Part shown: positions 1-18,704 of the stretch, in pieces
Position numbering within the stretch: position 1 is the first letter of the stretch
How the letters are laid out: each line of letters begins with the position of its first letter
Source of the DNA: a virus
Virus record (IMG/VR): IMGVR_UViG_3300045988_087586
Length of the DNA: 18,704 nt
Reading direction: 5' to 3' (one strand)
Translations under genes and position numbers: made by a program
The notes under the pieces: generated by a model
Told to the model about the DNA's origin: nothing
The model's database searches: none
What the model saw: the letters and a program-made list of their open reading frames with translations, nothing else

Positions 1-336
1 TGGGAGGGGTGTGGGTTTGTGTGAAGATTTTCCCTTGTGGTTTTTTTTTATTGTGTGTTATTTTTTTTTGTTCTGTGTTGTGTGGTGTTTGTTGTGTTTG
101 GGTGTGTGTGTTAGATTTTTTTTAGTCCAGTTTGTCAATTTTTTTTATTGACACAATGTCAATGGTTGTATGTGCAATGTTTTTTATGTGCGTATTGATT
201 AACTGGGTTAACTCATGCTGTCTAATTATTGGTAGGTTACGGTTTTGTAACCGTAGTTTGCCGACCGGTAGGTAGGTGTCTTTTATTATCTTGCGTTCTT
301 TTGTTTTTGGGCGTGTCGTTGTTTTGTTTGTGTTAT
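1..336. repeat. Left inverted terminal repeat (ITR) of a linear protein-primed genome
   Basis: 1-318 is identical to the reverse complement of 18387-18704. There is a TT vs CC mismatch at 319-320, then 321-336 match again. All homopolymer runs (T9, T9, T8, T8, T6) were checked on both arms. Confidence 0.97.
133..163. promoter_or_regulatory. Cluster of three TGTCAAT/ATTGACA heptamers inside the ITR; includes an inward-facing TTGACA (-35-like) at 148-153
   Basis: TGTCAAT at 133-139, ATTGACA at 147-153 and TGTCAAT at 157-163 form two overlapping palindromes. No convincing -10 lies at 17 bp; the best is TGCAAT at 173-178. Function as promoter, operator or origin element is unresolved. Confidence 0.35.
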
Positions 337-370
337 GATAAAAATATCAACCACAAGGGAGGTAAACAAA

Positions 371-604
371 ATGAACACTATAATTGTTATCAACTGGGAA
401 CGTGATAATGTTACGGTTTCTTTTACTGATATTGAGGATATGGGCTACACGTTCGGCCTTGGTAAGGTCACTACCTTGAGGGGTGCAAGGGCTCGTGTTC
501 GTCGTGTGATGTCTGATCAGTATGGCATTGATCTTTCTCGTATGAAGCTTGAAAGGTCAACTAATGCTATTGACTATTTTCGTTCCAATCGTGTTGAGGG
601 CTGA
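371..604 (+). CDS. Small early protein, ITR-proximal paralog 1 (77 aa)
   Basis: ATG at 371 lies 9 nt after the SD AGGGAGG (355-361). The ORF-track start at 335 lies upstream of the SD. About 40% identical by eye to the next gene. Confidence 0.75.
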   Translation: MNTIIVINWERDNVTVSFTDIEDMGYTFGLGKVTTLRGARARVRRVMSDQYGIDLSRMKLERSTNAIDYFRSNRVEG

Positions 605-619
605 TTGAAGGTGGGCAAC

Positions 620-859
620 ATGAATGCTGTAATTGTTATCAGTTGGTGGGCTAGAACTGCTGTTGTTTTCTTCACTGATATTGATGATTTTTATATGCTG
701 GATATTGGGAAGAATAGAACTCTTAGGGGGGCGAAGTCTTACATTCGTAGGGAGCTATGCGGTAAGTATGGTGTCGCGCTTTCTCATGTTAAGACTGTGA
801 AAGATACTCCCTCTGTTACATTCCTTCTTTCTAAGCGTGTTAAAAAAAAGGAGCATTAA
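620..859 (+). CDS. Small early protein, tandem paralog 2 (79 aa)
   Basis: ATG at 620 follows GAAGGTGG (607-614). MNAVIVISW...FTDIDD...TLRGAK parallels MNTIIVINW...FTDIED...TLRGAR of the upstream gene. Confidence 0.75.
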   Translation: MNAVIVISWWARTAVVFFTDIDDFYMLDIGKNRTLRGAKSYIRRELCGKYGVALSHVKTVKDTPSVTFLLSKRVKKKEH

Positions 860-860
860 T

Positions 861-1091
861 ATGTGGTACTTTATTATCACCGATAATGGTTTTCAGGTGT
901 TTGAGATTCTACCCGACTACGTGAAGCCTAGTAGGCTGTTTTATACGAAATCTCTTAAGGATTCATTGGACGGTATATTGTCTCATATCCGCAGCGCTTA
1001 TGTCGGCATGGACGTGAACGTGGATATTGACAATGCCGCGTTTGACATGGATAGTACTATGGTCGGCATGGTTAAGGTGGTGCTGGTATAA
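861..1091 (+). CDS. Small acidic early protein (76 aa), unknown function
   Basis: ATG at 861 follows AAAGGAG (848-854). Tightly packed with its neighbours. Carries the shared Y-T-K-S-L-x-x-x-L-x-x-I motif (see findings). Confidence 0.65.
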   Translation: MWYFIITDNGFQVFEILPDYVKPSRLFYTKSLKDSLDGILSHIRSAYVGMDVNVDIDNAAFDMDSTMVGMVKVVLV

Positions 1092-1258
1092 TGGTTGGTA
1101 TGATTGTTGCCGTTTGCATTCTTTCCGCACTGTTTGTAACGATGGCTGCTATGGTGTTTTGCGAACTGCCGCGTGATTGGCGTGATACGTTTTGTTTTTT
1201 GGTCATGCTTGCTGTGAGCGTGGCTGTGGTTTTGGTTTTTGTTTTGAAAGGATTTTAA
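1091..1258 (+). CDS. 55-aa two-pass membrane protein (below the ORF-track size cutoff)
   Basis: My own translation: MVGMIVAVCILSALFVTMAAMVFCELPRDWRDTFCFLVMLAVSVAVVLVFVLKGF. It has two hydrophobic helices joined by a charged loop. Its ATG overlaps the upstream stop (TAATG at 1089-1093), and it ends 2 nt before the next ATG. Confidence 0.6.
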   Translation: MVGMIVAVCILSALFVTMAAMVFCELPRDWRDTFCFLVMLAVSVAVVLVFVLKGF

Positions 1259-1260
1259 TT

Positions 1261-1506
1261 ATGTCTTATCGTGATGAGAAAGTCGCTGTATTCTCGTCTC
1301 AGCACTTGGGCGGTGATGTCGAATTATGGTATTGTTCTCATAGTCAGTCATACAGGTTGAAGTATGATGTGGCGTTTTACTCGCCGGATGGCCTATGCTC
1401 TGCCGTTGCGTTAGTGTCATATGATGCCACTGATTATGATCAAGTCGTTGACGTGCTGATTGATGCTATCGATATTGCGCGCACGCCCTTGCTGGATAGG
1501 GATTAG
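1261..1506 (+). CDS. Small acidic early protein (81 aa), unknown function
   Basis: ATG at 1261 follows GAAAGGA (1246-1252). The ORF-track TTG start at 1192 would overlap the 55-aa membrane ORF. Confidence 0.65.
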   Translation: MSYRDEKVAVFSSQHLGGDVELWYCSHSQSYRLKYDVAFYSPDGLCSAVALVSYDATDYDQVVDVLIDAIDIARTPLLDRD

Positions 1507-1508
1507 TC

Positions 1509-1712
1509 ATGTATTTTCGCGGCTGGATACACTTATGGACTTGTAAGGATTGCTTGTATGCTGATATGTATTGGCGATTACGTGCTCTTTGGGCGGAAGT
1601 GGAACGCAAGGGTGACGTTTTTACGCCGCCGAAACGGTGTCCGAGTACGGACTTGTGGTTTGACATGTGGTGGTTGGGTGTTGAGTCCGGTGAAGAAGGA
1701 TTGGAGTTTTAA
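1509..1712 (+). CDS. Trp-rich small protein (67 aa) with a CxxC motif, unknown function
   Basis: ATG lies 2 nt after the upstream stop. Contains 7 Trp and 3 Cys (CKDC...C). Confidence 0.55.
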   Translation: MYFRGWIHLWTCKDCLYADMYWRLRALWAEVERKGDVFTPPKRCPSTDLWFDMWWLGVESGEEGLEF

Positions 1713-1714
1713 CC

Positions 1715-1891
1715 ATGTATGAAACTTTTGTGGCTCTCGCCTATCTTCGCCACAATGATAAGCCCCCTATTGAAATCGGGTATGCCACCTCATATGATAA
1801 GGCTGCTGACCTGATTCGTAAGTGGGCGAAAGTCTCTTCGCATACGAAGAATATCTCATATTTTAAGGTGGAGAGGAGATATTATGTTTAA
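1715..1891 (+). CDS. 58-aa small early protein (below the ORF-track cutoff)
   Basis: My own translation: MYETFVALAYLRHNDKPPIEIGYATSYDKAADLIRKWAKVSSHTKNISYFKVERRYYV. It fills an otherwise empty gap and overlaps the next start by 8 nt. It shares the ATSYDKAADLI motif with the 1261 gene product (ATDYDQVVDVLI). Confidence 0.6.
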   Translation: MYETFVALAYLRHNDKPPIEIGYATSYDKAADLIRKWAKVSSHTKNISYFKVERRYYV

Positions 1892-2405
1892 CCGTGGAAA
1901 CGATAAAACACCTATCTATCGTATGAGAAGCTTTAATGACGAAATCATGGATTCTCCCCGTATCGTCAAGGCTACGAGGGGGCGAACTCGTGAGCTGAAT
2001 CTGAAACGCTATGATAAGGGGTATGGTGATTGGGAGTCATGCTGCCGAGCTGTCACCATGCTGTGCGAATTGTGGCGCGAAGGTGCGCCGAGTCCGTGGT
2101 TTACCCAGGCAATAATTGTCGTGTCACAGATTTGCGGCAGCATGTGCATAGGAGACGGACTCGCCGCCGCATTGAGTCGCACGTATGACGTGGAATATTT
2201 GGACGGTACTATTAATCCGCCTAATTTGATTGCATGGTGTGCCGTCTGCGCCGTCAAGGGGGGCACGTCGTATGATTGTTGCACGGTTTTTGATAATCTG
2301 CAAGCTCAGAATCTTATTATCGCAGTGTTTAAAAATTTTGACAGATTGGATACAACGCGATATAATGATGCTGACTTGCAAAAAATCTTATCACAAGGGA
2401 GGTAG
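1884..2405 (+). CDS. Cys-rich early protein (173 aa), unknown function
   Basis: ATG follows GGAGAGGAG (1870-1878). Has 9 Cys in CC, CxxxC and CxxC arrangements. I recognise no family. Confidence 0.7.
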   Translation: MFNRGNDKTPIYRMRSFNDEIMDSPRIVKATRGRTRELNLKRYDKGYGDWESCCRAVTMLCELWREGAPSPWFTQAIIVVSQICGSMCIGDGLAAALSRTYDVEYLDGTINPPNLIAWCAVCAVKGGTSYDCCTVFDNLQAQNLIIAVFKNFDRLDTTRYNDADLQKILSQGR

Positions 2406-2410
2406 TCTGT

Positions 2411-2725
2411 ATGGCTAGAACCAAAACCGATATTTTCCGCACAAGAGTGTATGCCGTACTCAAAGGTATGGAATTGGTAGACGGCGATTTTATGGAATCC
2501 GAGCACGTCATTGATGGACGGCTTAAGGACGTGCGAGCATATTCGATTCGTGCAAAGAAACTGTTTCCAAATTTCATCCCACGTTCTATTCATATTTTTT
2601 CGCAGAAAGTCTCGATGAATGAGGAAACTTTTTACAAGTATGCCACATTTGAGGAACCGCAAGAATGGAACCCCGAAGAACACACAAAACGACACGCCGA
2701 AATTGAAAATAATGACGGTATGTGA
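2411..2725 (+). CDS. Putative phi29 p6-like double-stranded DNA-binding (origin-remodelling) protein
   Basis: SD AGGGAGG at 2395-2401. It is 104 aa, sits directly upstream of the SSB as in phi29 transcription order, and has an acidic C-terminal tail. By eye it resembles recalled phi29 p6 (..VDGD.. vs ..VDGE..; ..EETFYKYAT.. vs ..VEKFLEVAT..). Confidence 0.45.
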   Translation: MARTKTDIFRTRVYAVLKGMELVDGDFMESEHVIDGRLKDVRAYSIRAKKLFPNFIPRSIHIFSQKVSMNEETFYKYATFEEPQEWNPEEHTKRHAEIENNDGM

Positions 2726-2731
2726 TATAAA
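2723..2731 (+). promoter_or_regulatory. Extended -10-like element TGaTATAAA
   Basis: TGATATAAA overlaps the TGA stop of the upstream gene, 63 nt before the SSB start. No -35. Confidence 0.35.
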
Positions 2732-2793
2732 AGATTTTAGGCATAAAGCCTGAAAACAAAATAACAATAATATCATAAGGGAAAGGTAATATC

Positions 2794-3228
2794 ATGGAAA
2801 ACACTAATACCGCACTTGTCGCATTCAATACCGAAAGCACTGAACTCGGCACAGTCCAGCACTTCATCGACACCTCCACTCGTGAAGGCAAAATCAAGCT
2901 CTACTCGGCACTACAGAACGCCGAAAAGTTGGACGAACATTTGAACGAAAACCTGAACATGGTGAACGCCGTCGCTCAGGCCGTGCAAGTGACTGACGAT
3001 CAGACGGGCGAAATCTCCAATACCGTGCGTGTCATCATCGTAACCGACGATAACAAGGCGTATGCGGCCACCTCCCCCACTTTGGCTGCCGGATTGAATA
3101 CCATGTTCGGCATTTTTGGAACGCCGAACACTTGGGACGCTCCGCTTGCTATCAAGGTGGTGGAACGTCGTTCCCGCCGTGGCTTCAAGTTTTTCAGCAT
3201 CGAGCCGGTGGATGAAGCGACGAAGTGA
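2794..3228 (+). CDS. Single-stranded DNA-binding protein, phi29 p5-like
   Basis: SD AAGGGAAAGG. The N-terminus MENTN.. and blocks VNAVAQAVQVTDD..., ..AYAATSPTLAAGL.. and ..IKVVERRSRRGFKFFSIEP parallel recalled phi29 p5 (MENTN.., ANAIAQYKQVSD.., ..LYSAISKTVAEAA.., ..VKVVQGTSSKGNVFFSLQL). Its position lies upstream of the TP and polymerase genes. Confidence 0.75.
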   Translation: MENTNTALVAFNTESTELGTVQHFIDTSTREGKIKLYSALQNAEKLDEHLNENLNMVNAVAQAVQVTDDQTGEISNTVRVIIVTDDNKAYAATSPTLAAGLNTMFGIFGTPNTWDAPLAIKVVERRSRRGFKFFSIEPVDEATK

Positions 3229-3231
3229 TCT

Positions 3232-3240
3232 TGCTATAAT
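3232..3240 (+). promoter_or_regulatory. Extended -10-like element TGcTATAAT
   Basis: Perfect TGnTATAAT 3 nt after the SSB stop. No -35. Confidence 0.35.
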
Positions 3241-3262
3241 AACTGAGTAGCGTTCGTTCATA

Positions 3263-3288
3263 GAGAGCACCCAAAATTGGGTGCTCTC
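3263..3288 (+). promoter_or_regulatory. Perfect 10-bp stem-loop (GAGAGCACCC-AAAATT-GGGTGCTCTC) between the SSB and TP genes
   Basis: Read directly from the sequence. There is no U-tract on either strand, so it is not a canonical terminator. It could be an attenuator, a processing site or a 5' stabiliser. Confidence 0.5.
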
Positions 3289-3312
3289 ACCATCTTAAAA
3301 GGGGTACGCTAT

Positions 3313-4284
3313 ATGTCTCGCAGTCGGAAACGAAAGCACGTCAAGGCACGTCAAGCCGCGCAGGCACGCGCCGCGCGTAACGTCGAACAGCTCGGAGCCT
3401 ACTCTCACTCAAATCTTGCAAAAACCGCTGATAAACAGTTGGTCAATATCGCGAAAACCCTAGGCAAGGAATGGGAGCGGCAGAAGAGACAGACCATAGC
3501 GGAAGCGAAAGCAACCCAATACCACGCCAACGCCGTGGAAAAACCGACAAAAAAAGACATCATGTTTGCCCAACGCACCCCTATAACGAATGCTCAGATA
3601 GAAGCGGAACCCGTGGCGAAACGGCGCAAGCTGCTCAGACAGCAGCAGCGGAAAATCAATGCGGCACGACGGAAGATCAACGACTGGAACCGCGAACGGG
3701 CAATGCCGAAGCGTAGCGTGTACGATCAGCGTATAGAAGAACTTGCTGGAACTACTGGCGAGGGTTTTGGGCGTAATCAAATCATCCCGTCAAAACTTAC
3801 GGACTTTTTGCAAATGACAAATGTTCTGAGCGACGAGGCGTTCGTGCGCGGTCAATTGGAAAGCGGACACCGTAATGAACTGCGTGAACAGATACATGAT
3901 GCCGCCGAGATCTTGGGATTGCGCACCGAGCAAAAAAAACATAAGACGCCCAAAAAGCAAGGGAGGGGTAGGCGAACCGAAGATCTATACGGCGAGCGTG
4001 AGTGGCCGTCTTACATGCCTCATGGACGCTACGAGATTTTTGAAAAAATCTTGGCCACCTCGCTCGGCTCGAAACGGTTGAAACGATTCCGCAGTCTATC
4101 CGCCGCACAGAAACGCGCTTTCATCGAACAGACGGACGCCCCCCGTATCGTTTTTGATTGGACGGTGTATGACCCCGTTCGACACGGTTTTACGTCGATT
4201 TTCAGGGGCAACAGTGAGGGGTATCAGCGCTCACGACGGCAGTTCGACCGCTGGATGGAGGAAGCCGGCGCGCTGGAAAAGTAG
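3313..4284 (+). CDS. Candidate terminal protein (replication primer), 323 aa, very basic
   Basis: ATG at 3313 follows AAAAGGGG. The ORF-track TTG start at 3277 lies inside the hairpin. The gene sits immediately upstream of the protein-primed polymerase as in phi29. Its N-terminus MSRSRKRKHVKARQ is like phi29 TP MARSPRIR... No catalytic motif is expected, so the call is positional. Confidence 0.6.
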   Translation: MSRSRKRKHVKARQAAQARAARNVEQLGAYSHSNLAKTADKQLVNIAKTLGKEWERQKRQTIAEAKATQYHANAVEKPTKKDIMFAQRTPITNAQIEAEPVAKRRKLLRQQQRKINAARRKINDWNRERAMPKRSVYDQRIEELAGTTGEGFGRNQIIPSKLTDFLQMTNVLSDEAFVRGQLESGHRNELREQIHDAAEILGLRTEQKKHKTPKKQGRGRRTEDLYGEREWPSYMPHGRYEIFEKILATSLGSKRLKRFRSLSAAQKRAFIEQTDAPRIVFDWTVYDPVRHGFTSIFRGNSEGYQRSRRQFDRWMEEAGALEK

Positions 4285-4311
4285 TGGCCAGCAATCAAGG
4301 GAAGTTATACT

Positions 4312-5766
4312 ATGGAATTGCATGACGATAAAAGGGTAGGCTTGTGGTGTGCGGATAATGTCGTACGATTTACGGACGGTACCGCATTGCATGACATTAT
4401 CGCACCCAGTCGGTTGCTGGCGTCCATCATGACGGGAGGCAAACTCACCGTCTACACGACTAACCCCGATATTTTAGACCCTTTTATCGCACATGTCGTA
4501 CACGTACTCCCTCATAATGAGCATAATGCAAATCTGAGCTGGGATGCGATAATATCCCAAAAAGGCAAATTTTTTAGTTTTACCGTGCGTATCGACCGCG
4601 AGAATTCCGCACGCTTTTTCGATATATCGAATCTTTTGCGCGAAAACTGCAAGCTTACCATGACTGACACTCAACTGCTCACTATTTTGCGCGAATACGA
4701 TCAGCGCGGCTTGTGTAAGATCACAGCCGGTGGGGCGAGTATGGAGGCTTTCGCATCCGGAGAATGGAGATGGTATTACGACAAATTCCCCCAGCTCGAA
4801 CCGGACGCGAAAAAATCATTGCATGATGCCTATATCGGCGGCTTTATGGTTGCCAAAGAGGGGGCATATGGGAGGGCTATCGATGTTGACTGTAATTCCA
4901 TGTATCCGTCCATATTGCGAGACGAATGGCTTCCATGGGGAGTACCGGAACCGTACGAAGGACGATACGTGCAAGATGATGATATGCCGTTGCATTGTGA
5001 TGAAATCACGTTCCGCGCGGAATTGAAACCGGACGGATACCCTTTTTTATTAGACAATCGTAGTGTCTACGGACTTAACCGACTCACCAGTACGCGCGGC
5101 TATATCACGCTCGTGCTCACCGATATCGACCAGCAATTGCTCTACGAGAATTACGATGTAAGCGTCTACCGGCATGTGAGGGGGTGGAAGTTCCGGCGTT
5201 CCAAGGGGTTTTTCCGCTCGTTTATCGACGAATGGGGTGAATTGAAGCAGCATGCGACGGGGGAGCGTAGACAAATGGCGAAACTGATTATGAACGCACT
5301 CGTAGGGAAAATGGCGAGTCTGCCCAAAGGAGTCGTCATGCTCCCCTTATCCAAAGACGGCATAACCCTAGACTGGGACATTGCCCAGCGCGAAGAGTCG
5401 AATCTGAAAACCGACTATCTGCCAGTACCAGTATGGGTCAACGCTTATGCACGACGCAAACTCGTGGACGTATGCCACGCCAACGCCACCCGACTCTTGT
5501 ACGCCAACACGGACGGGTGTATCCTATCCGGCTGGGAGCCGGTGAAGTCATGCGAAATCCACCCTACCGAACTGGGCAGATGGAAAATCGCAGCCCGATA
5601 TGAAAGGCTCACTATTTTAGGCATGAACCGATATCAAGGGTGGAGGGATGATGGCGGGGTTGATATCTGCATGGCCGGAAGCCAATTTACGCAGCCCATT
5701 CCTTATGGAAAGTTCCGGCACGGCGTGCGAGTCATGGATGATTACGGTACATTGGTCATGTTATGA
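4312..5766 (+). CDS. Family-B DNA polymerase, protein-primed phi29 type, compact (484 aa)
   Basis: Blocks matching recalled phi29 polymerase: KITAGGASMEAF (RMTAGSDSLKGF), AYIGGF (AYRGGF), DVDCNSMYPS (motif A, DVNSLYPA), LPWGVPEPYEGRYVQDDDMPLH (LPYGEPIVFEGKYVWDEDYPLH), FIDEWGE...AKLIMNALVGK (motif B), LLYANTDG (motif C). Confidence 0.93.
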   Translation: MELHDDKRVGLWCADNVVRFTDGTALHDIIAPSRLLASIMTGGKLTVYTTNPDILDPFIAHVVHVLPHNEHNANLSWDAIISQKGKFFSFTVRIDRENSARFFDISNLLRENCKLTMTDTQLLTILREYDQRGLCKITAGGASMEAFASGEWRWYYDKFPQLEPDAKKSLHDAYIGGFMVAKEGAYGRAIDVDCNSMYPSILRDEWLPWGVPEPYEGRYVQDDDMPLHCDEITFRAELKPDGYPFLLDNRSVYGLNRLTSTRGYITLVLTDIDQQLLYENYDVSVYRHVRGWKFRRSKGFFRSFIDEWGELKQHATGERRQMAKLIMNALVGKMASLPKGVVMLPLSKDGITLDWDIAQREESNLKTDYLPVPVWVNAYARRKLVDVCHANATRLLYANTDGCILSGWEPVKSCEIHPTELGRWKIAARYERLTILGMNRYQGWRDDGGVDICMAGSQFTQPIPYGKFRHGVRVMDDYGTLVML

Positions 5767-5772
5767 TATACT
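5764..5772 (+). promoter_or_regulatory. Extended -10-like element TGaTATACT overlapping the polymerase stop codon
   Basis: TGATATACT. It would start a transcript near 5779. Confidence 0.3.
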
Positions 5773-5778
5773 TTGTCT

Positions 5779-5941
5779 TTCGAGCGTTGACTTTCGACTG
5801 GGAATGACATAGGTTGGACTGCCTCGGCTGAGAATGCCGCCGACCATGATTTGCTACTATGGTGGTAGTGCCCTACGATTTTCGACTCGCGCTCACATAA
5901 GACGATTCAGACCCTCCGTGATTGGAGGGTCATTTTATTTT
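5779..5941 (+). ncRNA. Candidate structured non-coding RNA (packaging-RNA-like by position and size); alternatively the 3' UTR of the early operon
   Basis: About 160 nt run from the promoter-like element to the intrinsic terminator with no ORF. Local helices: GGTTGG(5812-5817)/CCGACC(5840-5845) enclosing CGGC/GCCG; CTACTA(5854-5859)/TGGTAG(5863-5868); a closing helix GAGCG(5782-5786)/CGCTC(5890-5894). A TTTCGA(C/G) motif occurs three times. Confidence 0.3.
5910..5941 (+). terminator. Rho-independent terminator at the early/late boundary
   Basis: GACCCTCC-GTGATT-GGAGGGTC followed by ATTTTATTTT. Confidence 0.8.
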
Positions 5942-5951
5942 GCTTGTGGCA

Positions 5952-5960
5952 TGATATAAT
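5952..5960 (+). promoter_or_regulatory. Candidate late promoter, extended -10 TGaTATAAT without a -35
   Basis: Perfect TGnTATAAT 36 nt upstream of the scaffold gene, immediately after the terminator. Confidence 0.5.
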
Positions 5961-5995
5961 TTTAGCGGAAACATTGCCAATAGATAGGAGCTTGC

Positions 5996-6271
5996 ATGGC
6001 AGACCCAAACAATGAGAGCGACGAAAACACCACCCCGCCGCCAACCGAAGAAGAGAAGCAGACTGAAACCGTCGATGACGAAATCAAGCCAAAAGAGCCG
6101 GAACCGGAGCCCGATCAGCCGGACGTGAGCGCACGACTTGACAGCATTGAAAAGGAATTGGCCGCGCTCAAGGCCATGATGGACATACTCGGCTACACTG
6201 ACCCTACCCCGTCCGACAATGACGGTGACGGTGACGAAACGCACGAGTCCATCGAAGATCTGTTCGACTAA
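5996..6271 (+). CDS. Scaffolding protein (phi29 gp7-like position), 91 aa, highly acidic
   Basis: SD ATAGGAG. The product is a short acidic protein rich in Asp, Glu and Pro, encoded directly upstream of the capsid gene. Confidence 0.65.
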   Translation: MADPNNESDENTTPPPTEEEKQTETVDDEIKPKEPEPEPDQPDVSARLDSIEKELAALKAMMDILGYTDPTPSDNDGDGDETHESIEDLFD

Positions 6272-6289
6272 AAGTTAGGAGATAATATA

Positions 6290-8008
6290 ATGTCTGATAT
6301 TCGACCATTGGCAGGTAAGGGTGACGTTGAGATCTTCAATGCCGTCCGAAACGCCACCAGCCCCCAGTTTCAGGTGCGCATTCCGTCTGCGACCCAAGGT
6401 AATATCCGTAATGCCGTGGATACCATGCGCAATTTCCCATACTTGCGCGACGAATTCACCGGCGTCCTGATCCAACGTTTGATCGGCTTGTACATTCAGC
6501 ATGCGGATTGGGACGACCCACTCAAGCTTATCGGCTCCCCCCGCACCTTGAAGCGTTACGGATCCACTTACGAACAGGCTGCGGTCGGCCTAGTCAAGGC
6601 ACGTACCCGTAATTTTAACAAAGAGTATCTCGGTGATGATGTGTATGGCCGTTATTCGCTGCCGACCGCTTCCGTATTCCACCCCCTTACGTTCGACCAC
6701 TACTATCCGGTCACCATCCCTGAAGATGCTCTGCTGACGGCGTTCGACGGCGAAAGCGGCATGGCGGATTACATTGCTGAGATCATGAACGCGCCCGTCC
6801 TCTCGGACAGGAACGACATGTATCTGATGAAAGTCCAGTGTTTCGCGGAATATGCTCGTAAGGGCGGTTTTTATCGAGTGCACACCAAGGATGTTGGCGC
6901 GGCTGACTCCACGGAAGCGGACGCCAAAAATCTTTTGCGTCTTATTCAGCAGACCGCCAACGAATTGAAGGCGTCCCCAATGTCGGCCATGCCACGATAT
7001 AACGCCATGAGCTGGGTAACCCCATGGCGCGATTCGGAAGCAATCCTCTTCGCAACCCCTCAGGTGATCGCAGCGCTCAACGTGGAAGCCCTCGCGGCCG
7101 CGTTTAATATCGATAAGGTTAACGTCCCGTACCGTATCATTCCGATTCCCGAGGATATGTTTGGTATTGGTGGTACTGGTGGCAAGGTGCAGGCCGTGCT
7201 TACCACGGAAGACTTTTTCTTCTGCTGGGATGAAATGCTTGAGACCACCAATAGCCCCGTGAATCCGATTGACGGCACATACAACATCTTCTACAAGCAT
7301 CGTGGAAGCATCACCCCTAACCCGTTTGCGAATGCCGTGCTGTTTTGGACGGGCGAAGGCTCCAGCGAGTCCGTGACATTGCCGGATACGCTCACCACCT
7401 CCACGCCGGAATTTACGTTGCGCGTCATGAAATATGGTCAGCCTTCGATCACCCCTGAAAACGTGTCGCGTGGTGACTTGGTGCAGGTCGAATCTGAGAT
7501 CACGAGCGCAAACAAGGATGCGGCATCGTTCCAGCCGGTCGGCATTGAATATAAGGTTGAGGGTGCCACCTCACAGTTCACCTCGATCGATAACGGGGGC
7601 ATTCTGCGTTGCGGTTTGGACGAAACCGCCGACACGCTCAAGGTTACGGCTCAGGCCACCTATATCGACCCCGCGCATCCCGAAATCGACCAGACCGTTT
7701 CCGCCGCACTATCCGTACCGGTGGTCGGCCAATGGCTCGGCGGCTGGAAGACGGGAGCCATTGAATCCCTTGAAATCCAAGGCCCCACAACGGCTAAGCT
7801 ACATGTGCCCACCGCATACAAGGCCATCGTCCATAAGACTGATGGAAGTACGGCTGATGTGACCAATCTCGCACTATGGTCGGTAGACGCTAATGCGAGC
7901 ATCACCCCGAACGGCGTGCTAACAGGCAAGACGGGTGAAGCCCCCGTCAATATTACTGCAAAATTCGCAGGAGTTACCGGAACAATGCACATTACCATCA
8001 ATGAATGA
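6290..8008 (+). CDS. Major capsid protein (phi29 gp8-like) with C-terminal Ig-like (Big_2-type) domains
   Basis: The N-terminal block DVEIFNAVRNATSPQFQVRIPSATQGN...EFTGVLIQRLIGL parallels recalled gp8 ([26 protein letters not shown]...DFITSLVDRIGLV). The C-terminus ...VNITAKFAGVTGTMHITI has a typical Big_2 signature. Confidence 0.92.
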   Translation: MSDIRPLAGKGDVEIFNAVRNATSPQFQVRIPSATQGNIRNAVDTMRNFPYLRDEFTGVLIQRLIGLYIQHADWDDPLKLIGSPRTLKRYGSTYEQAAVGLVKARTRNFNKEYLGDDVYGRYSLPTASVFHPLTFDHYYPVTIPEDALLTAFDGESGMADYIAEIMNAPVLSDRNDMYLMKVQCFAEYARKGGFYRVHTKDVGAADSTEADAKNLLRLIQQTANELKASPMSAMPRYNAMSWVTPWRDSEAILFATPQVIAALNVEALAAAFNIDKVNVPYRIIPIPEDMFGIGGTGGKVQAVLTTEDFFFCWDEMLETTNSPVNPIDGTYNIFYKHRGSITPNPFANAVLFWTGEGSSESVTLPDTLTTSTPEFTLRVMKYGQPSITPENVSRGDLVQVESEITSANKDAASFQPVGIEYKVEGATSQFTSIDNGGILRCGLDETADTLKVTAQATYIDPAHPEIDQTVSAALSVPVVGQWLGGWKTGAIESLEIQGPTTAKLHVPTAYKAIVHKTDGSTADVTNLALWSVDANASITPNGVLTGKTGEAPVNITAKFAGVTGTMHITINE

Positions 8009-8035
8009 TCGGTGACAGACAACGACAGGTAGAAT

Positions 8036-8073
8036 AGGTGCGAGGAGATAATCCTCGCACCTATTATTTATTT
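8036..8073 (+). terminator. Rho-independent terminator after the capsid gene
   Basis: Perfect 11-bp stem AGGTGCGAGGA-GATAA-TCCTCGCACCT followed by ATTATTTATTT. Confidence 0.8.
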
Positions 8074-8082
8074 GGAGGAATC

Positions 8083-10323
8083 ATGAGCGCAAACGATCTG
8101 CCCATCAATTTCAGCTATGCAAAATGGACGCCAAACACGAGATTTAAGTTGTGTAATGTCCCGTGGGACATGGGGTATAGGGATATCGTAAAATGGGATA
8201 GGCAGTCTCAAAAAGCGTATTTCGACCGGCTGGAGGGGGTCGAATTTACTGACTGCACCATGGCAAAATACGGTCTGCCAGTGAGACTGCCGGTACCGTT
8301 CGCCCAAGCGTCGCAATATAATTATCTGATCGCCACGAACGACTACGACTTCGACACACCTCGTAGTTGGTATTATTTCGTCCAAACCTGCGACTATGTC
8401 AACGCACACACCACGCAGCTCAATGTCCAATTGGACGTGTGGCAGAGTTTCCAACACGATATCCAGTTAGGCAACGCCTACGTCGAAAGGGGGCATGTTG
8501 GAGTAGCTAATGAGAATGCGTGGAAGGATTGGGGCAAAACCTATCTTGATCTCCCCGAAGGACTCGATACAGGAAAATGCACAGTGCTTACTAACGAGGT
8601 ATGGAAGCCATTGATGGACGTGAGTGCGCATGATGGGGTAAAATACACGTCGTATGGACTTATCATCGTGAGCACTACCGATCTTGAAGCGGACACGGGC
8701 ACCAAGGATAATCCGGTGGTCAGTACCGCCACCGGCAGCGCTTTTGAAAGTCAGCTTAACGGTACCAGCATGTACTATTTGGACACTCCCGCCGATATTG
8801 TCGCATTTTTCACTGAGGGCAAGAATGCCCCATGGGTCACACAAGGAATTTGCGGAATCTACGCTGTCCCTCACCTCCCACAAGCATTATTGGACGGTCA
8901 GCCGAAAAAGACGGAACTTTTCGGCCATTCGGTCGGATTCGTCGGCAACTGCTGGGAACTCCGCAAGCGTAACGACAATAGCAACGCACGATACACGGAT
9001 ATTGTCAATCTCAAAAATTTCCGCGACGCCTTCCAGTTGCCGGAACGCTACAAGCACTTGAAAAAATTCCTCACCGCCCCCTACGCCTATGTCGAATGCA
9101 GCTGTTTGAACGGAACCGTAATCACATACGAACCCGAGCAAATCCCCTCCGCCGACCTGATTATCCGCGAATCATGGAACTACGCACCCCCTTCCCCCCG
9201 TCTGAATTTTTACGCGCGCGGGTATCATGCAGGCAATCTCGGTGACCGTCAACCGTTGCCGGACAGCAAAGGATTGCCCATCGATACCGGCGAAATGTTG
9301 AACGCAAGTTTCGGCATCACCAATTTTCCTACCTTCATGGCCGTCAACAACGGCTCGGCTTTAGCGCTTGCAAACAGCGCCTATACTCGCACCTACGCGC
9401 AGCAGGGCGCCGATTGGTCATTTCAGAAAACGCAAATGGGCATTAACAACGCTTACGCGCAAGCTCAACTTGGCACCCAGTATGCAAGCGCGCAAAACCG
9501 GTTGGGCACGTCGAATCGGAATGCTATGAATGCGATCAGCAATCAGAGCGCGCAAATGGGGGCCGATCTGACTTTGAAGAATCTCGGATTTAATAATCAG
9601 ATGGCACAGCTTAACACGATAGGCTCAGGAATTGCAAATGCCGCCGGTTCCGCCATTACCGGTAATATCGGGGGTGTGGCTGGAGCTATTGCCGGCACTG
9701 CTATTGGCGCATGGACAAATCAGCAAACCTATAATAATAACGTAAGCACGGCCAATCAGCAGTTGGCAAACACGCAGACCACTAATAACGCCAGCACCTC
9801 GCAAGCTAACGCCTACTCGCTTGCGCAAACCAATCTGTCCAATCAGCAGACTATGCAGATCGCAGATCTCAACAAGCAACTCGCGCAAGCTACCGCGCAA
9901 GGCGATTACGAAAACACGATCGCCGGTATCAACGCCCAAGTGCAGCAGACGCAGACAGTACCCCCCACCACGTCCGGCGCTTTAGGCGGTGACGCCTTCA
10001 ACCTTGCCAACGGCCTGATCGGTGTCATGGTGAGGTTCCGGCAGATTCCACCCGCCGCCATGCAAGCCATCGGTGAAGTATGGCTGCGATATGGCTACTA
10101 TGTCCAACGTTTCATGCGACTACCATCAAATTTGATGGCAATGTCCAATTTTACCTATTGGAAACTGCATGAATTGTACGTGCGTAGCTCGACATGCCCG
10201 GAAGAGTACCGTCTGACTGTCAAGGGCATTTTTGAAAGTGGCGTGACCGTGTGGACTGACCCCGAAAAGATCGGCCTCACCGACTATGCGGACAATACGC
10301 CACTAGCCGGTATCTCGTACTGA
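8083..10323 (+). CDS. Tail knob protein (phi29 gp9-like), 746 aa
   Basis: ATG at 8083 follows GGAGGA (8074-8079). The ORF-track GTG start at 8038 lies inside the terminator stem. WYYFVQTCDYVNAHTTQLNVQLDVWQSF...YVERGHV resembles gp9 [29 protein letters not shown]...IVREHV. The C-terminus ..VPPTTSG..GGDAF......YGYYVQR....GVTVWTD resembles gp9 ..IPPQLTK..GGNTAF...YGYKINR...GITLWHTD. Confidence 0.85.
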   Translation: MSANDLPINFSYAKWTPNTRFKLCNVPWDMGYRDIVKWDRQSQKAYFDRLEGVEFTDCTMAKYGLPVRLPVPFAQASQYNYLIATNDYDFDTPRSWYYFVQTCDYVNAHTTQLNVQLDVWQSFQHDIQLGNAYVERGHVGVANENAWKDWGKTYLDLPEGLDTGKCTVLTNEVWKPLMDVSAHDGVKYTSYGLIIVSTTDLEADTGTKDNPVVSTATGSAFESQLNGTSMYYLDTPADIVAFFTEGKNAPWVTQGICGIYAVPHLPQALLDGQPKKTELFGHSVGFVGNCWELRKRNDNSNARYTDIVNLKNFRDAFQLPERYKHLKKFLTAPYAYVECSCLNGTVITYEPEQIPSADLIIRESWNYAPPSPRLNFYARGYHAGNLGDRQPLPDSKGLPIDTGEMLNASFGITNFPTFMAVNNGSALALANSAYTRTYAQQGADWSFQKTQMGINNAYAQAQLGTQYASAQNRLGTSNRNAMNAISNQSAQMGADLTLKNLGFNNQMAQLNTIGSGIANAAGSAITGNIGGVAGAIAGTAIGAWTNQQTYNNNVSTANQQLANTQTTNNASTSQANAYSLAQTNLSNQQTMQIADLNKQLAQATAQGDYENTIAGINAQVQQTQTVPPTTSGALGGDAFNLANGLIGVMVRFRQIPPAAMQAIGEVWLRYGYYVQRFMRLPSNLMAMSNFTYWKLHELYVRSSTCPEEYRLTVKGIFESGVTVWTDPEKIGLTDYADNTPLAGISY

Positions 10324-10331
10324 TTGGATAT

Positions 10332-10369
10332 AATGGAGAGAGCATATTAACTTTCTCCATTATTTTTTT
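10332..10369 (+). terminator. Rho-independent terminator after the tail-knob gene
   Basis: AATGGAGAGAG-CATATTAA-CTTTCTCCATT (11 bp including one G-U pair) followed by A-T7. Confidence 0.85.
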
Positions 10370-10381
10370 AGGACGGTGACT

Positions 10382-11320
10382 ATGGGTAAACGTAATAATG
10401 CGCGCAAGGCCGCACACTGGGATAATCAGAGCGTTTTAGGCTCGATGTGGGGCAATTTGAATCTGCCCGAAATGCGGCAATCGCTCAGAATCAATCAGTA
10501 CATGAAATTGATTGAAATGCTGGCCGTATCACGTTTCAAATGGATTAATCTACCCCCATACATTGATGAGCGTTATCTTGAGCTAACACTTTTTGAAAAT
10601 GGCTTAGCCCTCTTTTTTCCCGACAAACGCAAGGGCTTGAACCGTTTTATGGTCACTTCCGGCAACATTGGCGGTGTAAACAATTACAATAATCCAACCA
10701 GCTTCCAGCCGGTAGCTACGAACTATTCCCACCCGCAGGTCGGGAGCAAGGAATGCGTGCCCATTTGGGACAATCAATTGCGCTGCACTATGATCGACGT
10801 CATGTGGAATTATGCCACACGGCTCGCCATCGCAGACCGCGCCTTAGATGTCAATTTGGACAATATCAGCGTGCCGTTGATTATCGCCACGTCCGAAACC
10901 AACAAACTCACCGCCCAAAATTTGATGAAAGCGAGAGAAGACGGCGACCCCTACATTTACACGTACGATTCGGCGGACATTACCGGCATGTTCCAAACAT
11001 TCCCCAACGTCACCCCCTTTCTCGCGGACAAGATCATCACCACGAAAACGCAGATATGGAACGAGTTGGTCAATTATCTCGGCATTGACAATTCGACCAC
11101 GGAAAAAAAGGAAAGATTGCTGGAAAGCGAAGTGACGGCAGGCAATAGCCGTACGAACGTTTTCCGCCTGAGCTATCTCAAGGCAAGGCAGCAGGCGTGC
11201 GACACGATTAACCGACTGTGGCCGCAAATGGCCGACTCGGGATACCCTATCGGCATCGAATGGAACGACACCACGTCCGGCGGTCTCTTGGACGTGGATG
11301 GCAACAAAGAGGAGGAATAA
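10382..11320 (+). CDS. Portal / upper collar connector (phi29 gp10-like)
   Basis: [23 protein letters not shown] resembles gp10 [50 protein letters not shown]...[15 protein letters not shown] resembles [27 protein letters not shown]...LKSREEACEKINELY. The start could be ATG 10382 or GTG 10376. Confidence 0.93.
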   Translation: [312 protein letters not shown]

Positions 11321-12132
11321 TGGTGCAGGACTTGAGCATGTATGCGATCAAGGACAGCATGGCCGACTACACGTTGACCTTGGGTAATCTGATAGACCGT
11401 GGTTTCAACACGGACGAAAAACTGCACTTAAGTTCGGCTTATTATCCGATTTTCGACGAAAACTATCGAGCGAAACTAAACGAGAAAATCGTAGCCCACT
11501 ACGCATTACGCGAAATCGGGTCAGAAACGCCGCAAATGTTCGTATTCTATTTAGGCCGTACCATGCGCGAACAGATGGATTATTTCAATCAGCTCTACGT
11601 TTCCGCACAACGAAAATTCGACCCGTTCATCACGTCCGATATCCGGCAGTCAATGGACTCAACCAGTACGAACGAATCGAGCGGAAAATCGAGCGGCACG
11701 CAATCCAACAAGTCCACGGCAAACAGCACGTCCGATACTAAGGCGGACAATTCCAGTATGACTTTTAATTCGGAATTCCCGCAGACCCGTATTGATGATT
11801 TTAAGCAGTTCGCCACGAGCGCCTCGCAGACGGACTCGCTGGGCAATACGCATACGAGCACCCAGCAGGACAGTTCGGCCACCGCGACCAGCACCAGCAA
11901 TACCGATTACGAGCACTCGTCCGACAAGGGCAATAGCGTGTCGCACACGATCGGCACGAGTGGCTCACAATCCCAATTACTGCTTGACTGGCGCAATACC
12001 ATGCTCAACATCGATATGATGGTGATCAATTCGCTGGAGGACCTCTTTATGGGCATGTGGGGCAGTGGCGACAACATGACCAACGTACCGCAACTCTACT
12101 CTACAAGTCTCGCCTATAATCTCGGCCATTAG
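11320..12132 (+). CDS. Lower collar protein (phi29 gp11-like position), 270 aa
   Basis: The ATG overlaps the portal stop (TAATG) and follows GAGGAGGA. The ORF-track start at 11218 lies inside the portal gene. The call rests on the position after the portal. The product has a Ser/Thr-rich central region. Confidence 0.6.
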   Translation: MVQDLSMYAIKDSMADYTLTLGNLIDRGFNTDEKLHLSSAYYPIFDENYRAKLNEKIVAHYALREIGSETPQMFVFYLGRTMREQMDYFNQLYVSAQRKFDPFITSDIRQSMDSTSTNESSGKSSGTQSNKSTANSTSDTKADNSSMTFNSEFPQTRIDDFKQFATSASQTDSLGNTHTSTQQDSSATATSTSNTDYEHSSDKGNSVSHTIGTSGSQSQLLLDWRNTMLNIDMMVINSLEDLFMGMWGSGDNMTNVPQLYSTSLAYNLGH

Positions 12133-12164
12133 AGTATACTTAATAGAGACAGTTAGGAGGATAT

Positions 12165-12764
12165 ATGGACGGAATCAACACATGCGCCGCCCCCTTGGAT
12201 ATCGACCCAAGGCAACGATATTTCACCACCGTGCAACCGTTTTCGTATCGTGACACGTTAACAGTGCTCGGCTATGTACAGGAGGTGGCCGAACATCTAG
12301 ACCAGCTCAGGGAGCAGCTCGATAATCTCGCCAAAGACGAAAACGCCGACATCGAAGCAATCAAACAGCTTGTCGTCGGATTTAACGAGCAGTTCGAGCG
12401 CATCAACAAAACGTTGGACGATTTGGAAAAGCAGGTAGGCCAGTACGAAGATAGCGACCTTACTTATAATCCGACCAGAGGAAAATACGAAGACTCCAAA
12501 AACACAAACCGTGATATGTACCGCGAACTCGCAGTGTTTGGCGCTCGCGTGAACCAGCTAGCACAGCTTTCCGTGCCAATGGCGGCAGCGCATACTTGTT
12601 TGGAGTTCGCAGTGCTCGGCAACAAAACCATTTTCCACAATGAGGAGCCACGTGTCACCCCCCGTGATGTGTACGTGGATGATGGCGAGCCGGTTACAGC
12701 GCTGACCGTCGAAAATCTCGCCAACGGCATTGTGGAAAACAATTATATGAAAACCATAAAATGA
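12165..12764 (+). CDS. Tail/appendage-associated structural protein with coiled-coil region (199 aa)
   Basis: SD TAGGAGG. The heptad-like acidic segment HLDQLREQLDNLAKDENADIEAIKQLVVGFNEQFERINKTLDDLEKQV suggests a coiled coil. Located in the appendage region. Confidence 0.5.
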   Translation: MDGINTCAAPLDIDPRQRYFTTVQPFSYRDTLTVLGYVQEVAEHLDQLREQLDNLAKDENADIEAIKQLVVGFNEQFERINKTLDDLEKQVGQYEDSDLTYNPTRGKYEDSKNTNRDMYRELAVFGARVNQLAQLSVPMAAAHTCLEFAVLGNKTIFHNEEPRVTPRDVYVDDGEPVTALTVENLANGIVENNYMKTIK

Positions 12765-12787
12765 TAAACAATAAATAGGAGGAGAAA

Positions 12788-13141
12788 ATGACCCAGAAAA
12801 CCACTAATTATAATCTTGAAAAATATGACGCAACCGACCCGCCGAACTTGCAGGGCGAGTACAATAGGTCAATGGATATCATTGATACGGCACTGAAAAC
12901 GCAGTCGGACAAAATCGATGCCATTCCAACGCCGGAAAGTCTGCCGGAAGGGTTGAAAGCGTTTACCGCCGCGCTCGGATTGAGCACCGCGAACGCGGGA
13001 GCGCTCGGCACCGCCCTTAACCACTTCCTCAACCGCGTTCCGGCAACCGGCGGCGGACAGTACACGGTGAAGAATCTCACCGACACGAAGGTTACCGCCG
13101 AGGGATTGCCGTTCGTGTCCACCACCGCTTCGGGAGACTGA
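12788..13141 (+). CDS. Short fibre/appendage protein carrying the shared N-terminal docking motif (117 aa)
   Basis: SD AGGAGG. N-terminus TNYNLEKYDATDPPNLQGEYNRSMDIIDTAL. Confidence 0.6.
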   Translation: MTQKTTNYNLEKYDATDPPNLQGEYNRSMDIIDTALKTQSDKIDAIPTPESLPEGLKAFTAALGLSTANAGALGTALNHFLNRVPATGGGQYTVKNLTDTKVTAEGLPFVSTTASGD

Positions 13142-13147
13142 TAGACC

Positions 13148-13330
13148 ATGGCAGATCAACCGCAAGCAACCCCCGTCGACGTTGCCGCATATGATGTGAC
13201 ACGTCACTGGGGGTTACCCCTCTACAATGATGCAACCCCAATGGACATGCGGGACGGGTACAATCATGCTATGCGCATGATAGACCAGATTCTCACTCAG
13301 CTCGAAACGCAAATACGAGAAAAGGACTAA
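13148..13330 (+). CDS. 60-aa protein consisting of little more than the fibre N-terminal docking motif
   Basis: HWGLPLYNDATPMDMRDGYNHAMRMIDQIL followed by a short helix. SD GGGAGA. Confidence 0.55.
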   Translation: MADQPQATPVDVAAYDVTRHWGLPLYNDATPMDMRDGYNHAMRMIDQILTQLETQIREKD

Positions 13331-13333
13331 ACA

Positions 13334-14314
13334 ATGGCTACAGTATACACGAAAACCGACAACTACGGCCTAAATTTATATGGCGACAATGACCCCGCCG
13401 ATCTGAGAGACGGCTACAACGGCTCCATGCGCACCATTGACACGACGCTGGAAAACCACCTTAACCGCATCGAAGGCGTGGAATCCCGTGAAACGCATGA
13501 TGAAGCGGTCATGAAGGCACTGCTTGTGGATAACACGGTGGATAACGCCACTGCTGCGAAAACCAAGTGGGATAAAGCCAGTACGGACGCTGTTGAAGCA
13601 ATGGCGGACGCTGCCGACGCAGCCGAAAAAGCTACCGCCAACGCCAATACTCTCGCCTCACTGCAAGGCACGGTATCCTCGTTGTCCGATACCGTCACCG
13701 GCAAGGCGAATGCCGCTGAGGTGTACACCAAGGCGCAGGCAGATGCGCGATATACTCAGCAGGGCGGATATTCGGGCACCGCGCAGACCTTGAACCAGCG
13801 TGTCGACACCAACACATCCGACATATCCAGGCTTAAGACGTGGAATACTGCGTTTTCCAACGGGTGGGCGAATCTTGGAGACTTTACCTACACTTGTCAG
13901 CCATCATCTGCGATAGGCACGGACTCCCGCTCCAATATCAAATGTCTTTACAACGAGGAAATCGGTGCAATCAAGTTGTTCGGCATGTTCGCAGTACATC
14001 CAATTTCCGGTCAATCGCAAAATTTCACATCATTGTCCGTCGTGTCTCAGAGCGCATTGCCCGTTTCCATGAGACCAAGTTCTGATGTTCATATGGACGC
14101 GGCTCTTGCGTTCTGCATGAACGGCCTTGATTCGTCAGGGGCCGGTAGCTACACTGACATCGTTACGATCCCGTGCTGCGTGACCGTGAAGACGTCAGGA
14201 TACGTTTTGCTCGGGGAGGTCGCAAAGGCCGAGTATCATGACGCAATCCAAAATCATGCACGCCAGTCGTTCCGTGTGTTAATGCCTCAGTGTATTTACA
14301 CACTTGCTCAATAA
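13334..14314 (+). CDS. Tail fibre / receptor-binding protein (326 aa)
   Basis: N-terminal docking motif DNYGLNLYGDNDPADLRDGYNGSMRTIDTTL, an Ala-rich coiled-coil stalk (..AAEVYTKAQADARYTQ..), and a C-terminal globular domain. Confidence 0.7.
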   Translation: MATVYTKTDNYGLNLYGDNDPADLRDGYNGSMRTIDTTLENHLNRIEGVESRETHDEAVMKALLVDNTVDNATAAKTKWDKASTDAVEAMADAADAAEKATANANTLASLQGTVSSLSDTVTGKANAAEVYTKAQADARYTQQGGYSGTAQTLNQRVDTNTSDISRLKTWNTAFSNGWANLGDFTYTCQPSSAIGTDSRSNIKCLYNEEIGAIKLFGMFAVHPISGQSQNFTSLSVVSQSALPVSMRPSSDVHMDAALAFCMNGLDSSGAGSYTDIVTIPCCVTVKTSGYVLLGEVAKAEYHDAIQNHARQSFRVLMPQCIYTLAQ

Positions 14315-14329
14315 CACAACTGACCGATA

Positions 14330-14362
14330 CCCCACGGTCGTTCCCGTGGGGCATACTAGTAT
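14330..14362. promoter_or_regulatory. GC-rich 8-bp hairpin (CCCCACGG-TCGTTC-CCGTGGGG) followed by the 10-bp palindrome ATACTAGTAT
   Basis: Read directly from the sequence, between the fibre stop (14314) and the lysin ATG (14364). No U-tract. Confidence 0.45.
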
Positions 14363-14363
14363 C

Positions 14364-15572
14364 ATGCCGACATTAGACGAATGGTTTGCTCAGACCGAAA
14401 ACCGTTTTTGGGACATGGACGGCGCGTACGGCGCGCAATGCTGGGACCTATGGGCCAAGTACAGCATGGACATGTACGCTATGTCTATCCAGGACTGCAT
14501 TACCCCCACCGGTTACGCGGGCGGACTATATACCGCATATCCGGTATCTACACGGTGCGAACAAGTGTACGAGCGTATCGCCGCAAGCGGATACTCTCCC
14601 GTGGCAGGGGATGTGGCAATATGGGGGTATAGCACTTATACCCCTTATACTCATGTGGCGATAGTCGCCGGCGACGGGGTTAAAGACGGTAGAATCTACG
14701 TCATCACCCAAAACCCTGACGCAAGCGCACTCAAATGGTTCCCCACCGCCGGACTGCTAGGCTACCTGCATCCCCGTACCATGCCAAAACCGGATTCGAG
14801 CAATCCCACCGGCAGTAACAATCAAGGACAGCTTGACGCAACGCGCGGAGGGGGGTGGATACACTGGCAGGGCGACAATCTCTACCTACATGAGACAGAC
14901 AACAGCGGCGCAAAAACCCGTGTCTTCTACAAGACTACTGCCAATAATTTTTTTGAAAAAGAGTCGCAATCGCAGCCGTCCGATAGTAGCGGCCAAGGGC
15001 ACCCGTCAAGTTCGACCAATGCGGAAAACTCGTACGCGCTTTATGTGGTCGGTACAGTGGAAGCCGGCCTACGATGGGACGCGGTAGAAGCGGCGAACCT
15101 CCAAGGCATTGGCATTGCGCAGTGGAGTTTTGGACGCCGCTTGCAAGTGCTCAACAGAATGCGCGAATCTGACCCAACCGGCTATATGGCATTCAAAACG
15201 GCGGCTCCCGAGATTGCGGCACTCATGGAATCAGGCGGAACGTTCACGGGGAACCTTACCGCCGTAGAGGCGGCAGCGTTCCAAACATGGGCGGCACGCA
15301 ATGAATCCCATGAGGGGCAGCGCAAGCAGTTCGCGGAAGACTATGCGGGATATCCGCAAGAGTATGCGGACAATAAGATGCAGATCTTGTGGGTCACAGC
15401 CTATCACCAGTCACCTGCCAACGCCTTGAAGGTACCGAAAGCTTCCAATCTAACGCAGCTGAAAAACAATATCCTCGCTACGTATCCATTCCAGCCATAC
15501 GTGAACCGATACAATCAGGCATACTCATTACTGTCCGTGTGGGATGGAAAGTCGAATCCGCCCGCATTTTAA
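14364..15572 (+). CDS. Tail-associated peptidoglycan hydrolase: N-terminal CHAP domain plus a C-terminal lysozyme-like domain
   Basis: CHAP signature: GAQCWDLW (Cys), YTHVAIV (His), ITQNP. The C-terminal block VEAGLRWDAVEAANLQGIGIAQWSFGRR looks like a phage tail lysozyme or transglycosylase. The position equals phi29 gp13. ATG 14364 is preferred over the ORF-track TTG 14304, which overlaps the fibre gene. Confidence 0.8.
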   Translation: MPTLDEWFAQTENRFWDMDGAYGAQCWDLWAKYSMDMYAMSIQDCITPTGYAGGLYTAYPVSTRCEQVYERIAASGYSPVAGDVAIWGYSTYTPYTHVAIVAGDGVKDGRIYVITQNPDASALKWFPTAGLLGYLHPRTMPKPDSSNPTGSNNQGQLDATRGGGWIHWQGDNLYLHETDNSGAKTRVFYKTTANNFFEKESQSQPSDSSGQGHPSSSTNAENSYALYVVGTVEAGLRWDAVEAANLQGIGIAQWSFGRRLQVLNRMRESDPTGYMAFKTAAPEIAALMESGGTFTGNLTAVEAAAFQTWAARNESHEGQRKQFAEDYAGYPQEYADNKMQILWVTAYHQSPANALKVPKASNLTQLKNNILATYPFQPYVNRYNQAYSLLSVWDGKSNPPAF

Positions 15573-15576
15573 AGTG

Positions 15577-15585
15577 TGATATAAT
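15577..15585 (+). promoter_or_regulatory. Extended -10 element TGaTATAAT
   Basis: Perfect TGnTATAAT 5 nt after the lysin stop. No -35. Confidence 0.45.
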
Positions 15586-15636
15586 GGGCGATGTCGGCAT
15601 ATGATGCTTTCCCTTGAGCCGACCGTAACACAATAA

Positions 15637-15680
15637 GGGGGTATGACGGTGGTCATGACGTCATACCCCCCATTATTTAT
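15637..15680 (+). terminator. Strong hairpin / probable terminator or attenuator upstream of the packaging ATPase
   Basis: 12-bp perfect stem GGGGGTATGACG-(10 nt)-CGTCATACCCCC followed by CATTATTTAT. The loop contains an alternative partner, GTCAT, for the 5' arm. Confidence 0.6.
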
Positions 15681-15697
15681 AGTGGAGGTGAGCTGGT

Positions 15698-16765
15698 ATG
15701 GCATTACAGACATTGGCCGAAGATGACTACTATGATCTGCACAATCTGCTCACCCGTAACGCGCCGTGGAATTTCGTGATCGGCGCGCGCGGCCTAGGCA
15801 AAACGTTTGCAGCGAAAAGATACGGAATCAAGGAATATGTCAAAAACGGCCACGAGTTCATCTACCTCAGGCGCACGGACGTGGAACAGCATCGTAAGGA
15901 AACATTCTTCAAAGACATTCAAGAGTTCTTTCCTTCGTACGAGTTTCGCGTCAATGGCGAAAAGGGACAATTGCATAAGACTTCGTGGGATGAAAAGGAT
16001 TGGCGGACATGCTGCTATTTCGTCGCACTATCTCAGGCGGGCGGGCTAAAATCGGTAGCCTACCCTAAAGTGCACTTGATTATTTTCGACGAAATCTTTC
16101 CCGACAATCTACGTTTTTTAAGCAATGAGGTAAATTCGTTTTCCGAGTTTTACAATACTGTTGACCGTTGGCAAGATAGAACAAAAGTACTGTTTTTATC
16201 CAATGCCGTGCAAAAAGCGAATCCGTATTTCGCGAAATACCGGCTGGACATTGGTTCCCAGCAAGCCAACCAGCAACAATACAAACTCTATTGCGGGGGG
16301 TTCGTATGTCTCGAATTGGCGGATTACGGTGGATTCTCAGCCAAAGTCGCGCATTCCAAGTTCGGCAGATTCCTAGAACAGTACGATGGCGACTATGCCG
16401 ACTATGCCATACGCAACAAATTCCGCGACGAATCGGACACGCTACTAGCACCCATTCCTAGTGACGGTGAATTGTCTTATATTCTAGACACTACAGACTA
16501 TGCACGTTTTGGCATATGGGCCTCCGTTTCGGAACGTGACGGACACGTTTCACAATATGTTTCACGACGCATCCCCAAAGACAACACCCGCCCCATCTAC
16601 ACGCTAGACCCCAACCATGTTGACGAAAAAACATGGTACGTCAAAAAGTCGGATGATATTATAAGACGGCTCACCACCGGCTATAGACTTGGTAAAATAA
16701 GATTCGATGATTCACAGGTCAAGGCCGATTTCGGACTGATCATCGGCGAATTATTAGGAAAATAG
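15698..16765 (+). CDS. DNA encapsidation ATPase (phi29 gp16-like)
   Basis: WNFVIGARGLGKTFAAK (Walker A; gp16 has LNFVIGARGIGKSYAMK), GHEFIYLRR, HLIIFDEI (Walker B), FLSNAVQKANPYF, KIRFDDSQVK. SD GGAGGTG. Confidence 0.95.
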   Translation: MALQTLAEDDYYDLHNLLTRNAPWNFVIGARGLGKTFAAKRYGIKEYVKNGHEFIYLRRTDVEQHRKETFFKDIQEFFPSYEFRVNGEKGQLHKTSWDEKDWRTCCYFVALSQAGGLKSVAYPKVHLIIFDEIFPDNLRFLSNEVNSFSEFYNTVDRWQDRTKVLFLSNAVQKANPYFAKYRLDIGSQQANQQQYKLYCGGFVCLELADYGGFSAKVAHSKFGRFLEQYDGDYADYAIRNKFRDESDTLLAPIPSDGELSYILDTTDYARFGIWASVSERDGHVSQYVSRRIPKDNTRPIYTLDPNHVDEKTWYVKKSDDIIRRLTTGYRLGKIRFDDSQVKADFGLIIGELLGK

Positions 16766-16779
16766 AAAGGATAATATCA

Positions 16780-17148
16780 ATGGCAATGACCACAACGGAT
16801 GTGTGGTGTATGCTTGCGGCAGTCTTTTTTATTATCGTAGACTACGTGACAGGCATTACAAAAGCCATCATGCAAGATAATCTCAGCTCAAAAAAAATGC
16901 GGGAGGGACTAGGCCACAAGTTCGCCTACTTCATTCTCGTATTGGTGGCGTGGTTCATCGACGAAATCAACTTACATGTCGATTTAGGGCTACCAGTGTC
17001 CGTATTTGTCTGTACAGTTGGCGGAATATGCTTAATCGAGCTTACGTCGATTTTGGAAAACATCACCGTAATCAATCCGGAACTGGCGGGCGCACCATTC
17101 ATGCAGATTTTTTCTCAATCCACAAGCGGAAAGCATAAGGAGGAATGA
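16780..17148 (+). CDS. Holin, three predicted TM segments (phage_holin_4-like)
   Basis: IIVDYVTGITKAIMQDNLSSKKMREGLGHKFAYFILVLVAWFID is typical of the toxin-secretion/phage-lysis holin family. The stop overlaps the endolysin start (ATGA). Confidence 0.85.
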   Translation: MAMTTTDVWCMLAAVFFIIVDYVTGITKAIMQDNLSSKKMREGLGHKFAYFILVLVAWFIDEINLHVDLGLPVSVFVCTVGGICLIELTSILENITVINPELAGAPFMQIFSQSTSGKHKEE

Positions 17149-18017
17149 TGGACGGAGTGAAATGGATAGGCTCACCAAACCACTACAACGGAAGAGAGGG
17201 GCACCACGTAACCCACATTACACTGCATATCATGGCAGGATATTTAGCCGGAACCGATAGCGTCTTCACTAATCCAGCATCACAAGCAAGCGCCCATTAT
17301 GGCATCGGCGCAGACGGCACCATACATCAATACGTAAGCGAAGCGGACGGCACCTACAGTGACGCCAACTACATTTCTAACAACAGCACTATCAGCATCG
17401 AACATGAAGGCGGCATACCACAAGCCACATGCACGCAAGCGTGTATCGACGCAAGCGCACGACTCTGCGCCGATATTGCACAACGATACGGACTTGGCAG
17501 ACTATGGCACGACGGCACCAATGGTAACATATGGCTTCATCGAGAAATCAGCGGCACCGACCACGCCACATGCCCCGATCTTGCTCCAAACGGATTGCCA
17601 TACCAACAAGTCATAGACAAGGCCAACGCCATACTTGAAGGTAAAACCAACAATAACAACAAAAGGAGCGAAAACATGGCAGAAATGATTTTTAACAACA
17701 CTGATACCGGCAAAGTATACTATTGGAATATTCTCACCGGCGTAAAATACATTGGTGTACCCGACCAGCTCGAAATTCTCAAGGCCGCAGGCGTCCCCAT
17801 GCACGAAACCAGCAGCAAGGGGCCTTGGATGACCCGCGCCCAAGAAATCACCGACAACACTCTAGCCGGCATAACCGCCACCGTCAACGCTCAAGCCGCA
17901 GCCATCGAAACACTATCCAAGTCTCTCGGTGTAAACCCTGACACAATCGCAAAAACCGTGCAAGATGCAGTAAAATCCAAACTAGACAGTCTCAAAATCA
18001 CAGTAACAGACAAGTAG
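17145..18017 (+). CDS. Endolysin: N-acetylmuramoyl-L-alanine amidase (Amidase_2/PGRP type) with a C-terminal putative wall-binding domain
   Basis: HITLHIMAG, AHYGIGADGTIHQYV, ISIEHEG and HREISGTDHATCPD (Zn-ligand His/Cys pattern). SD AAGGAGGA. Confidence 0.9.
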   Translation: MMDGVKWIGSPNHYNGREGHHVTHITLHIMAGYLAGTDSVFTNPASQASAHYGIGADGTIHQYVSEADGTYSDANYISNNSTISIEHEGGIPQATCTQACIDASARLCADIAQRYGLGRLWHDGTNGNIWLHREISGTDHATCPDLAPNGLPYQQVIDKANAILEGKTNNNNKRSENMAEMIFNNTDTGKVYYWNILTGVKYIGVPDQLEILKAAGVPMHETSSKGPWMTRAQEITDNTLAGITATVNAQAAAIETLSKSLGVNPDTIAKTVQDAVKSKLDSLKITVTDK

Positions 18018-18033
18018 TAGTGACGGCACAAGA

Positions 18034-18064
18034 AAAGCCCCCAGGCTTATCACCTAGGGGCTTT
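18034..18064. terminator. Bidirectional terminator between the convergent endolysin gene and the right-end gene
   Basis: AAAGCCCC..(AGG/CCT)..GGGGCTTT with T-rich flanks on both strands (plus ACTTTATT; minus TTTTCTT). Confidence 0.7.
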
Positions 18065-18067
18065 ACT

Positions 18068-18331
18068 TTATTCGTCATCGCCGTTATCAATCGAAATGAC
18101 ATATTTGCGACACGGACGGCCTTTCTTAGACAAACACCGCACAGTTTCGACATAGTCATAGTCGACACTCAACATACTTTCAATAACTGCCGAAAGCGCT
18201 GATTCGAACGTAGTAACATCGTCATCAATAAGGCCATTATTAACAACAGTACCAGTGTACACATTTTCAATGCACACCTTGTAACGATTATCCGCTTCAA
18301 TTTCGATAACATAAGCGTTAAGGTTAATCAT
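18068..18331 (-). CDS. Right-end small acidic early protein (87 aa), diverged paralog of the left-end genes
   Basis: The only leftward gene. Its 5' leader and first codons are recognisably homologous to the 337-420 region on the left (TATCAACnnCAAGGGA; GTTATC...GATAAT.GTTAC). The protein shares VI.....DN and VTT(L/F) with the 371 gene product. Confidence 0.75.
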   Translation of the reverse strand: MINLNAYVIEIEADNRYKVCIENVYTGTVVNNGLIDDDVTTFESALSAVIESMLSVDYDYVETVRCLSKKGRPCRKYVISIDNGDDE

Positions 18332-18368
18332 TTTATTTTTCCTTTCCCTTGAAGTTGATAGTTACGCT

Positions 18369-18704
18369 ATAACACAAACAAAACGGCGACACGCCCAAAA
18401 ACAAAAGAACGCAAGATAATAAAAGACACCTACCTACCGGTCGGCAAACTACGGTTACAAAACCGTAACCTACCAATAATTAGACAGCATGAGTTAACCC
18501 AGTTAATCAATACGCACATAAAAAACATTGCACATACAACCATTGACATTGTGTCAATAAAAAAAATTGACAAACTGGACTAAAAAAAATCTAACACACA
18601 CACCCAAACACAACAAACACCACACAACACAGAACAAAAAAAAATAACACACAATAAAAAAAAACCACAAGGGAAAATCTTCACACAAACCCACACCCCT
18701 CCCA
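18369..18704. repeat. Right inverted terminal repeat (ITR)
   Basis: Reverse complement of 1-336 with a single dinucleotide difference (18385-18386 GG vs left 319-320 TT). The window ends exactly at the repeat. Confidence 0.97.

Follow-up and report, generated by a model that had tools for sequence, protein, structure and literature searches.

The window, which is the whole stretch of DNA analyzed (18,704 nucleotides), is the complete linear genome of an 18.7-kb phi29-like podophage of human-gut Bifidobacterium. Its two extremities, positions 1–130 and their mirror at 18575–18704, are probably the outer part of an inverted terminal repeat (ITR) that acts as the origin of protein-primed replication, with a G/T-rich end that is real. 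The purity of this end in G and T has two layers. The first is a core at 1–75 that is constrained in its sequence, and the second is a composition that recurs in relatives with unrelated ends and that continues as a gradient of about 2 kb inward.

A linear genome with ITRs was the feature tested, and it is present, as comparison of the two ends gives an inverted repeat that is exact over 318 nt and 97% identical over 360 nt. Since the two ends are an inverted repeat, the G/T strand is the 5′-ended strand at both termini and the 3′ end of the template is C/A, in agreement with an earlier reading of the sequence alone (hereafter, the sequence-only reading). Conservation was evaluated with Bifidobacterium phage BP1 and with contigs from IMG/VR and ENA, which together give about 26 distinct ends with the same stop point. 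The clade comprises about 100 IMG/VR contigs, and more than 700 homologues of the candidate terminal protein (TP) are found in public assemblies. The elements of the repeat are as follows, where identities are pairwise among the 26 distinct ends of relatives:

1–318, + strand: left ITR, exact part; identity between the arms continues at 97% to 360, and their first mismatches are at 319–320.
18387–18704, − strand: right ITR, the mirror of 1–318 by comparison of the arms.
1–25, + strand: terminal G-rich block TGGGAGGGGTGTGGGTTTGTGTGAA, 91% mean identity; the full form in relatives is 5′-GTGGGAGGGG...
26–40, + strand: invariant motif GATTTTCCCTTGTGG, 99% identity.
41–79, + strand: 20-nt direct repeat in two copies, each headed by a T9 tract (41–49 and 61–69), 96% identity.
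76–112, + strand: variable spacer, 100% G/T in this genome, 73% identity.
113–124, + strand: conserved TTAGA-T8 element (TATTATA-T8 in relatives), 94% identity.
139–146, + strand: fourth T-tract, T8, within the imperfect palindrome TGTCAAT-T6-ATTGACA, from sequence and alignment.
331–339, + strand: extended −10 element TGtTATGAT at the inner edge of the ITR, read from the sequence.

Positions 26–75 are 97% identical across the 26 ends. The motif GATTTTCCCTTGTGG holds three of the four C residues of the first 120 nt, and in the distant relative L107 its place is taken by GGGAAATTTTTCCC. In 31 viral-contig stretches, 26–48 is separated from the end of the contig by 17–26 nt, and none of these extends further; in nine metagenome-contig stretches the distance is 17–31 nt, where the value of 31 nt corresponds to ODSV01000639. 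The 41–79 repeat was described by Tandem Repeats Finder as two copies with a period of 20 and 89% matches, and the positions of its T-tracts are retained in L107. The distance from the TTAGA-T8 element to the second T9 tract is 46 nt here and 47 nt in relatives, and from 139–146 inward the ITR is more variable. In functional terms, the 1–25 block would be the site that a TP/polymerase complex recognizes and at which it initiates, and the 41–79 repeat is a candidate nucleation site for a p6-like protein, or an easily melted element. The inner ITR is rich in palindromes and folds well (z −3.3). A packaging RNA was sought in the ITR, with no Rfam match, and this candidate was rejected; the foldable inner module is missing from BP1-type ITRs and is thus not essential.

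The composition of the outer ITR is as near to pure G/T as had been claimed, with 68 T, 40 G, 8 A and 4 C in positions 1–120. This G+T of 0.90, with a binomial probability of 8e-23 at the genome-wide G+T of 0.476, makes 1–120 the most G/T-rich 120-nt window of the genome (99th percentile, 0.725), and its mirror, 18585–18704, is the most C/A-rich 120-nt window on the + strand. The spacer at 76–112 is what lifts the G+T of 1–120 from about 0.80 to 0.90 in this genome, as in close relatives the spacer has a mean of 0.75 (range, 0.66–1.00). The T-tracts had also been placed correctly (T9 at 41–49 and 61–69, T8 at 116–123 and 139–146, and T6 at 180–185), and a whole-genome count showed that all + strand T runs of at least 8 are confined to the left ITR. 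Conservation of the skew had been named in advance as the point on which the reading could fail, and relatives with unrelated end sequences still have a G+T of 0.84–0.96. For instance, L107 has the same layout with a different sequence (0.84), L109 carries three tandem 100-nt G/T repeats (0.92), and L110 has no A in its first 112 nt (0.96). Across the clade, the 5′ strand is 78–96% G/T; scans for further ends of the distant group returned the same two contigs only, and a look-up by the product of the first gene gave a single contig, which was truncated.

It had further been proposed that the spacings of the T-tracts (20, 55, 23 and 41 bp) are near multiples of a helical turn and produce intrinsic curvature. 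These spacings correspond to 1.90, 5.24, 2.19 and 3.90 turns, so that two of the four are near an integer, but the phasing overall is no greater than chance. In a wedge-model scan, validated on phased and unphased A-tract controls, 41–180 is the most curved segment of the genome, with an end-to-end ratio of 0.83 versus a mean of 0.97. Against shuffled sequences, this curvature has a p of 0.02–0.08, and in 20 close relatives the curvature of the ITR ranks from 19th to 334th of about 1200 windows. Conserved intrinsic curvature was consequently rejected, being marginal in the window and absent as a conserved feature from these relatives. The first pair of T-tracts is the conserved 20-nt direct repeat.

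The position of the true end can be deduced from independent assemblies. Six of those with the longest ends start with 5′-GTGGGAGG, and a seventh, of equal length, starts with GGGGTTGG. In BP1, a full Illumina adapter (259–291) is joined directly to the terminal G of GTGGGAGG. Because of these six starts and the adapter junction, the assembled window most likely lacks one 5′ G at each end. The same evidence speaks against the suggestion that the terminal T is a library artefact and GGGAGGGG the true end: the T is real and, most likely, preceded by one more G. Fixed physical ends common to independent assemblies, with an adapter junction at that of BP1, would be indirect evidence for a protein bound covalently to the 5′ ends. 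Only two contigs, 008842 (by GGAGGGAG) and ODSV01000639 (by CAGGA), run past the terminal G, so the exact end is not certain. Among the GenBank records of cultured relatives, those of BD811P1-3 are truncated and that of BP1 carries adapter contamination.

As the sequence-only reading had noted, the end does not offer the identical terminal nucleotides needed for one-step sliding-back. Terminal reiteration of the phi29 AAA or PRD1 GGGG type is absent from both the inferred end (5′-GTGGG) and the assembled start (5′-TGGG), and one relative (L012/L067) starts with 5′-GGGG. The seven ends that extend to the inferred terminus all have G at both position 1 and position 3, a result that holds only if the inferred end is the true end. 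In Bam35, replication starts at the third template base of 3′-ATAATA and then jumps back to the first (PMC5175343). The match between positions 1 and 3 is this jumping-back arrangement, and a radically different start, which the sequence-only reading had offered as one of two options, is not required. Bam35, a Betatectivirus, shares with this phage an X-Y-X terminal trinucleotide (3′-ATA in the Bam35 template and 3′-CAC here), and by analogy a start opposite base 3 could carry back to base 1. Nevertheless, Bam35 belongs to another virus family and primes with T, where this phage would use G, and the match is a pattern on an inferred end.

The genes assigned to protein-primed replication, with a candidate for the TP, are as follows:

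2411–2725, + strand: p6-fold protein of 104 aa, AlphaFold2 mean pLDDT 81.6, directly upstream of the SSB gene.
2794–3228, + strand: phi29-type SSB (PF17427, E 8.6e-18; phrog_6243).
3313–4284, + strand: candidate TP of 323 aa, by its position between the SSB and polymerase genes.
4312–5766, + strand: protein-primed family B DNA polymerase (PF03175, E 3.6e-25).

The polymerase matches that of phi29 (1xhx/2ex3) with an E of 3.5e-43 over phi29 residues 177–499, and a gp16 packaging ATPase is also encoded in the genome. With these phi29-type polymerase and SSB genes, the earlier assignment of the end to the outer ITR of a genome with genes for protein-primed replication stands. The candidate TP has a basic N-terminus and is predicted to be all-helical. 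Its placement (SSB-TP-polymerase) is that of Av-1 and Curtobacterium phages, and it is homologous, with a probability of 97.9%, to BadAztec1 gp16, which is encoded at the same gene position. By contrast, comparison with known TPs (Av-1, phi29) and the PDB gave no match by BLASTP, PDB search or hhalign, and the AlphaFold2 model of the candidate is unusable (pLDDT 50). For the product of 2411–2725, Foldseek returned p6 or 'double-strand binding protein' of phi29-like phages (E 6.5e-6 to 2e-4), and Pfam, BLASTP and hhalign found no match to p6 at the sequence level. Judged by its modeled fold and by synteny, this protein is of the p6-fold, the type of the phi29 histone-like dsDNA-binding protein. 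With such a protein encoded directly before the SSB gene, a p6-type origin complex is plausible. In phi29, p6 nucleates 46–68 and 62–125 bp from the ends and opens them (PMC4974454).

This genome thus resembles that of phi29 in being linear, of about 19 kb, and in having a protein-primed family B polymerase, a phi29-type SSB, a gp16 ATPase, a 104-aa p6-fold protein beside the SSB gene, and conserved elements 26–79 bp from the end, about the distance at which p6 of phi29 nucleates. However, the ITR of phi29 has only 6 bp (AAAGTA) with an AAA reiteration, whereas here it has 318 bp and a 5′-GTG end. The 5′ strands of phi29 are, if anything, C/A-rich (G+T 0.41), while those of this clade are 78–96% G/T; here, moreover, every replication gene reads inward. 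Phi29-like phages of Actinobacteria and streptococci with long ITRs (Av-1, Curtobacterium phages and Cp-1) share the SSB-TP-polymerase order and an ITR that measures tens to hundreds of bp and carries inward early promoters, and Av-1 also has an alternating 5′-TGTGT start without a homopolymer. Nevertheless, the ends of this group are not strand-pure (G+T 0.55–0.62 in the first 200 nt of the left end), and a 2-kb terminal gradient is lacking. In the first 200 nt of each end, the skew is absent from Goe22, which is phi29-like (0.41), Av-1 (0.58), BadAztec1 (0.62) and Curtobacterium Mantle (left 0.55, right 0.52).

The G/T skew reaches about 2 kb inward from each end, on the 5′-ended strand throughout. 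The G+T of third codon positions (GT3) is 0.66–0.79 in the genes at 371–1891, about 0.5 beyond 2400, and 0.26 in the last + strand gene (17145–18017). This pattern is repeated in 20 relatives, BP1 and BD811P2, where the last three + strand genes have a GT3 of 0.29, 0.22 and 0.16. The skew changes sign from one end to the other, peaks at third codon positions and does not follow the orientation of the genes. When the right-end endolysin is compared with homologues in a host context, its third-position A is raised from 0.10 to 0.30 and its T is not, a gain that amounts to a C-to-T change on the 5′-ended strand. The right-end gene family is C3-rich even in a host context, so part of the low GT3 is inherited codon usage.

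From what is observed, namely these ends and their conservation, the set of genes, the gradient and single strands free of structure, we infer a scheme that supplies the TP linkage, the priming nucleotide, the binding of p6 and the cause of the skew. The p6-like protein encoded at 2411–2725 would nucleate on the invariant GATTTTCCC and on the two T9-headed 20-nt repeats (26–79), and would help to open the end. The TP/polymerase complex would recognize the end, most likely 5′-GTGGGAGG... with the template 3′-CACCCTCC, and link dGMP to the TP. The terminal base could be recovered in two ways, with initiation directly at position 1 or with a start at position 3 followed by a Bam35-type jump to position 1. 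The 5′-ended strand would be the one displaced, and left single-stranded, by the fork from that end, and the skew would be an asymmetry set by the polarity of replication, comparable to that of the mitochondrial heavy strand, where C and A are lost on the exposed strand. As a by-product, possibly selected, neither the displaced nor the template strand would be able to fold on itself.

The mechanism of strand asymmetry in strand-displacement replication has been described elsewhere (PMC4182315, PMC3269012). In the vertebrate mitochondrial heavy strand and in adenovirus, as here, G and T are enriched on the strand left single-stranded by displacement, most of all at third positions and irrespective of gene orientation. 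The GT3 here, 0.7–0.87, is of the magnitude of that at mitochondrial fourfold sites. What differs here is a steep gradient of about 2 kb that is specific to the clade, and an excess of C to T is not demonstrable from rare variants. Several observations speak against mutation driven purely by exposure. Phi29-like phages, Av-1 and Curtobacterium phages should then show the skew too, yet they do not; the predicted gradient would span half the genome instead of a steep 2 kb; and the skew drops abruptly where the early genes give way to the SSB gene. Furthermore, rare variants in the left 2 kb are mostly T to C and not C to T (25 versus 4 at third positions), although these counts are small and wrong polarization at fast-mutating sites can mislead. 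As rates, however, singletons yield a C>T/G>A ratio of 1.17 in the left 2 kb versus 0.45–0.55 in mid-genome, and the comparison with host-type endolysins favors C to T on the 5′-ended strand.

Alternatively, the G/T purity could be held by selection on single strands and not by mutation, which we consider possible but rather unlikely. A 5′-ended strand nearly free of C and A would have no hairpins and few deaminable bases while exposed, and hence would offer little target to the host uracil-DNA glycosylase. It could pair only with the C/A arm that the same strand carries at its opposite end, and this would favor coating by SSB or an adenovirus-like panhandle of the 318-bp ITR. This explanation agrees with the retention of composition while sequence is replaced (L107, L109 and L110 versus the window), with the clade-specificity of the skew and with the lack of structure in both strands of 1–124, where the minimum free energies are −0.5 and −0.7 kcal/mol, versus −6.5 to −20.5 elsewhere. 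The rare variants of the left 2 kb leave T, as is expected if T-richness sits above mutational equilibrium, and the direction of variants is reversed in mid-genome (Fisher p 0.004, all positions), but the test is small and open to wrong polarization. In addition, third codon positions and the least conserved spacer show the effect most strongly, which is the usual mark of mutation pressure, and the foldable, palindrome-rich inner ITR indicates that structure is not avoided across the whole repeat. A bolder proposal joins selection for a 5′-ended strand nearly free of C and A to a dGMP start on 3′-CAC by a Bam35-type jump, and we hold it to be improbable. To our knowledge, such a jump by a phi29-like polymerase is not a mechanism known in tailed phages. 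If true, the end would be a 'strand-pure telomere', whose displaced strand and template end could be neither folded nor damaged by deamination.

The T-tracts and the G/T tract might instead be early-promoter signals, UP-element-like or spacer, with a skew coupled to transcription and not to replication; we regard this as very unlikely. Both copies of the ITR do end in a conserved, inward extended −10 element. The counterpart of 331–339 in the right arm is TGtTATAGC, and in relatives this position is occupied by TGcTATAAT or TGtTATAGT. Downstream of 331–339 are an RBS, AAGGGAGG (355–362), and an ATG at 371; since these signals are at the inner edge, the outer ITR is upstream of early transcription. 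Moreover, the G/T-rich strand of the left end is the coding strand of all early genes, and the drop in skew coincides with the gene-block boundary near 2400. Nevertheless, the outer tract precedes the promoter by 200–330 bp, a distance beyond the reach of an UP element; the core at 26–75 is far more conserved than the promoter-proximal ITR; and the + strand genes of the right end (17145–18017, and 15063–17400 in BD811P2) have a G/T-rich antisense strand. A strict sigma-70 consensus scan of 1–700 found no promoter-like site, nor was a terminator found there. A TTGACG...TATTAT pair, considered as a promoter, was rejected, since it is present in relatives but not in the window, and its spacer has 20 nt.

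Finally, that the region is a eukaryotic or G-quadruplex telomere, or a low-complexity artefact of assembly or sequencing, is scarcely credible and already contradicted by the data: although the composition is irregular and TG(1-3)-like, G is repeated in runs at 2–4, 6–9 and 13–15, and L109 has (TTGG)n-like runs, the micro-repeats are weak (two to five copies only), the genome has no motif of four runs of at least three G, the G runs are not conserved in BP1, the G-rich strand has its 5′ end at the terminus, and the same sequence recurs at the same distance from the contig end in 26 distinct ends of independent assemblies from independent studies. Of the 'telomere-like' description, the composition and the polarity opposite to that of eukaryotic telomeres are borne out, but there is no regular repeat unit or G-quadruplex motif.

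What is known of protein-primed origins comes from a few model phages, whose ends are short and unskewed. Here, a whole clade of abundant human-gut phages would have origins of the protein-primed type, and its strands of nearly single composition, its conserved and defined origin core and its p6-like protein make it a natural test system. The true ends are now placed to about one nucleotide, and the system can reveal the way in which a polymerase of the phi29 type initiates at an end without reiteration. It also makes accessible the question of whether the ends owe their strand composition to damage of the displaced strand or to selection for function.

The window is a complete linear genome of 18,704 nt, whose termini form an inverted repeat (318 nt identical, 360 nt at 97% identity). 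Among cultured phages, it is closest to Bifidobacterium phage BP1 (82% nucleotide identity over 80% of the genome), with the B. dentium phages BD811P1-3 next, and its replication and packaging gene set is of the phi29-like podophage type. The relevant features are listed below; block identities are mean pairwise values among 26 ends.

Features of the terminal repeat and of the replication and packaging genes
1-25, terminal G-rich block, 91% identity
26-40, GATTTTCCCTTGTGG, 99% identity
41-75, two 20-nt repeats headed by T9, 96% identity
76-112, variable spacer, 73% identity
113-124, TTAGA-T8, 94% identity
331-339, extended -10 element TGtTATGAT, conserved, at the inner ITR edge of both arms
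Inner ITR edge, both arms, ribosome-binding site followed by an ATG (371)
2411-2725, 104-aa ORF directly upstream of the SSB gene
2794-3228, phi29-type SSB (PF17427, E 8.6e-18)
Between the SSB and polymerase genes, 323-aa ORF, candidate terminal protein (TP), in the same place as the TP genes of Av-1 and Curtobacterium phages
4312-5766, protein-primed family B polymerase (PF03175, E 3.6e-25; phi29 polymerase, E 3.5e-43)
Encoded in the window, gp16-type packaging ATPase

The candidate TP has a basic N-terminus and is predicted to be all-helical, and no link to known terminal proteins was found by sequence or by structure. The polymerase has 484 aa versus 575 in phi29; its alignment begins at phi29 residue 177, which makes the N-terminal exonuclease part shorter by about 50 residues and the C-terminus by about 30. 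Despite the gp16-type motor, no Rfam packaging-RNA match was found anywhere in the genome. The sole Rfam match, mir-241, is spurious, being produced by a likely intrinsic terminator at 8033-8075, immediately following the major capsid gene (14-bp perfect hairpin, then a T-rich tail).

The position of the physical end was approached by searching IMG/VR and metagenome contigs for the 23-nt motif at 26-48. The motif was matched in 31 viral-contig stretches, in every case 17-26 nt from the contig end, and in nine metagenome-contig stretches, one of which (ODSV01000639) has it 31 nt from the end; removal of duplicates left 26 distinct ends, on which the conservation figures are based. In six independent assemblies, the longest ends start with 5'-GTGGGAGG, that is, the window plus one G; a seventh of the same length starts with GGGGTTGG, and three, including the window, begin one base later, at T. 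In the GenBank record of BP1, an exact Illumina adapter (259-291) abuts GTGGGAGG at 292. Assembly of such a junction requires that many fragments have the same physical end, and the junction is a readout of the template strand's 3' end. Thus, the true end is most likely 5'-GTGGGAGGGG, with the window lacking one G at each end. The suggestion that a spurious T had been added ahead of GGGAGGGG finds no support, as the ends of those six assemblies carry both the T and a preceding G. Two contigs overrun the consensus at both their ends, by GGAGGGAG in the IMG/VR contig IMGVR_UViG_3300045988_008842 (handles L065/L130/L132) and by CAGGA in ODSV01000639.1 (L114/L118), the overrun being their first 5-9 nt. 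The ends could be truly heterogeneous, for instance through slippage on GGGAGG; alternatively, the extra bases could be left over from adapters or assembly. Adapter residue does occur at some public contig ends of this set, since one IMG/VR contig of the clade (L039) starts with the Nextera mosaic-end sequence AGATGTGTATAAGAGACAG at 1-19.

Deposited genomes of relatives are affected as well. In the BP1 record (PQ571273), roughly the first 230 nt are misplaced phage sequence, the complete adapter follows, and the true genome starts at 292; about 88 nt of ITR are cut off at the opposite end. In the BD811P genomes, the ITR is largely or wholly missing: BD811P2 (OP172659) has a 55-nt repeat beginning inside the promoter region and BD811P1 (OP172658) has none, while the metagenomic relatives L107 and L110 have 110-200 nt more of G/T-pure end.

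The base counts and T-tract positions of the sequence-only reading were all correct on recount. Positions 1-120 contain 68 T, 40 G, 8 A and 4 C (G+T 0.90), exceeding all other 120-nt windows of the genome in G/T richness (binomial probability 8e-23, given a genome-wide G+T of 0.476), and the scarce A and C are concentrated in a conserved motif, GAAGATTTTCCC. T-tracts lie at 41-49, 61-69, 116-123, 139-146 and 180-185, and all + strand T runs of at least 8 fall within the left ITR. Each T9 tract heads one copy of a duplicated 20-nt direct repeat, and the distance to the third tract is held (46 versus 47 nt) despite variable sequence between. The single strands of 1-124 are essentially unfoldable (minimum free energy -0.5 and -0.7 kcal/mol), versus -6.5 to -20.5 kcal/mol for other 124-nt windows. 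Within its group, the window has the highest G+T (other ends, 0.78-0.83) because its spacer at 76-112 is 100% G/T, versus a mean of 0.75.

Relatives whose polymerases are only 75-77% identical have different end sequences, in which G/T purity reaches even higher values (G+T 0.84-0.96). L107 (0.84) keeps the layout of a G-rich end, GGGAAATTTTTCCC, T9 and T8; L110 (0.96) lacks A throughout its first 112 nt; and L109 (0.92) carries three tandem 100-nt G/T repeats. In this last contig (IMGVR_UViG_3300015180_000007, 1-305), the copies are 98% identical and the unit, 94% G/T, includes a (TTGG)n-like run. Unskewed ends, which would have spoken against a conserved feature, were thus not found among these relatives. 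By contrast, such purity is not shared by other protein-primed podophages, compared over the first 200 nt of their ends: G+T is 0.62 in the honeybee Bifidobacterium phage BadAztec1, 0.58 in Av-1, 0.55 (left) and 0.52 (right) in Curtobacterium phage Mantle and 0.41 in a phi29-like Bacillus phage. G/T strand purity is therefore a character of the clade.

The promoter element, ribosome-binding site and ATG at the inner edge place the outer ITR upstream of early transcription. The inner ITR (125-345, and its mirror) folds much better than shuffles (z -3.3), the fold including a three-way junction (126-207) and a long hairpin (230-258). Two palindromes, TTGACAC..GTGTCAA and TTACGG..CCGTAA, lie in it. 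This module is missing from BP1-type ITRs.

The ORF at 2411-2725 (in BP1 annotated as 'DNA methyltransferase', in other genomes as 'hypothetical') does not match p6 at the sequence level. Nevertheless, its AlphaFold2 model (pLDDT 81.6) matches p6 and double-strand-binding proteins of phi29-like phages (E 6.5e-6 to 2e-4); as modelled, it has the fold of the phi29 histone-like protein p6, which it equals in length and in position beside the SSB gene. The p6 protein of phi29 opens the genome ends and has its nucleation sites at 46-68 and 62-125 bp from them (PMC4974454), and the invariant block at 26-79 lies at a similar distance. The intrinsic curvature proposed for the T-tracts is less well borne out: 41-180 is the most curved segment of the genome in a wedge model, but only marginally beyond shuffles, and this is not conserved in close relatives.

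As had been noted, terminal reiteration is lacking: G-T-G offers no identical-base run for sliding-back of the phi29 or PRD1 type. Bases 1 and 3 are, however, identical in all seven full-length ends. [quoted passage not shown] The actinobacterial, phi29-like Av-1 also starts with alternating TGTGT.

The skew extends beyond the ITR. Third-codon-position G+T is 0.66-0.79 in genes at 371-1891 and about 0.5 past 2400, and falls to 0.26 in the last + strand gene (17145-18017). The pattern recurs in 20 close relatives, in BP1 and in BD811P2, where the values for the final three + strand genes are 0.29, 0.22 and 0.16. Thus, the 5'-ended strand is G/T-rich over about 1.5-2.5 kb at each end, regardless of coding strand. 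In the right-end endolysin, A3 is 0.08-0.13 in homologues from host-like contexts versus 0.26-0.33 in phage copies, with low T3, so the A+T gain shows as T on the 5'-ended strand. Homologues of this lysis gene (L138-L146, about 79% amino-acid identity) are found in high-GC surroundings of host-like or prophage type (third-position G+C 0.73-0.89), which suggests exchange between these podophages and Bifidobacterium prophages.

At each terminus, such a skew is what would be expected of the strand that a fork initiating there displaces. In magnitude, it is comparable to the skew of the mitochondrial heavy strand. The latter is G+T-rich (PMC4182315, PMC3269012), as is the phage 5'-ended strand. 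Three observations speak against a simple model of exposure-driven mutation: other protein-primed phages lack the skew, the gradient is a steep one that changes in a step at the boundary of the early genes, and rare variants in the left 2 kb are mostly T to C, although these last counts are small and the result could be inverted by wrong polarisation at fast sites. Either mutation or selection may be the cause of the skew.

No description of G/T-pure ends of this kind was found in the searchable literature. The G/T-rich tract at 1-130 is real and reproducible. It is read here as the outer, origin-bearing part of the ITR in a phi29-like podophage of Bifidobacterium, with a G/T strand purity that is linked to polarity and shared across the clade. 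Elements of this kind are already known; what is new is the extreme composition, the 2-kb extension and the probable non-reiterated 5'-GTG end.

Follow-up and report, generated by a model that had tools for sequence, protein, structure and literature searches.

Six very small open reading frames (ORFs), encoding proteins of 58–87 aa, sit at the two ends of a phage genome, five on the left and one on the right, and they raise the question of whether one small fold has been expanded into a terminal arsenal, as a sequence-only reading had proposed, or whether several distinct families occupy these positions. The window, i.e., the whole 18,704-nt stretch of DNA analysed, is the complete 18.7-kb genome of a phi29-like Bifidobacterium podophage, in which nearly all genes share one strand and, beyond these small ORFs and their neighbours, the content comprises phage replication, structural and lysis genes. 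It is bounded by inverted terminal repeat (ITR) arms of 360 nt each that are 97% complementary, the left at 1–360 (plus strand; identified by arm complementarity, with an inner end that is conserved across relatives) and the right at 18345–18704 (minus strand). The inner end of the left ITR holds a promoter-like element, TG-N-TATGAT (~331–339), together with the leader and ribosome-binding site of g371, and the right ITR carries the same promoter-like element and leader ahead of g18331c. A sigma-70 scan of the ITR found nothing strong; conservation of the element across relatives suggests that it acts as an extended −10 promoter, and the terminal genes are presumably expressed early.

All six ORFs were confirmed, with lengths of 77, 79, 76, 81, 58 and 87 aa and a summed length of 1392 nt, in agreement with the previous estimate of ~1.4 kb. 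The left arm opens with g371 (371–604, plus strand; 77 aa, pI 9.4), followed by its tandem paralog g620 (620–859, plus strand; 79 aa, pI 10.0), the variable cassette gene g861 (861–1091, plus strand; 76 aa, pI 4.5) and g1091 (1091–1258, plus strand), which encodes a hydrophobic membrane-type protein of 55 aa (GRAVY 1.83). Further inward lie two conserved backbone genes, g1261 (1261–1506, plus strand; 81 aa, pI 4.3) and g1715 (1715–1891, plus strand; 58 aa, pI 9.5), the latter overlapping the start of g1884 with its 3′ end; between them is a Trp-rich backbone ORF of 67 aa, g1509 (1509–1712, plus strand), which is not one of the six. On the right, g18331c (18068–18331, minus strand; 87 aa, pI 4.3, net charge −8.5) is the first and only gene of its arm, and a terminator-like hairpin just past its stop codon (18035–18048, minus strand; a pattern match only) separates it from the convergent endolysin gene. 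The terminal placement is thus borne out, g371 and g18331c being the first genes inside the left and right ITR, respectively. The acidity ascribed to several members holds for three of the six (net charges −4.4, −8.3 and −8.5); the other three are basic. A Shine-Dalgarno-like sequence precedes every one of the six ORFs, and, among related phage contigs, the families defined below evolve under purifying selection, with dN/dS values of 0.31 (A), 0.15 (B), 0.24 (C), 0.22 (D) and 0.12 (E), compared with 0.85 for a spurious overlapping ORF. The six ORFs are genuine protein genes, as they recur in relatives and show low dN/dS.

By sequence and profile comparison, these genes fall into five families: A (g371 and g620), B (g861), C (g18331c), D (g1261) and E (g1715). 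In an all-versus-all BLASTP of the six proteins, g371 and g620 align with 41% identity over 76 aa (of 77; E = 6e-19), and no other pair is significant; the two also share one cluster (40 members, 29 loci) when the 1879 end ORFs of 188 loci are grouped. Profile–profile alignment with hhalign returned probabilities of at most 3.5% for every pair of families, and adding AF2-derived secondary structure, in local and global modes, brought no gain. The proposed expanded family of six therefore shrinks to a single related pair, and g18331c, which had been grouped with g371 and g620 as a trio of paralogs, has no sequence similarity to either of them. Single-linkage clustering did join B with C; the sole link was one hybrid protein, described below, and the joint cluster was rejected as not reflecting homology. 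Three further candidate families, F33, F34 and F35, were discarded as antisense or overlapping-frame artefacts. In the Pfam, NCBIfam and PDB-profile searches, no match to a known family emerged. Family A is narrowly distributed: a profile search of 1.84 billion representatives found it in 19 clusters at 50% identity, all of its representatives being at most 86 aa long and none fused to another domain; homologues of g371 form 139 clusters at 90% identity, every one of them on phage contigs.

The shared motif fares similarly. The consensus [YV]-x-T-[TSKD]-[LYF]-x-x-[AVS]-x-x-x-[IV], said to be common to all six proteins, matches exactly in only one, g1715. A loosened core fitted post hoc, T[TSKD]?[LYF]xx[AVS]xxx[IVL], matches five of the six, against a background of 3–7% of shuffled sequences and three occurrences in the remaining 5092 proteome residues. 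Its frequency exceeds chance, yet it describes little more than a Ser/Thr N-cap leading into an amphipathic helix, a pattern that is no evidence for common descent.

A gene-order survey of 62 merged genomes, with left-end presence counted over 83 left ends, separates the families by distribution. Family A is present in 29 of the 83 left ends and B in 54, and tandem A–A pairs occur in 10 of the 62 merged genomes; D and E are each found in 73 of the 83, a frequency that does not fit g1261 and g1715 being accessory, diversified copies. Median pairwise identity is 0.37 for A, 0.55 for D, 0.76 for B and 0.74 for E, compared with 0.87–0.88 for the polymerase over the same genome pairs. As judged from these patterns, A, B and C are patchy, fast-diverging accessory cassettes adjoining the ITRs, and D and E are conserved early backbone genes. 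The backbone runs in the order membrane protein, D, g1509, E, g1884, g2411, SSB, terminal protein and polymerase; it opens with g1091, found in 63 loci, and includes g1509 in 70 loci (dN/dS 0.27). At the right end, where the endolysin gene was a poor probe (26 loci) and the packaging ATPase gene worked, the alternative first genes are all acidic, with median net charges of −7.5 for C, −11.9 for F21 and −16.3 for F30. F21, F30 and F31 are variable ITR-proximal cassettes found in relatives besides A, B and C.

The arrangement of the termini suggests how such cassettes may be exchanged. The inner ITR and the ribosome-binding sites are conserved in relatives. In L037, L048, L008, L012, L047 and L050 the ITR ends 2–4 nt beyond the first ATG in both arms, and in L016 and L015 it contains a whole F30 gene. 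Families also appear at the opposite end, C at the left ends of L014, L025 and L077 and A at the right end of L098. In addition, hybrids occur: in a B/C hybrid of L137 the junction coincides with the repeat edge and falls at the helix N-cap, with length preserved, and further hybrids include F21/A, which is placed directly at the ITR edge, F31/A and others. We considered the B/C hybrid as evidence that the two families are structurally equivalent and dropped this argument, since F21/A and F31/A unite clearly different architectures. In the mechanism that we propose, the shared promoter-like element, leader and ribosome-binding site would come from the ITR, as would the start codon in close relatives; because the ITR carries these expression signals, whichever ORF body abuts it would become the first gene expressed from that arm. 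Gene conversion would move the ITR boundary, and the boundary shifts would in turn give rise to first-gene duplication, transfer of families between ends and in-frame hybrids.

Predicted structures bear on whether an older relationship underlies the five families. The AF2 model of g371 (pLDDT 94.6) comprises strands at residues 2–8, 13–18 and 25–29, a helix at 36–51 and strands at 59–63 and 67–75, and that of g18331c (pLDDT 88.7) comprises strands at 2–12, 16–21 and 25–30, a helix at 42–54 and strands at 58–67 and 73–81, i.e., an identical beta-beta-beta-alpha-beta-beta order with elements at similar positions. The single helix of g371 (476–523, plus strand) is Arg-rich and carries the N-cap motif VTTLRGARARV, with T35, L36, R42, R44 and R45 conserved in family A; that of g18331c (18170–18208, minus strand) carries VTTFESALSAV, with F42, A45, L46 and E51 invariant in family C. 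The anticipated strands-then-helix arrangement thus stands for the two modelled proteins, the motif capping the start of the helix in both. Chou-Fasman prediction on alignments reached a Q3 of only 0.52–0.66 against AF2 secondary structure, so that the architectures of B, D and E are weakly defined; the helix motif of g1261 tentatively appears to lie close to the C-terminal end of the protein, followed by no strands.

These models invite the reading that all six proteins are diverged copies of the N-terminal domain of HicB (UPF0150) that neutralise toxins or nucleases, since that domain is likewise small and places N-terminal beta-strands and a G/T-rich turn before a helix. The A and C models do begin with three strands and then a helix, at whose start lies a T-capped motif, and the best local hhalign alignments (A–C, A–B and A–E), although insignificant in probability, all land on that helix. 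However, no two families show significant similarity, and HicB is missing from every search made for it: in Pfam scans, neither the six proteins at E ≤ 1 nor 134 family members (69 of A and 65 of C) at E ≤ 10 gave a HicB/UPF0150 match (PF15919, PF03681), and an NCBIfam scan gave none either; PDB sequence-profile searches with the five families yielded nothing relevant; and Foldseek searches of the PDB with the A and C models retrieved no HicB among the top 50, the best E-values being 0.07 and 0.37 and none reaching E ≤ 0.001. Both models contain a fifth strand that the N-terminal domain of HicB lacks, and the helix of D seems to be C-terminal. No HicA partner gene was found, the neighbouring g1091, g1509, g1884 and g2411 having no Pfam match. 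Full-length HicB is defined with a C-terminal RHH or HTH DNA-binding domain (PMC6159526), and such a domain is absent here, the proteins being single-domain with models that end in a beta-hairpin. We therefore consider membership in HicB/UPF0150 very improbable. A less specific version, in which A, B, C and perhaps E are ITR-driven effectors from an ancient non-HicB superfamily of beta-beta-beta-alpha-beta-beta proteins diverged past recognition, is unlikely but carries more weight. It draws on the common element order of A and C, on the register of their (insignificant) hhalign alignment, in which A36 stands opposite C42, both modelled helix starts, and on the B/C junction at the helix N-cap; for some of the families, the element order and the helix-centred alignments make shared ancestry in the remote past conceivable. 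A 75-aa protein in BFVD, A0A8S5QSL5, also matches the C model (TMt 0.54, probability 0.93) and is a second small protein of a phage that also carries a C homolog. Against this stand profile probabilities below 1–3.5%, sets of PDB neighbours that do not overlap (uL23 and 6xyd for the A model; Hsp33, eS24 and geminivirus Rep for the C model), the F21/A and F31/A hybrids that bridge clearly different architectures, and the tendency of small alpha/beta proteins to converge on few topologies. Bolder still, and rather doubtful, is the combined proposal that the ITR, with its promoter, leader, ribosome-binding site and start codon, is a fixed expression socket into which boundary shifts insert swappable small effectors, and that A, B, C and perhaps E are ancient variants of one beta-beta-beta-alpha-beta-beta fold, diversifying and hybridising at the helix N-cap in step with host defences. 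Q4D6Q6, a structural neighbour of A, offered no functional lead.

We favour the reading, with a probability of about 0.6, that the six are genuine genes of five families, with A, B and C as ITR-shuffled cassettes, D and E as backbone, and functions that would divide accordingly. Zones adjacent to terminal repeats are a frequent site of host-takeover genes in phages, and a counter-defence or host-takeover role, previously suggested for all six, is plausible for the ITR-proximal cassettes only, on the basis of position, variability, charge and analogy; the dN/dS signal is one of purifying, not positive, selection. The cassette proteins may be produced as infection begins and act as single-domain binders that neutralise host factors or divert them. 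If any of them inhibit host enzymes that target DNA, the strongly acidic right-arm proteins C, F21 and F30 would be the first to consider; for the Arg-rich family A, nucleic acid or an acidic partner is a conceivable ligand, and a part in replication or regulation of the phage is more likely for D and E. That last assignment shades into a wider alternative in which the small proteins, like phi29 p1, p6, p16.7, p17 and p4, organise replication or transcription rather than acting in counter-defence. The near-universal D and E, lying between the membrane protein gene and the SSB, terminal protein and polymerase genes, the low dN/dS of E (0.12) and the basic character and conserved helix arginines of A all fit such a role, but A, B and C are dispensable among close relatives whose polymerases are 87–88% identical, unrelated acidic proteins alternate in the same first-gene slot, and no sequence matches a solved phi29 protein; we regard it as a possible account, though not a probable one. 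Close to the ITR, hybrids and truncated versions are common, as expected if the ORFs were non-functional debris of terminal recombination; dN/dS values of 0.12–0.31 in all five families, conserved ribosome-binding sites and the confident models of g371 and g18331c leave that explanation with hardly any credibility.

Several known systems resemble parts of the favoured cassette-and-backbone arrangement. Like phi29, the phage is a protein-primed podophage of ~19 kb with a right-end operon read inward from beside the terminus and with genome-end genes for proteins of ~55–130 aa, comparable to p56, p1, p16.7, p17 and p6, among which p56, which inhibits uracil-DNA glycosylase (UDG), is small and acidic and acts on a host DNA enzyme (PMC4974454 and general knowledge). 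Unlike in phi29, whose ITRs are 6 bp, the repeats here span 360 nt and bear putative expression signals, nearly all genes lie on one strand, and the families resemble no solved structure in sequence, those of phi29 proteins included. By analogy, C, F21 and F30 may be compared with T7 Ocr (gp0.3), the product of a first-entering gene that is small, strongly acidic and variable among relatives; Ocr, however, is an all-helical DNA mimic, whereas the C model is beta-rich, and no similarity between them was found. In poxviruses and other linear replicons, the ITR boundary also shifts, engulfing, releasing and duplicating terminal genes, and the ITR likewise borders accessory host-interaction genes. 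Their repeats measure kilobases rather than hundreds of bases, and, unlike in poxviruses, the repeat here ends at the start codon, so that a single promoter, leader and ATG would serve a different ORF body in each arm.

Few lytic Bifidobacterium phages are in culture and, to our knowledge, their early genes are wholly unannotated. The division into cassettes A, B, C, F21, F30 and F31 on the one hand and backbone D and E on the other provides a concrete candidate list for host-takeover and anti-defence screens, a relevant aim given the many restriction systems of bifidobacteria, and the terminal arrangement illustrates a simple route by which linear protein-primed phages may reshuffle their first-expressed genes. 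If true, the socket proposal would give a phage of 18.7 kb a compact terminal arsenal reminiscent of poxviruses; a HicB-like family of six members would have been the more striking result had the evidence supported it. Direct homologs of the left-end genes exist in the Bifidobacterium phage BP1 (PQ571273) as gp20–gp25, annotated as hypothetical only and not discussed in the BP1 paper (PMC12694917). BP1 lacks family C; it carries two copies of family A, 91% identical to those described here, followed by B, D and E in the same order.

The window is a complete linear genome of 18,704 bp with 360-nt inverted terminal repeats (ITRs) that are 97% complementary. Bifidobacterium phage BP1 shows 82% identity across 80% of the window length; BD811P2 is a more distant relative than BP1. 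The gene content of the window (SSB, putative terminal protein, type-B DNA polymerase, capsid, portal and tail proteins, packaging ATPase, holin and endolysin) identifies it as a phi29-like, protein-primed podophage. The six small ORFs under study, g371, g620, g861, g1261, g1715 and g18331c (numbers are start coordinates), include the sole minus-strand gene of the window, g18331c, all other genes being on the plus strand. The coordinates and sizes assigned to the six by the sequence-only reading are correct, and Shine-Dalgarno-like sequences are present. Homologs of all six were found among 80 left-end loci retrieved by probing with the polymerase and 106 right-end loci retrieved by probing with the endolysin and packaging ATPase. 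Their dN/dS values are 0.12-0.31, compared with 0.85 for a spurious overlapping ORF family and 0.10 and 0.05 for the backbone genes g1884 and g2411. Thus, both the homologs and the contrast with the spurious ORF family show that the six are real genes.

The sequence-only reading had grouped the six into a single family, which none of the sequence methods that we used (BLASTP, clustering and hhalign) supports. BLASTP among the six returned one match, g371 with g620 (41% identity, E 6e-19), and g18331c, once taken as a third paralog, has no similarity to either. Clustering of 1,879 end ORFs yielded five families: A (g371 and g620; 40 members, in 29 left-end loci plus one right-end copy), B (g861; 54 members), C (g18331c; 41 members, 38 at right ends and three at left ends), D (g1261; 74 members) and E (g1715; 73 members). 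A link between B and C in the clustering rests solely on one hybrid ORF, from locus L137, and was discarded. Profile-profile comparison, proposed earlier as a check, likewise found no significant similarity between the families (probability ≤3.5%): the highest value with locus-derived alignments is 3.5%, for B-C, and with larger alignments (A1-A5) all fall below 1%, adding secondary structure bringing no gain. The best local hhalign alignments of A-C, A-B and A-E land on the motif helix with E-values of 0.07-0.11 from shallow profiles (Neff ~2), and that of A-C lines up the helix starts of the two models. Family A is narrowly distributed: a set of 1.84 billion representatives contains 19 clusters of it at 50% identity, none above 86 aa.

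As written, the consensus proposed for the shared helix-initiating motif, [YV]-x-T-[TSKD]-[LYF]-x-x-[AVS]-x-x-x-[IV], matches g1715 only (1/6). A looser core, T[TSKD]?[LYF]xx[AVS]xxx[IVL], fitted post hoc, matches five of the six ORFs; it also occurs in 3-7% of shuffled sequences and three times in the remaining 5,092 proteome residues. In the family alignments, the most conserved residues of each family lie in the motif helix region. The expectation of strands followed by the motif held for A and C, for which AlphaFold2 with alignments gave confident models: A (pLDDT 94.6) comprises E2-8, E13-18, E25-29, H36-51, E59-63 and E67-75, and C (pLDDT 88.7) comprises E2-12, E16-21, E25-30, H42-54, E58-67 and E73-81. 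Both have the order beta-beta-beta-alpha-beta-beta, with the motif as helix N-cap. For the other families, sequence reading and a crude Chou-Fasman calculation weakly suggest beta-beta-(beta)-alpha-beta-beta in B, beta-beta-alpha-beta-beta in E, and four strands followed by a C-terminal helix in D.

The HicB/UPF0150-like fold ascribed to these proteins is not borne out. Scanning the six proteins against Pfam, PHROG and NCBIfam gave no family related to HicB, nor did scanning 134 A and C family members against Pfam, and PDB profile searches with all five families gave no relevant match. Foldseek against the PDB found no match at E ≤ 0.001 for the A or C model, and HicB is absent from the neighbours listed for either. 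The best neighbours are 6xyd (TMq 0.53-0.55) and uL23 (~0.40) for A, and Hsp33, eS24 and geminivirus Rep (TMq ≤0.38) for C, two lists that do not overlap. Searching BFVD with the C model returned two sequence homologs and many small uncharacterised phage proteins (TM 0.45-0.54). The defining features of HicB are an N-domain that binds the toxin, an RHH or HTH domain at the C-terminus and a HicA partner (PMC6159526), all of which are missing for the six proteins of the window. Outside the window, F31, an 80-aa end-ORF family of relatives (L005:347-589 and other members), has a weak Sigma70_r4-like helix-turn-helix match at its N-terminus (E 3.6e-4, under the Pfam cut-off), and the 'GTGDTIAEAVADAL' at its C-terminus resembles UPF0150 more than any window sequence does.

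The five families are new members of a familiar class, the phage early ORFans. Their BP1 homologs carry no annotation beyond 'hypothetical protein' and are left without discussion in the BP1 paper (PMC12694917). Two labels among relatives are likely mis-annotations: 'DNA methyltransferase' for BP1 gp17 (104 aa, homolog of window 2411-2725), and 'RNA polymerase Rpb2-like protein (Fragment)' for BFVD A0A8S5R8H4, an 81-aa family C homolog.

When the loci of the two ends are merged into 62 genomes, cassettes separate from backbone. The left arm has a variable block of F30, F31, C, zero to two copies of A, B, F40 and F23 (F numbers denote other small-ORF families of genome ends), and a conserved backbone of g1091, D, g1509, E, g1884, g2411, SSB, terminal protein and polymerase. 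The right arm opens with C, F21 or F30; these alternatives (right-end loci L083-L188; window 18068-18331) are mutually unrelated and all strongly acidic, with median net charges of -7.5, -11.9 and -16.3, respectively. The groups differ in divergence as well: median pairwise identity is 0.37 for A and 0.55 for D, compared with 0.87-0.88 for the polymerases of the same genome pairs. We put the probability of the five-family classification together with this cassette-backbone split at about 0.85.

A, B and C, the cassettes, occur patchily, diverge fast and are presumably expressed first, and their slots are contested by other small acidic proteins, which fits host-takeover or counter-defence binders, with T7 Ocr and phi29 p56 as analogues; a counter-defence role is possible, and we propose it tentatively. 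D and E are near-universal and lie within the replication module, as would suit a phage-internal role.

In complete relatives (merged genomes of L037, L048, L008, L012, L047 and L050), the ITR of both arms ends 2-4 nt beyond the first-gene ATG, and within its conserved inner 100 nt lie a TG-N-TATGAT element and the ribosome-binding site AAGGGAAAGGAAA. Two unrelated ORF bodies therefore have a promoter-like element, leader, ribosome-binding site and ATG in common. In the window (1-374 and 18331-18704), the final ~40 nt ahead of the ATG have diverged between the arms. The ITRs of L016 (1-522) and L015 (1-401) are longer, at 522 and 401 nt, and take in the complete gene for F30 (66 aa, net charge about -16), placing a copy at either end. 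On the L066/L137 contig, the repeat reaches 89 nt into gene B, thereby generating at the opposite end an in-frame hybrid of B residues 1-30 and the C-terminal part of C (L137:6190-6420, minus strand). Its junction, '...MFHAT|LSFRRALE', coincides with the stop of 119-nt exact inverted contig ends; 119 nt is also a MEGAHIT k-mer size, and we infer that these ends are the assembler residue expected at a true repeat boundary. Family A representatives P0264, P0273, P0263 and P0266 include four further hybrid types: F21 N-terminus/A C-terminus, F31 N-terminus/A C-terminus, A N-terminus/unknown C-terminus and unknown N-terminus/A. The F21/A gene, P0264 (L189:453-677), begins right where the ITR ends. 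Since unlike architectures are joined in hybrids, the one between B and C does not count as evidence of homology. The ITR as a putative expression socket, together with recurrent hybrids, is a modestly interesting side finding.

Several other features accompany these genes. At the start of the backbone, g1091 (1091-1258, plus strand; conserved in 63 loci) encodes a very hydrophobic 55-aa protein with a two-segment membrane-protein look, which might, speculatively, serve as a membrane anchor in the manner of phi29 p1 or p16.7. Between D and E lies g1509 (1509-1712, plus strand), a 67-aa ORF with seven Trp and three Cys, conserved in 70 loci (dN/dS 0.27); its frame is provisional, since a second frame (1558-1722) overlaps and co-clusters with it. 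A perfect sigma-70 consensus, TTGACA-17 nt-TATAAT (2338-2366, plus strand), falls within the 3' end of g1884 just upstream of the g2411, SSB, terminal-protein and polymerase genes, and may be a separate strong promoter of the replication genes. A terminator-like hairpin (18035-18048, minus strand) separates the endolysin gene from g18331c, which converges on it. One relative carries a tandem duplication of family D (L060:1173-1415 and 1420-1644), and one contig of a divergent phage carries at opposite ends two Cys-rich C-type paralogs that are 41% identical (L077:434-667, plus strand; L187:6406-6651, minus strand).

Follow-up and report, generated by a model that had tools for sequence, protein, structure and literature searches.

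A compact protein-primed DNA polymerase of Bifidobacterium phages with a vestigial exonuclease domain, predicted to lack proofreading

Family-B replicases are textbook proofreading enzymes, and phi29 polymerase had to be laboriously engineered into an exonuclease-free polymerase for sequencing and for modified nucleotides; strand displacement is impaired in its D12A/D66A variant. According to a 2024 survey, mavirus has the only family-B polymerase in which the exonuclease domain is not conserved. In phi29 polymerase this domain contributes to the template tunnel (PMC1635332), and its residues Y59, H61 and F69 are required for the interaction with the terminal protein, according to Eisenbrandt 2002 as cited in PMC1635332. 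When the primer end is at the exonuclease site, it is stabilised by the tip of the phi29 thumb (L567, K555; PMC1475753). The Y390S substitution reduces discrimination against misinsertion from 3e5 to 3e2 (PMC1976434). The piPolBs are active with TTDG in motif C, indicating that the second carboxylate suffices (PMC5695915).

The window analysed here, the 18,704-nucleotide IMG/VR record IMGVR_UViG_3300045988_087586, is the complete 18.7-kb genome of a phi29-like Bifidobacterium podophage bounded by inverted terminal repeats (ITRs). Its replication features are the following.

1..360, no strand: left inverted terminal repeat (replication origin), 360-nt arm
2794..3228, plus strand: phi29-type single-stranded DNA-binding protein (SSB; PF17427, 8.6e-18; phrog_6243)
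3277..4284, plus strand: candidate for the terminal protein, 335 aa when started at TTG (position, clade conservation)
4297..4304, plus strand: Shine-Dalgarno-like AAGGGAAG, 7 nt before the ATG, read directly
4312..5766, plus strand: protein-primed family-B polymerase, 484 aa (PF03175, phi29 match, AF2 model)
18345..18704, no strand: right inverted terminal repeat, 360-nt arm

The two 360-nt ITR arms are 97% complementary and extend to both window ends, and the terminal 120 nt are identical between the left and right ends of the genome, as in a linear genome with inverted terminal repeats; the template end for a TP-primed start would read 3'-ACCC.... The setting is that of phi29: an SSB, a terminal protein (here a candidate), a polymerase and ITRs at the genome ends. 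The order of SSB gene, 3277..4284 ORF and polymerase gene is also that of Av-1 and Mantle, whose middle ORF carries the annotation terminal protein (TP), and a basic ORF of 300-335 aa is kept between the SSB and polymerase genes throughout the clade described below. BLASTP against the Av-1 and Mantle TPs gave no similarity, and the clade profile of this family had no match in the PDB; by position and clade conservation, we regard the product as a candidate terminal protein, more likely starting at the ATG at 3313 than at the TTG. Rfam detected no pRNA or other family within the window, and IMG/VR returned no relatives for three single queries (P0124, P0134, P0135).

The initial annotation had described 4312-5766 as an unusually compact protein-primed PolB. 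That this is a real 484-aa ORF of this type was borne out by family profile and phi29 matches: the product scored 89.2 bits against PF03175 (gathering cut-off 25.8), matched phrog_1907 at 5e-40 and phi29 polymerase (1xhx) at E=3.5e-43, and was aligned to the latter by hhalign with a probability of 100% across aa 8-480. The structural superposition proposed at that stage gave the same answer, a confident AlphaFold (AF2) model (pLDDT 92.6) fitting phi29 polymerase (1xhx/2pyj) over the whole chain with a TM of 0.82-0.83. The window enzyme thus shares the fold of phi29 polymerase (gp2; PDB 1XHX, 2PYJ, 2EX3) over its whole length, with about 33% identity over the polymerase half, yet it is 91 aa shorter.

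The compact architecture was common to one monophyletic clade (100/100 support; 167 sequences fetched), the diversity of homologues being drawn from a representative search and a profile search. Members scored at least 494 bits with the clade profile, versus at most 302 bits for canonical enzymes. The cultured phages BP1 (XPO95121), BD811P1-2 and BadAztec1 (YP_009857352 / A0A6G6Y082) belong to this clade, as does BD811P3, and all have the compact architecture. The BP1 and BD811P polymerases are 75-87% identical to the window enzyme, and the BadAztec1 polymerase (BFVD) superposed on it with TM 0.83/0.86 and an rmsd of 2.5 A. None of them has the exonuclease motifs or the motif-B Tyr either; BadAztec1 differs from the window enzyme in having a canonical YADTDS and in keeping a basic residue in KxY. 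The features of the polymerase are far beyond chance and shared by a discrete clade.

We considered the possibility that the compactness is an artefact of 5' truncation, frameshift or mis-assembly, the true protein having a normal exonuclease domain. The upstream ORF and the polymerase are indeed in one frame, separated by a single TAG. Yet the gap to the upstream gene is only 27 nt, the length (464-496 aa) and the N-terminus were the same in the 167 fetched homologues and in four independent isolates, BP1 and BadAztec1 have these two genes in different frames, some of the deletions lie inside the domain and not just at its end, and a six-frame search found no exonuclease fragment. The chance of such an artefact appears negligible, and BP1, BD811P1/P2, BadAztec1 and the 167 fetched homologues rule out the frameshift-truncated N-terminus that the initial annotation had named as refuting its claim. 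A read-through fusion of TP and polymerase across the TAG was also rejected, since the two ORFs do not share a frame in either BP1 or BadAztec1.

The N-terminal and C-terminal parts of the enzyme contain the following features.

4312..4683, plus strand: vestigial exonuclease domain, aa 1-124 (hhalign 100%; confident fold)
4450..4485, plus strand: Exo II-equivalent block VYTTNPDILDPF, aa 47-58 (alignments)
4615..4641, plus strand: FFDISNLLR, aa 102-110, counterpart of the canonical D-S-L-K-K-L-P block
5668..5763, plus strand: shortened thumb, about aa 453-484, ending ..DDYGTLVML (alignments)

The exonuclease remnant is homologous to phi29 residues about 25-176, with W12 opposite phi29 W25 and a gap of roughly 35 aa opposite phi29 about 134-170 in the hhalign alignment, and was modelled with a pLDDT of about 92-95. 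The core observation of a reduced, possibly inactive exonuclease domain therefore held in both the profile-profile alignment and the AlphaFold model, which put the reduction at about 51 aa relative to phi29. As claimed, the enzyme is shorter than phi29 polymerase both before KITAGG, by 51 aa rather than about 57, and after motif C, by 34 aa rather than about 36.

The Exo I strand is absent, Exo II is degenerate and the Kx2h/Exo III stretch (roughly 35 aa) is deleted. Seven residues that were invariant in 18 diverse canonical enzymes (D12, E14, N62, D66, K143, Y165 and D169) are all missing, so that neither Exo I (DxE), Exo II (Nx2-3FD), Exo III (Yx3D) nor the Kx2h Lys is found at the N-terminus. 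As had been suspected, there was no Exo I D-x-E in the protein, nor in any frame of the genome. The best candidate offered for it, C-A-D-N-V-V (aa 13-18), aligns instead with phi29 26-31. Similarly, the L-x3-D taken for a substituted Exo III is in fact L115-D119, which aligns with phi29 about 131-135, whereas the Y-x3-D and the Kx2h Lys fall in the roughly 35-residue deletion identified by hhalign. In the Exo II-equivalent block, I or L stands where phi29 has the catalytic D66, and Y48, which is 80% conserved in the clade, lies opposite phi29 Y59. Among 35 clade members, the only conserved residues of the remnant were G23, Y48, N107 and L108, N107 being the sole invariant one; no acidic column exceeded 60% and no His was conserved. 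The thumb ends without a tip hairpin, which in phi29 spans about 553-575 and includes K555, G563-G564 and L567. A similar combination occurs in divPolA1 (PMC11348598), a phage family-A polymerase that also keeps its palm catalytic residues while its exonuclease carboxylates are replaced and its thumb is truncated; divPolA1 differs in its family and in not being protein-primed.

Proofreading might nonetheless be retained, either at a non-canonical site in the remnant or in trans, through a phage or host 3'-5' exonuclease acting at the replisome. The remnant is under purifying selection, with a dN/dS of about 0.11 versus about 0.07 for the polymerase domain, values that are approximate because dS is near saturation (about 1), and several early ORFs are without assigned function. 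Against this, the remnant has no conserved acidic or His residues, and the enzyme has lost the thumb tip, which would bring the primer end to an editing site. No exonuclease or DnaQ-like match appeared in any frame: a hidden or split exonuclease was sought with a canonical exonuclease-domain HMM over all 435 stop-to-stop frames, and the sole match was the remnant in the polymerase itself (5.8 bits, E=0.24). Among the ORFs tested, Pfam and PHROG scans identified no second polymerase, helicase or exonuclease in the genome, and three distant clade genomes were likewise free of another polymerase, helicase or exonuclease. The sole early ORF of suitable size for a trans-acting proofreader (173 aa) was modelled as all-alpha, not DnaQ-like, with modest confidence (pLDDT 63, core about 80). 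We know of no precedent for trans proofreading of a protein-primed PolB, and consider retained proofreading unlikely. That the enzyme may lack proofreading, as first suggested, is strongly supported in silico: a proper HMM alignment recovered neither the Exo I/II/III acidic residues, which are absent or deleted, nor a canonical DTD.

We then compared the polymerase half with that of phi29.

4831..4842, plus strand: YxGG motif, Y174-I-G-G177, invariant in all alignments
4888..4908, plus strand: motif A, D193-C-N-S-M-Y198-P, ungapped versus phi29 D249-V-N-S-L-Y254-P
4924..5208, plus strand: TPR1 subdomain, about aa 205-299 (phi29 261-358), continuous hhalign match
5281..5310, plus strand: motif B, K324-L-I-M-N328-A-L-V331-G332-K (alignments)
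5326..5400, plus strand: TPR2 beta-hairpin, about aa 339-363 (phi29 398-420; hhalign, model)
5500..5517, plus strand: motif C, Y397-A-N399-T-D401-G, codons TAC GCC AAC ACG GAC GGG
5626..5634, plus strand: KxY-motif equivalent, N439-R-Y441, Lys lost and Tyr kept

Both enzymes have TPR1, TPR2, YxGG, the motif A Asp and steric-gate Tyr, the motif B Lys, Asn and Gly and the second Asp of motif C. The spacings, 131 aa from A to B (134 in phi29) and 77 aa from B to C (75 in phi29), agree with the earlier view that TPR1 and TPR2 are retained; TPR1 gave a continuous match and, in the pairs least affected by saturation, had a lower dN/dS than any other part of the protein, and the strands of the TPR2 hairpin were modelled at E341-346 and E354-359. 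Motif A conforms to Dx2SLYP in its catalytic Asp and steric-gate Tyr, which are present in 167/167 and 163/167 clade sequences, respectively. The 2-aa insertion initially ascribed to it was not recovered, phmmer, MAFFT and hhalign all giving ungapped alignments in which the preceding 'DV' belongs to an ordinary beta-strand.

The departures from phi29 are the Val in motif B, the NTDG motif C and NRY for KxY, besides the missing exonuclease residues and thumb tip. Motif B reads KLIMNALVGK, as first noted, and does not conform to Kx3NSxYG: Ser is replaced by A329 and the 'invariant' Tyr (phi29 Y390) by V331. This Tyr position was V, I, T, A, C or S in 163/167 clade sequences, versus Y in 124/138 exo-intact sequences. 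The Val supports the suggestion of an altered dNTP site. The codons confirmed the Y-A-N-T-D-G reading of motif C, which therefore has one of the two Asp of YxDTDS; the first is Asn and the Ser is Gly. The Asn occurred in 149/167 clade sequences and in 0/161 others, while D401 was kept in 167/167. An altered metal site, also suggested, was thus only partly upheld: the first motif-C Asp is replaced, but the metal-ligand residues D193 and D401 are intact, and the replaced Asp is dispensable in piPolBs (PMC5695915). At the KxY Lys position the clade had N (134/167) or G (13/167), with the Tyr kept in 166/167.

The window enzyme resembles the piPolBs (PMC5695915) in the replaced first Asp and Gly-for-Ser of motif C (YxNTDG vs SxTTDG), in an altered KxY motif and in having TPR1 and TPR2. 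It differs in that piPolBs keep an active exonuclease and carry KH-X8-KTRG in place of KxY; the corresponding stretch here is ..LGMNRYQ.., which keeps the Tyr and has neither a KTRG nor a KH motif. The piPolBs are not its closest relatives by sequence, and the window genome keeps a TP-like gene and ITRs.

The replacements in motifs B and C, with the lost KxY Lys, raise the question of whether the protein is a dead or crippled homologue with a structural or priming-only role, bulk synthesis being left to another polymerase; phi29 D456 and Y390 mutants are described as severely impaired (Bernad 1990, in the account given in PMC5695915; PMC1976434). Several observations speak against this. Conservation in the clade, under strong purifying selection, reaches at least 90% at D193, Y198, K312, K324, N328, G332, T400, D401 and Y441, which include the metal-ligand Asps, the steric-gate Tyr, the motif-B Lys, Asn and Gly, the pre-motif-B Lys and the KxY Tyr. 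Clade members with a canonical DTD(S/G) have the same architecture. NTDG is compatible with catalysis, because within motif C only the second Asp ligates metal, and the piPolB with TTDG is active (PMC5695915). BP1 and BD811P1/P2, cultured phages that grow lytically (PMC12694917), carry the same V/NTDG enzyme. The genome contains no other polymerase and has the ITR layout described above. To our knowledge, host replisomes do not replicate genomes of this layout, and we consider a dead enzyme highly improbable.

The explanation we favour, with good confidence, is that this is an active, strand-displacing, non-proofreading TP-primed family-B replicase of phi29-like descent, and the phage's only DNA polymerase. 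We infer from sequence and model that a phi29-like proofreading ancestor lost its 3'-5' exonuclease activity. The domain would persist as a scaffold of roughly 125 aa without the Exo I strand, the Exo II/III carboxylates and the Kx2h Lys, and the thumb tip that would escort the primer end to the editing site is deleted as well. Together with TPR2, this scaffold probably walls the downstream-template tunnel that would give strand displacement, and it probably bears contacts with the terminal protein, since Y48 aligns with phi29 Y59. TP-primed initiation and processive strand displacement by the polymerase are accordingly predicted properties. With exonuclease and thumb tip lost, replication of the 18.7-kb genome would have no intrinsic proofreading. 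With Val in place of the motif-B Tyr, the selection of bases is probably less strict as well, and fidelity is probably lower. Because changes of D456 or Y390 cripple phi29 polymerase, we assume that compensating changes are present here. The parts of the remnant may then mark what is structurally indispensable (template tunnel, TP contacts), and the missing parts what was needed for editing alone (the Exo I strand, the Kx2h/Exo III segment and the thumb tip).

Such a loss would run against expectation for family B, a gut-abundant clade with cultured members having dropped exonuclease activity but kept the scaffold. It would also be independent of that in mavirus pPolB and the polinton-like pPolB-S1H fusions (PMC11071308 / PNAS 2024), found in eukaryotic viruses of another realm, where the loss is accompanied by the gain of a helicase; the phage clade, in contrast, appears to have gained no helicase and to have kept TPR2-based strand displacement. 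PMC11476376 and PMC12694917 do not comment on exonuclease loss, the records being annotated just 'DNA polymerase', and we found no description of a proofreading-free replicase of a gut-phage clade in the searchable literature. Engineered exonuclease-minus phi29 polymerase (D12A/D66A, N62D) would be its functional equivalent, a strand-displacing pPolB without editing; it carries point mutations in a full-size domain, whereas the window enzyme has a trimmed domain and would have had long co-adaptation. For biotechnology, the latter may thus offer a natural, co-adapted, compact exonuclease-free polymerase that is probably strand-displacing.

More tentatively, the clade could be a natural mutator lineage of dsDNA phages, without proofreading and with a nascent-base-pair pocket widened by the Tyr-to-Val change in motif B; we hold this possible rather than probable. 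If so, the per-base mutation rate would exceed that of phi29-like phages with proofreading by one to three orders of magnitude, and the rate per genome and replication would lie well above Drake's roughly 0.003. Exonuclease decay is recurrent in small TP-primed phages: the polymerase tree requires at least 10 changes, and 14 other pPolB lineages are exonuclease-degenerate. On this reading, about 15-20 kb would be the genome size at which a phage can do without proofreading, or may even be better off without it. BP1 on B. pseudocatenulatum (strain U19) and the BD811P phages on B. dentium (strain DA811) would make the relation between mutation rate and genome size in DNA viruses testable.

In raw counts, loss of the motif-B Tyr went together with exonuclease decay (25/31 vs 11/103). 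This link is only suggestive, because a phylogenetically independent-pairs test with 5 supported pairs was not significant.

The polymerase had been read from the sequence as an exonuclease-reduced, non-canonical enzyme, and our analysis supports this as a real finding. Its ATG (4312) is preceded by a Shine-Dalgarno-like AAGGGAAG, and the ORF list and the translation gave the ORF, the length of 484 aa and the motifs that the initial annotation had described. Residues 125-440 align with residues 177-499 of phi29 polymerase (phmmer against the PDB, E=3.5e-43), the spacing being 131 aa from motif A to motif B (134 in phi29) and 77 aa from B to C (75 in phi29), and both insertions typical of these enzymes, TPR1 and TPR2, are retained. 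Of the 91 aa missing relative to phi29, 51 precede the KITAGG block and 34 follow motif C, two regions where shortening had rightly been noticed but put at 57 and 36 aa; the other 6 fall in the middle. The 2-aa insertion proposed for motif A does not exist: D193-C-N-S-M-Y-P lies ungapped on phi29 D249-V-N-S-L-Y-P in every alignment.

Sequence comparison indicates that the N-terminal domain is homologous to the phi29-type exonuclease domain and gutted of its catalytic motifs. A profile of the short enzymes matched a profile of 18 diverse canonical enzymes with 100% probability over residues 8-480. Because the alignment starts only at W12 (phi29 W25), nothing corresponds to the Exo I strand, which carries D12 and E14 in phi29. 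In the Exo II block, VYTTNPDILDPF, phi29 D66 is replaced by I or L, and a gap of ~35 residues opposite phi29 ~134-170 takes out K143 (Kx2h) as well as Y165 and D169 (Exo III). D12, E14, N62, D66, K143, Y165 and D169 are each invariant in the 18 canonical enzymes. CADNVV (aa 13-18) and L-x3-D (actually aa 115-119), initially put forward as Exo I and Exo III, align with phi29 26-31 and ~131-135, respectively, and are not exonuclease motifs. Among 35 members of the short clade (compact polymerases with the same architecture), no column of the N-terminal domain was more than 60% acidic, and only G23, Y48, N107 and L108 were conserved in the remnant. Blocks of the old fold are still recognisable (vY-ttN, IISqkGKFfSftV, D-x-x-N-L-l-R). 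An AlphaFold2 model built on an 80-sequence alignment (mean pLDDT 92.6, pTM 0.90; N-terminal blocks ~92-95) superposed over the whole chain on phi29 polymerase with a TM of 0.82-0.83, and on a model of the BadAztec1 enzyme with a TM of 0.83/0.86 (rmsd 2.5 Å).

The compact polymerase is genuine and not an artefact. When 1.84 billion representatives were searched exhaustively, its 454-496 aa architecture turned up in ~18 clusters at 50% identity. Against the clade profile, the short clade scores at least 494 bits and canonical enzymes at most 302 bits, and in a tree a branch with 100/100 support sets this clade apart. The polymerase starts just 27 nt after the upstream ORF, and a canonical exonuclease-domain HMM detected no further exonuclease domain in the six frames of the window. 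The features concerned are the following.

1884-2405, + strand: early ORF, 173 aa, Cys-rich, of a clade-conserved family
2794-3228, + strand: phi29-type SSB (Pfam/PHROG scans)
3277-4284, + strand: 335-aa basic ORF, terminal protein (TP) candidate
4312-5766, + strand: polymerase
Other window genes: phi29-type major capsid protein, tail knob, connector and lower collar; CHAP lysin, gp16-type packaging ATPase, holin and endolysin (Pfam/PHROG scans)

The 335-aa ORF and the polymerase share one frame, with a single TAG plus 27 nt and no other stop between them (4282-4311). We considered a TP-polymerase fusion made by read-through of this TAG; the arrangement appears coincidental, because BP1 and BadAztec1 have the two genes in different frames. 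The TP candidate is listed from TTG 3277; its true start is probably the internal ATG at 3313 (MSRSRKR..), since relatives begin with MSRK.. or MARK... In BD811P2 (L008, OP172659.1, 1489-1603), the deposited polymerase CDS begins 38 codons downstream of the GTG that BD811P1 uses and that all relatives imply, so the protein as annotated probably lacks its true N-terminus.

The window is an apparently complete linear genome of 18,704 bp, with almost every gene on the + strand. Its ITRs (360 nt, 97% complementary) extend to both ends, the first 120 nt being the same at each. A simple reiteration of terminal bases like the AAA of phi29 is absent here, both termini (1-30 and 18675-18704) being G/T-rich and reading 5'-TGGGAGGGGTGTGGG.... 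The nearest records are Bifidobacterium podophages (polymerase identity 87% for BP1, ~75% for BD811P1-3), the honeybee phages BadAztec and BadAargau being distant relatives (~31%). Rfam found neither a phi29 pRNA nor any other RNA family in the whole genome. A 229-nt gap without genes (5767-5995) directly follows the polymerase.

In sequence, the polymerase half remains intact. At least 90% conservation in the clade was found for the metal ligands D193 and D401, the steric gate Y198, and K312, K324, N328, G332, T400 and Y441; none of the 167 short-clade sequences fetched lacks an equivalent of phi29 D249, K383 or D458. In the least saturated pairs (window versus BP1 and versus MT836241), dN/dS was ~0.07 for the polymerase domain and ~0.11 for the remnant, values that are approximate (dS ~1) but place both halves under purifying selection. 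The cultured lytic phages BP1, a propagated podovirus (PMC12694917), and BD811P1/P2 have the same V/NTDG enzyme.

Motif B (5281-5310) reads K-L-I-M-N-A-L-V-G-K. The position of phi29 Y390, a tyrosine described as invariant in the motif B of family-B enzymes, is V/I/T/A/C/S in 163 of the 167 short-clade sequences and Y in 124 of 138 exonuclease-intact ones; in phi29, the Y390S substitution reduces discrimination against misinsertion from 3x10^5 to 3x10^2 (PMC1976434). In motif C (Y-A-N-T-D-G, 5500-5517), the first Asp is replaced by Asn in 149/167 short-clade sequences versus 0/161 others. According to the alignment and tree, this change arose at least three times within the clade; in the large NTDG sub-lineage it is accompanied by Gly in place of the motif-C Ser, and the Lys of KxY is missing (NRYQ or GLYQ). 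Primer-independent polymerases (piPolBs) with SxTTDG are active and need only the second carboxylate for metal coordination (PMC5695915), though, unlike the window enzyme, piPolB has KTRG and an active exonuclease.

The enzyme has also lost the tip of its thumb, ending in ..RVMDDYGTLVML where phi29 has ..KMKPKPVQVPGGVVLVDDTFTIK. In phi29 this tip (K555, L567) stabilises the primer end in the exonuclease site, and it is the thumb that coordinates switching between the synthetic and the editing mode (PMC1475753). Its loss together with the exonuclease catalytic site is as expected if editing was abandoned. The phi29 exonuclease domain also builds two DNA tunnels with TPR2, thumb and palm, the narrow downstream-template tunnel forcing strand separation (PMC1635332), and Y59, H61 and F69 of the Exo II region are described as essential for TP interaction (Eisenbrandt 2002, as cited in PMC1635332). 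By analogy, the remnant has probably been kept for a tunnel role with TPR2, and also for TP contacts, as Y48, the best conserved residue of the Exo II-equivalent block, aligns with Y59. By descent, the enzyme is a divergent protein-primed PolB that departs from the family in its exonuclease, motif-B Tyr and first motif-C Asp; from sequence and model, it is most probably a non-proofreading, strand-displacing replicase.

No compensation for the exonuclease loss is visible among the predicted genes. Neither a helicase, a second polymerase nor a nuclease was detected in the window (ORFs against Pfam and PHROGs; exonuclease HMM, six frames) or in three distant clade genomes, which keep the order SSB, 300-330-aa ORF, short polymerase, capsid. 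The 173-aa ORF, the sole early ORF big enough for a DnaQ-like enzyme, had no match in Pfam, PHROG or PDB and a predicted all-helical core (AF2); its family is kept at the equivalent position in the distant genomes L012 (2085-2633) and L013 (1376-1876). A remnant exonuclease domain is described for mavirus pPolB only (PMC11071308), and the publications consulted on these Bifidobacterium phages and on phi29-like phages do not mention the feature (PMC11476376, PMC12694917).

Among 140 representative pPolB clusters, the four exonuclease carboxylates are all present in 103, the short clade accounts for 17, 6 are apparently N-terminally truncated or lack Exo I only, and 14 others are full-length (510-589 aa) with degenerate exonuclease motifs. 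Exonuclease decay seems recurrent in phi29-like, small TP-primed phages, because a quick polymerase-domain-only tree requires 10 or more changes of exonuclease state, with 5 contrasts on well-supported branches. Physical trimming of domain and thumb was confined to the window's clade. Loss of the motif-B Tyr is commoner among exonuclease-degenerate enzymes (25/31 versus 11/103); this link is only suggestive, since the independent-pairs test, with too few contrasts (5), was not significant. The 14 full-length clusters, all metagenomic (P0161, P0164, P0173, P0177, P0181, P0192, P0194, P0214, P0216, P0238, P0258, P0259, P0260, P0264), still have an exonuclease domain of full size as well as the thumb hairpin, and 8 of them also miss the motif-B Tyr. 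Three 537-aa polymerases (P0320, P0321, which represents 291 sequences, and P0327), sister to the Av-1/Mantle-type actinophage enzymes, start MDDVSPETG..RVWAWG and have an apparently degenerate Exo I DxE with canonical Exo II, Kx2h and Exo III; they seem either to have lost Exo I alone or to reflect a start-codon issue.

Follow-up and report, generated by a model that had tools for sequence, protein, structure and literature searches.

Positions 5775-5941 of the window, the 18.7-kb stretch of viral DNA analyzed here, are best explained as the gene of a stand-alone structured RNA of about 167 nt. We consider it probable, though far from settled, that this RNA is a diverged motor RNA of the pRNA type, a reading in which function and ring formation are inferred. 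A pRNA-like packaging RNA had been proposed here in an earlier note, and our study lends support to that proposal through the covariation between a bulge and the D loop, the covariation of the helices and a topology matching the RF00044 consensus. The analysis demonstrates an RNA gene, with its fold and the pairing of bulge and loop; pairing between molecules, ring formation, prohead binding and a role in packaging are inferred, and neither expression nor presence in proheads has been shown. We prefer the motor-RNA reading because the architecture matches that of pRNA, because the RNA is restricted to phi29-like phages and because it repeatedly adjoins gp16.

The window is the near-complete genome of a phi29-like podophage of Bifidobacterium. 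Its relatives are the Bifidobacterium phages BP1 (~82% identity over 80% of the length) and BD811P1-3 (76% for BD811P2). The + strand carries all major genes, comprising a phi29-like set (gp10, gp16, Phi29_MCP, Phi29 SSB and type-B polymerase) together with a tail knob and a terminal-protein-sized ORF. The genes relevant to the RNA are as follows.

4312-5766, + strand: type-B DNA polymerase gene (Pfam DNA_pol_B_2)
5996-6271, + strand: acidic scaffold-like ORF of 91 aa, preceding the Phi29_MCP capsid gene
10376-11320, + strand: portal, gp10 homolog (Pfam Phage_connector, 1.4e-39; PDB 1h5w, 4e-28)
15698-16765, + strand: packaging ATPase, full-length gp16 homolog (Pfam Podovirus_Gp16, 3e-43)

The ATPase also matches phi29 gp16 (PDB 7jqq) at 2.8e-35 over residues 11-341, as well as the asccphi28-type motor (PDB 7jq6) at 2.3e-12. 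These Pfam and PDB matches bear out the assignment of portal and ATPase as gp10 and gp16 homologs in the earlier note, and the portal N-terminus, MGKRNNARK, is basic as described there. One criterion for membership in the pRNA class, namely a phi29-like phage with a gp10-type portal and a gp16-type ATPase, is met by the window phage. The two proteins are the presumed partners of the RNA, with the portal as the presumed docking partner. Basic portal N-termini are found in the window family and in BadAztec, not in LE1-1 or Mendel, and their presence in the former two is weak support for the motor-RNA reading.

The RNA lies in the gap at 5767-5995, between the polymerase gene and the 91-aa acidic ORF, which holds no annotated feature in any annotated relative. 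The observation that a promoter-to-terminator non-coding unit occupies this gap is confirmed for 5775-5941 on the + strand, with these flanking signals.

5759-5767, + strand: extended -10-like element TGTTATGAT, overlapping the polymerase stop codon (5764-5766)
5904-5941, + strand: 6-nt linker, then intrinsic terminator hairpin (5910-5931) and U tract, from the terminator scan
5952-5960, + strand: exact extended -10 element TGATATAAT, invariant in relatives, putative late promoter of the scaffold-like and capsid genes

An extended -10 element had been reported as TGATATACT at 5764-5772. Such an element exists, but the one that is aligned among relatives is TGTTATGAT, which corresponds to the exact TGCTATAAT in BP1, BD811P1/P2 and BadAargau2 and to TGCTATAGT in BadAztec1. 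This conserved TGnTATAAT-like element sits 7-8 nt ahead of the closing helix, and the RNA is followed by an intrinsic terminator. We infer that TGTTATGAT is the promoter and that the RNA starts at about 5775, the first base of the closing helix, although there are no transcript data. Exact TGnTATAAT matches occur four times in the window, all intergenic and all on the + strand. One of them is TGATATAAT, and its invariance after the RNA terminator suggests that the late genes of the window family have their own promoter. The terminator had rightly been called clean; its stem at 5910-5931 is followed by a T run to 5941, and it is the second strongest in the terminator scan of the window. Its stem covaries, while its loop, GUGAUUG, is invariant.

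The statement that the gap contains no ORF needs qualification. A mechanical ORF of 41 codons is present at 5834-5959, yet it is not conserved among the homologs; its frame is broken by 1-2-nt indels, and its coding potential was rejected. Two other arguments of the earlier note are weak. Of the three TTTCGA(C/G) repeats that it listed, only the middle copy (5791-5797) is conserved; the copies do not form a repeat family, and their interpretation as protein-binding sites was rejected since a single copy is conserved. The relative position said to be shared with phi29 pRNA is only a loose parallel, because the phi29 gene lies ~800 nt and several genes downstream of the polymerase and has its own promoter, A1.

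We took + as the RNA strand because G-U pairs are frequent; the minus strand was rejected, as it folds less well and many G-U pairs would turn into C-A. The fold of the 5' domain, designated domain I, comprises the following elements.

5775-5903, + strand: domain I, 129 nt (RNAalifold and pair counts on 52-54 homologs)
5775-5779/5899-5903, + strand: closing arm, GUCUU/AAGAC, kept with compensatory changes
5782-5787/5889-5894, + strand: closing arm, GAGCGU/GCGCUC, kept with compensatory changes
5794-5796/5876-5878 and 5800-5802/5871-5873, + strand: closing arm, 3-bp segments (RNAalifold, pair counts)
5808-5848, + strand: C/E arm (consensus structure)
5808-5810/5846-5848, + strand: C helix, CAU/AUG (consensus structure)
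5812-5817/5840-5845, + strand: C helix, GGUUGG/CCGACC, kept with compensatory changes
5818-5824, + strand: bulge on the 5' side only, ACUGCCU, 7 nt (consensus structure)
5820-5824, + strand: bulge bases that can pair with the D loop, UGCCU (most relatives have UGCCA)
5825-5839, + strand: E hairpin, CGGC-UGAGAAU-GCCG, with a 4-bp stem and a 7-nt loop (consensus structure)
5852-5870, + strand: D hairpin, stem 5852-5859/5863-5870, loop UGG at 5860-5862 (pair counts)

The closing arm opens into a three-way junction with the C/E arm and the D hairpin. Two alternative partners compete for its segment at 5794-5796, with one compensatory case in favor of each. Pairs of the C helix covary (UA 49/CG 4 in one, CG 46/UG 6/UA 1 in another), and the 3' strand of the E stem continues into the C helix without a break, as in the RF00044 consensus. 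Every one of the six outer stem pairs of the D hairpin has changed on both sides, and no linker separates the hairpin from the 3' strand of the closing arm. The helices named in the earlier note are all present and are kept in relatives with compensatory changes, and the folding it had called for gave -56.6 kcal/mol for domain I plus terminator (z = -3.2), a value that none of 200 shuffled sequences reached.

Searching IMG/VR with an exact 18-mer of the E hairpin gave 62 loci, about 55 of them true homologs; the IMG/VR homologs, BP1, the BD811P phages and metagenome contigs make up an alignment (A4) of 54 distinct sequences. Across these homologs, 96.8% of the cells at helix positions are paired and 17 pairs are changed on both sides, which answers the call for a covariation analysis in favor of the helices. 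None of 500 shuffled controls reached any of the observed measures, and controls in which the structure was slid were at most 53% paired. A covariance model of the window family (R1) has a single match in the window (5773-5905, + strand, 139.8 bits, E 3.8e-33). Conservation of the RNA region is similar to that of the coding DNA on either side. Scanning genome contigs with the 18-mer yielded only chance matches in unrelated bacteria, and a viral scan with TGACTGGG...CCCTAC was too unspecific.

Beyond the helices, a search for complementary loops, also suggested earlier, identified a covarying pairing between the D loop and the bulge that immediately precedes the E hairpin. In most members the bulge sequence UGCCA complements the D loop and its closing bases, UGGCG; in the window the partner of the bulge is UGGUG (5860-5864). 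Of the cells in the alignment columns involved (51-55 against 99-95), 98.9% are paired. At the central pair, 42 sequences have G-C, 6 have A-U, 6 have G-U and none has A-C. When the metagenome collection was scanned for the A variant of the bulge only, a one-sided test, every true homolog had U opposite in the loop. An independent switch of the central pair separates two sister loci, one with G-C (L045) and one with A-U (L203). The D hairpin itself does not explain the correlation, because the partner of the loop base in the D stem is almost always G. Since the C and E helices are themselves supported, the bulge/D-loop pairing must be a pseudoknot or a kissing contact. The window RNA thereby fulfils a second criterion for the class: the CE bulge and the D loop are Watson-Crick complements, and covariation keeps them so. 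The covariation proves that the pairing exists; whether it would join two molecules or form a pseudoknot within one cannot be distinguished from sequence.

The RF00044 scan proposed in the earlier note was negative: the window at 5650-6050 has no match either at the gathering threshold (100 bits) or at E <= 10, while phi29 pRNA, as a positive control, scores 145.4 bits with the same Rfam library. With all of Rfam, the only matches were at chance level and fell on the terminator hairpin (Phe_leader, ctRNA), in a search of the whole window at the gathering threshold and of the gap at E <= 10. RF00044 likewise has no match at E <= 10 in BadAztec1, L331 or L440. The window RNA is not a member of the RF00044 sequence family, and with no match at E <= 10 homology to pRNA is not shown and convergence is possible. 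R1 and the RF00044 consensus have the same topology, element by element, and the domain I topology criterion is met, as the following comparison shows.

Closing arm, 5' strand: 28 nt in the window RNA (R1), 26 nt in RF00044
C helix: 7 bp in the window RNA (R1), 9 bp in RF00044
Bulge, 5' side only: 7 nt in the window RNA (R1), 9 nt in RF00044
E stem: 4 bp in the window RNA (R1), 4 bp in RF00044
E loop: 7 nt in the window RNA (R1), 6 nt in RF00044
E stem to C 3' strand: no break in the window RNA, no break in RF00044
C/D junction linker: 5 nt in the window RNA (R1), 3 nt in RF00044
D to closing arm: 0 nt in the window RNA, 0 nt in RF00044
Pairing bases, bulge next to E stem/D loop: GCCA/UGGC in the window RNA, AACC/GGUU in RF00044

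A strict descriptor of the pRNA-like architecture matches the window once (5812-5868, + strand), against 0.085 loci per simulated 18.7-kb strand. It also has one match in the left end of phi29 (pRNA itself), one each in BP1 and BD811P2, and it matches 48 of the 52 family members. Because the descriptor was written after both structures had been seen, these figures serve as an indication only. A loose descriptor was dropped, as it matched 7-30 loci per genome.

The same architecture is found in other lineages. The honeybee Bifidobacterium phages BadAztec and BadAargau, with a gp16 44% identical to that of the window, have an RNA of the same layout at the same position, with compensatory changes in two helices. 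Their E hairpin, CGUA-UUAAGU-UACG, led to three uncultured phi29-like phages, L331, L440 and L427. It is identical in BadAztec, L331, L440 and L427 despite only 24-36% identity between their gp16 proteins, which points to strong constraint on the hairpin, and its loop is one base off the UUGAGU of phi29. Among 54 IMG/VR loci with the E-hairpin 15-mer, the architecture is present in all five that encode a phi29-type gp16/MCP and in one of the 49 that do not. The bulge/D-loop complements differ among BadAztec, L331, L440 and L427 (ACC/GGU, GCC/GGC, ACCA/UGGU, GCA/UGC); at least three such pairs are expected by chance in 10-19% of cases per lineage. When the L440 RNA is folded without constraints, its minimum-energy structure has the pRNA topology; the C/D linker measures 3 nt and the other linkers 0 nt. 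The gp16 gene is immediately preceded by the RNA in L331 and L440 and immediately followed by it in L427. In BadAztec, L331 and L440 no more than ~15-30 nt, without a promoter, separate the start of the next gene (scaffold-like or gp16) from the RNA or its 3' hairpin, which makes the RNA part of an mRNA leader there. R1 did not detect the BadAztec or L331 regions, nor that of the Actinomyces phage Av-1, and the link between the window family and the other subfamilies rests on architecture, context and short motifs, without a model-based connection. A search for related loci with the L331 ATPase returned only L331 itself.

The equivalent gap in Arthrobacter and Curtobacterium phages also holds structured RNAs of unknown role. 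The Arthrobacter phage RNAs were not counted as support; they are conserved and structured, but the extended bulge/D-loop pairing of Mendel is absent in Tillums.

The null hypothesis of the earlier note was a mere structured 3' UTR and terminator region of the early operon without a function of its own. As expected of such a region, the RNA comes immediately after the polymerase gene, shares its strand and has a terminator at its end. That null is nevertheless not tenable, and we find it scarcely credible: it does not account for 17 covarying pairs and a covarying tertiary pairing, for conservation close to that of coding DNA, for a promoter-like element placed for a start at the first base of the closing helix, for the separate late promoter, or for the same architecture in other gene orders, next to gp16 and away from the polymerase 3' end. 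A location between promoter and terminator at the early/late boundary would also suit a cis-acting leader of the morphogenesis genes, such as an attenuator, a riboswitch, a put/EAR antitermination element or an operator for the ATPase or another late protein. HK022 put and Bacillus EAR are structured RNAs of long operons that precede terminators and are located behind a promoter or between genes, and strong terminators do lie further down the late operon of the window (8033-8065 and 10330-10363), while the next gene in BadAztec, L331 and L440 must be reached by read-through. An attenuator or riboswitch should show mutually exclusive pairing between a sensor domain and the terminator, a criterion that is not met in the folds of 52 homologs: domain I and the terminator fold independently, with the terminator hairpin in the minimum-energy fold of 52/52 and pairing with domain I in only 2, and no alternative pairing between them is conserved. 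The put RNAs are two simple stem-loops without a three-way junction, and no leader, riboswitch or EAR family of Rfam matches above chance. In L427 the RNA is followed only by a terminator and the convergent polymerase gene, which leaves nothing downstream to regulate. Cis action of the put/EAR type is compatible with BadAztec, L331 and L440, but not with L427, nor easily with the invariant TGATATAAT after the terminator in the window family. A cis-acting leader stays possible, given the fused leaders of those three lineages, but we regard it as rather unlikely.

A trans-acting RNA with a role other than packaging, for instance in host takeover, as an anti-defence decoy, or as a chaperone of replication or assembly, cannot be excluded from sequence alone, though we judge it unlikely as well. 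The bulge-loop pairing would then be an intramolecular pseudoknot, and the likeness to pRNA convergent or superficial. Covariation establishes the pairing without proving that molecules pair with each other; the lengths of the arms (C ~9 bp to the bulge, D 6-8 bp) would permit them to lie side by side. The lack of an RF00044 match is compatible with this alternative, as are the RNAs of unknown role in the Arthrobacter and Curtobacterium phages. It is harder to reconcile with a match to pRNA in every element, including the 0-nt junction between D and the closing arm and the CC/GG kissing bases, with the restriction to phi29-like phages (five of five, against 1/49 of the other E-hairpin 15-mer loci), or with an RNA that adjoins gp16 in three lineages.

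If the window RNA is a pRNA-type motor RNA, as we favor, it would be transcribed from the extended -10 promoter overlapping the polymerase stop codon and ended at the intrinsic terminator. The end of the bulge, GCC(A), may then pair with the (U)GGC of the D loop in a neighboring RNA molecule, as in phi29. Paired in this way, the molecules would assemble into a ring at the portal vertex of the prohead, where the basic N-termini of the portal may serve as contacts; the gp16-type ATPase that packages the protein-primed genome would dock on the long closing arms of the RNA. On a wider scale, we put about even odds on a broader reading, in which phi29-like phages of human-gut and honeybee Bifidobacterium, along with several uncultured lineages from the gut and the environment, carry a pRNA family so deeply diverged that RF00044 does not see it, often encoded beside gp16. 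In this scenario pRNA motors would not be confined to Bacillus phages, and the RNA ring would be ancestral to the phi29-type motor and later lost in some lineages, such as asccphi28.

A second, sequence-unrelated family of pRNA type in actinobacterial and other gut phages, if real, would make the origin of the motor RNA, ancestral or gained in one lineage, directly testable. It would supply natural variants for asking which pRNA features the gp10/gp16 motor needs, as well as new self-assembling three-way-junction RNAs for RNA nanotechnology, and Bifidobacterium phages relevant to the gut microbiome would gain an essential non-coding gene in their annotation. As BP1, BD811P1-3 and BadAztec are in culture, the pRNA-type reading can be tested experimentally. 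BP1 grows on B. pseudocatenulatum U19 and BD811P1-3 on B. dentium DA811, hosts that are cultured as well.

The literature searched regards pRNA as a feature of phi29 and its Bacillus-phage relatives alone (PMC11476376, PMC5066667), and the latest structure-based survey added further Bacillus phages only (PMC12670572). No RNA is mentioned in the paper on BP1. The only earlier claim of a non-Bacillus pRNA that we met is the 'packaging RNA' annotated by the depositors of Av-1, an actinobacterial phi29-like phage (DQ123818.2, misc_RNA 16295-16402). We found no support for it: folding of the segment is no more stable than that of shuffled sequence (z +0.53), ORFs encoded on the opposite strand overlap it, the architecture descriptor does not find it, and it is matched neither by R1 nor by Rfam. 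The Av-1 segment and the window RNA are unrelated.

Phage asccphi28 shares with the window phage the class of small gp16-type ATPase and the gp10-type portal, but has no evident pRNA, its ATPase forming a ring by itself, whereas the window phage has a conserved pRNA-like RNA (PMC7823558). The example counts against the pRNA-type reading of the window RNA, as it shows that phi29-like motors can work without such an RNA.

The closest parallel is phi29 pRNA, known from Bacillus Salasmaviridae, with which we also compared the window RNA on the basis of published descriptions (PMC5066667, PMC12670572). The two differ in several respects. There is no detectable similarity in sequence or by covariance model, the hosts are an actinobacterium and Bacillus, and the phi29 gene is at the genome end instead of between polymerase and scaffold-like genes. 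On the local scale, the closing arm of the window RNA is more interrupted than the A helix of pRNA, with larger internal loops and perhaps a small extra hairpin; its D loop has only 3 nt (UGG) unless two inner stem pairs open; and its junction linkers are 5 nt, compared to 1 and 3 nt in pRNA. On the larger scale, both belong to small protein-primed podophages with homologous gp10 portals and gp16 ATPases. The pRNA gene has its own promoter, A1, and a promoter of its own is inferred for the window RNA. In both, a domain I of ~120-130 nt is closed by the 5' and 3' ends and built around a three-way junction. The C helix of both is bulged on its 5' side alone and leads to an E hairpin of 4 bp with a loop of 6-7 nt, and in both the D hairpin directly adjoins the 3' strand of the closing arm. 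A short linker then leads to a separate 3' hairpin domain (PMC5066667); domains I and II of pRNA fold independently (PMC5066667), and the terminator hairpin of the window RNA stands where pRNA has domain II. Finally, the complementary and covarying bases at the end of the bulge and in the D loop share one core in the two RNAs, CC in the former and GG in the latter.

pRNA-like RNAs occur in three uncultured phi29-like phages. These RNAs have the E hairpin CGUAUUAAGUUACG in common, and each directly adjoins the gene of the packaging ATPase, gp16:
L440, 2842-3024: pRNA-like RNA with this E hairpin, next to gp16
L331, 9040-9265: pRNA-like RNA with this E hairpin, next to gp16
L427, 7534-7700: pRNA-like RNA with this E hairpin, next to gp16
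In L440, the 3' end of the RNA overlaps the ribosome-binding region of the ATPase gene.

Structured RNAs are also present in phages of Arthrobacter and Curtobacterium. Arthrobacter phage Mendel contains, between a ribbon-helix-helix gene and a scaffold-like gene, a conserved and strongly structured RNA (4934-5105, z -6.45), which has relatives in the phages Swim, Tillums and Anjali. Across these four phages the segment CCGG-bulge-CCCC UUGAAU GGGG-CCGG does not vary, and pairs of the closing helix have changed in a compensatory way. The Mendel RNA passes our strict pRNA descriptor, a pattern written from the C helix, bulge, E hairpin and D hairpin layout; its three relatives do not meet it. The equivalent gap upstream of the scaffold-like gene in Curtobacterium phage Penne (4112-4296) is highly structured (z -4.1) and ends in a long hairpin. 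The depositor feature 'packaging RNA' of Actinomyces phage Av-1 (DQ123818.2, 16295-16402) looks spurious, given that its fold is no more stable than those of shuffled sequences (z +0.53) and that it does not satisfy the descriptor.

Within the window, exact matches to TGnTATAAT number four, all intergenic and on the + strand, and the phage seems, as judged from this motif, to depend on promoters of the extended -10 type. The late gene block contains two very strong intrinsic terminators:
1084, +: exact TGnTATAAT, early region
3232, +: exact TGnTATAAT, upstream of the terminal-protein-sized ORF
5952, +: exact TGnTATAAT, upstream of the scaffold-like ORF
15577, +: exact TGnTATAAT, upstream of the ATPase gene
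8033-8065, +: very strong intrinsic terminator, 3' of the capsid gene
10330-10363, +: very strong intrinsic terminator, 3' of the tail-knob gene
The ORF in the terminal-protein position (3277-4284, 335 aa) has no Pfam terminal-protein match. The polymerase (4312-5766) is short, with 484 aa versus ~570 aa in phi29-like relatives, and its Pfam model match is limited to residues 137-383.

In the closing arm of the window RNA, UCG 5794-5796 has two possible partners: nearby bases, in a UCGA-UUU-UCGA-type hairpin within 5787-5798, or the distant CGA 5876-5878. One compensatory case supports each of the two pairings (L032 versus the sister loci L045 and L203), and a conformational switch is therefore possible at this site. 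A homolog in an 'UNVERIFIED' record (MT836241, 1929-2064) bears two G-to-A changes, which disrupt one pair in the E helix and one in the C helix; they could stem from errors in sequencing or assembly, or the copy could be defective.

The loop GUGAUUG (5918-5924) of the terminator hairpin (5910-5931) is invariant in all of the at least 52 homologs, while the stem covaries freely. This difference, although known only from sequence comparison, suggests a partner that recognises the loop sequence. The invariant loop finds a parallel in domain II of pRNA, which is conserved although its conservation is unexplained.
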